From the NCBI GenBank assembly GCA_049840735.1, contig JASGJN010000012.1, positions 46,274 through 110,273 of the forward strand: DNA of 64,000 nucleotides, written 5' to 3'. This DNA comes from Anaeromyxobacter sp. (GTDB taxonomy: Bacteria; Myxococcota; Myxococcia; Myxococcales; Anaeromyxobacteraceae). The position numbers and the translations under genes were made by a program. Below, piece after piece: positions 1-64,000 of this stretch; the first letter of the stretch is position 1, and the number at the start of each line of letters is the position of its first letter. The notes under the pieces were generated by a model, which was not told where the DNA came from, did not search any database, and saw only the letters and a program-made list of their open reading frames with translations.

Positions 1-1750
1 CGCCAGGCCGGCGCCGCCGGTCGAGGCGCAGCCGCCGCCCGCGGAGGGCTGGCCGGAGGCCCCGGGGCCGGCGCCCACGGTCGGCGCCGACTTGCCCAGC
101 TTCTGCAGCAGCCGGGTGGCCAGCTTCTCGCGGGCCGCCATCAGCGTGGCGGCGTCCACGTCGGTGGACCAGTTCTGCGGGAAGAGCTCGCGGGCGATCT
201 CCCGGGCGCCCTCGCGGTCGCCCGCGTCCGCCAGCAGCTTCAGGTACTCGTAGTCCTCCATGCCCTCGCGGATCATCTTCAGGCGGATTCGAGGCGACCG
301 GGATGTCGGTCTTGCCGCCGATGCGCGCCGGGGTGCCCGGGTAGAAGAGCGTCCCGTCGCCGTTGCCGGAGAAGTCCCACTGGTTGGACCAGGCGTCGTG
401 GGAGAAGGCGTAGCCGGTCTCCCAGTACAGCTCGCCGGTCGCGTCCGACAGGAAGGAGAGCCACTCCATGGCGCGGTTGCGGGAGGCGGAGGCGTCGATC
501 ATGTAGCTGGGCCAGCCCTCGAAGTAGCGGTCGCTGTCGGACGGGTTGCCCATGTCCACCGTCCCGCCGCAGCCGTGGCTCATGCAGCTCTGGTAGAGCC
601 ACAGCTCCTTGGTCTTCCCGGACTCCAGGAAGGCGTCGTAGCGCGGGCGCTGGTCGCCGGCGACGGCGCTGCCCGGCTTGTCGTCGGTCCAGTTGATGAC
701 CGGCACCATGATGTCGATGTCGTCGGCCGCGCCGTGGTCCTCGGCGTCCCAGATCTGCGTGGTCACCAGCGTGCGGAACTCGCTGTCGGCGTCGTGGGCG
801 GCCTTGGCGCGCGTCGGGATGTCGCTCCAGGCGCAGGTGAGGGGCGGCTCGTCGCAGGTGTAGTCGAAGAGCCGGTCGAACCAGCCCTGGCCGCGGGCAT
901 GCTCCGCCCACTGCTTGTGCTCCTCCACGCTGGTGCGGCTGCCCACGTACTTCACCGCGGTCAGCTTCGCGCCCGGCAGGCGGGTCGGGGCGGTGCCGTC
1001 CACCAGCGCGCCGAAGTACTGCTCGAAGTGGTCCATGCCCCGGATGCCGTCGTCGTTCATGCCGGTGATGGTGACGCGGTGGTCGAGGCCGAGCTGCGCG
1101 TACTGCGCGCGGAGCACCGAGCCGCCGTCGCCGGCCAGCGAGCCGTGGCCTGAGGGCACCGCGCCGTAGGACATGCCGAAGCTGGAGCGCAGGGAGGCGG
1201 TCGAGGGGAGCGCGAAGTCCCAGACCAGCAGCGTCACCGGCACGGTGGCCTCGCCCTCCGCGGAGCGGACCGTCACGCTGCCGGCGTAGGTGCCGGGGGC
1301 GGCGTCGGGCGGGACGCGGACGTCCACCCAGATGGCGCGGCTCTCGCCGGCCTTCACGTCGAAGGGGAAGGCGTTGCGCTGCTCGCCCACGACGTCGTCC
1401 ACGTCGGGGACCAGCGCGTCCGGCCACGGGCCGGTGCCGCCGTCCACCGCGGACGGCTGGCGCAGCTGGATGAGCTCCTCGCGGTAGAGCTTCACGTCGT
1501 CGATCTTGCCGGGGCCGGTCAGGGCGGTGACGCTGGCGGACACCTTCGTGGCCGGGCCGGTGACCACCACCTGGAACGACTCGAACTCGTTCCGCGCGGC
1601 GGAGATGCGGGCCTCGGTGACGTCGGCCGGCCTGGCGTCGGGCCGGATCTTCTCGGTCGCGGGCGCGACCCAGACGTCGCCCGCGTGGGCGGCGGTGGGG
1701 GCGAGCGCCAGGATCGCGAGGGCGGCGGCGAGCGCATGGTGGAGGTTCAT
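1..1750 (-). CDS. Secreted DUF4091 / glycoside-hydrolase-like domain protein (3' end runs off window; 1-nt frameshift near 288)
   Basis: Translated by hand from ATG at 1750: signal peptide MNLHHALAAALAILALAPTAAHA, then AARNEFESFQVVV, and GNGDGTLFYPG...SIRLKMIREGMEDYEYL typical of DUF4091. Confidence 0.8.
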   Translation of the reverse strand, partial: MNLHHALAAALAILALAPTAAHAGDVWVAPATEKIRPDARPADVTEARISAARNEFESFQVVVTGPATKVSASVTALTGPGKIDDVKLYREELIQLRQPSAVDGGTGPWPDALVPDVDDVVGEQRNAFPFDVKAGESRAIWVDVRVPPDAAPGTYAGSVTVRSAEGEATVPVTLLVWDFALPSTASLRSSFGMSYGAVPSGHGSLAGDGGSVLRAQYAQLGLDHRVTITGMNDDGIRGMDHFEQYFGALVDGTAPTRLPGAKLTAVKYVGSRTSVEEHKQWAEHARGQGWFDRLFDYTCDEPPLTCAWSDIPTRAKAAHDADSEFRTLVTTQIWDAEDHGAADDIDIMVPVINWTDDKPGSAVAGDQRPRYDAFLESGKTKELWLYQSCMSHGCGGTVDMGNPSDSDRYFEGWPSYMIDASASRNRAMEWLSFLSDATGELYWETGYAFSHDAWSNQWDFSGNGDGTLFYPGTPARIGGKTDIPVASNPPEDDPRGHGGLRVPEAAGGRGRPRGRPGDRPRALPAELVHRRGRRHADGGPREAGHPAAAEAGQVGADRGRRPRGLRPALRGRRLRLDRRRRPG

Positions 1751-2128
1751 CGGTCGGCTCCTTTCCGGGTTGGGTGCAGCGCCCGGACAACGGGAGGCCT
1801 ACCGACCGAATTTCTCTCCCCCTGGTGAGGAGACGTGCGTGGAAGAGGGTGCAGCGAGGGCGCGCGCGGGGCGCGTCCGACGTGAGGGGCCGCGCGCCGC
1901 GTGCGCCCCCACGGGGCGGCACACGCAGCTCGCTCGGCTGATTCTTTTGCTGGGGCCCAGCGGCGCGGGCTGCAGCCCGGCTTCTCCTGCGGCGCGGCGG
2001 GCAGGGGCCGGCCCGGCGCGCCCGTCAACGGGCGCCGCTCAGGCCGTGGACATTTGGGGGCGCAAGCGGGTGATCACCTCGGCGCGGCCGCCGGGGCCCG
2101 CGCCGCGCTCACCCGCCTCGAGCTTCGC

Positions 2129-2701
2129 TCACTCGCCGAGCGGACCGATCACGCTGGCCGGGAGCGGCGGCGGCCGCTGGCCCGAGCGCACCGCGGGCAG
2201 CGGCGGCGGGCGCGCCGGCGGCGGCAGCAGGGGGCGCGACGAGGCGGGCTCGAGCCGGGCGTGGACGGGCGCGATCACCGCCGGTCCGCGCTCCAGCAGG
2301 TCGATGCGCAGGCGGACGCGCTCCAGCCGGTCCAGCGCCGCCGCCAGCGCCTCGTCCAGCCACTCGTCGGCCGCGCGCCGCTCGTCGGCCGAGACGATGC
2401 GCCCGCCGCGCCGGAGCGCGTCCCACAGCGCCCGGTGGAGCAGCTTGAACTCGCGCGCCACCCGCGCCGGCTGGGCGCTGGACCGGACCAGCACCGTGCA
2501 GCGCGAGAGCGCGTCGCCGGTCCGCGCCCGCAGCGCGGGCGCGTCGCCGCGCAGGGCCAGCGCCAGCTCGCGCAGCAGGGGGCCGGCCGCGAAGCCGATG
2601 GCAGGCTCGCCGCCCAGCTCCGCCTCCACCAGCCGCTTCCACGTCTCCTGGATCTCCGCCCGATGCTCCTCGACCAGGAGCCCCACCGCCACAGCGCCCA
2701 C
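2129..2701 (-). CDS. Hypothetical protein, RsbRD N-terminal-like helical domain with Pro-rich tail
   Basis: C-terminal part of ORF 2129..4600; GGAGG RBS before GTG at 2701; LLVEEHRAEIQETWKRLV...VAREFKLLHRALW. Confidence 0.55.
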   Translation of the reverse strand: MGAVAVGLLVEEHRAEIQETWKRLVEAELGGEPAIGFAAGPLLRELALALRGDAPALRARTGDALSRCTVLVRSSAQPARVAREFKLLHRALWDALRRGGRIVSADERRAADEWLDEALAAALDRLERVRLRIDLLERGPAVIAPVHARLEPASSRPLLPPPARPPPLPAVRSGQRPPPLPASVIGPLGE

Positions 2702-2974
2702 CCTCACCTCCCCGCGGGATCCCCGCACCGTGGGCGTCGGGAGAGCAAGGCGCCTGCCACGGGCCCGCGGGGCGCGCGGGAGGACCTGTACGGCGGCCGC
2801 CGGCGGCAACGGTGAAAGGGCTTGCCCAGGCAGTGGCGCGGGGGACCCCGGCGCGGCCTGCGCGCGGGCCGCCCCGGCGCGGGAGGCGTCCGTCCGGGCA
2901 CGCGCCGCGCGGCGGGCTTGCGCGCAGCGTGTGGGCGGGCGTGCAGCGCGCGGGCGGCGCGGGAGCGGGCGGGC

Positions 2975-5078
2975 GTGGGATCGATCACCTACTACGGGTT
3001 CCTGGCGCGGCACGTGCCCGCGCGGCGCATCCTGGCCACCGCCGCGCGGAAGGCGGTGCGCGGCGCCTGGAACCGGCTGGTGCCCCCGCTGGCGCCCGAC
3101 GCGGCGGGGCTGCTCGCCACGCTGGGCTGCGACGGCGCGGACGACCTCGCGGCCCTGCTGGCGCGGCCTCGGCCGGGCCGCCCGCCCTGGACGCCCTCCG
3201 CCCTGGCGCGAGCGCTGGACCGCCACCTCCCCGGCGAGCGGGAGCGGGCGCTGGGGCGGGCCCAGGCCGCGGCGGCGGGGCGGTTCCAGCTCTGCGGACG
3301 CTGGGTGGACGTGCGCCGGCCGGACGGCGGGCTCGACTGGCAGCGGGACGCCGTGAACGGCGGCCGCTTCGCCGGGCACGCCCCCTCGGCGAGCCTGCCG
3401 CCCGCCCCCGGGCTCGACCCCAAGATGGCCTGGGCGCTGGGGCGCGGGGAGCACTGGGTGGCGCTGGCCGCCGGCGCGGCGGCGGACCCGGGCGGCGGCG
3501 CTGCGCTCGCGGAGGCGCTCTCCGCCTCGGTGCGCGACTTCGTGGCGGTGAACCCGGTCGGCCAGGGGATCCACTGGACCTGCGCCATGGAGGCGGCGCT
3601 GCGCGCCTGGAACCTGGTCCAGGCGCTCTGGCTGCTGGCCATCCGCCGCCCTCCGGATGCGCCGCTGGCGATGGCCGCGGCGCGCCTGCTGGTGACCACC
3701 GGCCGGTTCGTGACCTCGCACCTGGAGGACGACACCGCCGTCCCCAACAACCACCTGACCACCGACTGGCTGGGGCTCCTGGCCTGCGCGGAGGGGCTGC
3801 CGGAGTGGCCGGAGGCGCCCCGCTGGCGCGCGCAGGCGCTCTCCGGGCTGCGGGCCGCGGCGGTGGCGCAGGTGCTGCCGGACGGGATGAGCTTCGAAGG
3901 CTCGGTCCCGTACCACCGCTTCTCGCTCGAGCTGTTCACCGCCGCGGCGCTGCTGGCGCACGCGGCGCGGCGCGGGCTGGGGCACGCCTACGCCCTGCGC
4001 CTGCACCGCATGTTCCGCGCCTCGCGGGCCCTCACCGCCGCCTCCGGGGACCTGCCGCAGCTGGGCGACAACGACGCCGGCCACGCGCTCACGGTGTGCG
4101 ATCGCGGCCCCACCGAGGCCGCCTACCTGCTGCCGCTGGGCGCCGCGCTCTTCCGGGACCCGGCGCTGCGGGTGGTGCGCGGCACGGCCGGGGCCGGCGA
4201 GGTGGCCTGGCTGCTGGGGCCGCGCGCCCTGGAGTGGCTGGCGCGCGCACCGGCCGGCCCCGCCCGGCGCAGCGCCGCGTTCCCGCACGGCGGTTATCAC
4301 GTGCTGCGCCGCGGCCCGCTGGAGGCCTTCGTCTCCTGCGGGCCGGCCGGCCAGGCCGGGCTGGGCGGCCACAACCACAACGACCGGCTGGCGCTGGAGC
4401 TGCGCGTGGGCGGGACGCTGGCGGTCTGCGATCCCGGCATGCCGGTGTACGGACGCGATCCCGATGCAGCGGAACCGGTTCCGCGCCACGGCGGCGCACG
4501 CCACCGTGCGGCTGGACGGGATGGAGCAGGTGCCCTTCCCTCCCGGCCGGCTCTTCGCCCTGCCCGACGGGGCGCACGCCCGCCTGCTCGCCTTCACCAC
4601 CGGGGCCGAGGCCGATCACCTGGCCGGCGAGCACCACGGCTACGGGGCGCGCGCCGGGGTCGTGCACCGCCGCGACCTGTGGGCCACCGCCTCGGGGCTG
4701 GTGGTCGTCGATCGCCTCCTCGGGTCGGGGACCCACCTCGTCGAGCTGCGCTGGCCGCTGGCCACCACGGCCGCCCAGCTGCGCCGGCTGGAGCCGGCGG
4801 AGCAGGCCGCCCTGGCGCGGCTGGCCGCGGCGGCGCGGCTCCGGCCGGCGCTGGACCGCGCGCGCGCGGTGGAGGTGCCGCTGGGCGGCCAGGGGCGGCT
4901 CCTGCTGGCCTTCGCCTGCCCGCCCGGCCTGGCGGCCACGGTGGCGCCGGTGCCGCGCTCGCCCGGCTACGGCCAGCTGGTGGAGGGCGCGGTGGTGGTC
5001 CTCTCCGGGCCGGTGCCCTGCCCGGCCACGCTGATCACGCTCTTGCTGCACCTGAACCGAGGGAGCCCGCCCGCATGA
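2975..5078 (+). CDS. Heparinase II/III family protein (frameshift near 4463)
   Basis: Motifs NNHL, FEGSVPYHRF, GDNDAG, GGHNHND, DPGMPVY; continues in ORF 4464..5078 (RNRFRATAAHATV). Confidence 0.85.
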
Positions 5079-6418
5079 TCTCGACCGAAGCCGCCCCCCA
5101 AGCGTCGGGGCTCCTGGCCCGCCTGGCCGACCGCACCGCCCACGTGGGCGTGGTGGGCCTGGGCTACGTGGGGCTGCCGCTGGCCCTCACCTTCGCGCTC
5201 CGCGGCGGGCTCCGCGCGCTCGGCATCGACGTGGACCCGGCCAAGCCCTCGGCCATCCGCGCCGGGCAGAGCTACCTCGAGACGGTCGACGCGCGCGCCG
5301 TGGGCGACGCGGTCCGCGCCGGGCGGCTGGACGCCACCACCGACTTCGCGCTGGCCTCCGGCTGCGACGCGCTCATCATCTGCGTGCCCACGCCGCTCAC
5401 CCGCGAGCGCGAGCCGGATCTCTCCTACGTGATCCGCACCGGCGAGGCCCTCGGCCCGCGGCTCCGGGCCGGGCAGCTGGTGGTGCTCGAGTCCACCTCC
5501 TACCCCGGCACCACCGAGGAGGTGCTGCTGCCGGTCCTGGAGCGGACCAGCGGGCTGCGCGCCGGGCGCGACTTCCTGCTGGCCTTCTCGCCGGAGCGCG
5601 AGAACCCCGGCTCCGGCGTGGCGACGCACACGGTGCCGAAGGTGGTGGGCGGCTGCACGCCGGCGTGCCTGGAGGCGGCGCTGGCGCTGTACCAGGCCGG
5701 CTTCGAGCGGGTGGTGCCCGTCTCCTCCACCCGCGTGGCCGAGATGACCAAGCTGCTCGAGAACGTGTTCCGCTCGGTGAACATCGCCCTGGTGAACGAG
5801 CTCAAGATGCTCTGCCACCGCATGGACCTGGACGTGAACGAGGTGATCGACGCGGCCTCGACCAAGCCCTTCGGCTTCATGCCCTTCCAGCCCGGGCCCG
5901 GCCTGGGCGGACACTGCATCCCCATCGACCCGTTCTACCTGACCTGGAAGGCGCGCCAGTACGAGTTCCAGACCCGGTTCATCGAGCTGGCCGGCGAGGT
6001 GAACACCGAGATGCCGCGCTACGTGGTGCAGCGGGCCATGGAGGCGCTCAACGCCCGCGGCCGCGCGCTGAACGGCGCGCGCGTGCTGGTGCTGGGCATC
6101 GCCTACAAGAAGGACGTGGACGACATGCGCGAGAGCCCGGCCGTCCGGCTGATCGAGCTGCTGCACGAGCGCGGCGCGCAGGTCGTCTACCACGACCCGC
6201 ACGTGCCCCGGATCCCGCAGATGCGCCAGCACCGGCTGGACATGGTGAGCGTGCCGCTCACCGACGACGCGCTGGCCTCGGCCGACCTGGTGCTGATCGC
6301 CACCGACCACTCCTCGATCGACTACGCGCGGGTGGTGGAGAAGGCGGCGCTGGTGGTGGACACCCGCAACGCCTGCCGCGGCGTGCGGGTGGGCCGGGAG
6401 CGGATCGTCAAGGCCTGA
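5075..6418 (+). CDS. Nucleotide-sugar dehydrogenase (UDP-GlcNAc/ManNAc 6-dehydrogenase, WbpA/WecC family)
   Basis: GLGYVGLP, ICVPTP, LESTSYPGTT, FSPERENPG, GLGGHCIPIDPFYL, AYKKDVDDMRESP; ATG overlaps upstream TGA. Confidence 0.93.
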   Translation: MISTEAAPQASGLLARLADRTAHVGVVGLGYVGLPLALTFALRGGLRALGIDVDPAKPSAIRAGQSYLETVDARAVGDAVRAGRLDATTDFALASGCDALIICVPTPLTREREPDLSYVIRTGEALGPRLRAGQLVVLESTSYPGTTEEVLLPVLERTSGLRAGRDFLLAFSPERENPGSGVATHTVPKVVGGCTPACLEAALALYQAGFERVVPVSSTRVAEMTKLLENVFRSVNIALVNELKMLCHRMDLDVNEVIDAASTKPFGFMPFQPGPGLGGHCIPIDPFYLTWKARQYEFQTRFIELAGEVNTEMPRYVVQRAMEALNARGRALNGARVLVLGIAYKKDVDDMRESPAVRLIELLHERGAQVVYHDPHVPRIPQMRQHRLDMVSVPLTDDALASADLVLIATDHSSIDYARVVEKAALVVDTRNACRGVRVGRERIVKA

Positions 6419-6463
6419 GACGACGCCAGAGCGCCGCGCCGGCCGCCGTGCTAGGTACGGGGC

Positions 6464-6890
6464 GTGACCTCCCGGCTCGCCCTCTTCGCCCTCGCCCTCT
6501 GCGCGCTCCCTGCGCGCGCCGACGCGCCGGATGCGCGCGCCGCCACCCTGCAGGCCATGGAGGCCGAGCTGGGCCGCTCCATGGGCCGGCTCAGGCTGGA
6601 GGGGTACGACGCCCCCTACTTTGCCTCCTACCAGGTGGTGGAGACGACCCGGCACGAGCTGGGCGGCCGCTTCGGCGCGCTCTTCACGGACCGCACCCGG
6701 CGCAGCCGGACGCTCAGCGTGGACGTGCGGGTGGGGAGCTACGAGCTCGACTCCTCCGGTCCGGAGGAGAACGCCATCCTCCTGGGCGCCGACGGCCCGA
6801 GCTGGTCGGCGCCGCGCGAGGCCCCGCTGGACGGGGACGTGGCCGCGCTCCGCAACGCGCTCTGGCTGGTGACCGACGAGCAGTACAAGC
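6464..6890 (+). CDS. TldD/PmbA family metalloprotease with signal peptide, N-terminal part (interrupted by CRISPR/IS block)
   Basis: Signal peptide, then AMEAELGRSMGRLRL..PYFASY, DVRVGSYELD, ALRNALWLVTDEQYK; protein-like sequence stops at first degenerate repeat. Confidence 0.75.
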
Positions 6891-7532
6891 TTCAGGGGCC
6901 GCTCCCGAGACAAGCCCCCAGACCGGCCCACCCAGGGGGCCCTCGTAGGAGCAGAGCCGCGCACAGGCTTCAACGGGGCCGCTCCTCGTGAGGAGCGGAG
7001 AGTCCCACCGACGACCCCGTCCCGGGCTCGTTCGCTTCAACGGGGCCGCTCCTCGTGAGGAGCGGAGAGCCCCACGGCCGCGACCATGCCTTCGCCTCCG
7101 TGCGGCTTCAACGGGGCCGCTCCTCGTGAGGAGCGGAGAGGCCGACGCCAACACAAGACCGCTGAACGTCTCTTCAACGGGGCCGCTCCTCGTGAGGAGC
7201 GGAGAGGTCGAGGCCCGCCGCTCCCGTCGGGCTTCAACGGGGCCGCTCCTCGTGAGGAGCGGAGAGGCTGCAGCCAGATCCAGATGCGGCCGTCACAAGC
7301 TTCAACGGGGCCGCTCCTCGTGAGAACAGGGGCCGCCCTCGTGAGGAGCGGAGAGCCGGGGATGAGGCCCACAACGAACGCGGCGCTTCACGGGGCCGCT
7401 CCTCGTGAGGAGCGGAGAGGGCGCTGAGAACACCGAGTCGCGAGGCGCAGCTTCAACGGGGCCGCTCCTCGTGAGGAGCGGAGAGCCTCCTGCGCGCGCC
7501 CGGCGACGTCTTGCTTCAACGGGGCCGCTCCT
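6889..7532 (-). CRISPR. CRISPR array part 1; 36-bp repeat CTCTCCGCTCCTCACGAGGAGCGGCCCCGTTGAAGC (type I-G/I-U-like)
   Basis: Plus-strand copies of GCTTCAACGGGGCCGCTCCTCGTGAGGAGCGGAGAG at 6967, 7034, 7105, 7171, 7231, 7385, 7450; partial or degenerate copies at 6889, 6933, 7299, 7325, 7513; unique spacers ~24-35 bp; internal hairpin CCGCTCCTC/GAGGAGCGG; orientation inferred from the TTGAAGC 3' end. Confidence 0.92.
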
Positions 7533-7751
7533 GTGATCGGCCACACCGATCCGTGTGAAGTGCGGCCAGGAGATCGAGCGCCGGAAACTTCGTGAGCCTG
7601 CGGCGGGCAGGTACGACGGAGAGGTCACGCGTCGAAAGGACGAAGGCCGGGAGCGGCAACTCCCAGCCTTCCGTGTCGAGCGAGGGCGCGTCGACGTACG
7701 CAGCCTCGCCCGAGACGAGCGCCATGGCAAGAAGTCGGCGCGGGCAAGGGC

Positions 7752-8125
7752 GTGCCCGATCACCGGCTGGCTACATGCGCGCGCTGTCGCGCGTCGTTCT
7801 CGCTCTGTCGCGCGTGTGACCGAGGCCAGGTCTTCTGCGGGCCGGCGTGTCGGGCAGCGGCGCGCTCGAGGTGATCCGCGCGGCGCGGAGGCGTCATCGT
7901 CAGAGCGACGAGGGCAGGCTCGACCACCGGGATCGGGAGCGTGCGCGGCGCGCTCGGCGGTCAGCCCGCGTGGGGATCTGGGTTCCGAGAAGTTGCCGTC
8001 GTCGCCGATGGTCCGCGCGGACGCTGGCGCGTGCGACTCCACGGTGGAGCCGGGCGTCGCCGCGCCCGAGGTTCATCATGAGCGAAACGATCACGGTCAC
8101 CATCGCCCCCAGCCGGACCGCGTGA
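7752..8125 (+). CDS. Cys-rich (putative Zn-binding), Arg-rich accessory ORF upstream of istA (frameshifted)
   Basis: From GTG 7752: PDHRLATCARCRASFSLCRACDRGQVFCGPACRAAAR, then after a shift EVIRAARRRHRQSDEGRLDHRDRERARR; 3' end approximate. Confidence 0.6.
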
Positions 8126-8448
8126 TCCTGGCCACGACGGCGACGCACGACGTTCTCAAGGCTGTCCTCGGACCGTCGCGCCGGTCTCATCCGAGAGCGG
8201 CGGCGACGTTGCTCGAGGGGCTCGCCCTCTGGCATCAGCAGCCCCTCTCCGTTGTGCTGTCTGCGGACGCCTCGGACGATGGTACCGCGCTGGGCCTCTG
8301 CGACGCGCTCGGGTTTGGACGCTCGCTCCACTACGAGGTCGCCCTCGCGTACGCGGATCGCTGGCACGGGCGCCGACGACGTGATCGTCGAGGGCTCGGT
8401 GACTTCCGCGACCTGCGCCAGCTCTCGTTCTGGGAGGCGTCGCGATGA
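8078..8448 (+). CDS. Hypothetical accessory ORF coupled to istA (frameshift near 8108)
   Basis: MSETITVTIAP-QPDRVILATTATHDVLKAVLGP..HPRAAATLLEGLALW..GLGDFRDLRQL; its TGA overlaps the istA ATG (ATGA). Confidence 0.6.
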
Positions 8449-8800
8449 CGGTGAGCATCGCGACCGCCGCGAGATCCGGCGGCTCTACTTCGCCGAGCAT
8501 TGGAAGCGCGGGACGATTGCCGCCCAGCTCGGGGTCCACTTCGACACCGTGGCGCGCGTGCTCGGCAGCTTCGGCCCCAAAGCCGGGACGCCAAGGCCCG
8601 AGGCTCGCGTTCTCGAGCCGTACGTCGCGTTCGTCGATGAGACGCTCGCGCGTCACCCGCGTCTCGTATCCACCCGCATCCACGACATGCTCGTCGAGCG
8701 CGGCTACAGCGGCAGCCTCCGCACGCTCCGTCGTACGTTCGCGCCAGTCGGCCAGCGCCGCGCAACGAGGTCTACGTGCGCGTCGAGTCCCTCAGCAGGC
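8445..8800 (+). pseudogene. istA: IS21-family transposase IstA, N-terminal fragment
   Basis: EIRRLYFAEHWKRGTIAAQLGVHFDTVARVL (HTH), LEPYVAFVDETLARHPRL, HDMLVERGYSGSLRTLRR, EVYVRVE; frameshifted and decays before the DDE core. Confidence 0.8.
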
Positions 8801-9063
8801 GGTGGCTCACGTGAGCTTGTTGCGCGATGTGGGCCGAGCTCGTGGTCAAGAGTAGCAGCGCACGAGAAAGGCAAGGTCAGCGCATCCGCATAGCCTCGGC
8901 CTCGCTCTCCATAGCTGGGCCACGTCGTCACACGTCGTCCCACAATTCGTGCGTCCCAGCCTCAGCGTGGCTCACGCACGTCGCGAGGCGAAGGCGTCCC
9001 CGCCAGACATCGAGCAGCTCTCACATAAATATCAAAAGAGTAATAGGGGCAGAGAGAAAAAAA

Positions 9064-9277
9064 CTTCGGGCGCTCCTCGTAGGAGCGGAGACTTGTCGTT
9101 GACTTGCTCCGCTCGCAAGCTTCAACGGGGCCGCTCCTCGTGAGGAGCGGAGAGGACGACGGCGGCATGACGAGGCGCTGCTGCTTCAACGGGGCCGCTC
9201 CTCGTGAGGAGCGGAGAGGCCGCGCTCCCCACCGCGAAGCGAAGAAGCGATGCTTCAACGGGCCGCTCCGTAGGAGA
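9064..9277 (-). CRISPR. CRISPR array part 2, same repeat
   Basis: Perfect repeats at 9119-9154 and 9183-9218; degenerate at 9064-9091 and 9252-9277; spacers 27-33 bp. Confidence 0.9.
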
Positions 9278-10571
9278 AGGCGCTCAAAAAGTCCGACTAC
9301 TTCAAGAAGAAGTCGAAGGGGGTCTACCGGCCCGACGCGGCCGACCGCGCCCCGTCCTTCTCCCGCGAGCCGGCCTCGCGCCACGTGGACGCGCCGCTCC
9401 CGTTCACCTTCGACGCCGAGGCCTGGCGCGGGCGGATCCGCGAGGCCACCGCCCGCTTCCGCGATCACCCGGAGATCTTCGACGCCGAGGTGGAGCTGAC
9501 GGCGGAGCGGCAGGTGCGCTGGTTCACCTCCAGCGAGGGCTCGGCCCTGATCACCGAGCAGGCCGTCTACAACATCCACCTCACCGCCGTGACCCGCGCC
9601 CCCGACGGCCAGCTGCTGGAGGACGGACGCGACTGGTACGCGCCCACCGAGGCCGGCCTGCCCGCGCCGGCGCAGCTGGGCGCGGCGGTGGATCAGGTCA
9701 TCCAGGAGCTGGTGGCGCTGCGCCAGGCCCCGGCCATCGACCCGTACACCGGGCCGGCCATCCTCGAGTCCGAGGCCGCCGGCGTCCTCTTCCACGAGGC
9801 GCTCGGCCACCGGCTGGAGGGGGAGCGGATCGACGACGACCAGGACGGGCAGACCTTCCGGGGCCAGGTGGGCCAGCGGATCCTGCCGCCCTTCCTGACG
9901 CTGGTGGACGATCCCACCCTGGCCACCCTCGGCGGCCAGCCGCTGAACGGCTTCTACCGCTTCGACGACCAGGGCGTGCCGGGGCAGCGCACCGTGCTGG
10001 TCCGCGACGGGAAGCTCGAGGCCTACCTGCTCTCGCGCAAGCCGGTGGCGCCGTTCACCCGCTCCAACGGCCACGGCCGCGCGCAGGGCATCCGCCGCCC
10101 GGTGTCGCGCATGTCCAACCTGATCCTCACCTCCACGCGGCAGGTGCCCGCCGCCAGGCTCAAGCAGCAGCTGATGGAGGAGGCGCGCCGGCAGGGCAAG
10201 CCCTTCGGGCTCATCATCCGGGACATCACCGGCGGTGACACCAACACCGCCTCCTACGGCTACCAGGCCTTCAAGGGGACGCCGCGGCTGGTCTACCGCG
10301 TCGACGCGAAGACCGGCGCCGAGCAGCTGGTGCGCGGCGTGGAGCTGGTCGGGACGCCCCTCTCCAGCGTCAACCGGGTGCTGGCCACCAGCGACCGGGC
10401 CCAGGTGTTCAACGGCTACTGCGGCGCGGAGAGCGGCTACGTGCCGGTCTCGACCGCGGCGCCCGCCGTGCTGGTGCAGGAGCTCGAGCTGCAGCGGGTG
10501 GCCCGCGCCAGCGACCGCAGCCCCATCCTCCCCGCCCCGTGGACCGACCAGGGCGGCGGGTCACGATCTGA
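9278..10571 (+). CDS. TldD/PmbA family metalloprotease, C-terminal part
   Basis: SDYFKKKSKGVYR..PSFSRE, YTGPAIL, HEALGHRLEG (HExxGH), VDDPT, SNGHGR, LVRGVELVGTP, FNGYCGAESG; stop inferred at TGA 10569-10571 (ORF track reads to 10749). Confidence 0.85.
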
Positions 10572-10727
10572 ACGGGGGCTGCGCCCCCGCCCCGCCAGCA
10601 GAGCTGTCGGGGCCCCACCCCTGCTGCGGCGGAGCCGAGCGCGCCGCGGCCTGTCGGCCTTGCGCGCCATCCGCCGCCGAGGGGCTGCCGCCCCTCCCCT
10701 GGCTTTCGCCGGGGCCCCCACCCCGTT
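10571..10727. repeat. ~157-bp structured REP/MITE-like element
   Basis: AACGGGG...CCCCGTT ends; several hairpins; closely similar to 41515-41671. Confidence 0.75.
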
Positions 10728-10780
10728 TCGGACCAGCGAGCGACCGTAGCCCGCGTCCGCCCCTTCCGCCAGGTGACCCC

Positions 10781-11257
10781 GTGAGCACGCCCGTCCCCGT
10801 CCCGCCCCTCGACGCCCTGCTCGGCCAGCCGCGCCGGGCCGCCCTCGACGCCTTCGCGCGCGCCGGCTGGCGGCCCTGGGCCACGCCCATCTCGCTCGAC
10901 GCCGGGCTGCGGCGGCGGCTCAACATCGATCTCTCCGAGCCCGAGGTGGCGCTGCTGCGCGACGAGGCGCTGGCGGCGGTGGCGCACCTCGAGACCGATC
11001 GCGAGGGGCTGGTGACGCACGTCGAGGTGGTGGGGGCCGACCCGGCCGACCCCGTGGCCATCGCGCTGGCGCTGCTGGGCGAGATCGGCCCGCCCCGCAC
11101 CGGCGGCAACGCCCAGGCGCGCGAGTGGGTCTGGGGCCCGGAGTCGGGGGCCGAGGCGCAGGTGGCCGGCGAGCCGGTGCGACTCTGGATCTGCGCCGAG
11201 CGGGCCTACGGCGACCGGCTCTGGCTCATCGCCAGCCTGGTGCGGCGGGCATCGTAA
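10781..11257 (+). CDS. Hypothetical protein
   Basis: 3' part of ORF 10235..11257 from GTG 10781; protein-like composition and GC3-biased codons. Confidence 0.65.
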   Translation: MSTPVPVPPLDALLGQPRRAALDAFARAGWRPWATPISLDAGLRRRLNIDLSEPEVALLRDEALAAVAHLETDREGLVTHVEVVGADPADPVAIALALLGEIGPPRTGGNAQAREWVWGPESGAEAQVAGEPVRLWICAERAYGDRLWLIASLVRRAS

Positions 11258-11450
11258 CGGGGACTGCGTCCCCGCCCCAGGAGCAAAGCTCCTGGGGCCC
11301 CACCCCTGCTGCGCTGGGTCCCGCCGCGCTGCGGCCCCAGAATCATCAAGCCAGGGGAAGGGGGCCTTGCGCGGCACCCAGCGAGGAGGGGCGCTGCCCC
11401 TCCCCCGCGCTGCGCGCGGGGCCCCAACCCCCTCAACCCGCCCCCGCAAC
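11256..11450. repeat. Divergent copy of the structured REP-like element
   Basis: AACGGGGACTGCGTCCCCGCCCC-hairpin-GGGGCCCCACCCCTGCT shared with 10571 and 41515; 3' end approximate. Confidence 0.6.
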
Positions 11451-12383
11451 CCCGCCACGCGCCGCCGGCACCCCGCACAGCCTGAGCAGCAGCGGCGCCA
11501 CCGCGGTCAGGTCGGCCACCGCCGCCACCTCCGCCGCCGCCCGGCCGAAGCCCAGCACCGGCACCCGGGCCAGCGTGTGGTTGCGGGTCGAGAGGTCCTC
11601 GACGTTGCCGTGGTCGCTGGTGACCAGCAGGGCGTCGTCGGGCCCGAGGCGGTCGAGCAGCGCGCGCAGGAAGCGGTCCAGCCGCCCCAGCGCCTCCAGC
11701 GCCCGCCCCATGGCGCGGGCGTGGCCCGCCTCGTCGCTCTCGAAGAACTCCAGCAGGACCAGGTCCTGCCCGGCCCCCAGCGCCGCCAGCAGCGCCCCCG
11801 CCTCCTCCGGCGTCCGCAACGGCACGCCGGCGCCGTACCGCCGGGCCCGCTCGCCGGTGAGGTCGTGGGTGAGCCCGTCGCCGGCCCGCGCGTCGGCCCA
11901 GGTCCGGAACCGGCCGCCCCCAGCCGCGTAGGCCACGGTGGTGGCGGAGGCCCGGGCCCTGCGCCGCCCCTCCAGCGCGAACTCCGGCTCCCCCTCCGCC
12001 GGCAGCCCCAGCGCGCGCAGGTAGGCCACCGGGTAGGCGTTGGCGAAGAGCGCGCGCCGCCCGGCCGCGGCCAGGGCCGCGAAGACCGAGCGCTCGGCCA
12101 GGAGCGCCCGCAGCGGCGCGTTGGGGTAGCCGAGCAGGTGCCGGCCCAGCGCGGCGGGCGCGTTGGCGCCGGTGAGGAGGGTGGCCTGGCCGGTGGCCGA
12201 CTGCGGCCGGCCGGGCACGCCCAGCGTGGCGTCTGCCAGCGCCCAGCGCCCGCCGTGAGGCAGCGGCGTCCCGCCCCCGTCTGCGAACCGGGAGAGGAGC
12301 AGGTCCTCCCGGGCCAGGGGGTTCACCTCGGGGTCGGGAGCACCTGCCCCTACCCCGTCCACGAAGACGAAGAACACCGTCAC
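11433..12383 (-). CDS. Metalloenzyme superfamily protein (phosphoglycerate mutase/phosphopentomutase-like)
   Basis: FVFVDGVG, GRPQSATGQATLLTG, DEAGH, TSDHGNVEDLSTRNHT. Confidence 0.85.
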   Translation of the reverse strand: MTVFFVFVDGVGAGAPDPEVNPLAREDLLLSRFADGGGTPLPHGGRWALADATLGVPGRPQSATGQATLLTGANAPAALGRHLLGYPNAPLRALLAERSVFAALAAAGRRALFANAYPVAYLRALGLPAEGEPEFALEGRRRARASATTVAYAAGGGRFRTWADARAGDGLTHDLTGERARRYGAGVPLRTPEEAGALLAALGAGQDLVLLEFFESDEAGHARAMGRALEALGRLDRFLRALLDRLGPDDALLVTSDHGNVEDLSTRNHTLARVPVLGFGRAAAEVAAVADLTAVAPLLLRLCGVPAARGGVAGAG

Positions 12384-12494
12384 GGCGGGATGATAGGCCA
12401 GCCGGGCCGCGGGCGCCCGCCCCCGCGCGTTCTCGGCGCGACGCCGGACCCGGCCGGCGCTATCCTCCGCGCACCTCTCGTCCGGATCTGCCCC

Positions 12495-13779
12495 ATGCGC
12501 CTCCGCGACTTCCCCACCGACGTGACCATCACCTTCGACGGGCAGCCGGTGCCGGCGCGGCGCGGCGAGAGCATCGCCTCGGCGCTGCTGGCGGCAGGCA
12601 AGCCGCTCGTGTCGCGCAGCGCCAAGTACCACCGGCCGCGCGGCCCCTTCTGCCTGGCCGGCACCTGCGGCAGCTGCCTGGTCCGCGTGGACGGGCTCCC
12701 GAGCCAGCGCGCCTGCAAGACGCCTTGCGCCGAGGGGCAGGTGGTGGAGTCGCAGAACGGGCTCCCCGACGCCGGGCACGACGTGCTGGGGGTCATCGAC
12801 ACCGTCTACGCCCACGGCCTCGATCACCACCACCTCATGACCTGGAGCGCTCTCGCCAACCGCTTGACGGTCGCCGCCTCCCGCGAGCTGGCCGGGCTGG
12901 GCAGGCTCCCCGCCGCGGCCGCCCTGCCCCCGCGGCCGGCGCCGCCGGAGCGCGAGGAGCGCTGGGACGTGCTGGTGGTGGGCGCCGGCCCCGCCGGCCT
13001 GGGCGCCGCGGAGCGGCTGGTCGAGGCGGGCCGCCGCGTGCTGGTGGCCGAGGCCGAGCCGGCCGCCGGAGGCCGGCTGCGCTGCCGGCTGCCGTGGGAC
13101 GGCCAGCCCGGGCTGGACTGGGTGGAGGCGGTGCGGGCGCGGCTGGCCTCGGGAGGCGGCGAGCTGGCGGTCCGCACCGCGGTGCTGGGGCTCTGGCTCG
13201 ACGGCGGGAGCCCGCTGGCGCTGCTGGCGCAGGACGGCGCGCCCACGCGCCTGCGGCTGGTGCGGCCGGGGCGGGTGGTGCTCTGCAACGGCGGCCACCC
13301 GCTGCCGCCGGCGCTGGAGGACGGCGACCGCCCGGGCGTCTTCGGCGGGCGCGGGCTGGCGCTGGCGCTAGCCGAGCACGGGGTGATCCCGGGCCGGCGC
13401 GCGGTGGTGCTGGGCGCGGGCCCGGAGCCCGCCGCGCTGGCGGCGGCGCTGACCGCGGCCGGCGTGGCCGTGGAGCAGGTGGCAGAGGCCGCCGGCCGGA
13501 TCCGGGGCCGGGCGCGGGTGCGCGGGCTGCGGCTGCCGGACGGCCGGACCGTGCCGTGCGACGTGGTGGCGGTGGCCACGCCCCCGGCGCCTGCCACGGA
13601 CCTGGGCCGCGCGCTGGGGGCGGCCCTCACCTTCGACGGCGGCGCGCAGGCCTTCGCGCTGCAGGCGGACGCCGCCGGGCGCACCACGGCGGAGGCGGTG
13701 CTGGCGGCGGGCGAGGTGACCGGGGCGATGGACGCGCGGCAGGCGGCCGACTCCGGCCGCCGCGCCGGGGAGGCGGCCC

Positions 13780-13787
<8 letters not shown>
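12495..13787 (+). CDS. 2Fe-2S / FAD oxidoreductase, sarcosine oxidase alpha / proline dehydrogenase alpha-like
   Basis: [49 protein letters not shown]. Confidence 0.85.
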
Positions 13788-15268
<1,481 letters not shown>

Positions 15269-15310
15269 GGGCATGCTGCCCCTCCCCGCGGGTGCCATGC
15301 TCGAAGACGG

Positions 15311-15350
15311 CCGTTCGCCCTGAGCGCAGCCGCGGCGGAGTCGAAGGGCG
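15311..15350. repeat. Short REP-like palindromic motif CCGTTCGCCCTGAGC...GTCGAAGGG
   Basis: Intergenic; resembles the widespread CCCTTCGAC..GCTCAGGGCGAACGG repeat type as recalled; single copy here. Confidence 0.45.
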
Positions 15351-15479
15351 CCCCTCCCCCGCTGCGCGGGCCCCCTCCCCGCTCTCCACGCTCCCTCCGA
15401 TCGCTGGGCCCCGCGGCGCCTCGCCGCGATATCGGACCGGGACCGCGCGCGGGCGGCGGTTTGCGGTGAAGCTCCGGCC

Positions 15480-16310
15480 ATGTCACTCGGAAAGAAGATC
15501 GCCTTCCTCGGCTCCGGGAACATGGCCGAGGCGCTGGTGAAGGGGCTCCTGCGGGCCGGCATGGCCGAGAAGGACGAGGTGCTCTGCGCCGAGCTGCGCA
15601 ACGAGCGCCGCGACGAGATTGCCAGCCGCTACGGCGTGCGCGTCACCGACGACAACCGCGCCGCCACCGAGGAGGCCGACATCGTCGTGCTCTCGGTGAA
15701 GCCGCAGAGCATGGACGAGCTGCTGGAGGAGATTGCCCCGGCCATCGACCACCGCAAGCTGGTGATTCCGATCGCCGCCGGCATCCCCATCGCCGCCATC
15801 GCCCGCAAGCTGGGCGCCGGCGTGCGCATCGTCCGGACCATGCCCAACACCCCCGCCCTGGTGGGCGCCGGCGCCACCGCGCTGGCCCGCGGGGCCCACG
15901 CGACCGACGCCGACCTTGAGCAGGCCCGCGCGCTGTTCCAGGCCGTGGGGATCGCGGTGATCGTGGAGGAGCACCACCTGGACGCGGTGACCGGCCTCTC
16001 CGGCTCCGGCCCGGCCTTCCTGTTCCTGGCCATCGAGGCGCTGGCCGACGGCGGCGTGAAGGTGGGCCTGGCCCGCCCGGTGGCCATGGCGCTGGCCGCC
16101 CAGACCGTGCTCGGCTCCGCCAAGCTGGTGATCGAGAGCGGCGAGCACCCCGGCCGGCTCAAGGACCAGGTCACCAGCCCCGGCGGCACGGCCATCGCCG
16201 GCGTGCACGCGCTGGAGGTGGGCGGGCTGCGCGCCGCGCTGATCGCGGCGGTCGAGGCGGCCACCCGCCGCTCCCACGAGCTGGGCGAGAAGGCCGCGAA
16301 GAAGGACTGA
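15480..16310 (+). CDS. proC: Pyrroline-5-carboxylate reductase
   Basis: FLGSGNMA, SVKPQ, RTMPNTP, TGLSGSGPA, VTSPGGT. Confidence 0.96.
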   Translation: MSLGKKIAFLGSGNMAEALVKGLLRAGMAEKDEVLCAELRNERRDEIASRYGVRVTDDNRAATEEADIVVLSVKPQSMDELLEEIAPAIDHRKLVIPIAAGIPIAAIARKLGAGVRIVRTMPNTPALVGAGATALARGAHATDADLEQARALFQAVGIAVIVEEHHLDAVTGLSGSGPAFLFLAIEALADGGVKVGLARPVAMALAAQTVLGSAKLVIESGEHPGRLKDQVTSPGGTAIAGVHALEVGGLRAALIAAVEAATRRSHELGEKAAKKD

Positions 16311-16312
16311 AC

Positions 16313-16747
16313 GTGCGCCTCGCTCCCGCCCTGTCCGTCGCGCTGGCGCTGGCCGGCTGCGCCTCCACCAAGCCGGTCGGCCGGCTGCGCGTCGATCCGG
16401 CGCCCGCGGCCGACGCCGCCGGGCTCACCGACGTGGAGCAGCGGCTGGTCCGCGCCGTCTCCAGCGTGGGGGCGGAGCGCGGCCTCTTCTGCCGGCCGTT
16501 CGGCGGCTCGGTCCTGCTCTCGTGCACCGCCGCGGCGGTCAGCAACCTGAGCGCCACGCTGGAGATCGAGCTGGTGCGCGCCGGCACCGGCTACGAGGTC
16601 TCGGTCGACCAGGCCATCCTGCTGGCCGGCCGCGACTCGCCCATCTGCGCCGTGGAGAAGCGCCTGGCCGACGCCATCGACGCCGAGCTGGGCTCGCCGC
16701 GCGCCCACACCGACGTCCACAGCACCTGCCCGCCGCGCAAGCAGTAG
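16313..16747 (+). CDS. Putative lipoprotein
   Basis: Lipobox LAGC after a hydrophobic leader; directly follows proC. Confidence 0.65.
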   Translation: MRLAPALSVALALAGCASTKPVGRLRVDPAPAADAAGLTDVEQRLVRAVSSVGAERGLFCRPFGGSVLLSCTAAAVSNLSATLEIELVRAGTGYEVSVDQAILLAGRDSPICAVEKRLADAIDAELGSPRAHTDVHSTCPPRKQ

Positions 16748-16894
16748 CCGCCTCCCGCCGCCCTCCAGCCGCCCCACCCCCTGCCCGCCCGCGCGCAGGG
16801 TGGGCGGGGAGCCCTTGCCGCTCCTCTGAGGGGCTCGCACATTCGGACGACGACGCGGACGGGATCTTCCGCCCCACTCGAACCGGGAGCGTGC

Positions 16895-17074
16895 ATGGCA
16901 GATTGGGGCAAGGCACAGAAGGGCCGGGACATGACGGTGCGGGAGGCCGGCCGCCTGGGCGGTGAAGCCCGCAAGGAGCAGCTGGGGTCGAAGGGCTACT
17001 CGGAGCTGGGGCAGAAGGGCGGGCAGCGGGTCCGGCAGCTCATCGAGGAGGGCAAGCAGGCCGAGCGGAAGTGA
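16895..17074 (+). CDS. Small general stress protein (KGG / Em-GsiB-like), 59 aa
   Basis: Translated by hand: MTVREAGRLGGEARKEQLGSKGYSELGQKGGQRVRQLIEEGK; below ORF-track cutoff. Confidence 0.85.
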   Translation: MADWGKAQKGRDMTVREAGRLGGEARKEQLGSKGYSELGQKGGQRVRQLIEEGKQAERK

Positions 17075-17154
17075 TGCCTCCCGGGGCGAGGCCCGGCGGC
17101 GCGCCAGCGTCGCGAGCCTTGTCCGGCGGGTGGGGCGGTGCGAGAAAGGGGGCC

Positions 17155-17853
17155 ATGCGCCACCTCCTCGCCTGCACCGCCGCGACCCTCACCCTCCTCG
17201 CCTCCGCCTGCACGCCGCGCGCGGTGGTCCCCACCGCCGAGCAGGAGCGCGTCCAGAAGGAGCTCTCCGGTCAGCAGCGGTACCTGCGCGTGGCCGCGAA
17301 CGTCGGCCCGCTGTGGGGCGACACGCGCAAGCTGCTGGTGGCCGACCAGCCGGCCGCGGAGATCGACCTGGTGCTCTCGCCCGGCGGCGACGTGATCGCC
17401 CCGCCGCGGTTCGACCGCGTGCTGCGGCCGGGGACGCCGGTGCGGATCGAGTCGGTCGAGTTCCCCGCCGGCTGGCTGATCGCCGAGCGCGTGGTGACCA
17501 CGCCCCGCTACCACCCGTGGGTCTACGTGCGGCTGCCCGGCGAGACGCGGCCAGGCGTGCTGGTGCTCTCCCAGACGGTCGAGACCTTCGACGACGTGCG
17601 CGGCGAGCTGGAGCGCATGCTGACGGCGGACGATCCCTCGGCCGCCTTCAACTCGCTGGCGCCGGAGTACCGCAACGCCATCCTGCGCAAGGAGGCGATC
17701 GAGGGGATGAGCCCGGCGGCGCTGGAGATGGCCTGGGGCGTGCCGGAGCGGAAGCGGATCGACCGCCCCTCGCACACCGAGGAGTGGTCGTGGCCGGGCG
17801 GCAAGCGCCGCGCCTTCCTGCGCGACGACCGGGTGGAGCGGCTGGAGAAGTAG
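17155..17853 (+). CDS. Putative lipoprotein, BamE/SmpA-like C-terminus
   Basis: Lipobox ASAC; GMSPAALEMAWGVP..EEWSW. Confidence 0.7.
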   Translation: MRHLLACTAATLTLLASACTPRAVVPTAEQERVQKELSGQQRYLRVAANVGPLWGDTRKLLVADQPAAEIDLVLSPGGDVIAPPRFDRVLRPGTPVRIESVEFPAGWLIAERVVTTPRYHPWVYVRLPGETRPGVLVLSQTVETFDDVRGELERMLTADDPSAAFNSLAPEYRNAILRKEAIEGMSPAALEMAWGVPERKRIDRPSHTEEWSWPGGKRRAFLRDDRVERLEK

Positions 17854-17888
17854 GGGCTTTCAAGCGGAGGGCTGCGCCCCCCGCCCCG

Positions 17889-18650
17889 TCAGCGGCGGCG
17901 CGGCCCGCCCCGGTCGTCCCGGCGTGGCCCGCCGCGGTCTTCGCGCCGGGCGCCGCGGTCGTCCCGCCGGCCGCCGCGCCCACCGTCGCGCCGCTCGCGC
18001 CCGGGCTCGGCCGGGCCAGGGGTGACGCCGATGGCCACCGAGAAGACGGTGCCGGCGCGCAGCTGCGCCACCAGGTCGGCCTCGCTGGCGACCGGGTCGC
18101 GGAAGAGCGTGGCGGCCTTGCCGATGTCGCCCACCTCGTGGGCGTCGGAGGCGCCGACGCAGGGCAGGCTCATGTGGTCGGCCGCCTCGATGGCCAGGTC
18201 GTTGGCCGGGCCGCGGCGCCGCGTGTTGAGCCCCTCGATGGCCGAGAGGCCGTCCAGCGTGAAGATCACGTCGCCGCTCGGGCGCTCCACCGTCTTGTCG
18301 TAGGGGTGGGCCGCGATGGCCACGCCGCCCAGGGCCCTCACCTTGGCGAGCACGTCGCGCACCGGCCAGGGCACGGCCGAGCCGAACAGCTGCGGCGGCG
18401 CCGGCACCTGGGCCGGATCCGGGAAGAAGCAGAGGTAGTGGCCGCGGTCGGTGGTGACCTCCACGCCGCAGAGCGCCAGCACGCCCTCTTCGCGCCCCGC
18501 CGCCGGGATCTCCTCCAGCCCCTCGAGCGTGTTCAGGTCGGTGAAGGCCAGCCCGTCCAGCCCAGACTCGCGGGCGCGCCGGAGCGCGTCGCGGGGCGCC
18601 AGGGTACAGCCGCGGGTGTGGTGGGTGTGGACGTGCAGGTCGATGAGCAT
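17889..18650 (-). CDS. PHP domain phosphoesterase
   Basis: IDLHVHT, GVEVTTDRGH, AAHPY, GASDAH. Confidence 0.9.
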   Translation of the reverse strand: MLIDLHVHTHHTRGCTLAPRDALRRARESGLDGLAFTDLNTLEGLEEIPAAGREEGVLALCGVEVTTDRGHYLCFFPDPAQVPAPPQLFGSAVPWPVRDVLAKVRALGGVAIAAHPYDKTVERPSGDVIFTLDGLSAIEGLNTRRRGPANDLAIEAADHMSLPCVGASDAHEVGDIGKAATLFRDPVASEADLVAQLRAGTVFSVAIGVTPGPAEPGRERRDGGRGGRRDDRGARREDRGGPRRDDRGGPRRR

Positions 18651-18709
18651 GGGCGCGATCGTCTACCACATCCACCGCGCGGTGCGCCGCCCCGGCGCGG
18701 TGGGCGCCG

Positions 18710-18975
18710 TCACGCCTGGAGGACGGCCTCGGCCCTGGCCGGCTGCCGCCCCTCGGCGGCGCGGATCAGGGTAGCCCATCAACATGAGGCTGGAGGTGTT
18801 CTCCAGCACCCGCTCCCGGGTCGCGCGAGATGAGCGTGGAGCTGTAGTGCAGGAAGAACTGCGCCAGCTCCTCGCCGGCCTCGCGGACGATCAGGGCGTT
18901 GAGCTCCGCCGAGTCCATGGTCCGGATCCGATTGATGAACTCGACCGCGAAGCCCTTCTTCTTCACCCCGGCCAT
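18710..18975 (-). CDS. Small hypothetical protein (frameshift near 18815)
   Basis: GGAGG RBS; MAGVKKKGFAVEF..LISRDP then ERVLENTSSLMLMGYLIR. Confidence 0.6.
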
Positions 18976-19182
18976 GAGGCCCTCCTGGCGTACCGTGCAG
19001 CAATCTAGGGAGGGCCGGCGCCGTCGGCCAGGTACCCCGGCCCCGCCCCGGGACAAAACCGCAAGGCGATACCGGTGGTTACGGCCGTGGATTGTTTGAC
19101 AGGCTCCGGCGCCGAGGGGATACTCGTTCCGGGTCTTGCGGACGCGGGGAGAGCGGGCGTGGCCGATCAGCGAGAGAGCGCG

Positions 19183-19380
19183 ATGAGCTTCACCGGGGTG
19201 AAGGTGTTCTCCGCCACCAAGGCCAGGGAGCGCGAGGAGCTGGGTGAGACCATCACCCGCTGGCTCCAGTCCAACCCGGGCAACGAGGTGGTGGACCGGG
19301 TCGTCACGCAGTCGAGCGACGACGAGTTCCACTGCCTGACGATCGTCCTGTTCTTCCGCGAGCGGAAGACGGCGGCCTGA
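19183..19380 (+). CDS. Small hypothetical protein of a type seen in myxobacteria
   Basis: MSFTGVKVFSATKAREREELGE..TQSSDDEFHCLTIVLF. Confidence 0.75.
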   Translation: MSFTGVKVFSATKAREREELGETITRWLQSNPGNEVVDRVVTQSSDDEFHCLTIVLFFRERKTAA

Positions 19381-19549
19381 GCCGCCCCATCCTAGCCAGC
19401 CGGCGGCGTCCCGCCCGGCCCACCCTCCCGCGGCGGCCGCTGGGCGTCCTGCGCGGCGGTGGGCGCGCCCGGCGGCGGCGCGGGATCGCCTGGCCGCTTC
19501 CCGCGGCCCGCGCTCCCCTTTCCCTGTGGGGCGTGGTAGGAGCCCTCGC

Positions 19550-20879
19550 ATGAAGCTCAAGCAGAAGCCCGAGGACTTCCAGGTCACCGAGTCCTGGCGC
19601 TTCGACGAGGACCCCCGGGGCAGCTGGTTCGTCTACCTGATGGACAAGCAGAAGCTCTCCACCTTCGACGCGGTGGAGCGCATCTGCGCCCGCTTCAAGG
19701 TCCCCCGCGCGGACGTGAGCTACTGCGGCCTCAAGGACAAGCAGGGGCGCACCACCCAGCTCATCGCGGTGAAGCGGCGGGAGCTGGAGCTCCAGGACGC
19801 CGACCTGCGCCTCAAGCCCATGGGCCGCACGGCCGCGCCGCTCTCGCGAGAACACCACCTCCAACCGCTTCGCCGTCACGGTGCGCGACCTGTCCGAGGA
19901 GGACGTGGCGCGCCTGCCCACCTCGATCGCGGAGGTGCGCCGGCTGGGCGTGGTGAACTACTTCGACTCGCAGCGGTTCGGCTCGCTCAAGCACGGCCAG
20001 GGCTTCATCGTGAAGGACCTGATGCGCGGCGACTTCGAGGCCGCGCTGCGCAACGTGCTGGCGCGGCCGAGCGACCTGGACCTGTCCGGCGACGCCAAGG
20101 TGAAGGGCTTCTGGAAGGAGCACTGGGGCGACTGGGCGCGGCGCAACCCGCACCCCGGCGCCGAGCGCTACGAGGCCGTCATCAAGTGGCTCAAGGGGCA
20201 CCCCGAGGACTACCGCGGCGCGCTCCTCCGCACCGAGCCGCGCTGGCGCGCGCTCCAGGTCTTCACCTACCAGAGCTGGCTCTGGAACGAGGGCGTGAAG
20301 GCCTACCTGCGCGACGTGGTGGGCATCGGCTCGCTCACCTCCATCCGCTACCAGGCCGGCACCCTGCTCTTCCCGCGCGAGCTGACCGCCGACCAGGCCC
20401 GGCTGCTCTCCGACAAGACCTTCCCGCTGCTCGGGCCAGGCACCCGCTTCGACGACCCCGCGGTCGAGCGCGCCGCGCTGGCGGTGCTGGGGCGCGAGGA
20501 CATGGGGCTGGCGGACCTGGCCGTGCCCGGCACGCCGGAGATCCACTTCGACCACGAGGAGCGGCCGCTCCTCTCGCACCCCGGCCGGCTGACGCTGGGC
20601 GAGCCGCGGCCCGACGACCTGAACCACGGCAAGCTCCGGGTCAACGTGGCCTTCACGCTGCCGCCCGGCGCGTATGCCACGCTGGTGGTGAAGCGGGTCT
20701 TCCACTGGACGCTGGAGCCGCGCGGCCGCGAGCGCGAGCGCAGCCCCGCCCCGCCGAAGGTGCCCGCCGCGCCGGCCGCCCCTGCGGCGCCGCAGGGCTT
20801 CCTGGCGCGCAAGCGGGCCGAGAAGGCCGCCCGCGCCGAGCGGCGCGCCGAGGCCGGCAAGCAGCGGAAGAAGGGCTGA
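19550..20879 (+). CDS. truD: tRNA pseudouridine(13) synthase (frameshift near 19848)
   Basis: KQKPEDFQV, GLKDKQGRTTQ, NRF, NYFDSQRFG, YQSWLWN, FTLPPGAYAT. Confidence 0.93.
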
Positions 20880-20935
20880 CGGCGCTCCTCGGCCGCGCCG
20901 ATCGCCGCCTCTCCTGAGGCCTGACGCCTGAGGCC

Positions 20936-21409
20936 TCAGCTCGGCCGCGGGTCCGCCCACTCCCAGATCAGGTGGCCGCCCTCGGCCAGGCTCTGCAGCA
21001 ACGCTGCGATGGCCTGCACGTCCACCTCCGGCGGCAGGTCGATGGCGACGATCTTCGGGCGCAGCACCTCGTGCGTGCACCCCATCTCGATGAGCCGCTC
21101 CAGCAGCTTCTGCATGGGGGCCGCGCGCAGGTCGATGCCGTCGTCGAGGGCCACGCGCAGGGTGCGGTGGCCGCCCTTCTCCAGCACCTCGTCGAGCAGC
21201 GGGGTGGCGCCGCCCTCCTCGGTCGCGCCCACGATGTCGTCGCGGGAGATGCCGTACGCGAAGAACGCGCTGGACTCGATGCGGTAGCGGCCGCTCCCCA
21301 GCGGCTCCCCCCACAGCCAGTCCTCCGCCGGTCCGCCCTCGTCCGTGCCCCGGTCCAGCGGCACGCGGATGCGGACCAGCCCCTCGGTCGTCTGGAGTTC
21401 GGTCGTCAT
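20936..21409 (-). CDS. DUF4265-like protein
   Basis: EDWLWGEPL..YRIESSAFFAYGISRDDIV, GGHRTLRV, AIDLPP. Confidence 0.75.
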   Translation of the reverse strand: MTTELQTTEGLVRIRVPLDRGTDEGGPAEDWLWGEPLGSGRYRIESSAFFAYGISRDDIVGATEEGGATPLLDEVLEKGGHRTLRVALDDGIDLRAAPMQKLLERLIEMGCTHEVLRPKIVAIDLPPEVDVQAIAALLQSLAEGGHLIWEWADPRPS

Positions 21410-21422
21410 CGACGACGCATAT

Positions 21423-22202
21423 CTACCTGGGACCGAGCCGCTCCGCGATGGCATCTGCCAGGGCCTGTCCAGTGTGTCGGTCCGGCAGGACCCCCACCGT
21501 AAGGCCGGCCCCACGCAGGGCCTCCGCCGTGGTCGGACCGATCGCTGCCACCACCGCCCGCTCCAGCAGCCGCCGATCGCCCAGCGCCGCCAGCACCGCC
21601 TCCACCGCCGAGGGCGAGGCGAAGGCGACCGCGTCCACGTCCCCCTCTCGCAGCCAGCCCTCCAGCGCCCGCAGCGCCTCCGGCGGGGCCGCCACCGTCC
21701 GGTAGGCCTCCACCGCCACCACCTCGGCGCCGGCGGCGCGCAGCCCGTCCACCAGCTCGGGCCGCCCCTCGGCCGGCCGCGGCACCAGCACCCGCCGCCC
21801 CGCCACCCGCGCGCCCAGCGCCGCCGCCAGCGCGGCGCCGGTGGCCTCCGCCGGCACCAGGTCCGGCGGCCGGACCGCCTCGGCCAGCCGCGCCGCCGTG
21901 GCCGGCCCCACCGCCGCCAGCGAGCGCGCGGCCAGGGCCGCCGGGGCGAGCCCGGCCGCGCCCAGCGCCTCGAGCGTGCGCTCCACCGCGGTGGCGCTGG
22001 CGAAGGCCACCCAGTCGAAGGCGGCCAGGTCCCCCAGCGCGGCGCGCAGCGGCGCCGGGTCGGCGGGGGGCCCGAAGGCGATGGCGGGGAGCGGGCGCAC
22101 CGCGGCGCCCAGGGCCGAGAGCCGCGCCGAGAGCGCGTCCGGCCCGCCCGCGGCGCGGGTCACCACCACCGTCCGGCCGTCGAGCCGGGGCGCCACCGTC
22201 AC
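21423..22202 (-). CDS. hemD: Uroporphyrinogen-III synthase
   Basis: [36 protein letters not shown]; follows hemC. Confidence 0.92.
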
Positions 22203-23146
22203 TCCGGGCGGCGCGGCGCGGCCAGGCTGGTGGCGTGCGCCTCCGCCTCGCGCAGGATGGCGCCGGCGCCGCGCGCCAGCAGGTCCTCGGCCAGCTTCAC
22301 GCCCATGGCGCGCGCGCCGGCCACCGGGCCGGTGAGCTCGCCGCGGACCAGCTGCCCGCCGTCCACCGAGGCGACCAGCGCCCGGAGCGTCACCTGCCCG
22401 CCCGCCACGGTGGCGTGGCCGGCGATGGGGACCTGGCAGCCGCCCTCGATGCGCGCCAGGAAGCCGCGCTCGGCCTCGACGCGCACGCGGGTGTCGGCGT
22501 CGTCCAGCGCCGCCAGCCGGCGCAGCGTGTCGGGGTCGTCGGCGCGGGCCTCCAGCGCCAGCGCGCCCTGCGCCACCGCCGGGAGCATCTGCTCGGGCGG
22601 GAAGACGTAGGTGGCGTGCTCGGCCAGCCCCAGGCGGCGCAGGCCGGCGTAGGCCAGCACCACCGCGTCCAGCTCCTCCGACGCCTTGCGCAGGCGGGTC
22701 TCGACGTTGCCGCGGATCACCTCGATCCGGAGGTCCGGCCGCAGCGCCCTGAGCTGCGCGCCGCGGCGGAGGCTGGAGGTCCCCACCCGCGCGCCCTGCG
22801 GCAGCGCGTCGAGCGTCTTCCAGCGCGGCGAGCAGAGCGCGTCGCGCGGGTCCTCGCGCACCGGCACCGCGCCCACCACCAGCCCCTCGGCCAGCACCGC
22901 GGGCAGGTCCTTCATGGAGTGGACCGCCACCTCGGCGTCGCGGGCCAGCAGCGCGTCCTCGATCTCCTTCACGAAGAGCCCCTTGCCCCCCACCTGCGAG
23001 AGCGGGACCTCGAGGATCCGGTCGCCGCGGGTGACGAGCTCGTGCAGCCGGACCTCGAGCCCGGGCTCGCGGTCGCGGAGCAGGCCGGCGACGTGGTTCG
23101 CCTGCCACTTGGCGAGCGGGCTGCGGCGGGTGGCGATGCGGATCAT
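22199..23146 (-). CDS. hemC: Hydroxymethylbilane synthase
   Basis: [44 protein letters not shown]. Confidence 0.96.
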
Positions 23147-23193
23147 GCTGCGCTTCTCCTGGCCGGCGCGGGGCCGGGGTGGGGGTGCGAGGG

Positions 23194-24540
23194 TCAGCCG
23201 CGGGCGGGGCCGGCGGCGGTGCGGGACGGCTCGCCGTCCGGGGCGGGGGCGCTCCCGGCGGCGGGCGCGCCGGGGGCCGGGGTGGGCACGTCCTCGATGC
23301 CGAAGAGCTGGGCGGCGGCGCCGGGCAGGCCCGCGTCGCCGGAGGAGGCCGCCTCCTTGAGCCGGGCGGTGGGGCCGTGGAGCAGCTTGTTGACGATGGC
23401 CTGGGCCATGGCCTCGACGCTCTTGCGCCCCTTCTCGTCGAGGTGGCCGCCCACGGCGGCCAGCGTGCGCTCGGCCTCGGCGCGGGCGATGGCCTCGGCC
23501 TTCCTGCGCAGCTGCGCCAGCACCGGCAGCGCGGCGCGGGACTCGCGCTCCCGGGTGAAGGCCATCACCTCGGCCTCCACGATGGCCTCGGCGCGGATGG
23601 CCTCCGAGCGGCGGGCCTCGTGCGTGGCGGTGACCACGCGCTCCATGTCGTCCACGTCGTAGGCGTAGACGTCGCCCAGCGAGGCGCAGGCCGGGTCCAC
23701 GTTGCGCGGCACCGCCAGGTCGATGAGGCAGAGCGAGCGGTGCCTGCGGATGCTTCATGGCCGCCGCCACCATCTCGCGGGTGACCACGAAGGTCGGCGC
23801 GCCCGTGGAGACGATCACCACGTCCGCCTCGGTCAGCAGCCGCGGCAGCTCCTCCCAGGCGCGGAAGGCGCCGCCCACCTGCTCGGCCAGCGCCTGCCCG
23901 CGATCCCGGGAGCGGTTGCGCGACCAGGATCCGGTCGGCGCCCAGCCCGGCCAGCGCCTTGGCGGAGAGCGTGCCCATCTTGCCGGCCCCGGCCAGCAGC
24001 ACCGCGCGGCCGGCCAGGTCGCCGAAGATCTTCTTCACCAGCTCCACCGCCACCTGCGACATGGAGGTGATGCCCTGGCCGATCTCGGTCTCGGAGCGGA
24101 CGCGCTTGGCGGTGGCGAAGGCGCGGTTGCAGAGCCGGTCGAGGTAGCTGCCGGCGGAGCCCGCCGCGCTGGCCAGCCCGTAGGCCTCCTTCACCTGCCC
24201 CAGGATTCTGCTGCTCGCCCACCACCATCGAGTCGAGGCTGGCCGAGACGCGGAACAGGTGGCGCACCGCCTCCGCGCCGCGCTTCTCGTAGAGGTGCGC
24301 GTGGGCGCCCGGCGCGCGGCCGGTGAAGAACCGCCGGGCCGGCTCGACGTCCTCGGCGTGCACGAAGACCTCCACCCGGTTGCAGGTGGAGACCACCAGC
24401 GCCTCACCCACGCCGGCCTCGGCGCGCAGCGCCAGCAGCGCCTCCTTCAGCACGTCGCCGGCCAGCGCCACCCGCTCGCGCACCTCGATGGGCGCGCTCT
24501 TGTGCGAGAGGCCGACCAGGAAGAGCTCCCGTCCACTCAC
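23194..24540 (-). CDS. hemA: Glutamyl-tRNA reductase (frameshifts near 24205, 23915, 23745)
   Basis: [57 protein letters not shown]. Confidence 0.93.
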
Positions 24541-25388
24541 GGGGCGCCCCCGGCCTGGACGGTCCCGTAGTTCCCGGCGTGGCGCGTGGCGCCGGGGATG
24601 GCCTCCAGCGTGAGCATCGAGCCGGCCACGATTGCGAAGCCCACCAGCGTGAGCAGGGCGTAGCGGCGACCGTGCCAGCCGGTGCGCCGGAGGTGGACCA
24701 TGGCGCCGTAGAGCAGCCACACCAGCACCGAGATGACGAGGTGCGGATCCCAGGACCAGGCGCCCTCCCAGACCTTGCGGGCGGTGAGCGTCCCGAAGAG
24801 CAGCGCCACCGTGTAGAAGACCCAGCCGGCCCGGACCAGCCGCTGGTTGAGCCGGTCGAGCGTGTCGAGCGAGGGCAGGCGCGAGAAGAGGGCGCCGAAC
24901 CGCTTCCCCTTCACCTCGCGCTCCTGCAGCAGGTACATGATGGCCACGCCGAAGGCGATGCCGAACAGCGCCAGCGCCAGCCCCACCGCCGACACGTGCA
25001 CGAACACCGTGGGGGTCCGGAGCGTCTCCTCGGCGATGCCGGGCACGCCGGCGGTGCTGACCAGGGTGGGCAGCAGCACCACGCTCACCAGCGGCGCCAC
25101 GAAGGCGCCCAGCGTCGGCACGCGGTAGGCGCGGTGCACGACCAGGAAGGCGCCGGCCGCCATCCAGGTGGCGAAGATGGCGCCGCCGCGGAGGCTGAAG
25201 AACTCCCGGCCCCCGAACTCCGCGCACCCGACGCCGATGGCGACCGCGTGCACCAGGAAGGCCACCGCCAGGATCGAGAAGCCGGCCGTGGCCAGCCGCG
25301 CGTGGCGAGGCCGCGAGAAGTAGAGGACGTAGGCTGCCGACGCCGCCACGTAGAGGACCGTCGCGATCCGCAGGATGATGATGCTCAT
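24537..25388 (-). CDS. ccsA: Cytochrome c assembly protein (CcsA/HemX-like)
   Basis: Multi-[25 protein letters not shown]; upstream of hemA. Confidence 0.85.
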
Positions 25389-25452
25389 GCTGGAAGCTCT
25401 CCGCGGCGCGGCGGCCAGCGGCCGCCCGCCTGATCGCCCGTCCGGGCGTGGC

Positions 25453-25977
25453 TCACGTCAGGTTCTCCAGGAGGAAACGGGCGAGGGCCTCGGCTTCCTT
25501 CCGCCGCTCCTCCAGCGCCCCGGGGAGCGGCGCCGCCGGGGCCGCCGCGACCGGCGCCGGGGCGGGCGTGGGGGCCGACGCCGGCGTGACCTCCGGGGGC
25601 GGCGCCTCCTCGGCCGGCGCGGGAGCGGCGGCGCGCGGCGCCTCCGGGCGGGCGCTCGCCGCGGCCTGCAGGGCCTCGCCCTCGGCCAGGAAGCCGGGCT
25701 GCACCTCGTAGCCGGTGTCGCCCATCAGGCAGGAGTCGTTGAACGGCTCCGCCCCCAGCTCGCGCAGCTGGGCGACGCTCTTCACCTTGTGGACCAGGCC
25801 GTGGGGATCCGCCTCCTCGCCCACCACGCGCAGGAAGCGGACCGCCGGCTCCAGGGCGTAGCGCCGCCCCTTCCCCTCGCCGGCGAGGAGCGCCATGACG
25901 TTGCGGTCCAGCTCGATTTTTCCCTGTTCCGCCCAGGTGTCCAGCATCGCCTGGGAGACGAAGAGGAGCCCGCCCAT
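25453..25977 (-). CDS. Hypothetical protein
   Basis: [43 protein letters not shown]. Confidence 0.75.
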
Positions 25978-26160
25978 GCCGCCTTCCGATCCCGCAAATT
26001 TCCAGCGCCGGGCCACGGGGACCATGTAGGCCTCGCCGCGGCAGCCGGTCGCAGAAGGTACCACGCCCGCCGCGCCGCTTGCCAGGGTTGGACCGCGCGG
26101 CTATGTAAGCGCGGCTTTGGCCCGGCTCATCCGCCCGGCGCCTCATCACAGGGAGCTTGC

Positions 26161-26499
26161 ATGGCCTCGTCCGACGTCGTCACCCTCAAGGACTCCACCT
26201 TCGAGCAGGAGGTCCTGAAGAGCGAGACCCCCGTGCTCGTCGACTTCTGGGCCGTGTGGTGCGGGCCCTGCAAGGCCATCGCGCCGCTGGTCGACGATTC
26301 GGCGGCCCGCTACAAGGGCAAGCTCAAGGTCGGCAAGATGGACGTCGACAACGAGCAGATGGTCGCGCAGCAGTTCGGGATCCGCTCCATCCCCACCCTG
26401 CTCATCTTCAAGGGCGGCCGCGTGGTGGACACGGTCATCGGCAGCGACGCCTCCAGCCGCATGAAGCTGGAGGAGGGCATCAAGAAGGTGGTCGGCTAG
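26161..26499 (+). CDS. trxA: Thioredoxin
   Basis: [19 protein letters not shown]. Confidence 0.96.
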
Positions 26500-26527
26500 C
26501 CCGCCCGCCTCCTCGCGCAGCGCCCGG

Positions 26528-26552
26528 CGCCACGGCCTCCCCGGCCGTGGCG
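26528..26552. terminator. Hairpin between convergent trxA and rodA
   Basis: CGCCACGGCC-TCCCC-GGCCGTGGCG, perfect 10-bp stem. Confidence 0.5.
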
Positions 26553-26565
26553 TTCGCGTCTGCGA

Positions 26566-27682
26566 TCAGTTCACGAAGCGTCGCATGCCGATGTTCGCGA
26601 GCAGGCCGAGGCCGGTGTAGATGACCACCACGCTGGAGCCGCCGTAGCTCATGAGCGGCAGGGTCACGCCCACGACGGGCAGGAGCCCGGTCACCATCCC
26701 GGTGTTGATGAACACCTGCCAGAAGAGCATCCCTATGATGCCCACCGCCAGGAAGCTCCCGAAGCGGTCGCGGGCCGCCCCGGCGATGTCCAGCGCGCTG
26801 GTGAGCAGGCCCAGGTAGAGCAGGAGCAGCAGCGCGCAGCCGAGGAAGCCGTGCTCCTCGGCGAAGACCGAGAAGATGAAGTCGGTGTGCTGCTCGGGCA
26901 GGTAGGAGAGGTTGGTCTGGGTCCCCTTGTTCCAGCCCTTCCCCGTCCCCTGCCCCGAGCCCACCGCGATCATCGACTGGCGCGCGTGGTAGCCCGCCCC
27001 CTTGGCGTCCGCCTCGGGGTTGAGGAACGTCTCGACGCGCTTCTTCTGGTAGGGCTTGAGGTGCGGGTAGACCAGCACCCCGCCGCCCACGGCGATCCCC
27101 ACCAGCAGCGCCAGCGTCTTCCAGCGCACGCGGGCGAAGAGGATTCTGCGTGCAGCCCACCGAGATGACGATCAGGGAGGTCCCCAGGTCCGGCTGCTTG
27201 AGGACCAGCACCGCGGGCAGGAGCGTGATGCCCAGCGGGATCATGATGCCGAACAGGCCGTAGCCGTCCTTGCGGCGGTCGGCGTCCCCGGCCAGGAAGC
27301 TGGCCATCGCCAGCGCCACCGAGATCTTGGCCAGCTCGGAGGGCTGGAAGTTGACCGGGCCGAAGCGCAGCCAGCGCCGGGCGCCCATCACGTTGGTGCC
27401 CTTGAGCAGCACCATGACGAGCAGGATCAGCACCACGACGTAGAAGACCCAGGCCAGGCGGTGGAAGCTCCGGTAGTCGACCAGCGCCACCGAGAGCGCC
27501 ACCAGCGCCCCCGCGCCCATCCACCAGGCCTGCGCCTTCCAGGTGCCCTCGAGGTGCGCGGCCGAGGCCAGGTTCCAGATGCCCACGCAGGAGATGGCCA
27601 GGACGATGAAGGCCAGGTGCCACGGGAAGTGGGCGAAGAGCCGCCGGTGCGGCGTGGTCGCGAGCGAGACGTCAGGCGCCAC
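26566..27682 (-). CDS. rodA: Rod shape-determining protein RodA (frameshift near 27144)
   Basis: GARRW, FQPSELAK, QPDLGT, LPEQHTDFIF, GVTLPLMSYGGSS. Confidence 0.94.
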
Positions 27683-30014
27683 GGGGCGCTCCTCCGGCGG
27701 CCGGGCCGCCTGCGCCGGTGCTCTCGTCCGGCAAGGCCGGCGCCGGCTCGACCGGAGCGGGCGGGACCGGCTCCGGGGCTGCGGGGGACGGCGCGGGCAC
27801 CACCGCGGGCGCCGGTGCGGGGGTCGCCTCGAGCGGCGCGGGGGACGTGGCGGGCAGGACCGCCCTGGCAGGCTTCGCGGCGGGCCGGGGGGCCGGCGCG
27901 GCGCCGTCCCTGGGGGGCGCGCCCGGCGCACCCGGCGCGGCGGCCGCGGGGGCGCGGGCGGCGCCGGGCGCGGGGGCGCGGGCGGCGCCGGGCGCGGTGG
28001 CCGTGGCGGCCGGGATCGCCGCGGCGGGCGCGGCGACGGCCGCCCTGGCCGCGCCGGGCGCCCCGGCGGCCGCGGACGGCGCGGGCGCGAAGGGCGAGGG
28101 CTGGCCGGCGTCGAGCGCCTTCAGCTCGAGGTACTTCTTGATGAGCGCCACCGCGGTCGGGGCGGCGTTGGTGGAGCCGAAGCCGGAGTGCTCGTTCAGC
28201 ACCACCACCACGATCTCCGGGTCCTCCGCCGGGGCGAAGGCCGCGAACCAGGCATGGTCGCGCTCGAAGTAGGGCACCGCCTCGGCCCTGAGCCGCTTGG
28301 CGCCGAGCTTCACCACCTGCGCGGTGCCGGTCTTGCCGGCCAGGACGACCTCCTTCACGCGCTGGCCGTAGGCGGTGCCGTACGGCTGGTTCACGGCCGC
28401 CAGGAGCCCCTTCATGACGGCGTCGCGGGTGGACTTCTTGATCTCGAACCTCGAGCGCGGGTCGGGGGCGAACTCCTTCAGCACCTTGCCGTCGGCGTCC
28501 TCGATCCGCTGCACCACCTGCGGCCGCCAGACCGTGCCCGAGGCGATGGCCCCGTAGAACACCGCCTGCTGCATGGGCGTGACGTTCACGTCGCCCTGCC
28601 CGATGGACAGGTTGACCGCCATGCCCTTCTGGTAGCCGCCGGCCTGGTGCTTGTCGTGCCAGGCGACGTCCGGGATCACGCCCGGCACCTCGCCCGGGAT
28701 GTCGAACCCGGTCGGCTGGCCCAGGCCGCCCTTGCGCGCCCACCGGGCCATGCTGTCCGCGCCGAGCTGCGCGCCCAGCGAGTAGTAGAAGACGTCGCAG
28801 CTCGCGCCCAGCGCGTGCTCGAAGTCCACCCAGCCGTGCCCCGCCTCCTTGTCGCAGCGCCAGCGGGCCCGGCCCATCTGGAAGTGGCCGGGGCAGTAGA
28901 TGGTCGTGCCAGGGTGGGCCACGCCCTCCTCCAGGGCGGCGATGGAGGTGAGCGCCTTGTAGGTCGAGCCCGGGTGGTAGTGCTGCTGGATGGCGCGGAA
29001 GAGCTCCGGCTGGAGCGGGTCGGAGTGGATGGCGGCCAGCTCGGCGGAGGTGATGCGCCCGGACATCTTGTTGGGGTCCGGCGACGGCCGGTCCACCAGC
29101 ACCAGCAGGAAGCCGGTGCGCAGGTCCATGGCCACCACCGCGCCGGCGGTGGCCGGGAAGGTCTTCTCCGCGAACTCCTGCAGCCGCCAGTCGAGCGAGA
29201 GGACCAGGTTGTTGCCCGGCTTGCTCTGGACCAGCCGGTACTCCTCGGGGATGAGCGACTCGGCCTCCGGCTTGCGGCGCCCCTTGGCGTCCACCGGCAC
29301 GCGCTCCGCGCCGTCGGTGCCGCGCAGGAACGGCTCGAAGCGGTACTCGAGGCCGCGCCGGCCCACGTAGTCGCCCAGCTGGTAGAGCGGCTGGCCGCTG
29401 CCGCCCTTGCGCAGCCCGTCGTTGTAGCGCTTGAGCTCGTCGTCCCCGACCTCGTTCATGTAGCCGATGAGGTGCCCGCCCAGCGGGCCGTAGCGGTAGT
29501 GGCGGTGCGGGGTGGGCTGGACGTCCACGCCGGGGAGATCGCCCTGCTGGGCGAGGAAGCGGTCCAGCTCCTCGCGCGAGATGTCCACCTTGATGGTGAA
29601 CGGCTTGAACCAGGCCTGCCGCACGCGGACGATGGGCAGCTGCGCCTTGGCGCGCGCCACCTCCTCCGGCGCCATCGACACCACCGCGGCGGCCCGGTCG
29701 AGCACGTCCAGGCAGGCGTCCTTGCCCTTGCCGCAGAAGGCCGGCGTGAGGGTCACGTCGTAGGACGGCCGCGAGTCCACCAGCACCTTGCGATTCCGGT
29801 CCACGATGAGGCCGCGGTCGGCCGGGATCCGGAGCTCCTTGAAGGAGTTCTCGGTCGCCTGCTCGAGGTAGTCCTCGCCGTGGAGGATCTGCAGGTAGTA
29901 GAGGCGCCCGATCAGCGTGAGGACGGCGAGCACCACCACCCCGGTCGCCCAGAACAGGCGAGGCCGGAAGTCCTTCTGCGCCGCACCGGGCGCGCTGGGT
30001 GGGATGAGGGACAT
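27672..30014 (-). CDS. mrdA: Penicillin-binding protein 2 with Ala/Pro-rich tail
   Basis: RGLIVDRN, PGSTYK (SxxK), SCDVFYY, KTGTAQ. Confidence 0.95.
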   Translation of the reverse strand: MSLIPPSAPGAAQKDFRPRLFWATGVVVLAVLTLIGRLYYLQILHGEDYLEQATENSFKELRIPADRGLIVDRNRKVLVDSRPSYDVTLTPAFCGKGKDACLDVLDRAAAVVSMAPEEVARAKAQLPIVRVRQAWFKPFTIKVDISREELDRFLAQQGDLPGVDVQPTPHRHYRYGPLGGHLIGYMNEVGDDELKRYNDGLRKGGSGQPLYQLGDYVGRRGLEYRFEPFLRGTDGAERVPVDAKGRRKPEAESLIPEEYRLVQSKPGNNLVLSLDWRLQEFAEKTFPATAGAVVAMDLRTGFLLVLVDRPSPDPNKMSGRITSAELAAIHSDPLQPELFRAIQQHYHPGSTYKALTSIAALEEGVAHPGTTIYCPGHFQMGRARWRCDKEAGHGWVDFEHALGASCDVFYYSLGAQLGADSMARWARKGGLGQPTGFDIPGEVPGVIPDVAWHDKHQAGGYQKGMAVNLSIGQGDVNVTPMQQAVFYGAIASGTVWRPQVVQRIEDADGKVLKEFAPDPRSRFEIKKSTRDAVMKGLLAAVNQPYGTAYGQRVKEVVLAGKTGTAQVVKLGAKRLRAEAVPYFERDHAWFAAFAPAEDPEIVVVVLNEHSGFGSTNAAPTAVALIKKYLELKALDAGQPSPFAPAPSAAAGAPGAARAAVAAPAAAIPAATATAPGAARAPAPGAARAPAAAAPGAPGAPPRDGAAPAPRPAAKPARAVLPATSPAPLEATPAPAPAVVPAPSPAAPEPVPPAPVEPAPALPDESTGAGGPAAGGAPRGA

Positions 30015-30015
30015 G

Positions 30016-30525
30016 TCAGCGGAGGAGGCCGGGCTCCTCGCGGTGGAACATGCGATCGATGCGGCGCATGCCCGCGAGCACCAGCGGGGAGACGGCGGCG
30101 GTGAGGAGGGCCTCCATCAGCATGCGGGGCAGCAGGGCGGCCCCCGGCATGGCCTCGTCGGGAGAGGTGAGGCGGAGGAGCACCAGCGCCCCCACCGACA
30201 GGAGCAGCGTGCCCACCAGCGTCAGCGCGGCGAAGGCGGCGCGCGCCCGCACGTCCACGGCGGCGTTGATGGCGCGCACCGTGAGGAAGAGCGCCACGGA
30301 GAGGAACGTCATGAGCCCCTTGGGCGACCCCGTCACCAGGTCCAGCACGTAGCCCACCCCCGCCGCGCCCACCGAGCCGTCCACGTTCCCGCCGTGCAGC
30401 CCCAGGTAGACCACGCAGGCCACCGGCAGCAGCAGCGACACGGTGCCGCCCCCGCACCAGCGGAGCACGGCGGCCTGCAGGGCCGCCAGCAGCAGCGCGA
30501 AGATCACGTGCGCCAGCGGCTTCAC
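30016..30525 (-). CDS. mreD: Rod shape-determining protein MreD-like
   Basis: Hydrophobic 169 aa with GYVLDL..G; lies between mreC and mrdA. Confidence 0.75.
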   Translation of the reverse strand: MKPLAHVIFALLLAALQAAVLRWCGGGTVSLLLPVACVVYLGLHGGNVDGSVGAAGVGYVLDLVTGSPKGLMTFLSVALFLTVRAINAAVDVRARAAFAALTLVGTLLLSVGALVLLRLTSPDEAMPGAALLPRMLMEALLTAAVSPLVLAGMRRIDRMFHREEPGLLR

Positions 30526-31406
30526 GGTCGCCCGCCCGGCGCGAGCACTGCGGGGTCGGCCTCCGGCTCGAGCTCCTGGGCCTCCCAGGCGGTGACGACC
30601 AGCACCTCCTCCACCCGCGTCACGTCCACCGCCGGGACGACCTGCGCCTCCTGGAAGAGGCCGTTGGCGTTGCGGCGCAGCTGCGTCACGCGGCCGACCG
30701 GCAGGCCGCGCGGGAAGACGCGGTCGGTGCCGGAGGTGACCAGCTCGTCACCCTCGGTCATGTCCTCGGTGCGGAGCGCGAACTCCAGCTTGGCCGCGTC
30801 GGGCTTGCCCAGGCCGCGGACGTTGGCTCGCGCGCGGGTCCGCTCCACCCGGACCGCGATGGAGCTGTTGCGGTCGGTGACCACCATCACGTCGGCGGTG
30901 GTGGGGGACACGGCCTGCACGCGCCCCACCACGCCCTCGGCCACCACCACCGGCATGAGCCGCTGGACGCCGTCGGCGGTGCCGCGGTCGAGCGTGAGCA
31001 GCTGCAGCCCGGTGGGCGAGAGCTGGACGCCGATGACGCGCGCGCCCAGGTAGGTCCGCCCCTGCGTGCGGCTGGAGAAGGCGAGGAGCTTGCGCAGCCG
31101 CTCCGCCTCGGCGCGATCCTGCAGCAGCTGCTGCCGCTCCATCTTGAGGTCGTTGACCTCGCGGTTGAGCGTCATGGCGCGCGCGTGCGCGCCGCGCAGC
31201 CCCACGTAGCCGGACCAGGCGTCGAGCACGCCGGTCACGGCCCACGCCACGCCCTTCTCCACCGGGCTGGTGACCCACAGCACGGCGCGGTCCAACGCCG
31301 AGCGCTCGCTCGGACGTTTGGCGTGCGCGAAGTAGACCCCCAGTGGCACGAGGAGCAGGACCGCGACGAGGATCAACTCGCGGTACCGCTTGAGCAGAGA
31401 AAGCAC
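30522..31406 (-). CDS. mreC: Rod shape-determining protein MreC
   Basis: TM plus coiled coil; LDRGTADGV, GVVGRV, LVTSG..FPRGLPVG. Confidence 0.93.
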   Translation of the reverse strand: MLSLLKRYRELILVAVLLLVPLGVYFAHAKRPSERSALDRAVLWVTSPVEKGVAWAVTGVLDAWSGYVGLRGAHARAMTLNREVNDLKMERQQLLQDRAEAERLRKLLAFSSRTQGRTYLGARVIGVQLSPTGLQLLTLDRGTADGVQRLMPVVVAEGVVGRVQAVSPTTADVMVVTDRNSSIAVRVERTRARANVRGLGKPDAAKLEFALRTEDMTEGDELVTSGTDRVFPRGLPVGRVTQLRRNANGLFQEAQVVPAVDVTRVEEVLVVTAWEAQELEPEADPAVLAPGGRP

Positions 31407-31534
31407 GGTGTGTCCGGGGCCTCCAGCGGGGGCAAATTCCCTTGCATTTTAGCGCCTCTTGCGTAGGGTGTTCAACCTCGCGGCGCTCGCCCCTTCGCAG
31501 GGCGCCCCCTACAACAACCCGGAGCACCGGTTCC

Positions 31535-33103
31535 ATGCTCGATCGTCTTCGTGCCGGCAAGCAGGGCATCCTGGCCTGGCTCGTCATCGGCGGCATCATC
31601 GTCACCTTCGTCCTGTTCTTCGGCCCTGGCTCGTTCGGCAAGGATTCCGCCGCCTGTGGCGGTGGGCCGGCCTACGCCGCGCGGGTGAACGGCCGGACCG
31701 TCCAGGTGGAGGCCTACTCCCGCCGCTACGACGCCCTGTTCCGCATGGCCGACCGGCAGTTCGGCGGCAGGCTGACCCGGGATCTGGCCGACCAGATCGG
31801 CCTCAACAAGCAGGCCATGGACGCCGTGGTGGACGAGGAGCTCCTGTCGCAGGAGGCCGAGCGCCGCGGCATCCAGGTGACCGACGAGGAGCTCGGGCAG
31901 GTCATCGGCGCCGACCCCACCTTCCAGGAGAACGGCGCCTACAGCCCCGACGCGTACCGCCGGTGGGCCGACGAGAACTACGGCTCCCGCGCCCGCTTCG
32001 AGACCATCCTGCGGGCCCAGCTGCTCTCCCAGAAGCTCGAGGCCGCCTTCGAGGAGACGGTGAAGGTCTCCCCGACGGAGGTGCGTGAGCGGTGGGAGAT
32101 GTACTCCAACCGCGCCGAGCTGACCTACGTGCTCTTCCCGACCACCGGCGCCCGCGGCGACGTGAAGGTGACGGACGAGGACGTGAAGGCGTTCCAGGGG
32201 CGCGAGGCGGCCCGCATCGAGGCCTTCTACAAGGAGCACCCGGAGCGCTTCGACCAGAAGAAGAAGGTCCGCGTCCGGCACGTGCTGGCCCGCATCGACG
32301 GCACGCAGGACGAGGCCGCGGCCCGCAAGAAGATCGACCAGGCCCATGAGCGGCTCGCCAAGGGCGAGGCCTTCGAGAAGGTGGCGGCGGCGCTGTCCGA
32401 CGACACCAACACCAAGGATTGCGGCGGCGACCTGGGCCTGATCGCCGAAGGGCTGGCGGACGAGGCCTTCATGAAGGCGGCCCTGGCGCTCGAGCCCGGC
32501 AAGGTGTCGGACCCGGTCCGCACCGCCTTCGGCTGGGACGTGCTGCGGGTGGACGAGGTCATCCCGGCCCGCCAGCTCACGCTCGACCAGGCCCGCCCCG
32601 AGATTGCCCGCGAGCTGCTCACCGACGAGCGCGCCGCGGCGGTGGTGAAGGAGAAGGCCCAGGCCGCCCTGGCGGGCGCCAAGGGCGGCAAGGCCCTGAC
32701 CGCGCTCTACCCCGCGGACGAGAAGGCGGCCCAGAAGCTGGGCGGCCAGCCGCTGGTGTCCAAGGACTCGGGCCAGTTCTCGACCGCCCTCCCCTACATC
32801 CCGGGCCTGGGCGAGCACGCCGACCTGGTCAAGGACGTGGCCGCCGCCAACGCCGGCGACGTGCTGCCCAAGGTCTACGAGACCCCCGCCGGCGCCCTCG
32901 TGGCCCAGGTCAAGACCCGCGAGCGGCCGGACCAGGCCAAGTTCGTGGAGGCCCAGCCCCAGGTGACGCTGCGGCTGCGCGAGGAGAAGGCCGGCCAGCT
33001 GCGCCGCGCCTGGCTGCAGGAGCTGCGCGCCAAGGCCACCATCGACGAGAACCCGCAGCTGGTGGCCGCCGCGGCGCCCGTCCAGCCGCCCGTCGAGCAG
33101 TAG
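31535..33103 (+). CDS. SurA N-terminal / parvulin peptidyl-prolyl isomerase (PpiD-like)
   Basis: N-terminal [28 protein letters not shown]. Confidence 0.88.
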
Positions 33104-33117
33104 CGGTCGCCGCCGGC

Positions 33118-33699
33118 ATGCCGCAGCTCGTCCTCGCCTCCCAGAGCCCGCGCCGCCGTGCGCTGCTCGAGGGGCTGGGGATCGCCCTGGAGGTCCGTCC
33201 GGCCGAGACCGACGAGTCGGTCCGGCCGGGCGAGCCGCCCCGCGAGTACGTGCGGCGGGTGGCCCGCGAGAAGGCCCGCGCCGTGGCCGGGGCGGTGGTG
33301 CTGGCCGCCGACACCTCGGTGGTGCTGGGGCAGGAGATCCTGGGGAAGCCGGCAGACGGGCCCGACGCGGCCCGCATGCTGCGGGCCCTCTCCGGCACCC
33401 GGCACGAGGTGCTGACCGCGGTGTGCGTGCGCAGCCAGGGCCCCGCCGGCCCGCGCGAGCACGAGGCGCTGGTCGCCACCGAGGTCCGCTTCCGCCCCCT
33501 CACCGCGGGCGAGATCGCCTGGTACGTCGCCACCGGCGAGCCGCTCGACAAGGCCGGCGCCTACGCCCTGCAGGGCGCGGGCGGCGCCTTCGTCGAGGGG
33601 GTCACCGGCAGCGTCTCGGGCGTGGTGGGGCTGCCGGTGGCCGAGACGCTGGCGCTGCTCGCGGCGGCCGGGTTCCGGCTGCCCTGGGAGGCGCCGTGA
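33118..33699 (+). CDS. maf: Maf family nucleotide pyrophosphatase
   Basis: [28 protein letters not shown]. Confidence 0.93.
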
Positions 33700-34338
33700 G
33701 CATCACCGAGAGCGTGCGCGCGCTGCGCGGCGCCCTGCCGCCCGGGGTGACGCTGGTGGCGGTTCTCGAAGACCCAGCCGGTGGAGGCCATCCGCGAGGC
33801 CTACGCGGCCGGGCAGCGGGACTTCGGCGAGAACTACGCGCAGGAGTGGCGGGCCAAGGCGGACGCGCTGGCCGACCTCGCCGACCTGCGCTGGCACTTC
33901 ATCGGCGGCCTGCAGACCAACAAGGCCAAGTACCTGGCCGGGCGCGCCGCCTACGTCCACACCGTGGACCGCGAGGAGCTGGCCCGCGAGCTGTCGCGCC
34001 AGCTGGTGAAGCGGGGCGCCACCGCCCGGGTGTTCCTGGAGGTGAACGTGGGCGGGGAGGCCTCCAAGGAAGGCTGCGCGCCGGAGGCGGTGCCGGCGCT
34101 GGCCGCCGGGGTGGCGGAGCTGCCCGGGCTGGAGCTCGTCGGGCTCATGTGCATCCCGCCCTCCGACCAGGACCCGCGCCCGCACTTCCAGGCGCTGCGG
34201 CGGCTCGGCGACCAGCTCGGGCTGCGCGAGCTGTCGATGGGCATGAGCGGCGACTGGCGGATCGCGGTCGAGGAGGGCTCGACCTTCGTCCGCGTGGGGA
34301 CGGCGCTCTTCGGCGCGCGGGCGCCGAAGGCGCCGTAG
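33696..34338 (+). CDS. yggS: YggS family PLP-binding protein (frameshift near 33763)
   Basis: VAV(S)[38 protein letters not shown]. Confidence 0.93.
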
Positions 34339-34370
34339 GCGCGGGCCTGCTCGAGGCCTGGCGCCTCTCC

Positions 34371-34592
34371 TCAGACCACCTTCAGCTTCAGCCGCCCCGA
34401 GTCCGTCACCTCGGCCCGGAACTCCTGCCCGCAGTAGTAGCAGCGGACCTCGTCGCCGTGGCCGAACCGGTCGTCGTAGGGGTTGTTGGCGGAGCACTCG
34501 GGACAGTCGAAGTCGGCGAAGCGGCGTGCGCGCCCCAAGTCCTCCCCGCTCGTCGACTTGTCGTCGTCGTCGTAGCCCGGATCCATCGGCAT
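34371..34592 (-). CDS. Small Zn-ribbon protein
   Basis: FDCPECSANNP...CYYCGQEF (two CxxC). Confidence 0.7.
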   Translation of the reverse strand: MPMDPGYDDDDKSTSGEDLGRARRFADFDCPECSANNPYDDRFGHGDEVRCYYCGQEFRAEVTDSGRLKLKVV

Positions 34593-34773
34593 GGCTTGGC
34601 TCCCCGGCCCCGCCCGGGCGGGACCGGGTGGAGCGTACCAGAAGAGGCCGCGGCGCGCCCGCGGCCCCGGGGCGGCGGCCCGGGCGGTGGTTGCGCCTCC
34701 GCCGCGGGCGCCGAAGCGTGTGGACGCCGGGCGAACCGGCGCCCACCGTCGGGTCCGGCGGGGAGGACGTCGG

Positions 34774-35526
34774 ATGACCCGTGCGGCGCTGATGGTTGCC
34801 TCGATCGCCCTCTCGCTCCCCGCGCTGGCGGCGCCGCCCGCCGGCTTCGCCCCCGGCGAGGAGACGGTGTTCCGGGTCCGCTGGCTGGGGATCCCCACCG
34901 GCGAGGGGCGGATGCTGGTGGGGCAGCCCCAGGGCGACGTCTGGCCGGTGATCGTGCAGGGGCGCACCGCCGGCCTGGCCACCGTCGTGAGCGTGCGCGA
35001 GCACCTCGTCACCTACTGGGACGCCCCGGCCGCGCTGGCCCGCGGCTCGGAGCTGTGGGCCAGGGAGCCGGGGGACGAGCACCGGGACCGGACCTGGTTC
35101 GACCGGGCCGCCGGCACGGCCACCGTCACGGTGCAGCGCAACGGCCGCCAGGACGCCCGCACGGCGGAGGTGCCGCCGGACACGCAGGACCTCACCGGCG
35201 CGGTGCTGTGGCTGCGGCTGCAGCCGCTCGAGGTGGGGCAGGAGCTGGAGGTGCCGGTGCTGGCCGGCACCCGCCACTTCCGGCTGCGGGCGCGGGTGGT
35301 GGCGCGCGAGCAGGTCTCGACGCCGGCCGGCACCTTCCCGACCTTCAAGCTGGAGGTGCGGACCGCGCTGGACGGGGCCTTCTCGACGCGGCGCGACTCG
35401 ACGCTCTGGCTGGCCGACGACCCGAGCCGCTTCCTGGTCAAGGCCAGCGCCGAGTTCGCGCTGGGCAGCGTGGTGGCCGAGCTGGAGCGCTACCGGCCGG
35501 GCACGCGGGTGGCGCGGGCGGACTAG
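34774..35526 (+). CDS. DUF3108 domain protein
   Basis: Signal peptide, FAPGEE, TPAGTF, WLADD, FALGSVVAEL. Confidence 0.8.
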   Translation: MTRAALMVASIALSLPALAAPPAGFAPGEETVFRVRWLGIPTGEGRMLVGQPQGDVWPVIVQGRTAGLATVVSVREHLVTYWDAPAALARGSELWAREPGDEHRDRTWFDRAAGTATVTVQRNGRQDARTAEVPPDTQDLTGAVLWLRLQPLEVGQELEVPVLAGTRHFRLRARVVAREQVSTPAGTFPTFKLEVRTALDGAFSTRRDSTLWLADDPSRFLVKASAEFALGSVVAELERYRPGTRVARAD

Positions 35527-35530
35527 CGCC

Positions 35531-37205
35531 GTGGCCGCCTCCCTCCCCGCCGCGCTGGCGCTGCTGCTCGCCGCTGCCGGCGGCGCGCCACCGGCGCGCG
35601 GCGTGGCCGGCGTGGCCAGCTCGCTGGAGAAGCTGCGCCCCTCGGATCCGCTCCCGCCCGGCCGCGCGATCGCGCTGGCGGCGGCGCGCGGCGAGTGCGA
35701 GGCGGCCCAGGTGGCGGTGCGGACGCCGCAGGGGCTGCGGGCGCTCTCGGCGGAGGCAGCGCCGCTGCGCGGGCGCGGCGCGGCCCGCCTCCCGGTGGCC
35801 CTCTACCGCGTGGCGACGGTGCCGCTGGCGCGCCCCTCCGGGCCGGACGGCGAGGCGGGCGAGTGGCCGGACCCGCTGGTGCCGGTCCGCGATCGGACTT
35901 CGGCGAGGCGCGCCGCGCCTTCCCGGTGGCGGTCGCGCCCGGCCGGCTGCAGGCCGTCTGGGTGGAGCTGTGCGTGCCCGGGGAGACGCCGCCGGGCAGC
36001 TACCGCGGAAGGGTCCTGCTCAGCGAGGCGGGGCGGGCGCTGGCCGAGGTGCCGGTGACGCTGGAGGTCTGGCCGCTCACGCTGCCGCGCACGCCCACCT
36101 TCGCGGCGCCGTTCGGCCTCTCGACGCGGCTGGGCACGCGGGCGCTGGGGCGGCCGGACGATCCGGCGCTGGCCCGGGCGCTGGCCGCCGCCGCGCTGCG
36201 CCACCGCCTCTCGCCCTTCACGCTCTCGGCCGACCCGCCGGACGGACAGTGCACGGCCGAGCGGTGCGCGCTGGACTGGACCGCCCTCGACCGCGAGCTG
36301 GCACCGGTGCTGGACGGCACGCTGGTGCCGGGGGTGAAGGGGCTGTTCGCGGAGGTGCGCATCCCCGGGAGCGTCTGGTCCGGCCCGGAGGCCGACCTGG
36401 CCGCCACGCTGCGCGCCTGGCGGGCCCACTTCCAGGCCCGCGGGTGGGCCGACAGGCTCTGGCTCTACACGCTTGACGAGCCCCGCCCCGACCAGCTGCC
36501 GGAGCTGGCGCGCCGGGCCCGGCTCGCGCACGCGGCGGGGATCCGCGTGCTGGCCACCACCACGCCGCAGCCGGCGCTGGACGGGCTGGTGGACGCCTAC
36601 GCGCCGGTGCTCAACGCGCTGCCGGACGGCGCCCGCCCGCCGCGCGGCGTGGCGCTCTCCTACGCCTCGTGCATGAGCCACGGCTGCGCCGAGCTGCCGG
36701 ACCTCGACGGGCCGCAGCTGCGGGCCATGCGGCAGGCGTTCTCGGGGTGGCCCGGCTACGAGATTGACCGCCCCGGGACGGCGGCCCGGGCCATGGCCTG
36801 GCTGGCCTGGCGCCGCGGCCTGTCGGGCGAGCTCTACTACGATATGCTCCAGGCGTGGACTGGCGACCCCTGGACCGACCCGCGGCGCTTCGCCGGCAAC
36901 GGCGACGGGACCCTGCTCTATCCGGGCCGGACGGCCGAGCTGGGGGGCCAGCACCCGTTCCCGGTGGAGTCGATCCGGCTGAAGCTGATCCGCGACGGGC
37001 TGGAGGACCTGGAGCTGCTCCGGCTGGCGGAGCGCGCCGGGCTGGACGGGCTGGCCGACGCCCGGGCCGGCGCGCTGGTGCCGACGGCGCGGCGATGGGA
37101 GCGCGCGCCAGGGCCGTGGCTGGAGGCGCGGCGCCAGCTGGCCGAGGCGCTGGTCCGGCGGCTGGCCGGGCCGCGCGGACGGCGCGGACGCGGGGGCGCC
37201 GGTGA
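35531..37205 (+). CDS. Secreted DUF4091 domain protein (frameshift near 35893; end approximate, ORF reads to 37296)
   Basis: AARGECEAAQV, WPDPLVP, LDEP, YASCMSHGC, GNGDGTLLYPG, SIRLKLIRDGLED. Confidence 0.8.
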
Positions 37206-37966
37206 TCGCCGCCCTGCTCGCGCTCGCCGCCGCCGCGCCGCCCGCCTGCGGGGCGCCGCCGCTGGCCGACGGACCGCGCCCGTGGGCCACCGGTGAGCGG
37301 ACCACCTACGACCTGGACCTGCTCGGCGCGGTGCGGGCCGGGACGCTCGAGCTCTCGGTGGAGCCCCCCGTGGCCTCGGGGCAGGTGATCCCGCTCCGCG
37401 CCCGCGCCCGCACCGACGCCTCGGTGGCCGCGTTCAAGCGGGTGGTGGCGGTCAGCTACTCCTGGGTGGACGCGCGCACCCTGCTGCCGGAGCGGTTCCG
37501 CGAGGAGGCCAGCGAGGACGGCACGCACAAGCTCTCCGACGCACGCATGGCCAGGGGCGAGCCGGAGCTGGTGCTGCAGCACGAGTCGGGTCGCCAGCGC
37601 AGCACCCGCCGCGTGGCCCGCCAGGGCGCGGCGCTGGACGCGGTCTCGGGGCTGTTCCTGCTGCGCGCCGCGAAGCTCACGCCGGGCGAGCGGTACTGCT
37701 TCGACCTGGTGGCGCGCGGGCGCGTGTGGCGCATCCAGGGCGGCGTGGCCGCCCGGACGGAGAAGGTGGACACGCCGGTGGGGCGGCTGGAGACGGTGCG
37801 GGTGGACGGGACCGCCGTGGCCGCCGACGGTCCGGACGAGAAGCCGGCCGAGATCCACCTGTGGATCTCCACCGATCCGCGGCGGCTCCTGGTGGCGGTG
37901 GTGGCGGTGATCGACGCGGGCCCGGTGCGGGCCATGCTCACCGGGGTGGACCGCCCGCAGCGCTGA
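37202..37966 (+). CDS. DUF3108 domain protein
   Basis: GERTTYDL, TPVGRL, LWISTDPRRL. Confidence 0.75.
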   Translation: MIAALLALAAAAPPACGAPPLADGPRPWATGERTTYDLDLLGAVRAGTLELSVEPPVASGQVIPLRARARTDASVAAFKRVVAVSYSWVDARTLLPERFREEASEDGTHKLSDARMARGEPELVLQHESGRQRSTRRVARQGAALDAVSGLFLLRAAKLTPGERYCFDLVARGRVWRIQGGVAARTEKVDTPVGRLETVRVDGTAVAADGPDEKPAEIHLWISTDPRRLLVAVVAVIDAGPVRAMLTGVDRPQR

Positions 37967-37977
37967 GGCGGCCGCCG

Positions 37978-38328
37978 CTACATGCGGGCGGCGACCTGCG
38001 CCAGCCGGCGCCGCGCGCTGGCCAGCACGGTCTGCAGGTACTCGACCCGCTCGGACGGGCCGCCGCCGGTGACCAGCGACAGGAGCCGCTGCTGCGAGGG
38101 GCTGGCGTCGGCCAGGGCCGCCTCGACGTTGGCGACGTAGGCGGCCACCGCGGCCAGCGCGGCGCGCGCCTCGCGCAGGTCGTCCTCGAGGAAGTCGAGC
38201 ACCACGTGCTCGCGGGCGGTCGAGCCGGCCAGCCGCTCGCGCAGCTGGTCCACCGCGCCGGGGCCGGAGGGGGCCGGGGTCGCGGGGGCGAGGGCGATGC
38301 GGGCGAAGGCGGTGCGGGTGCGGCTCAT
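37978..38328 (-). CDS. Hypothetical helical protein
   Basis: MSRTRTAFAR..LDFLEDDLREAR; ATG overlaps upstream TGA. Confidence 0.6.
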   Translation of the reverse strand: MSRTRTAFARIALAPATPAPSGPGAVDQLRERLAGSTAREHVVLDFLEDDLREARAALAAVAAYVANVEAALADASPSQQRLLSLVTGGGPSERVEYLQTVLASARRRLAQVAARM

Positions 38329-39105
38329 GGCTTCCCTTTCCCCGCCTCGGCGGCGCGGCGGCAGGCGGTCTCCACGGCGGCGGCCACCCGGTCCGGCGGC
38401 AGCCCCTCGGCCAGCAGGTCGGCGATTCTCGCGGCCCGCGGCGGCCACGCCCTCGGGCCCGGGCTGGCCGCGGGCGGCGGCCAGCCGCTCCGCCAGCAGC
38501 GCGGCGCGCGGGTCGAGGCGCGGCGCGCGATCGGTCCGCTGCGGACGGGCGGCGCGCGGGCCGGCCCGGACGGCCGGGGCCACCGGGTCGGGCGCGGGGC
38601 TCGCGGCCGGCGCGCCGGCCTCGGCGGGGAGGACGGCGCGGCCCAGCAGCACCTCGTCGCCCACCGCCTCGCCGGCCGCCTCGCTGGGCAGGAACACGCG
38701 CCAGAGCGTGCCGCGGTTGTCGCGGTGTAGCGGGCGCGCGAAGCCCTTGGCGACGAGGGCGTCCAGGACGCGGAGCAGCCGGCGCTCGGAGAGGCGCAGC
38801 CGGGCCATCAGGTCGCGCTTGCCGGCGCGGCACCAGTTGCGCCCCTCGCCACAGGAGAGGCGCAGCAGCTGGAGGTAGGCCGCCTGCTCCTCGATCTCGA
38901 GCTGGGCTGCGGCCTGGTCGAAGGCGTCGAGGGGGATGGGGGCAAAGCCGGCGCGGACCCGGACCGCCCCCAGGAGCTCGCCGGCGTAGGGCAGCCGCCG
39001 CATCTCGCCGGGCCGGAGAGCCTCCGGAGGCAGCGGCGCCACGGCCTGGGTGGCCAGCGCGGCGCTGCCCCGGATCCCGTGATGATGACCGCCCTGCCCC
39101 GCCAT
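38325..39105 (-). CDS. Hypothetical protein with winged-helix-like region (frameshift near 38426)
   Basis: EQAAYLQLLRLS..NWCRAGKRDLMARLRLSERRLLRVLDALVAKG..GTLWRVFLP. Confidence 0.6.
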
Positions 39106-39177
39106 CGCCCGCACCCTCCGCTCCAGCCTGGCAGGGTAATCGCGTGATATCGGGGGTCAACTTTCCAGCCGCCTCCA

Positions 39178-39211
39178 CAAACGCAGACGGCCCGCCGGGA
39201 GGCGGGCCGTC
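39178..39211 (-). terminator. Rho-independent terminator downstream of DUF507 gene
   Basis: GACGGCCCGCC-GGGA-GGCGGGCCGTC 11-bp stem followed by TGCGTTTGT on the minus strand. Confidence 0.6.
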
Positions 39212-39236
39212 GGGGCTGCAGCGCGGCTGGGGCGCG

Positions 39237-39755
39237 CTAGATGAGCCCGCGCGAGCGGCGCAGCAGCTCGACCGTCTTCTGGTACTCGATGTCCCAGGCG
39301 CTGGTCCCCTCCTGCAGGTGCTTCAGGCGGGCGCGCGCCTCGCGGTCGATTCTCCTCGTCCACGTCCAGGTGCTTCTTGAAGATTCGGAAGACCTTCTTC
39401 CGGAGCACGTGGTCCTCGGAGAAGACCTCCTCCACGTTGCGGGAGATGAGCAGGAACTCGATCATCTGGCCGATGACGTACTCGATCCCCTCGTCGCCCA
39501 TCTTGAAGCCGCGGACGTCCGCCATCTCGCGCTTCACCTGGTTGAACCGGGAGTGATCGACCCGCGCCGCTCCAGGGCCTCGCGCGTGGCGGCGTTCACC
39601 CGCTCCTCCGCGGCGAGGTACTCCTTCATGATGGCCGCCATGTCCATCTCGGCGTCCGCGATGCGCAGGGTCTCGATCTCGACGTCACCGTCCTGCATGA
39701 GCGTCTGGATCACCTCGCGGGCGATCGTCGGGATGACCTTCGGGTAGAGCCGCAT
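39237..39755 (-). CDS. DUF507 family protein (frameshifts near 39555 and 39350)
   Basis: MRLYPKVIP..AEMDMAAIMKEYL, GDEGIEYVIGQMIEFL, VEEVFSEDHVLR, WDIEY. Confidence 0.8.
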
Positions 39756-40092
39756 GGAGTGTGTTCCCTCGCCCTTGCGCCGCGGGATTGCCGAGGCGAA
39801 GTGCCGGTGCGAAGCCCGCGGAAATCGAAAGGTAACGCCCTATAAACCCCGCCTGCACGGGAGGGCAAGCGAAAACGTCCTTCATTACGCATGTTCCGTG
39901 CCGAGGCCGGCGGGCGCATCAGCCCCCGTGGGCACGGCCCCTCCGGGAGCCCGGGGCACGGTGGGTCGCACGCACGGTGCGTATGAGTCGACCCGGGGCC
40001 GCGCCCGTCCCACCCAGCCCTCGACGCGACGGGGCGGCGCCCTCCCGGACGTCGCCCATCACGCGGCCCCGCCCGGCGGGGCCCGCCGGTCG

Positions 40093-41013
40093 TCAGCCGG
40101 CGAAGATCTTCATCACCGCGTCGAGCAGCGCCAGCGCCTCGGCCTTGGGGCGCTGGAAGGCGTTGCGGCCCATGATGGACCCGAAGGCGCCGCCCTCCTT
40201 GAGGCCGCGGACCTCCTCCAGCACGGCCTCGGTCCCCTTGGCCTCACCGCCGGAGAAGATCACGATGCGCTTGCCGTTGAAGGCGCCCTGCACCACGTGG
40301 CGGACGCGCTCGGGCAGCGTGCCCATGGGGATCTTCGAGCTCCTCGTAGACCTTCTTCGCCTCGGCGTTCTCCAGCAGCGCCTTGGGGGGCTTCACCTTG
40401 ATGATGTGCGCGCCCATCTGGGCGGCGATCTGCGCGGCGTAGGCGCTGATGTCGAGGGCCTGCTCGCCCTCCTTCGAGATGCCGCTGCCGCGGGGATAGC
40501 TCCACACCACCACCACCAGGCCATTCGCCTTGGCCTCCTCGGTGAGCTCGCGCAGGTGCTCGAGCTGCGTGTTGCGGGCGTCCGAGCCGGGGTAGATGGT
40601 GTAGCCGACGGCGGCGCAGCCGAGCCGCACGGCCTCGCGCACCGTGCTGGTGACGGCGGAGATGGCGCGCCGCCCAGCTTCGAGAGCGAGTCGGAGTTGT
40701 TGACCTTCAGGATGAGCGGGATCTGCCCGGCGTAGCGCGCCGCCACCGCCTCGATGAAGCCGAGCGGCGCCGCGTACGCGTTGCAGCCGGCCTCGATGGC
40801 GAGCTGCACGTGGTACTCGGGATCATAGCCGGCCGGGTTCTTGGCGAACGAGCGGCCAGGGCCGTGCTCGAAGCCCTGGTCGACGGGCAGGATCACCAGC
40901 TTGCCGGTGCCGGCCAGCTTGCCGGTGTTGAGCAGCCGGTACAGGTTGGCCCGGGTTCCGGGGGTGTCGGCCTCGTACCAGGACAGGATCTGCTTCACGC
41001 GGTCCGTCATCAT
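40093..41013 (-). CDS. fbaB: Class I fructose-bisphosphate aldolase (DhnA/FbaB type; frameshifts near 40660 and 40335)
   Basis: ILPVDQGFEHGP, AYAAPLG, GYTIYPGS, WSYPRG, IIKVK, FSGG, GSIMGRNAFQ. Confidence 0.92.
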
Positions 41014-41214
41014 GAGGGCCCCTCCTATCGGGTGCACGTCGCGTCCGAGGTCGCTGGACGACCCGTCGCTCGGGCGGTGCACTTGCCGCTGTCTTAGGCC
41101 GTGCGCCGCGCGCGGCAATGGGAAAAGCCGGGCGTGCGCCCGCGTGCCACGGACGCGTGGCGCGCGGCGCCGGGCCTGCGCAGCTTCAGGGCATACCCTA
41201 AAAGGAAGGTGCCC

Positions 41215-41514
41215 ATGGCCCGTGGTTTCGGCGAACCGCCAGAGCGCAGCCCGGCGGCGATCCTGTCCGAGGTGGAGTACCCGATCTCGCGAGACGACCT
41301 GGCGACGGCGGCGGCGGAGGCGGGCGCGCCGGTCGACGCGATCGACTTCCTGCGCTCGCTGCCGGAGCGCACCTACCAGAGCCCGTCCGACGTGCTGCGC
41401 GAGTTCGGCGAGGGGAGCGCGCGGTTCGGCATGTTCTCGACCGACGTGCGCCACCGCGGCGACCTGGGGAAGGAGGCGGTGGAGACGGGGGACAATCCGA
41501 CGCGGCATCCATAG
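41215..41514 (+). CDS. DUF2795-like small protein
   Basis: AGGAAGG RBS; LSEVEYPISRDDL..LRSLPERTYQSPSDV. Confidence 0.75.
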   Translation: MARGFGEPPERSPAAILSEVEYPISRDDLATAAAEAGAPVDAIDFLRSLPERTYQSPSDVLREFGEGSARFGMFSTDVRHRGDLGKEAVETGDNPTRHP

Positions 41515-42285
41515 AACGGGGACTGCGTCCCCGCCCCGCCGGCAGAGCCGTCGGGGCCCCACCCCTGCTACGGCGGAGCCGAGCGCGCTGCGGCCTGACG
41601 GCCTTGCGCGCTATCCGCCGCCGAGGGGCTGCGCCCCTCCCCCAGCTGCGCTGGGGCCCCTACCCTGCGTTCCGTGCACGCGGTCTGCGTCGGGTAGGCG
41701 CTACCTGCGCCGCGGTATCACGGGCACCGCGACGATCACCAACACCACGCCAGTGACTGGCGTCCCCGCCCCGCCGGCAGAGCCGTCGGGGCCCCACCCC
41801 TGCTACGGCGGAGCCGAGCGCGCTGCGGCCTGACGGCCTTGCGCGCTATCCGCCGCCGAGGGGCTGCGCCCCTCCCCCAGCTGCGCTGGGGCCCCTACCC
41901 TGCGTTCCGTGCACGCGATCTGCGTCGGGTAGGCGCTACCTGCGCCGCGGTATCACGGGCGCCGCGACGATCGCCAACATCACGCCAGTGACTGCGTCCC
42001 CGCCCCGCCGGCAGAGCCGTCGGGGCCCCACCCCTGCTACGGCGGAGCCGAGCGCGCTGCGGCCTGACGGCCTTGCGCGCTATCCGCCGCCGAGGGGCTG
42101 CGCCCCTCCCCCAGCTGCGCTGGGGCCCCTACCCTGCGTTCCGTGCACGCGGTCTGCGTCGGGTTGGCGCTACCTGCGCCGCGGTATCACGGGCGCCGCG
42201 ACGATCGCCAACATCACGCCAGTGACCTCGTCCCCGCCCCGCCGGCAGAGCCGTCGGGGCCCGGAGCCGAGCGCGCTGCGGGCCT
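41515..42285. repeat. Tandem array of ~3.3 x 234-bp units (structured REP-like core plus linker)
   Basis: Units start at 41521, 41755, 41990 and 42224 (partial); few SNPs between copies; lies between convergent genes. Confidence 0.92.
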
Positions 42286-42307
42286 CCGTGAACAGGCCCC
42301 GGCCACG

Positions 42308-45300
42308 CTAGGTTCTCGGCCGCGGGAAGCAGCGGGTCACGTACCCGCACCCCTCCTCGCGGCAGCGCTCCTCGCTGCGGCCCAGCGCGGCGGGGGGCAC
42401 GTCCTCCCCGGACAGCGTGTGGCGGGCGAGCCTGGGGGCCAGGGCCTCGAAGCGGACCAGCTCGCCCTCGGCGGGCGTGACGTCCACGGCGCGGTGATCG
42501 CCGCGCAGGAACTGGAGCCGGGCGCGGATCTTCCGGCCCGGGTGGGCGCGGGCCGCGGCCAGCGCGTAGGCGAGCAGCTGCAGGCGGTAGCGCTCGGCGG
42601 CGCCGGCGCGCGGGGTGGCGTACTTGTAGTCCACCACCACCAGCTCGCCGCGCCGCTCCCGGACCAGCGCGTCGATGGCGCCGGACACGTACACGACGGG
42701 TGAACCGTCCCCCTCCAGCCGGAGCAGGAACGGCACCTCGCGCGCGAGGCTGCCGTCGCGGGCGGCCGAGGCCAGGATGCGCCCGGCGGGGGACTCCAGG
42801 AAGCGGACCACCTCGGCGGCGATGCGGCGCACGCCGGGGCTGCCGGGATCGTAGCCGCGCCGGGCGGCCGCCGCGGCCAGCTGGGCGCGCCGCTCCAGCG
42901 GCGGCGCGGCCAGATCGGTCTCGGCCAGCATGGCGTGGGCCAGGGTGCCGCGGGCGGTGGCGCGGGCCGGGTCGTCGGCGGGCGGCGCGCCGGGGAGGCC
43001 GCGCGGCTCGGGCAGCCCGAGCACCCGGCCCAGCAGGTGGCGGCGCGGGCAGCGCGCCAGCTCCGCCAGCTCGGTCACCGCCAGCCGCACCGCGGCCGCG
43101 GGCGGCGGAGCGGCCAGCCGCGGCGGCGCCGGCGGGGCTGCCGCTGCGAGCGGCTGGGCGGGCTCGGGCCGGAGGGCCGGGCCGCAGGCGAAGGTGGCGG
43201 CCTCGGCCAGGGGCACGGGCACGGCCAGGTCCGGGCGGGCGGCCAGCGCCGCGTCCACCTGCTCGCGCCAGGTGTCGGCGCTGCGGCCCCGCTCGCCGGA
43301 GAGGATGAGGTGGTCGCGCGCGCGGGTGAGCGCCACGTACAGCAGCCGGCGGGACTCGGCGGAGGCGGCGCGCCGGTCGGCCTCGCGAGCGGCGCGCGTG
43401 GCGGCGGTGTCGAGGAACTGCTCGCGCGCCGGGTCCCAGTGCTGCACGGCCAGCGCGCCCGCCGCGTCCAGCAGCGCCCGCCGGTGGTCGGCGGGGGTGC
43501 GGGCGCCCAGGTCGGGGACCAGCACCACCGGCCACTCCAGCCCCTTGGCCTGGTGGATGGAGAGCAGCGCGACCGCGTCGCCGGCCTCCAGCTCGGCCTC
43601 GGGCTCGCGCGGCGGGCGGGCCGCCTGGGCGCGCAGGTGCGCGGCCAGCTCGGCCACGGTGCCGCCGGCGGACGCGAAGCGCGACGCCAGCCCCAGCGCC
43701 TTCTCGAGGTTCTGCGCCCGCCGCTCGCCATCCGGCCCCGCCAGCAGCGCCGCGTCGAGATCCAGCAGCTCCACGGCGCGCGCGAGCAGCTCGTCCACCG
43801 GCACCCGGTCGCGCAGCTCCCGCAGCGCGCGCCAGGCCCCGAGCAGCCGCCCGAGCCGCGCCGCCTCGTCCGGCGCCAGCGCGCCCGGCCCGCCCGCCTC
43901 CGCCACCGCAGCCGCGAGCGCCTCGGGCGCCAGCCGGCCCAGCCGCGGCAGCCCCACCGCGGCCAGGACCACCAGGGCGCCGTCGGACACCGCGCAGAGC
44001 GGCGAGCGGAGCAGCGCCGCCCAGGCCACCAGGTCGCCTGGATCGGCCAGGCTGGCCAGCAGCTCGCCGAGATCGCGGACCTCACCGGCCTGGTAGAAGC
44101 CGCCGCCGCGGGCCAGGCGGTACGGGATGCCGGCCTCGCGCAGCGCCCGCTCGTAGGGGCCGAGCTGCGTCAGGCGGCGGAAGAGGATGGCCACGTCGCG
44201 CGGGCGCGGGCAGCGCATGCGATCCGGCCCGCCGTCCGGATCGCGCTCCCGGACCGCCACCCCCGCGGCGCCGGAGAGCAGCGCGCCGATGCGGGCGGCC
44301 AGCGCCGCCCCCTCCCGCAGCCGCCGCTCGGAGGCCTTGCCCTCGCCCTCGTCCACCAGCAGCTCCACCGCCGGGCGTGCCCCCTCGGCGCGGGTGGCCA
44401 GCAGCCGGTCCTCCGGCGAGAAGGTGAGCTCGTCGGGGCGCGGCGGCAGGCCGGCCGGCGGCTGCAGCGCGCGCGCCGAGACCTCGTTGACCAGGTCCAG
44501 CACCGCGGGCGAGGAGCGGTGGTTGTCGGCGAGGTGCAGCACGCGCCCGCCGCCGGCGTCGAAGCCGCCGATGAGGCGGGCGAAGACCGACACGTCGGCG
44601 CCGCGGAAGCGGTAGATGGACTGCTTGAGATTGCCCACCGCCACCAGCACCGGGCCGGCGCCGCCGGCCTCCGCCGGGCAGAGCAGCCCGAAGAGCGACT
44701 GCTGCACCGGGTTCACGTCCTGGTACTCGTCCACCAGCAGCGCCCGGAGGCGCCCGCGCAGCTCGGCGCGCAGCGGCGCGTCGGCCAGGAGCAGGTCGCG
44801 GGCGCGCACGAGCAGGTCGTCGAAGTCGACGGCACGCGCCGCCTGCTTGCGGGCGGCGTAGCGGGCCGCCGCCTCCTCCAGCAGCCCGCCCAGCTCGGCG
44901 CGGAGCGGCGCCGCCAGGACCTCGGCCGCCAGCGGCTCCAGGGCCTCGCCGGCGGCGCGGAGCGCGGCCTGGGCCGCCTTGAGCTCGGGGCCGTCTGCGG
45001 CGCGGAGCCGCCCGCGGGCGGCCGAGGCCAGCGCGGTGAGCCGGTGCAGGGCGTCGGCGGAGAGCGGCCCCTCGCGATCGCCGGGCGCGAGCGCGTCGCG
45101 CCGGCGGGCCACCGCCTCGACCAGCGCCGCCCCGGCGCCGGAGGCCCTGGGCCCGCCCGCGAGCAGCGCGTCGGCGGCGGCCAGCAGCTCGCGGCGGGCG
45201 GCCAGCGCCGCGGCCAGGTCGGCCTCGACCAGCGGCACCGGCCCGACGTCGCCGCGGGTGGCCCGCGCGCGGAGCAGGCCGGCCAGGACCACCGGGAGCG

Positions 45301-45826
45301 CGCCCCGCCCCGCCCCCGCCCCCAGCGCCGTCGCCAGCGCGCGCGCCGCCGGCCGCCGCGCGTCCAGCGCCGCCACCACGGCCTCGCGGCAAGCGGCCAG
45401 CAGCCAGGCGCTGGTCCGCTCCTCGTCGGCGACCTCGAACTCCGGATCGAGCCCGGCCTCCGCCGCGTGCTCGCGCAGCAGCCGCCCGCAGAAGCCGTGG
45501 ATGGTCCCCACCGCCATGCGGTCCAGCGCGTGCAACCGGGCCAGCCAGTCGCGGCGGTCGTCGGCGCCGGCCGCCTCCCGGGCGCGCCCGGCCACGGCCG
45601 CGCGGAGCCGCTCGGTGAGCTCGGCGGCGGCCTTCTCGGTGAAGGTGATGGCGGCCAGCTCGGCCGGCGCGCAGGGCTCGCCCAGCGCCCGCCCCTCCAG
45701 CAGCCGAAGGCAGAGCTCCACCAGCGCGGTGGTCTTCCCGGCGCCGGCGCCGGCGCTGACGGCGGTGGGCGCCTCCAGCCGGAAGAGCGCCTCCGCCACC
45801 GGCCCGAAGACGAGGGGGCGGCTCAC
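42308..45826 (-). CDS. addA: UvrD-type helicase/nuclease, AddA-like
   Basis: AGAGAGKT, ITFTEKAA, TIHGFC, VDEYQD, KQSIYRFRGA, SIHQAKGLE, LYVALTRAR, C-terminal GAID..VDYK. Confidence 0.88.
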   Translation of the reverse strand: MSRPLVFGPVAEALFRLEAPTAVSAGAGAGKTTALVELCLRLLEGRALGEPCAPAELAAITFTEKAAAELTERLRAAVAGRAREAAGADDRRDWLARLHALDRMAVGTIHGFCGRLLREHAAEAGLDPEFEVADEERTSAWLLAACREAVVAALDARRPAARALATALGAGAGRGALPVVLAGLLRARATRGDVGPVPLVEADLAAALAARRELLAAADALLAGGPRASGAGAALVEAVARRRDALAPGDREGPLSADALHRLTALASAARGRLRAADGPELKAAQAALRAAGEALEPLAAEVLAAPLRAELGGLLEEAAARYAARKQAARAVDFDDLLVRARDLLLADAPLRAELRGRLRALLVDEYQDVNPVQQSLFGLLCPAEAGGAGPVLVAVGNLKQSIYRFRGADVSVFARLIGGFDAGGGRVLHLADNHRSSPAVLDLVNEVSARALQPPAGLPPRPDELTFSPEDRLLATRAEGARPAVELLVDEGEGKASERRLREGAALAARIGALLSGAAGVAVRERDPDGGPDRMRCPRPRDVAILFRRLTQLGPYERALREAGIPYRLARGGGFYQAGEVRDLGELLASLADPGDLVAWAALLRSPLCAVSDGALVVLAAVGLPRLGRLAPEALAAAVAEAGGPGALAPDEAARLGRLLGAWRALRELRDRVPVDELLARAVELLDLDAALLAGPDGERRAQNLEKALGLASRFASAGGTVAELAAHLRAQAARPPREPEAELEAGDAVALLSIHQAKGLEWPVVLVPDLGARTPADHRRALLDAAGALAVQHWDPAREQFLDTAATRAAREADRRAASAESRRLLYVALTRARDHLILSGERGRSADTWREQVDAALAARPDLAVPVPLAEAATFACGPALRPEPAQPLAAAAPPAPPRLAAPPPAAAVRLAVTELAELARCPRRHLLGRVLGLPEPRGLPGAPPADDPARATARGTLAHAMLAETDLAAPPLERRAQLAAAAARRGYDPGSPGVRRIAAEVVRFLESPAGRILASAARDGSLAREVPFLLRLEGDGSPVVYVSGAIDALVRERRGELVVVDYKYATPRAGAAERYRLQLLAYALAAARAHPGRKIRARLQFLRGDHRAVDVTPAEGELVRFEALAPRLARHTLSGEDVPPAALGRSEERCREEGCGYVTRCFPRPRT

Positions 45827-48800
45827 GCGGACTCCTCGGCGGCCCGCGCCGCGACGCCCTCGAAGCGGCAGACCGCGCCGTAGGGGCAGTGGCCGCAGCC
45901 CTGCGAGACGATGGGGAAGCGGCCGTCGCGCATGGCGCGGACCTGCGCCACCACCGCCGAGGCGAAGCGGCCCGGCGCCTCGGCGTCGGCCTCGACCGCC
46001 GCGCCTGCGCCGGGCGCCGCCGCCAGCTCCAGCGCCGGCGCCTCTGACGGGAACACCACCGGATCGAGCCGCTCGGCCTTGCGCAGCAGGGCGTAGCTCG
46101 CCTCCAGCCATGCGCGACCCGGCAGCGCGGCGCGCGCCGCCAGGAGGTAGACCGGGACCTGGAAGGAGGAGCGGCCGAAGGCCTCCGGGTCGAGCTGGTC
46201 CGCCAGGTCCGGACCGCCGCGGCCGGTCTTGTAGTCGAGCACGCGGAGCCGCTCGGGCGAGGCGTCGACGCGGTCGATGCGCCCCCGCAGCTGCACCTGC
46301 TCGCCGTCGGCCGCGAGCGTCACCGGGGGCGCCTCGCCGGGGCCGCCGAAGGCGTGCTCGAGCAGCGCCGGGGTGAGGCCGTCGTGGTCCCGGGCCTCGC
46401 CCAGCACGATCCGATCGAGCCGCTGCAGGAGCAGCTCGCGCCGTCCGGCCCAGGCGGCCGGATCCCCGGTGCGCCCCTCGCGCTCGAAGCGGTCGAGGAT
46501 CCCGCCGGCCAGCGCGCGCGCCTCGGCGAGGTCCTCGGGCGAGCCGGCCAGGGGCCAGGCCCCGCGGTCGAGGCGCGCCCGGACCAGCCGCTCCATGACG
46601 GCGTGCAGCAGCGTGCCCTCGTCACGAACGTCGATGTCGAGGTCGGCGGCGGCGTCGTCCGGCAGCCGCGCGCCGAGGCGGAGCAGGGCGCGGAACGGGC
46701 AGCGCGCGTAGGCCTCCAGCTGGCTGGGGGTCCAGGCGGCCGGGAGCCTGCCGGCGAGCAGCGCCCCGCCCGCGCCGCCGACGGCGCCGGCGAAGGGGTG
46801 AGGCTGGCCGGCCAGGACGGCCGTCCGCCGCTCCGCCTCGACCGCGCCCACCTCGCGGGCCTGCCGCGCGCGATGGGCCAGCGGCGTGGCCGAGAGCGCG
46901 GCCTCGGCCGACGCGCCCGCGCGCGCGGCGGCCCGGAGCGCGGCCCGGGGCGTGCGCGCCTCGGGGAGCGCCGGCTCCGGGAGCGGCCCCGAGGGTGGGA
47001 GGATGCCCGCTGCGGCCAGCGCCTCGAGCAGCAGCGGCGCCGGGGGTCCGCCGTCACCGGCCGGCCCTGGGCCGGGCCAGAGGAGCGCCAGGCGCTCGCG
47101 CCCCGCGGCCAGCGCGCAGAAGGCGCGGTGCTGCGCCTCGGCGCGGCGCGCCGCGGCGGTGGGGAGGGCCTGCCGGCGGAGGAGGCGATCGAGCGCGTGG
47201 CGCTCGGGCTCGCGCAGCAGCGGCTCGGGGGACGGCGCAGGCGGGAAGGCGCCGTCGGCGCAGCCCAGGAGCACTGCGGCCCGGGCGGTCGCTCCGGGCG
47301 CCTCGTCCAGCCCGAGCAGCGCCACCGCGCCGGCCACCGGCTCGGGAGGCGGCGGGAGGGAGGCGCCCTGGGCCACCAGCGCGAGCAGCGCGCGGAAGCG
47401 CCCGGCGGGGAGCGGCGTGGCGCCGTGTCCGGAGAGGGCCAGGGCCCGGACGACCTCCTCCGCCGCCTCCTCGATGCGGGCCAGCGCCGCCAGGTCGCGG
47501 CCCGCCACCTCGCGCGGCCCGCGCGCGGCGCGGCGGCGGACGCCGGTGGTCTCGAGGAAGGCGGCCAGGCGGGCCGCGTGCTCTCGCGGCGCGCCCGGGC
47601 GGGCCAGCGGGGCCAGGGCCGCGGAGAGGCCGTCCAGCGCGGTGGCCGCCTGGAGGAGGGCCGCGCGCTCGCGCCCGGCGGCGTCGGAGAGCGAGGCGGC
47701 GCGGAGGCGCAGGCGATCGGTGGGCGCGCCGCGGGCGTCGAGGGCGCCGGCGCGATCGAGCAGCCGCTCCAGGCCGGGCAGGTCCGGGCCCAGCCAGCCG
47801 GAGCGGGCCAGGCGAAGCGCCGAGGTGCGGGTCAGCGCGCCGGCGGCGGCGTGGGCCTCGAGCACCAGGCGGGCCACCGGGACGTCGAGGAGCGCCGGGC
47901 CGCGGCCGGTCGCGAGCGGCACGCCGCGTGCGGCGAAGGCTCGGCGCAGACGGGCCGCCGCCTGGCGCGGAGCGGGGGAGAGGAGGAGGAGGTCGTCGGG
48001 TGGGAGGCCCTCCTCGATCCAGCGGGCGCAGAGGGCCGCCGCCGCGTCGGCCTCGCCCGCTTCGCCGGCCCCCTGCAGCGCCAGCACCTCGCCCGGCGCG
48101 TCGGCCGGGGCCCCGGCGCCAGGGCCGCCGGCCAGGGCCGAGAGGAGGGCCGCCGTGCGCGGCGTGCGGGCGTCGTCGTCGAGGGTGGGGAGGACCAGCT
48201 GGACGTCGCGACGGGAAGCCAGCTCGTGCAGCGCCTCGAGGCGGCGCAGGAGCGGCTCGGCCGGCGTCGAGAGGTCGGGGCGGTCCGGGAAGAATGAAAG
48301 GTGGACGCGGGTGCGGGCGGCGCGGGAGGCCAGGGAGAGGAAGAGGTCCCAGCCGGCCGGGGAGAGGGTGGTGACGCCGTCGACCACGAGCAGGTCGAGG
48401 CCGTCCAGCTCGGGTGAGGTGACGCCGCGCCGGGCCGCGTCGGCGGCGGCGCGGAGCGCGCCCGGGCGGTCGAGCACGGTGAGGTCGTGGAGCCGGGACT
48501 CGAAGGCGTCGAGCGCGTCGGCGAGGACCGAGAGGCGGCGGGCGGCCGCGCCGGTGAGGGTGAGGGCCGCCGCGCGGGCGTCGTCCGGACGGACCTCGGC
48601 CTCGCGCAGCTCGGCGAGGGCCGAGGCCAGGGCCGCCGCCAGGCCGTCGTCCGGCGCCAGGCCCGAGAGCGGGGGGCCCGCCGCCGCCCCCGCCTCGATG
48701 GCCACGAGCCGTTCTGCCAGCGGCGTCAGCACCGCCCGGCGCTCGGCCGCAGCTGCGAGGATGCCCGGGACCAGGCGGTCGAGCGTGGTGACCGCCGGCC

Positions 48801-48888
48801 CGAACAGCACCCCGCCCTGCGCGTCGCAGAGGCGGCGCGCCGCCCGCGCCGCCGCGAGCGGTGTGGAGACCACGCAGAGAGCCGGCAC
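45823..48888 (-). CDS. addB: PD-(D/E)XK nuclease with inactive helicase-like N-terminus, AddB-like
   Basis: SQLEAYARCPF, GRIDRVD, LDYKTG, CGHCPYGAVC; coupled to the addA-like gene. Confidence 0.82.
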   Translation of the reverse strand: MPALCVVSTPLAAARAARRLCDAQGGVLFGPAVTTLDRLVPGILAAAAERRAVLTPLAERLVAIEAGAAAGPPLSGLAPDDGLAAALASALAELREAEVRPDDARAAALTLTGAAARRLSVLADALDAFESRLHDLTVLDRPGALRAAADAARRGVTSPELDGLDLLVVDGVTTLSPAGWDLFLSLASRAARTRVHLSFFPDRPDLSTPAEPLLRRLEALHELASRRDVQLVLPTLDDDARTPRTAALLSALAGGPGAGAPADAPGEVLALQGAGEAGEADAAAALCARWIEEGLPPDDLLLLSPAPRQAAARLRRAFAARGVPLATGRGPALLDVPVARLVLEAHAAAGALTRTSALRLARSGWLGPDLPGLERLLDRAGALDARGAPTDRLRLRAASLSDAAGRERAALLQAATALDGLSAALAPLARPGAPREHAARLAAFLETTGVRRRAARGPREVAGRDLAALARIEEAAEEVVRALALSGHGATPLPAGRFRALLALVAQGASLPPPPEPVAGAVALLGLDEAPGATARAAVLLGCADGAFPPAPSPEPLLREPERHALDRLLRRQALPTAAARRAEAQHRAFCALAAGRERLALLWPGPGPAGDGGPPAPLLLEALAAAGILPPSGPLPEPALPEARTPRAALRAAARAGASAEAALSATPLAHRARQAREVGAVEAERRTAVLAGQPHPFAGAVGGAGGALLAGRLPAAWTPSQLEAYARCPFRALLRLGARLPDDAAADLDIDVRDEGTLLHAVMERLVRARLDRGAWPLAGSPEDLAEARALAGGILDRFEREGRTGDPAAWAGRRELLLQRLDRIVLGEARDHDGLTPALLEHAFGGPGEAPPVTLAADGEQVQLRGRIDRVDASPERLRVLDYKTGRGGPDLADQLDPEAFGRSSFQVPVYLLAARAALPGRAWLEASYALLRKAERLDPVVFPSEAPALELAAAPGAGAAVEADAEAPGRFASAVVAQVRAMRDGRFPIVSQGCGHCPYGAVCRFEGVAARAAEESA

Positions 48889-49155
48889 CCAGCAAGCCTA
48901 CAGGGTTGGGCTGACAGTCCCGGAGACCACCCTTTTGAAACCGCAGCGCTTTTCCGGAGAGCGGGTGCGTCCAGGGAGTGTGCGGGCGCTGCGACGGGGG
49001 CGTGGACGACGGATGGGAGCTGGTTTCGGAGCCGGCGCCCAGCGTGCGGCGGCCGTCCAGGCGCCCGATCGCCTTTCCTCGGGTGCGCGGGCACACCTCT
49101 CCCGTGCTCCGCCGCGAGCGCGGCGCGAGCCGGACGGCCCGGGAGCGCAGTGCGC

Positions 49156-49848
49156 TCAGCTCGGCGGGTTCTTCCGCTTCAGCGCCGCCCGGCGGCGCTT
49201 CGCCCACGCGTCCGTGCCGATGTACGTCGCCCGCACCAGGTCCTCGCGCCGCTCCTCGGCCTGCGCCTCCCGCCGCCGCTTCGCCTTCCCCTCCATGTCG
49301 GCGCACAGCGCCTGGTACTTCTTCCGCCGCGTCGCGTCCGTCTTCCCCAGCGCCAGGTACTCCGGCAGGTCGTCGATGAGCGGGTGCCGCTCGCCGTACG
49401 CGTAGTGCCGGTGGCTCGAGTACGCGTAGTCCTTGGCGCACCTCACCATGCCCGCCATCACCGGGTTGCGGTCCCCGTAGCCCGACACGAGCAGCGGCGC
49501 CTCGCCCCCCGTCTCCACCTGCCCGGAGTAGAGCCGCTCCATGACCACCTGCCCGCAGCGCTCCGTCTGCTCGTTGTACCAGCGCGCGAACACGCTGTTC
49601 ACGTCGCGCCAGAAGCCGCTGAACGCCGCCTGGCCGCGCGTGGCCTTGAGCTGCACGTGAACGTGCGTGGTCATGATGCAGAAGGAGTGGATGAGGATGC
49701 CGTACTTGCCCTTGTACTTGGCCAGCAGCGACAGGTAGAGCTCCGGCGCCCCCGCCAGCTCGAAGATCCGCGAGTGGTTATGGGCCTGCCAGGTGCAGTG
49801 ATGCACCGTGCCCTCGCCCACCAGCCATCTTCTCGCGGTCCGCCCCAC
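49156..49848 (-). mobile_element. Y1 HUH transposase (REP-associated tyrosine transposase / IS200-like)
   Basis: HSFCIMTTHVH (HUH), FARWYN..G, YGDRNPVMAG (catalytic Y..NP), YAYSS. Confidence 0.85.
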
Positions 49849-50123
49849 GGCCAGGCGCAGAGGCAAGCCGCGTGCCGCCCGTGACCCACCGTGAATACGC
49901 GCCCCTTCGCAGCGCGCACCCTTCCCCCATGGTCCGCCGTTCGTCCGCACCGTCCGCGCCGCGGACGGCCCAGATGGTGGTCTCCGGGACCTCCCGACGA
50001 AGCCGCAGGCGGACCGCGACTTCGAGGCGCTCCTCCCCGCGCTCGACGTGGACCGCCGCGGAGGCGGCGGAGGCGAAGGCGGCGCGGCTCAGCTGCGCCT
50101 CGACCGGCGTGCCGCCGGAGTAG

Positions 50124-50410
50124 GTCGATGCCCGGCGCGGACTGGCCCAGCTCGACCCTGTCTTCCCGCGCCTGGACTGGAACGGCAAGGCCACCTCCTC
50201 CCTGCCCCACCTCTCACCGCTCTTCGGCGCCTCCTACGCCTACCACCGCGTGGGCCAGCACACGGCGTTCGGCGGGCACGGGAAGGCCCGGCAGGGCGGC
50301 GTGCTCTTCCGCGGCGAGCACACCTCCACCGACTTCCAGGGCTTCATGGAGGGCGGCGCCTCGGCGGGCGACCGCGCCGCGCGTGAGCTGCTGGCGCTGC
50401 TGCGCAAGCG
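50124..50410 (+). pseudogene. C-terminal remnant of a flavin monoamine oxidase family gene
   Basis: WNGKAT, GASYAY..VGQHT, GEHTSTDFQGFMEGG; in-frame TAG at 50121-50123 and no N-terminal FAD-binding region. Confidence 0.65.
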
Positions 50411-50481
50411 GGCCGCCCGGCCCGCTCGCGGCCGCGGCGCTCCCGGGCCGACCATCACCCGGCGTGAATCGGGCCCGGCGC

Positions 50482-50874
50482 CTACTCCTCGCGGTAGACC
50501 GCGAGCGAGCCCTCGTTCTCCCACACCTCCACCTTGGCCACCGACACCCGGCCGCCCTCCTGCTCGGCCAGGCGCTTGCCCATCTCCACATAGAAGAAGC
50601 GGGCGATCAGCTCGGCGGTGGTGTTGGTCTGGTCGAAGGGCGGGATCTCGTTCACGTTCTGGTGGTCGAACCGGGACCCGATCTCCGCCACCCCGCGCTG
50701 CAGGTCGGCGAAGTCCACCACCATGCCGATCCGGTTGAGCTGCGAGGCGCGCACGTGGACCCGCACGCGCCAGTTGTGGCCGTGCAGGCGCTCGCACTTT
50801 CCGCCGTGGAAGCGGATCTGGTGCGCGGCGCTGAACATGAAGTCCTTGGAGATCTCGAAGACGGGGGTGCCCAT
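50482..50874 (-). CDS. queD: 6-carboxytetrahydropterin synthase
   Basis: FSAAH, CERLHGHNW, GMVVDF, DHQNVN, TTAE, VWE. Confidence 0.93.
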   Translation of the reverse strand: MGTPVFEISKDFMFSAAHQIRFHGGKCERLHGHNWRVRVHVRASQLNRIGMVVDFADLQRGVAEIGSRFDHQNVNEIPPFDQTNTTAELIARFFYVEMGKRLAEQEGGRVSVAKVEVWENEGSLAVYREE

Positions 50875-50946
50875 TTGCGCGCGGCAATATACCCGCCCGC
50901 GCCTCCCCGTGCACACCCAGGACACGGGGCAAGCCCCCCGACCCGG

Positions 50947-51580
<634 letters not shown>

Positions 51581-51624
51581 CCGTAGTAGTCTCGACGCGA
51601 CCATCCTGAGCGAGGAGCACCTGC

Positions 51625-52431
51625 GTGTCGAGCGACCTGGAGAGCTTCCTCTCCTTCCTGGAGGACCAGAAGGCCCGGCAGGCGCCGCGCTTTCCCGACG
51701 TGGCCTTCGACAAGGTGCTCTCGTTCATGGGCACCACCAGCCTGGCCGGCACCCACGCCGCGGTGTCGGTCAACCGCGTGCGCCGCATCGAGCCCGGCCC
51801 CACCGGGCGCGAGCTGCGCATCACGCTGGCCGGCCCGCTGGCGCGCACACCGAGGCGCGGCGAGTGCCTCACCGTGCACCTCACCCGGCCCGAGCAGTAC
51901 CAGGGCTTCCAGGTGAAGACCCGCTCGCTCGCGGTGGGGGTGGGCGAGGCCGAGCTGGTGGAGGATGGGCCAGACGGACTGGTGGTGAAGGGGTCCAGCA
52001 TCTACACCGTCCACCAGGGCCCCTACACGCTCAAGTTCTTCGAGAACGTGCCCTTCGAGGAGGTCCAGGCCATCGTGGGCGACGTGCCCTGCGCGCTGGT
52101 CGGCGCCGGCGAGACGGCCAACATCTCCCCGCGCTTCGTCTTCCACCACGAGGTCCGCGACGGGAAGGTCAGCCTCTTCCATGGCGACGGCCTGGCGCTC
52201 AAGACCTACATGAACCTGAAGTCCAACCCGCAGGAGACGCGGGTGGTGGTGGACCTCGAGTCCTACGAGGGCTTCGCGCTGGAGGGCGCGGTGGAGGAGT
52301 TCGCGCCCCACCAGCACCCGGTGGCCTACGACCGGATTTGCCGCGGCTTCGGCGCCGGCAGCTGGGGGAAGCCGTCGCGGGTCTTCCGCTTCACCGCCGA
52401 GCGCCTCCGCCGCCTCGCGCCGGTCGGCTAG
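51625..52431 (+). CDS. Hypothetical protein with pyridoxamine 5'-phosphate oxidase-like (split-barrel) region
   Basis: Clean 268-aa ORF; ANISPRF, KTYMNLKSNP, GFALEG. Confidence 0.6.
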   Translation: MSSDLESFLSFLEDQKARQAPRFPDVAFDKVLSFMGTTSLAGTHAAVSVNRVRRIEPGPTGRELRITLAGPLARTPRRGECLTVHLTRPEQYQGFQVKTRSLAVGVGEAELVEDGPDGLVVKGSSIYTVHQGPYTLKFFENVPFEEVQAIVGDVPCALVGAGETANISPRFVFHHEVRDGKVSLFHGDGLALKTYMNLKSNPQETRVVVDLESYEGFALEGAVEEFAPHQHPVAYDRICRGFGAGSWGKPSRVFRFTAERLRRLAPVG

Positions 52432-52458
52432 CCTCCGTCCGCCGGCCGGCCAGCGGCC

Positions 52459-53232
<774 letters not shown>

Positions 53233-53236
53233 GGCC

Positions 53237-53437
53237 CTACCCTCCGCCCACGAACGCGACGATCTCGACCGCGTCGCCCGGCCCGATGCGGTGCTGCTCG
53301 TACCGGTCCTTGGTGACGACCGTCTCGTTCACCTCGACCGCCACCCGCGGGGCCTTGATGCCGAGGTGCACGAGCAGCCCAGCGACGGTGGTCCCGTCGG
53401 GAATCTCCCGCAGCTCTCCGTTGAGCCTCACCTGCAT
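53237..53437 (-). CDS. thiS: Sulfur carrier protein
   Basis: LNGE, VAVEVN, C-terminal FVGGG. Confidence 0.95.
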
Positions 53438-53494
53438 GGCGGGGATTCAGCCCTGGCGCGCCCGCCGCGTCAAACGCGGTGTTAGGCTGCCGGC

Positions 53495-54442
53495 GTGCCC
53501 GACCCGCGCGACCTGGCCATCCGCCCGCTCGGCCTCGCCGAGGTGATCGACCGCTCGGTCGCCCTCACCGTCCGCCATTTCAGGCCGCTCTTCCTGGCCA
53601 TGCTGGTCCTGCAGGCCCCGGCGCTGTTCCTGGCCCGGCTGCAGTCGGCGGGGGTGCTGGAGCTCTTGGCCTCGGCCCAGGACCCGGACCGCGCCCTGGC
53701 GGCCCTCACCTCCGCGGCCCGGACCTCGGCCGGGCTCCTGCTGCCGCTCCTCTTCCTGCAGTTCCTGGCCACGGCGGCCGCGGCGGCCATCGTGGCCCCC
53801 TCGCTCGACCCGCGCGCGGCGCACGGCCGCCCCGGCGCAGGCCGCGCCGCATGGGCGGTGCTCACGGCGGCGCTGCTCGACCTGGCCGCGCTGCTCCTGG
53901 CGCCGGCGCTCGGGCTCTTGCCCGGCCTGGTCCTGTCCCTGCGCGCCGGCTCGCTGCCGGTGATCGTGATGGGGGCGGTGGTCGGGATCCTCGGGGGGCT
54001 GCTGCTCTTCCTGGTGGTGTTGCTCCGCCTGGTGCCGGCCCCGGTGGTCGCCGCGGTCGAGGGTCGGGCCGGGCTCGCCGCCCTGCTCCGCTCCAGCCGG
54101 CTGATGGCTCCGCGGCCGGGGATGCGCCTGGTGGATCGCCCCTCGCTCCGCGCCTCGGTGGTGCTGCTGGTGGCGCTGGTCCTGGCCCTCTCGGTCAACG
54201 CCGTGGCGGGCCTGCCGCGGGCCGCGGTGGTGCGGCTGGCGGGAGGGGGCGATCCGCTCGCCTTCCTGGCCCCGCTGCCCCTCGGGCTGGAGCTGGCGGT
54301 CACCACCGTGGAGGCGCTGGCCAGCGCGGCGCTGCAGCCCTTCTCGCTGGTGGCGGTGGTGGTCCTCTACTACGATCGGCGCGCGCGGACCGAGGGGCTG
54401 GACCTGGCCCGCTGGGCCGAGTCGCTGGAGGCCTCCCCCTGA
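53495..54442 (+). CDS. Integral membrane protein of MoxR-associated clusters
   Basis: IRPLGLAEVID, multiple TMs, LYYDRRARTEGLDL. Confidence 0.75.
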   Translation: MPDPRDLAIRPLGLAEVIDRSVALTVRHFRPLFLAMLVLQAPALFLARLQSAGVLELLASAQDPDRALAALTSAARTSAGLLLPLLFLQFLATAAAAAIVAPSLDPRAAHGRPGAGRAAWAVLTAALLDLAALLLAPALGLLPGLVLSLRAGSLPVIVMGAVVGILGGLLLFLVVLLRLVPAPVVAAVEGRAGLAALLRSSRLMAPRPGMRLVDRPSLRASVVLLVALVLALSVNAVAGLPRAAVVRLAGGGDPLAFLAPLPLGLELAVTTVEALASAALQPFSLVAVVVLYYDRRARTEGLDLARWAESLEASP

Positions 54443-55341
54443 TCCCTCCGCTGCTCGCGCTGGCCCTGGGTGGCACGCTGGCCGCGGCCCCGGGCTGCCC
54501 CGACGCAGCGGCCGAGGCCGCGGCGCTGGACCCGGCCGCCGCGGCCGCGATGGACCCGGCGGACCCGAGCGCCGGGGCCGGCGCGCTGGCCGGCCGCGCC
54601 CAGGCCATCGTCCGCCGGCTGGAGGCGCGCGGCGCGGGCCCCGCCGGCGCGCTGCAGGAGGCGGCGCGCGGCGCCGGCGCGCCGGGGGCCCTGGTGGCCT
54701 TCCGCGCCGCGCTGGAGCGCCACTGCGGGCTCGCCGCCGCGCCGCGCCTCGCCCGCGCCACGCCGGAGCAGCGGGCCGCCCTGCAGGCGCTGCTGGCCGG
54801 CCCCGACTACCGCGCCGCCCGCGCCGACGCCCGGGCGCTGCGCCGGCTGCTGCTCGACGCCTGGGCGCGGCTCCTGGAGCTCCTCGGCACCTCCGAGGCC
54901 GAGCGGTACGCCAGCTTCGGCCGCGCCCTGGCCCTGCTCGCCGCGGCCGCCGCGGCCGCGCTGGCGGTCGCGGTGGCGCGCCGCCGCCGGCGCCTGCAGC
55001 CGGCCGCCCGGCGCCAGCCGCCGCCCGCCCCCGCGCCGCTCCCGCCCCCCGACGCCAGCCTGGGCGAGGCGGAGGCGGCGCTGGCGCGCGGCGACGGGCG
55101 CGAGGCGGTGAGGCGCGCCTTCCTGGCCGCGCTGGCCGCGCTGGAGCGGTCCGGCGCGGTCCCGCGCGGACGGGCCCGCACCAACCGCGAGCTGGTCGCC
55201 GGCGAGGGGCCGGCCCTGGCCGAGCTGGCGCCGCTGGCGAGCCTCTTCGACCGGGTGGTCTACGGCCAGCGCCCGACCGCGCCGGCCGAGGCGCGCGAGG
55301 CGGTGGTGGCCGCCCGCCGGATCGCGCGGGGGGCCCGGTGA
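54439..55341 (+). CDS. DUF4129 domain protein (start approximate)
   Basis: GDGREAVRRAFLAAL, RTNREL, FDRVVYG. Confidence 0.75.
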   Translation: MIPPLLALALGGTLAAAPGCPDAAAEAAALDPAAAAAMDPADPSAGAGALAGRAQAIVRRLEARGAGPAGALQEAARGAGAPGALVAFRAALERHCGLAAAPRLARATPEQRAALQALLAGPDYRAARADARALRRLLLDAWARLLELLGTSEAERYASFGRALALLAAAAAAALAVAVARRRRRLQPAARRQPPPAPAPLPPPDASLGEAEAALARGDGREAVRRAFLAALAALERSGAVPRGRARTNRELVAGEGPALAELAPLASLFDRVVYGQRPTAPAEAREAVVAARRIARGAR

Positions 55342-56444
55342 TCCGCCGCGGCCTGCTCCCCGCCGCCGCGCTGGCCGCCCTCGCGCTGGTGGCCGCCGGC
55401 GCGGTGCTGGGGCAGCGCCGCCAGCGCCTCCGCGAGGCGGCGCCGCTGCCGGCCGGCGAGAGCACCGGCCCCCGCGGCCTGGCCGCGCTGCGGACCACGC
55501 TCCAGGCCGCGGGCACGGCCGTGCTGCGCCGCGGCCCGGGCGATCCGCCGGCGCCCGGGGCCGCGGTGGTGATCCTGGCGGCGCCGCGCGCGCCGCTCGA
55601 CGAGGCGGAGGCGGCGGCGCTCCTGGCCGGGGCGGAGGGCGGCGCCACCCTGGTCTGGGCCCTCGGCCCGGCGCCGCAGCCCGCGCTCGCGCGACGGCTG
55701 GGGCTCTCCACCTCCGGGCCCGGGACGCTGCGCACCGCCTCCGGGCTGGCGCCCCACCCGCTGGTCGGCGATCTGCAGCTGCCCGCCGCCGGCCCCGCCC
55801 TGCAGGCGACCTGGCCCGGCGCGCTGCCCGTCTCCGGCCTCCCGGGCGCGGCCACGGCCCTGTCGTTGCCCGTCGGCCGCGGCGAGCTCCTGGTCCTCTC
55901 CGGCCCCGAGCCGCTCGAGAACGCCCACCTGGCCGACGGCGACGCGCTCACGCTGGCGCTGCGGCTCGGGTCGCGCGGCCCGGTCGCGCTGGACGAGCGC
56001 TTCCTGCGCCCGCCCGGCGAGACCCCTCCCTCCCGGCGCGCGCTCCTGACCGCCGCCGGGCAGCTGCTGCTGGCGGCGCTGGTCTGGCTCTGGGCCCGGG
56101 GCCGCCGCCTGGGGGCCATCCGCCGCGCGCCGGCGGAGGGCGCGGCGCCGAGCGGCGCCGGTCACGCGGCCTCGCTGGGCGCGCTGTACGCGCGCGCCGG
56201 CGACGAGCCGGCGCTGGCGGCGCAGACCTGGCGGCTCCTCCGGCAGCGGCTGGAGCAGCGGGCCGGGCTCTCCGCCCGCCTGGAGGACGCCGACGCGGCG
56301 CGCCGGCTGGCCGCGCGCTGCCCGCTGGCGGCCGAGGCGCTGACCCGCGGCGCGGCGGCGCTGTCGGCGGGCGGCCGGGGCACGCTGCTCCGGGTCACCC
56401 GCGCCGCCGCCGAGGCCGAGGCCGCACTGCGGCAGCGGCGCTGA
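55338..56444 (+). CDS. DUF4350 domain protein
   Basis: GPRGLAAL, GRGELLVLS..LENAHL, LDE, RGRRLG, LGALYARA. Confidence 0.75.
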   Translation: MIRRGLLPAAALAALALVAAGAVLGQRRQRLREAAPLPAGESTGPRGLAALRTTLQAAGTAVLRRGPGDPPAPGAAVVILAAPRAPLDEAEAAALLAGAEGGATLVWALGPAPQPALARRLGLSTSGPGTLRTASGLAPHPLVGDLQLPAAGPALQATWPGALPVSGLPGAATALSLPVGRGELLVLSGPEPLENAHLADGDALTLALRLGSRGPVALDERFLRPPGETPPSRRALLTAAGQLLLAALVWLWARGRRLGAIRRAPAEGAAPSGAGHAASLGALYARAGDEPALAAQTWRLLRQRLEQRAGLSARLEDADAARRLAARCPLAAEALTRGAAALSAGGRGTLLRVTRAAAEAEAALRQRR

Positions 56445-56490
56445 TACACTCCAGTTATCAGGCTCATTCAAACGTTGTCTTGGCGCTATC
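56443..56490 (+). promoter_or_regulatory. Putative OxyR/LysR-type operator upstream of dps
   Basis: AT-rich island GATA-N9-TATC (56443-56459) plus downstream CTATC. Confidence 0.5.
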
Positions 56491-56535
56491 AGCGCAGGGC
56501 AGGCATCTTCCTCCATGTCCAGAGGAGGACTGCAC

Positions 56536-57012
56536 ATGAACCGGAGCCCCAACCCCATGCCCGAGTCCAACCGCCGCCAGGTCACCGAGGCGCTCAACGC
56601 GGTCCTGGCCGACAGCCTCGACCTGCACGGCCACCTCAAGAGCGCCCACTGGAACCTCAAGGGCCCACACTTCGCCGCGCTCCACCCGCTGCTCGAGACC
56701 TTCGCGGTCTCGCTCGCCGCGCACGGCGACACCGTGGCGGAGCGGGCGGTGACGCTGGGCGGCCGCGCCTACGGGACGGCCCGCCACGTGGCCGGCGCCT
56801 CGCGCCTGCCGCCCTACCCCGAGGAGACGGTGCGCGACCTCGAGCACGTGCGCCACCTCTCCGAGCGGATCGACGCGTACCTGGCCGGCGTCCGCCAGGC
56901 CCGCGCCGCCGCCCAGGGGCTGGGCGACGACGACACGGTCGACGTGCTGACCGCCATCGTGGAGGAGTTCGAGAAGCACGGCTGGTTCCTGCGGGCCACG
57001 CTCGGTGAGTAG
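56536..57012 (+). CDS. dps: DNA starvation/stationary-phase protection protein
   Basis: GGAGGA RBS; KSAHWNLKGPHF..LH, DTVAERAVTLGG, EKHGWFL. Confidence 0.94.
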   Translation: MNRSPNPMPESNRRQVTEALNAVLADSLDLHGHLKSAHWNLKGPHFAALHPLLETFAVSLAAHGDTVAERAVTLGGRAYGTARHVAGASRLPPYPEETVRDLEHVRHLSERIDAYLAGVRQARAAAQGLGDDDTVDVLTAIVEEFEKHGWFLRATLGE

Positions 57013-57050
57013 CGGACCGCGTCGAGGAGAGGGAGAAGGAGGAGGAGCAC

Positions 57051-57653
57051 ATGACCGCCTTCGCGCTGGGAGGGTTGATGTCCGGGGCCGTGCACGCCGT
57101 CTCCGGGCCGGACCACCTGCTGTCGCTGGCCCCGCTCTCGGTGGGGCGCCGCCGCGCCGCCTGGCGCGTCGGCCTGGTCTGGGGCGCGGGCCACGCGCTG
57201 GGGACCACCGCGGCCGCGGCGCTGCTGGCGGCGCTGGTGACCGTCACGGCCCTGCCGCTGGCCGGCGCCTGGGGCGAGCGCGCCGCCGGGCTGGCGTTGG
57301 TGGCGCTGGGCGTGGTCGGGCTGCTGCGCCGGCGGACCGAGGCCGCCGAGCCCGACGCGCCCCCGGCCGGCTCCGCGCTGGGCGTGCTGGCCGTGGGCGT
57401 GGTCCACGGCGTGACCGGCGCGGCCGGCCTGCTGCTGCTGGCGCCGGCCATCACCGCCGGCTCGCTGGCCCAGGGCATCACCTACCTGGCCGGCTTCTCC
57501 GTGGGCTCGGCCGCCGCCATGGCCGCGCTCACCGCCTCGCTGGCGGCCGCGGCGCGGCTCACCCGGGCCGGCCCGGTGCCGCTCCGGCTGGCGCGGCTGG
57601 CCTCGGCCGGCTCCGTCGCGCTGGGGCTGGCCTGGGTGGCGCTGTCGGTCTGA
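57051..57653 (+). CDS. Nickel transporter / UreH-like membrane protein
   Basis: HAVSGPDHL, WGAGH, GVVHGVTG. Confidence 0.75.
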   Translation: MTAFALGGLMSGAVHAVSGPDHLLSLAPLSVGRRRAAWRVGLVWGAGHALGTTAAAALLAALVTVTALPLAGAWGERAAGLALVALGVVGLLRRRTEAAEPDAPPAGSALGVLAVGVVHGVTGAAGLLLLAPAITAGSLAQGITYLAGFSVGSAAAMAALTASLAAAARLTRAGPVPLRLARLASAGSVALGLAWVALSV

Positions 57654-57711
57654 GCGCGGCAGGCCCCACGATCGAGCAGGAGGAGCGCGCCGGCCGAGGT
57701 ACCATGCGCCC

Positions 57712-58488
57712 GTGTTCCTCCTGCTCTCCAAGGTCCTCGACCTGCTCCTGGCCCCGCTCACCTGGGCGGTGCTGCTCGTGCTGTGCGGCGCCTGGCTCCA
57801 GCCCCGCCGCCCGCGCCTCTCCCGCGCGCTGCTCCTGGCGGCGGCCGCGGGGCTGCTCACCTTCTCGGTCGAGCCGGTTCCGCGCCTGCTCTGGCGCGCC
57901 CTGGAAGACGACGCGGTGAACACCTTCCGCCCCGACCCGCCCTACGACGCGGTGATCCTGCTGGGCGGGATGGTGGACTCGGCGGCCGCCCGCGCCAGCA
58001 GCGCGGTGGAGCTGACCGAGTCGGCCGACCGGCTGCTGGCGGCGGAGGCGGTGCTGCGGTCCGGGCAGGCCCGCTACCTGCTCATCTCGGCCGGCGTGCA
58101 GGCGGTCCGCCCCGGCGAGCCGTCGGAGGCGGAGCAGCTGGCCTCCCTGCTGGTGGCGCGGGGCATCCCGCGCGACCAGCTGGTGCTCGACGGCCGCAGC
58201 CGCAACACGCGCGAGAACGCGCTCGAGTCGTCCCGCCTGGTGGCCGAGCACGGCTGGAAGCGGCTCCTGGTGGTCACCAGCGCCGGCCACATGCCGCGGG
58301 CGCTGGGCTGCTTCCGCGCGGTGGGGCTCCACCCCGACGCGCTGCCGGTGGACCGGCGCGCCGGCGACCAGCTGACCCCGTGGTACTGGCGGCTCACGCC
58401 CCGCGCCGAGCAGCTCTCCGCCTCCACCGACGCCATCCGCGAGCTGTCCGGCCGGCTCGTCTACCGGGTGGCGGGGTACACGAGGTGA
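57712..58488 (+). CDS. YdcF/ElyC (DUF218) family protein
   Basis: ILLGG, SRNTRENA, VTSAGHMPRA. Confidence 0.88.
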   Translation: MFLLLSKVLDLLLAPLTWAVLLVLCGAWLQPRRPRLSRALLLAAAAGLLTFSVEPVPRLLWRALEDDAVNTFRPDPPYDAVILLGGMVDSAAARASSAVELTESADRLLAAEAVLRSGQARYLLISAGVQAVRPGEPSEAEQLASLLVARGIPRDQLVLDGRSRNTRENALESSRLVAEHGWKRLLVVTSAGHMPRALGCFRAVGLHPDALPVDRRAGDQLTPWYWRLTPRAEQLSASTDAIRELSGRLVYRVAGYTR

Positions 58489-58520
58489 GCGGCGCGCCCG
58501 GCGGTGCTACCGTGCCCCCC

Positions 58521-59480
58521 ATGTCCACGCCCGCCGACCTCTCCGCCGCCGCCGCCCGCCTCCAGGCCGAGGTGGGCAAGGTGGTGGTGGGCCAGCAGGG
58601 CCCGCTCGCCGAGCTGATCACGGCGCTCCTGTGCGGCGGCCACGTGCTGCTGGAGGGGGTGCCGGGCGTGGCCAAGACCCTGCTGGCCAAGGCGCTGGCC
58701 CGGGCCCTCGCCCTGCGCTTCGGGCGGATCCAGTTCACGCCCGACCTGATGCCGGCCGACGTGCTCGGCACCAGCGTCTACCGGCCGGACACCGCCACCT
58801 TCGAGCTGCGCCGCGGCCCCATCTTCACCGAGGTGCTGCTGGCGGACGAGGTGAACCGGACGCCGCCCAAGACGCAGGCGGCGCTGCTCGAGGCCATGGA
58901 GGAGCGGCAGGTGACGCTGGACGGGCAGCGCCAGCCGCTGCCGGCCGGCTTCTTCGTCATCGCCACCCAGAACCCGGTGGAGTACGAGGGGACCTACCCC
59001 CTCCCCGAGGCCCAGACCGACCGGTTCCTCATGAAGGTCCGGATCGATTACCCGGCCGCCGAGGAGGAGCTGGAGATCCTGCGCCGCGCCGCCGCCGGCG
59101 TGGACGGCCACGACCTGGAGGCCGCAGGGGTGGCGCCGGTGCTCGACGGCGCCGCGCTGACGGAGCTGCGCGCCCGGGCCCGCGCGCTGCCGGTGGCGCC
59201 CGAGCTGCTCGCCTACGTGGCGGCGCTGGTCCGCCAGAGCCGCGAGCTGCCCCGCGGCCGGCTGGGGGCCAGCCCGCGCGCCGGCGTCGGACTCCTCGCC
59301 GCCGCCCGCGCCCGCGCCGCGCTCCAGGGGGCGGCGTGGCTCGGCCCCGACGACGTGAAGGCCGTGGCCCCGGCGGTCCTGCGCCACCGGCTGGTGGTCC
59401 GCCCCGAGGCCGAGCTGGAGGGCGCGACGCCGGACGACCTGGTGCAGGAGCTGCTCGAGACGGTGCCGGTGCCGAGGTAG
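58521..59480 (+). CDS. MoxR family AAA+ ATPase
   Basis: GVPGVAKT, IQFTPDLMPAD, ADEVNRTPPKTQAALLEAM, ATQNPVEYEGTYPLPEAQ. Confidence 0.94.
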   Translation: MSTPADLSAAAARLQAEVGKVVVGQQGPLAELITALLCGGHVLLEGVPGVAKTLLAKALARALALRFGRIQFTPDLMPADVLGTSVYRPDTATFELRRGPIFTEVLLADEVNRTPPKTQAALLEAMEERQVTLDGQRQPLPAGFFVIATQNPVEYEGTYPLPEAQTDRFLMKVRIDYPAAEEELEILRRAAAGVDGHDLEAAGVAPVLDGAALTELRARARALPVAPELLAYVAALVRQSRELPRGRLGASPRAGVGLLAAARARAALQGAAWLGPDDVKAVAPAVLRHRLVVRPEAELEGATPDDLVQELLETVPVPR

Positions 59481-59483
59481 CGC

Positions 59484-59894
59484 TCAGCCCGCGAGCAGCT
59501 CGTCGTAGCCGCGCCCCTCGAACTGCAGCAGGCAGAAGCCGTGGCCGAAGGGATTGCCCAGGATCGCCATCCGGCCCCAGCGCCGCGAGACGACGGGCCG
59601 CTCCAGCCTCGCGCTGGCCGCCTCCGCCCGGGCGATGGCCGCCTCCAGGTCGGGCACGGCCAGGTCGAGGTGGACCGGCGTCCAGTGGCGCGCGAAGTCG
59701 CGCCTCGCCTCCGACGCCGGCGAGGCGACGCTGCCAGCCTCGACCGGAAGCAGGTCCACCGGGCAGCCCGCGCCCAGCAGCTCCGCCCAGTGGGGCCCGT
59801 TCCGCCGGCCCAGCGTCAGCCCCAGCGCCCGCGTGTAGAAGGCGAGGGCGGCGTCGAGGTCGGGGACGTCGATGCAGATGCGCAGCTCGGGCAT
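59484..59894 (-). CDS. VOC / glyoxalase family protein
   Basis: IDVPDLDAALAFY, WTPVHLD, PFGHGFCL. Confidence 0.88.
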   Translation of the reverse strand: MPELRICIDVPDLDAALAFYTRALGLTLGRRNGPHWAELLGAGCPVDLLPVEAGSVASPASEARRDFARHWTPVHLDLAVPDLEAAIARAEAASARLERPVVSRRWGRMAILGNPFGHGFCLLQFEGRGYDELLAG

Positions 59895-59966
59895 GGGCGG
59901 GCTCCGGGGGTTGAACCTTCCTGGCCCTGCGCCGCCTCCGCCGCCATCCCGGGCGGGGAGCACCCG

Positions 59967-60795
59967 TCACTCGAAGACGTACCGCCCGCCCCGCACCCGC
60001 ACCGCGAGCGGCCGTGGCCGGGCCTCGAAGCGCGCGAACCCCTGCTGCAGCTCGCGCCACCCGGCCCGCAGCTCCGCCGCCGGCAGCCCGGTGGCGGCCG
60101 AGGCCGCCGCGGCGCGGGCGGCCAGATCCTGCGGACGGTCGAAGCGGAACGGGAAGACGTGCACCTGCAGCCGCCCGGCGCGCCGCCGGTCGTGGTGGCG
60201 CGCGAAGGCGAAGACCGGAAGGAAGTCGCGGCTGGCCATCGAGGCGCAGCCGGCCGAGACGCAGTTGCCGTGCAGGCAGATGGCGCTGCCCGGGCGCGCC
60301 GCGCCGGCGCGGGCGCTGCGGGCGCGATCGACGGCGTTGGGGTAGTCGAGGCAGAGCTTGAAGGCCGAGCCGACGCCCACCCGCCCCTGCGCCCCGGGGT
60401 GATCCAGGTCGATCCACATCCACCAGTTCGGGCTGTCGTACCCGAACTCCGCCTGGTAGAACCCCTCCGGCGTGCGGCCGTCCCCCTGCCGCACCTTCGA
60501 CCAGGGGTGAAGTCCATGGCGCAGACCGGCACCGACTGCACCCGCCGCAGCGGCCCCTGGCCGTCGCCGGCCCAGATCTCCAGCTCGCGCTCGGCCTTGA
60601 AGACCCGCAGCACCACCTCGCGCGGCGGCCAGGCCACCCCGGCCGCGGCGCTCCAGGCGGCCGCTCGGCCCCTCGCAGCGCCTCGATGCCGCGCAGGATG
60701 CCCTCGGGATCCGCGGGCCGTCCGGGCGCGCCTGCGCGGCGGCCGGCGCGAGCAGGGCCAGTGCGAGGGCCAGGGCGCGCGGGCGAGGCGTTCAC
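59967..60795 (-). CDS. L,D-transpeptidase family protein (YafK/DpaA-like; several frameshifts)
   Basis: RVFKAERELEIW, QGDGRTPEGFY, LDYPN, ICLHGNCVSAGC. Confidence 0.8.
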
Positions 60796-62487
60796 GGCGC
60801 GCAGGCCTCCTGGACGAAGGCGTCGGGGAGCGCGACCTTCGCCTGGCCGTCCACCACGCGCGGGCAGACCGGACGGAAGGCCTCCCGCGCCTCGGCCTCG
60901 GCGCCCCGCTGCAGCAGCTCCATGGCGAGGCGCGTCCGGAGCCGGTCCTCGAAGCCGCTGAAGCCAAGCTCGAGCACCTCGCGCTCCGCCAGCGCCTGGC
61001 GCAGCAGCGGCACCACCTTCTCCTGGTCGCCGAGCTGGTCCTCCAGCACCGCGGCCAGGTAGATGGCGCGCGGGTCGTGCGGGAACTCCAATCGCAGCCG
61101 CGCCACCTCCGCCACCGTCTGCGCCTGCGACCACCGCCCCACGCCCTCGTACCGCTCGTCCGGCGCGACCAGCGCGCGCGCCTCCAGCGCCCGCCACAGC
61201 GCCGGCCCCTGCAGCGCGGCCTGGCCCAGCCCAGCCGCGAGCAGCCCCAGCACCAGGACCGCCAGCGCCCGCGCCAGGCCCTTCGCGCCTGGCCGCGGCT
61301 CCCCCGACCGCCAGGCGTTCACCAGCAGCAGCGCGCCCAGGAGCCCGCCGGTGACGGCCCCGCCCGCGTGCGCCCCGAAGTCAATCCGGCTTCCGTCGCG
61401 GTGGAGCGTGAGCGGCAGGAGCGCCGGCACCAGCCAGTAGACCAGGTGCAGCTGGGCCGAGGTGCGGACCCGCCCGAAGGGCAGCCGCGCGGTGGCCACG
61501 AACGCGGCCGCCAGCACGCCCATGATGGCCCCCGAGGCGCCCACCGAGATCACCTCGGGCGCGTTGAAGGCCAGGCTGGCCAGGCTCCCGCCCAGCAGCG
61601 AGAGGCCGTAGACGACCAGGAACCACCAGCGGCCCACCAGCTGCTCCAGGATGGCCCCACCCAGCGCCAGGGCCAGCCCGTTGAAGAGCAGGTGGAGCAG
61701 GTCGCCGTGCAGGAAGGCCGCCGACACCAGCCGGTACCACTGCCCCTGCGCCACCAGCCCGCGAGCCAGGCCGCCCTCCGCCACCAGCGCCTGGAGCGTG
61801 GGCGAGAGCAGCCCCGCCCACGGCCCCAGCACCAGCTGCAGCGCGAAGCAGCTCGCCAGCACGCCCAGCAGCGGAGATCGTCACCACCGGCACCCCGCGC
61901 AGCTCGGCCGCCGGGGCGGGCGCGCCCTCGTCCTCCTCCGCCAGCCGCCGCACCAGCCGCCCCAGCCGCTTCGCCGCCCCCAGCCCGCCCAGCGGCGCGT
62001 TGGTCCAGGCCTCGCCGGTGTCCAGCCGGACGGCGCTGGCGCTGAGGGAAACCTTCCCGCGCCAGGGCTGCTTGCGCAGCGGCCTCAGGTGCTCCACCGC
62101 AAGCGGCCCGCCCGCGCTGAGCTCCTGCACGGCCAGGGTGACCGGGAGCTTGGTCCCGTTCACCTGGCCGGTGTAGCGCAGACAGGACCGGGCCACCTCC
62201 AGCAGCGCCTCCAGCCCCAGCTCCAGCGGCGGCGCGCCCGCGGTCCGGTCCTTGAGGCAGAGGACCTCGAAGCCATAGCCGTCGGTGCGCACCAGGATCC
62301 GCTCGAAGTGCGCCGCCAGCGGCACCAGCTCCGGCACCTGGGCGACGGCGCCGCCGTCGGCCCCGGCCTCCGGCGCCCCGGGCGTCCGCAGCGCCTCCGG
62401 GAGGGCCAGCGCCGCGTACCCGCGGGTGCGCGCCAGGTGGCGGCAGACGCGGTCGAGGATCTCGGTGGGAGGGGCGGCGTGGCTCAT
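60792..62487 (-). CDS. Rhomboid intramembrane serine protease with soluble N-terminal and TPR-like C-terminal extensions (frameshift near 61875)
   Basis: WYRLVSAAFLHGDLLHLLFN, VGASGAIMG, AHAGG. Confidence 0.85.
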
Positions 62488-62635
62488 GGCGCGGACGCTA
62501 GCACGCCCGCCCGCCTCCCCGGCACGGGGCCAGCCCCTACCCCAGCACCCCGGCCACGCGCAGCGCCCCCACCAGCGCGGCGCTGACGCGGGCGTGGTTC
62601 GCCTTCCACTCCGCGTGCGCCTCGGGGCCGACGCG

Positions 62636-64000
62636 GTTGGCCCCGAGGCGCACGCGGAGTGGAAGGCGGACCACAGCCGCGTCAAGCGCGCTGGTTGCGC
62701 ATGGCCCGGGGTCTGGGTAGGGGCTAGGCCTCAGAGCAGGCGTGCTAGCGCACGCCGTGAGCCACGCCGCCCCTCCCACCAGAATCCTCGACCGCGTCTC
62801 CGCCACCTGGCGCCGCACCGGCCAGGACGCGGCGCTCGCCCTCCCGGAGGCGCTGCGGACGCCCGGGGCGCGAAGCCGGGCCGACGGGCGGCGCCGTCCA
62901 CCAGGTGCCGGAGCTGGTGCCGCTGGCGGCGCACTTCGAGCGGATGCTGAGTGCGCGCCGACGGCTATCACTTCGGGAGACTCCTCAAGGACCGGACCGC
63001 GGCGCGCCGCCGCTGAAGCTGGGGCTGGAGGCACTGTCCTGTCTGCGCTACACCGGCCAGGTCGACAGAACCCTTCCGGTCACCCTGGCCGTGCGGTTCA
63101 CGCGGGCGGGCCGCTTGCGGTGGAGCACCTGAGGCCGCTGCGCAAGCAGCCGCACCAGGAAGGCTCCCTCCAGCGCCAGCGCCGTCCGGCTGGACAGGCC
63201 TGGACCAACGCGCCGGCTGGGCGGGCTGGGGGGCGGCGAAGCGGCTGGGGCGGCTGGTGCGGCGGCTGGCGGAGGAGGAGCGAGGGGCGCGCCCGCCCCG
63301 GCGGCCGAGCTGCGGTACGGTAACGACTGAATCTCGCTACTTGGGCGTCTGGCGAGCTGCTTCACGCTGGCTGGTACTAGGGGCCGTGGGCGGGGCTGCT
63401 CCAAGCCAGCACTTCCAGGCACTAGTAGCTAGCGGCTGGTGGCGCAGGGTGACTGTAGCCTTCCTACAGCATACTGCTCCACCTGCTCTTTCAAGCGGCT
63501 GTGGCACTGAGTGGCCGTCCTGGAGCAGCTGGTGCACTTGCATGGTACCTAGTCTGCGCCTCTCGCTGCTGGGCGGGACCTCGGCCAGCCTGGCCTTCAA
63601 CACACAAAAGTGATGCTCCGTGGCACCTCAGGGGTCATCATGAGCACATGCTGGCGGCCGCGTCCACGCAGGAACCACGCAGCTCGGGCGGGTCCGCCTC
63701 AGCAGCTGCACCTGGTATCTGGCTGGTGCCGGCGCTCCTGCCGCTCACGCTCACCGCAACGGAGACCGGATGGCTTGCGGGGCACGGCGGGCGGGGCCGT
63801 CACCGGCGGCCTCGGGCGCGCTGCTGCTGGTGAACACCTGGCGGGAATTCGGAGCCGCGGCCAGGCGCGAAGGGCCTGCAGCGGCACTGGCGGTCTGTGG
63901 GCTGCTCACCGAGCTGGGCTGGGCCAGGCCGCGCTGCAGGGGCCGGCGCTATCGCGGCGGGCGCTGGAGGCGCGCGCGCTGGTCGCACCGGACGAGCAAC
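62636..64000 (+). other. Degraded inverted (fold-back) copy of ~61150-62630; probable sequencing or assembly artefact
   Basis: Mirror centred near 62633 (GGGGCCGA-CGCGG-TTGGCCCC); right arm repeats the rhomboid gene with many indels. Confidence 0.9.

Follow-up and report, generated by a model that had tools for sequence, protein, structure and literature searches.

A type I-G CRISPR array fragment carrying an IS21-family element inside a tldD-like gene of Anaeromyxobacter sp., most likely an assembly or polishing chimera

CRISPR arrays away from cas genes were reportedly treated by Shmakov et al. in 2020, and Nivala et al. are said to have described in 2018 neo-CRISPR arrays, formed by off-target Cas1-Cas2 integration, in which a host site, once duplicated, serves as the repeat. 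The window analysed here (64,000 nt of an Anaeromyxobacter sp. contig) likewise holds repeat-spacer DNA at an ectopic site, but the neo-CRISPR repeat is derived from the host whereas the repeat of the window comes from elsewhere and has no particular likeness to the host site. In 10 relatives the repeat-likeness of the target site fell between the 24th and 97th percentile of 5000 random 40-mers; a neo-CRISPR origin was therefore rejected, and since the site is not unusually repeat-like, homology does not explain a misjoin either.

The array shares a 36-nt repeat with identical start and hairpin with type I-G arrays (csb1/cas7g, csb2, cas3g, cas4g/cas1g; locus L027). However, spacers in those arrays are 35-38 nt long and those of the window 0-35 nt, and the window array lies inside a gene without cas genes or leader. 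As in orphan arrays, the cognate cas genes are missing from the assembly (PMC13142298); that source proposes three origins, namely mobile-element transfer, cas loss and off-target acquisition, and the orphan arrays it describes in the part available retain a leader, whereas the window array is leaderless and intragenic. For two further arrays, L020 and L024, the DNA examined gave no I-G cas match; they have a leader-like flank in common, which the window array lacks. The insertion sequence within the array resembles the IS21 elements L070 and L071 in its TG start, its two small upstream ORFs and its IstA N-terminus (57-59% identical), but those elements carry istA/istB, while the window copy is frameshifted, with ~120 of ~510 IstA codons readable and istB and the right end unrecognised.

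Trigodet et al. (10.1101/2025.04.22.649783) describe chimeras, minor-allele contigs and sequence that no read contains in long-read metagenome assemblies. The errors reported there are like the present locus in placing foreign or minority sequence in a conserved locus, with indels and stretches unsupported by reads. They differ in that mapped PacBio HiFi reads proved them, whereas our case was judged from the assembly alone, and no CRISPR array within a gene figures in the available part of that paper.

An insert of 2.39 kb (6890 to ~9276) splits a TldD-like protease gene in the window (Table 1), an anatomy present as assembled and taken from the sequence and its ORFs. Relative to the remaining assembly the insert is foreign, and it is eroded by base loss amid clean surroundings. 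Most likely it is a chimera of long-read assembly or polishing, and in the organism itself the tldD-like gene is most likely unbroken.

Table 1. Features of the split gene and its insert (window coordinates).
Feature	Position	Strand	Description
TldD/PmbA-like zinc metalloprotease gene, 5' half	6464..6889	+	GTG-start open frame, 142 codons, ends ...WLVTDEQYK
Left array block	6889..7532	-	12 repeat pieces; last one cut by the IS
IS21-family element, 5' 1.27 kb of ~3.2 kb	7532..8793	+	begins TG inside a repeat; frameshifted
Garbled remnant of the remaining IS	8794..9062	+	~270 nt in place of ~1.9 kb; ends in AT-rich scrap
Right array block	9063..9278	-	4 repeat pieces, two perfect; leader absent beyond
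Right junction zone	9274..9291	+	host codons mixed with 6-9 nt belonging to neither repeat nor gene
TldD-like gene, 3' half	9277..10566	+	starts KALKKSDYFKKKSKGVYR; 430 codons; frame continues to 10749

The 5' half showed 55-71% identity to the N-terminal part of intact relatives, stopping at a conserved YK. Judged by eye, its N-terminus resembles a signal peptide. Of eight relatives tested, seven were 69-72% identical to the 3' half without a gap across ~420 aa (the eighth aligned over 69 aa only), and its best 120 homologues, at 68-74% identity, contained PF19289 in all cases (120/120). The NCBIfam TldD models NF040952 (E 3.7e-22) and NF008006 (E 4.7e-17) matched it below their equivalog cut-offs, indicating a TldD-like protein and not an E. 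coli-type TldD. Stop codons are absent from both halves, which give 142 + 430 = 572 open codons without decay. The first-pass annotation had held that the protease halves flank the insert and rejoin; the open frames and the gap-free 3' half agree with this, and in genome G006 the DNA matches to the two halves are separated by 14 nt. Chained tblastn across the split gene gave an offset of 2391 nt. The HExxGH motif announced for the 3' half was located as HEALGH at 9793-9810, but the gene end placed at the TGA of 10569-10571 was abandoned, because this TGA is out of frame and the frame stays open to 10749. The alignment of the joined protein to homologues, which had been suggested as a check, revealed no host residue lost and 6-9 nt extra at the right junction. 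As no close host relative was found (best protein 74%, best DNA ~80-82%), the native junction was deduced from these homologues.

Sixteen pieces of the 36-nt repeat were aligned in the insert, of which seven were perfect 36-mers. The array strand was assigned from the leader side of related arrays. The two outermost pieces of the left block are each 12 nt short, a spacer is absent at 7324/7325, and the first piece of the right block may represent the remainder of the repeat split by the IS. Over 15 copies, the repeat damage amounted to 56 deleted bases, one inserted and three substituted. All 14 spacers are at most 35 nt long (mean 25; 30 for the seven core spacers), and related arrays have spacers of mostly 34-41 nt with averages of 36-37.5. 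In the L024 array, which is from another MAG, 5 of 52 spacers are likewise 32 nt or shorter, which counts against the chimera explanation. No leader was found beside the array: related arrays have non-coding DNA at this place and the window has tldD codons (GC 0.70). The spacers, which may be blends, matched no phage, matched plasmids in istA only, and 12 of them gave only short chance-level matches against the genome and the loci.

On the minus strand the repeat has TTGAAGC as its end, the ending given in the first-pass annotation, and it forms an 8-bp stem, but the folding is unexceptional (z -1.8). A degenerate repeat pattern detected arrays at nine loci in six genomes. At L027 the related repeat adjoins a full I-G operon (TIGR02570, TIGR02165, TIGR02621, NF049934 and NF049935 over cut-off), and the repeat thus belongs to a family found beside I-G cas operons, in accordance with its earlier assignment. 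The exact 36-nt repeat had no match in the genome and metagenome contig records searched, and within the 6.67-Mb genome (long-read, 94% complete, 1.6% contaminated) it occurs only at this site; a second copy beside cas3/csb1/csb2/cas8g, which the annotation had proposed to look for, was not found in the assembly. The window was stated to lack cas genes; we found none there, and tblastn with five L027 proteins (csb1, csb2, cas3g, cas8g-like, cas4/1) revealed no I-G cas gene in the whole genome, with positive controls at L023, L025 and L026. The sole match to these proteins was a weak cas3 at a type I-E locus on contig C13, and the only cas1 match in the genome is on the same contig. HMM searches for I-G cas genes (including PF09617 and TIGR02165), run without a positive control, were empty, and a PF09827 search gave no cas2 match although an I-E cas2-sized ORF is present in L001.

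The IS contains a Cys-rich ORF, a second small ORF and the start of istA. It corresponds to 1270 nt of contigs of 3202 and 3232 nt (runs X1 and X2), with 33 substitutions and 8 gap letters. Compared with the sludge copies, all seven indels are losses in the window, six of them single letters within same-letter runs, and the 12 substitutions tested, which lie in two ORFs, all fall at third positions and are silent, indicating that the element was not decaying. The transposase fragment matched NF033546 (E 2.9e-12; 46.7 bits against a cut-off of 160) over the N-terminal 104 of 294 model positions. Other homologues showed 66-68% identity and the nearest relative within the host genome 68%; no second or intact copy exists in the host genome, and a 30-nt IS probe had no match in metagenome contigs. 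Only the left TG end was recognised, with no second terminal inverted repeat or target duplication. In the remnant, a 37-nt match in the sludge runs covers 8965-9001, and scraps of IstA are collinear at marginal strength (4/300 and 6/300 shuffles scored equally well). The DNA of 8794-9001 did not align significantly to two distant istA genes (38/200 and 76/200 shuffles as good), and GC falls to 0.38 at 9005-9062. The istA, called garbled in the first-pass annotation, is frameshifted, with only scraps for the remainder.

At the left, the junction coincides exactly with a repeat's first base; at the right, it lies at or near a repeat end. Degenerate repeats had been described at both junctions, which holds for the left, but the right is not cleanly repeat-bounded, its extra nucleotides standing among host codons past the last repeat. 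The spacing from YK to the next aromatic residue is five residues in 110 of 110 parsed homologues (of 120) and 7-8 in the window. Since both outer junctions are repeat remnants, with no IS end or target duplication, an IS-borne composite element was rejected.

The base-loss damage is confined to the insert. The tldD flanks are clean, and so is the I-E array of the same genome, with no indel in 41 repeats and 32-nt spacers in 37 of 40. A chimeric or badly polished assembly, which the first-pass annotation had offered as the alternative, fits these clean surroundings, the silent IS substitutions and the loss-only indels better than its first inference of an array segment moving as a repeat-bounded unit, which is not supported. 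Elsewhere the assembly is indel-prone (146 frame breaks in 744 kb, affecting 122 of 657 genes). Six large offsets were met among the 657 genes surveyed, and this insert is the only real large one within a gene, which argues against a systematic assembly fault. Four of the other five were judged on inspection to be over-long ORF starts or a low-complexity linker; in the fifth (on C7) two HSPs overlap where the frame breaks. Fourteen sequencing runs shared only 0.05-0.09 of the window's words; in the four runs compared in detail long matches lay over the IS only and no junction was bridged, and their failure to cover the flanks says nothing either way, nor do these runs point to a habitat for the genome. 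Against the artefact stand the ends at or near repeat boundaries, which a random chimera seldom gives. Ordinary read chimeras do not take the form gene-insert-gene with the gene exactly rejoined, which also counts against it.

Under the chimera explanation, a real I-G array piece with an IS21 element in one repeat, originally ~4.3 kb, would have come from another organism or an unassembled replicon and been drawn into the draft contig by a stray read or a path in the assembly graph. Polishing would then have averaged insert-free host reads, reads with shared repeats and unlike spacers, and IS reads. Such averaging would keep the central repeats and the 5' part of the IS, shorten and blend the spacers, collapse the IS 3' part, fray both ends and leave scraps among host codons; the printed spacers are probably not true spacers. 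Our literature search found no study of mixed insertions being eroded by a polisher. We built a toy model (a majority vote after MAFFT alignment in place of a real polisher, with hand-tuned read numbers). Six reads with unlike spacers and two insert-free reads gave 64/72 perfect repeats and spacers of 32.5 +/- 2.2 nt, and a fixed insertion gave 72/72 and 37.0 +/- 0.7 nt. In this model, then, shared-repeat reads of unlike spacers mixed with insert-free reads reproduce the window pattern, whereas a fixed insertion does not.

A real and recent insertion in part of the population is unlikely, though it is the best of the remaining explanations. A leaderless foreign I-G array piece with an IS21 passenger would have entered tldD, perhaps through illegitimate recombination or because the ends of a broken chromosome were joined to a repeat; the assembler would have picked the insert allele, and insert-free reads would have eroded it. 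This supplies the first step that the artefact reading lacks, and it suits the undecayed tldD halves, the ends at or near repeat boundaries and the absence of host residue loss; the output of assemblers has been reported to include minor alleles carried by few reads or even one (10.1101/2025.04.22.649783). However, the donor, I-G Cas4/1-Cas2 and a second IS copy are all missing from the genome, non-host scraps lie beyond the last repeat, and the insert was seen in no other genome (no long match above 69% among 36 of the genus and 400 of the phylum). In the toy model, identical insert-bearing reads left only 31/72 and 12/72 perfect repeats, with spacers of 34-36.5 nt (few scored, 11 and 2) against the window's 30 nt between intact repeats.

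Still more doubtful is the independent movement of an array as a unit bounded by repeats. Here a circle, IS21 included, would be cut out between two repeats and would open at one repeat, and both ends of a chromosome break would be joined to this repeat by a Cas1-Cas2-type reaction, as if these two ends formed one giant spacer. The product would be repeat-(spacer-repeat)n in the gene without target duplication, leader or host base loss, in a sub-population of a host without cognate cas genes. Our literature search, in the sources as far as available, found no description of such circle-joining into a chromosome break.

The two weakest explanations are very improbable. An old insertion, real and fixed, would have decayed by natural deletion and left the array orphaned and tldD as a pseudogene. 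This could appeal to the general tendency of bacterial pseudogenes to lose DNA by deletion, but is already largely refuted: a dead gene should decay along with its insert, yet its 572 codons remain open without a gap in the 3' half, the 12 IS substitutions are all silent, and a fixed insertion came out of the simulated polishing clean. In its favour, orphan arrays are common (PMC13142298), and the same source names mobile-element transfer among their origins, which with the IS21-family element present would favour carriage of the flanking array by the IS as cargo or via a cointegrate. The first-pass annotation had considered such IS-assisted carriage; it is unlikely, because the IS sits mid-insert within a repeat at 7532 and not at the array ends, the junctions have no IS end or target duplication, and no intact genomic copy could act in trans.

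Were the insert real, it would represent a new route for CRISPR memory to move with neither cas genes nor a mobile element at its flanks. An artefact, which we consider most likely, would serve as a warning that a long-read genome of 94% completeness and 1.6% contamination can hold array DNA of foreign origin whose spacers never existed. Counts of orphan arrays and virus-host links drawn from spacers would be led astray by it, and a conserved gene is wrongly shown as broken.

The TldD-like protease gene was split by CRISPR repeats, spacers and an IS21-family fragment and then resumed, as the first-pass annotation had described, and we consider this insert most likely an assembly artefact, on evidence of damaged outermost repeats, irregular spacers, IS bases lost by indels and clean tldD halves. 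The site was uninterrupted in the loci of eleven relatives compared, and the best named homologues were Anaeromyxobacter TldD/PmbA proteins (about 72%). The two halves are undamaged, with 572 codons stop-free and the 3' half gap-free over ~420 residues; their identities to the complete relative genome G006 (66% and 72%) are low to middling by genome-wide standards (median 75.5%, quartiles 67–82.5).

Alignment of the joined protein to homologues bore out that little coding sequence was lost: no residue is missing, and 2–3 are extra, the distance from the conserved YK to the next aromatic residue being five residues in all 110 homologues parsed (of 120) and seven or eight in the window. Therefore, immediately beyond the final repeat, 6–9 nt belonging neither to gene nor to repeat are interspersed with host codons. 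Degenerate repeats had been claimed at both junctions; the left one held, with the last host codon directly abutting the first base of the repeat, but the right end, with its stray bases, does not stop cleanly at a repeat. The tldD-like frame overran the end of its homologues into a ~130-nt REP-like element, which has dozens of copies (71–95%) on many contigs of the genome (G000), and an out-of-frame TGA near the gene end probably reflects a residual indel.

Locations of the features discussed (window positions unless a contig or locus is named)
Feature	Location	Remark
tldD-like gene, 5' frame	6464–6889	stops at YK
Insert	6890–~9276	2.39 kb remaining
IS start	7532	TG, within a repeat
IS21 subgroup segment	7532–8450	subgroup also at L019, L031, L070, L071
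Replaced IS part	8794–9062	in place of about 1.9 kb of IS
Segment compared with run X5	9119–9163	
tldD-like gene, reading resumes	9277	
HEALGH motif	9793–9810	
Frame overrun	10540–10749	
TGA	10569–10571	out of frame
REP-like element	10566–10699, 11251–11336	
Other frame breaks	~290, ~4440–4690, ~14340, ~14900	compared with G006
Type I-E locus of G000	C13:~465000–474340	L001, L018
Distant own IS copy	C14:~68100–70100	same IS21 subgroup
Related array, 56 repeats	L020:6680–10831	
Related array, 53 repeats	L024:10001–13805	

The insert contained a single 36-nt repeat in 16 pieces, of which 12 lay to the left and four to the right of the IS and seven were perfect. A degenerate pattern search revealed arrays with a related repeat in six genomes, and one of these (L027) adjoins csb1, csb2, cas3g, a cas8g-like gene and cas4g/cas1g; thus the family belongs to type I-G, in agreement with the first-pass assignment. 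We found no other copy of the repeat anywhere in G000 and no I-G cas genes by tblastn with controls. In related arrays the leader-like non-coding flank occupies the place taken in the window by tldD codons, so the array here is leaderless. With boundaries set by hand and gaps cheap, 56 bases were deleted, one inserted and three substituted in 15 copies (the IS-cut piece excluded, though six of the deleted bases may belong to the IS-split repeat), and the outermost copies were worst. Spacers were 0–35 nt (mean 25; mean 30 for the seven flanked by near-intact repeats), compared with means of 36–37.5 nt and SD of 1.0–1.3 in related arrays, the exception being L024 (SD 2.8), in which five of 52 spacers were no longer than 32 nt. 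An original length near 4.3 kb is estimated for the insert, assuming 15 repeats, 14 spacers of 37 nt each and an element of 3.2 kb.

Leader-like flanks of the L020 and L024 arrays were closely similar; the two loci are filed under different phyla, and no I-G cas match was revealed in the DNA examined around either. In L023, an array of 140 repeats, two neighbouring repeats stand 730 nt apart at one point, which may reflect an inserted element. Record 31 of run X5, a long contig (30,303 nt), carries a related repeat near its end, with five differences in 45 nt.

The first 1270 nt of the IS matched 3202- and 3232-nt contigs of sludge runs X1 and X2, with shorter pieces in X3 and X5; the closest relative within G000 showed 68%. 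Compared with the sludge element, all seven indels were losses in the window, at positions coinciding with frame switches against homologues. The 12 substitutions tested (second ORF and istA; 33 in total) were all at silent third positions, which indicates that the IS was under selection and not rotting. The segment replacing the missing IS part includes a 37-nt piece also present in the sludge runs and collinear scraps of IstA residues ~158–486 (shuffles scored as well in 4/300 and 6/300 cases); DNA-level alignment of this region to istA was not significant. Two small ORFs, one with paired CxxC motifs, precede istA in this IS21 subgroup.

Genome G000 (6.67 Mb, 26 contigs, completeness 94.35%, contamination 1.57%), in which the window occupies C12:46274–110273, is indel-prone and was, we infer, assembled from long metagenomic reads at modest depth. 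Among 1032 ORFs from 2.0 Mb of G006, 657 passed identity and coverage filters, and 146 frame breaks were counted in 744 kb, spread over 122 genes; this count is rough, missing compensated shifts and including some false calls. The breaks at four places in other window genes are consistent with this genome-wide rate, which is about 0.2 per kb. G000 itself carries a type I-E array with a different 29-nt repeat; none of its 41 repeats has an indel, and 37 of its 40 spacers measure 32 nt.

A consensus over insert-bearing and insert-skipping reads would produce loss-only damage confined to the insert. In a toy test (random sequence, MAFFT alignment, majority vote), a fixed insertion came out clean, with 72/72 repeats intact and spacers of 37.0 nt. 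When the insert reads were identical and insert-free reads were added, the repeats suffered most (31/72 and 12/72 intact), the few scorable spacers being 34–36.5 nt. Six reads with a common repeat and unlike spacers gave 36.1 nt alone; adding one, two or three reads without the insert gave 35.5, 32.5 and 19.6 nt, respectively, and 64–67 of 72 repeats stayed intact. The window's spacers (30 nt between intact repeats) fit this last series, although the model is crude and yielded a higher proportion of perfect repeats than the window shows. The fit suggests the existence of host reads lacking the insert and a pile-up of foreign repeat-sharing reads at the site, so that the printed spacers are probably blends. 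Trigodet et al. (10.1101/2025.04.22.649783) document that long-read assemblers can produce chimeras, sequence without read support, and contigs representing an allele that a single read carries.

Against an artefact, the insert ends lie at or near repeat boundaries, the first misjoin has no explanatory homology, and the survey of 657 genes turned up no other insert of this kind. The boundary look could nevertheless arise if spacer ends without support were eroded, as the right-end scraps hint. A real insertion in a sub-population, eroded afterwards by polishing, therefore keeps some weight, though we consider it unlikely. In its most daring version, a circle excised from an array is joined at one repeat to the ends of the chromosome; this would predict exactly the arrangement seen, but it calls for an I-G integrase, which is absent from the assembly, and is very improbable. 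The earlier proposal that the array moved as a repeat-bounded mobile unit is not supported, the damage being loss-only and confined to the insert; IS-driven carriage, like a fixed old insertion, is scarcely credible.

A neo-CRISPR array, a concept reportedly due to Nivala and colleagues in 2018, was rejected because the insert's repeat is not host-derived. Orphan arrays have been proposed to originate by mobile-element transfer, by cas loss or by off-target acquisition (PMC13142298). Among the titles listed by our literature search, none reported a whole array inserted into a gene; transposons inserting into repeats, the reverse case, are the subject of PMC11837452. Although a type I-G array was its source, the insert is not a member of a working I-G system, having no cas genes, no leader and abnormal spacers, and it counts as an orphan array on paper only.
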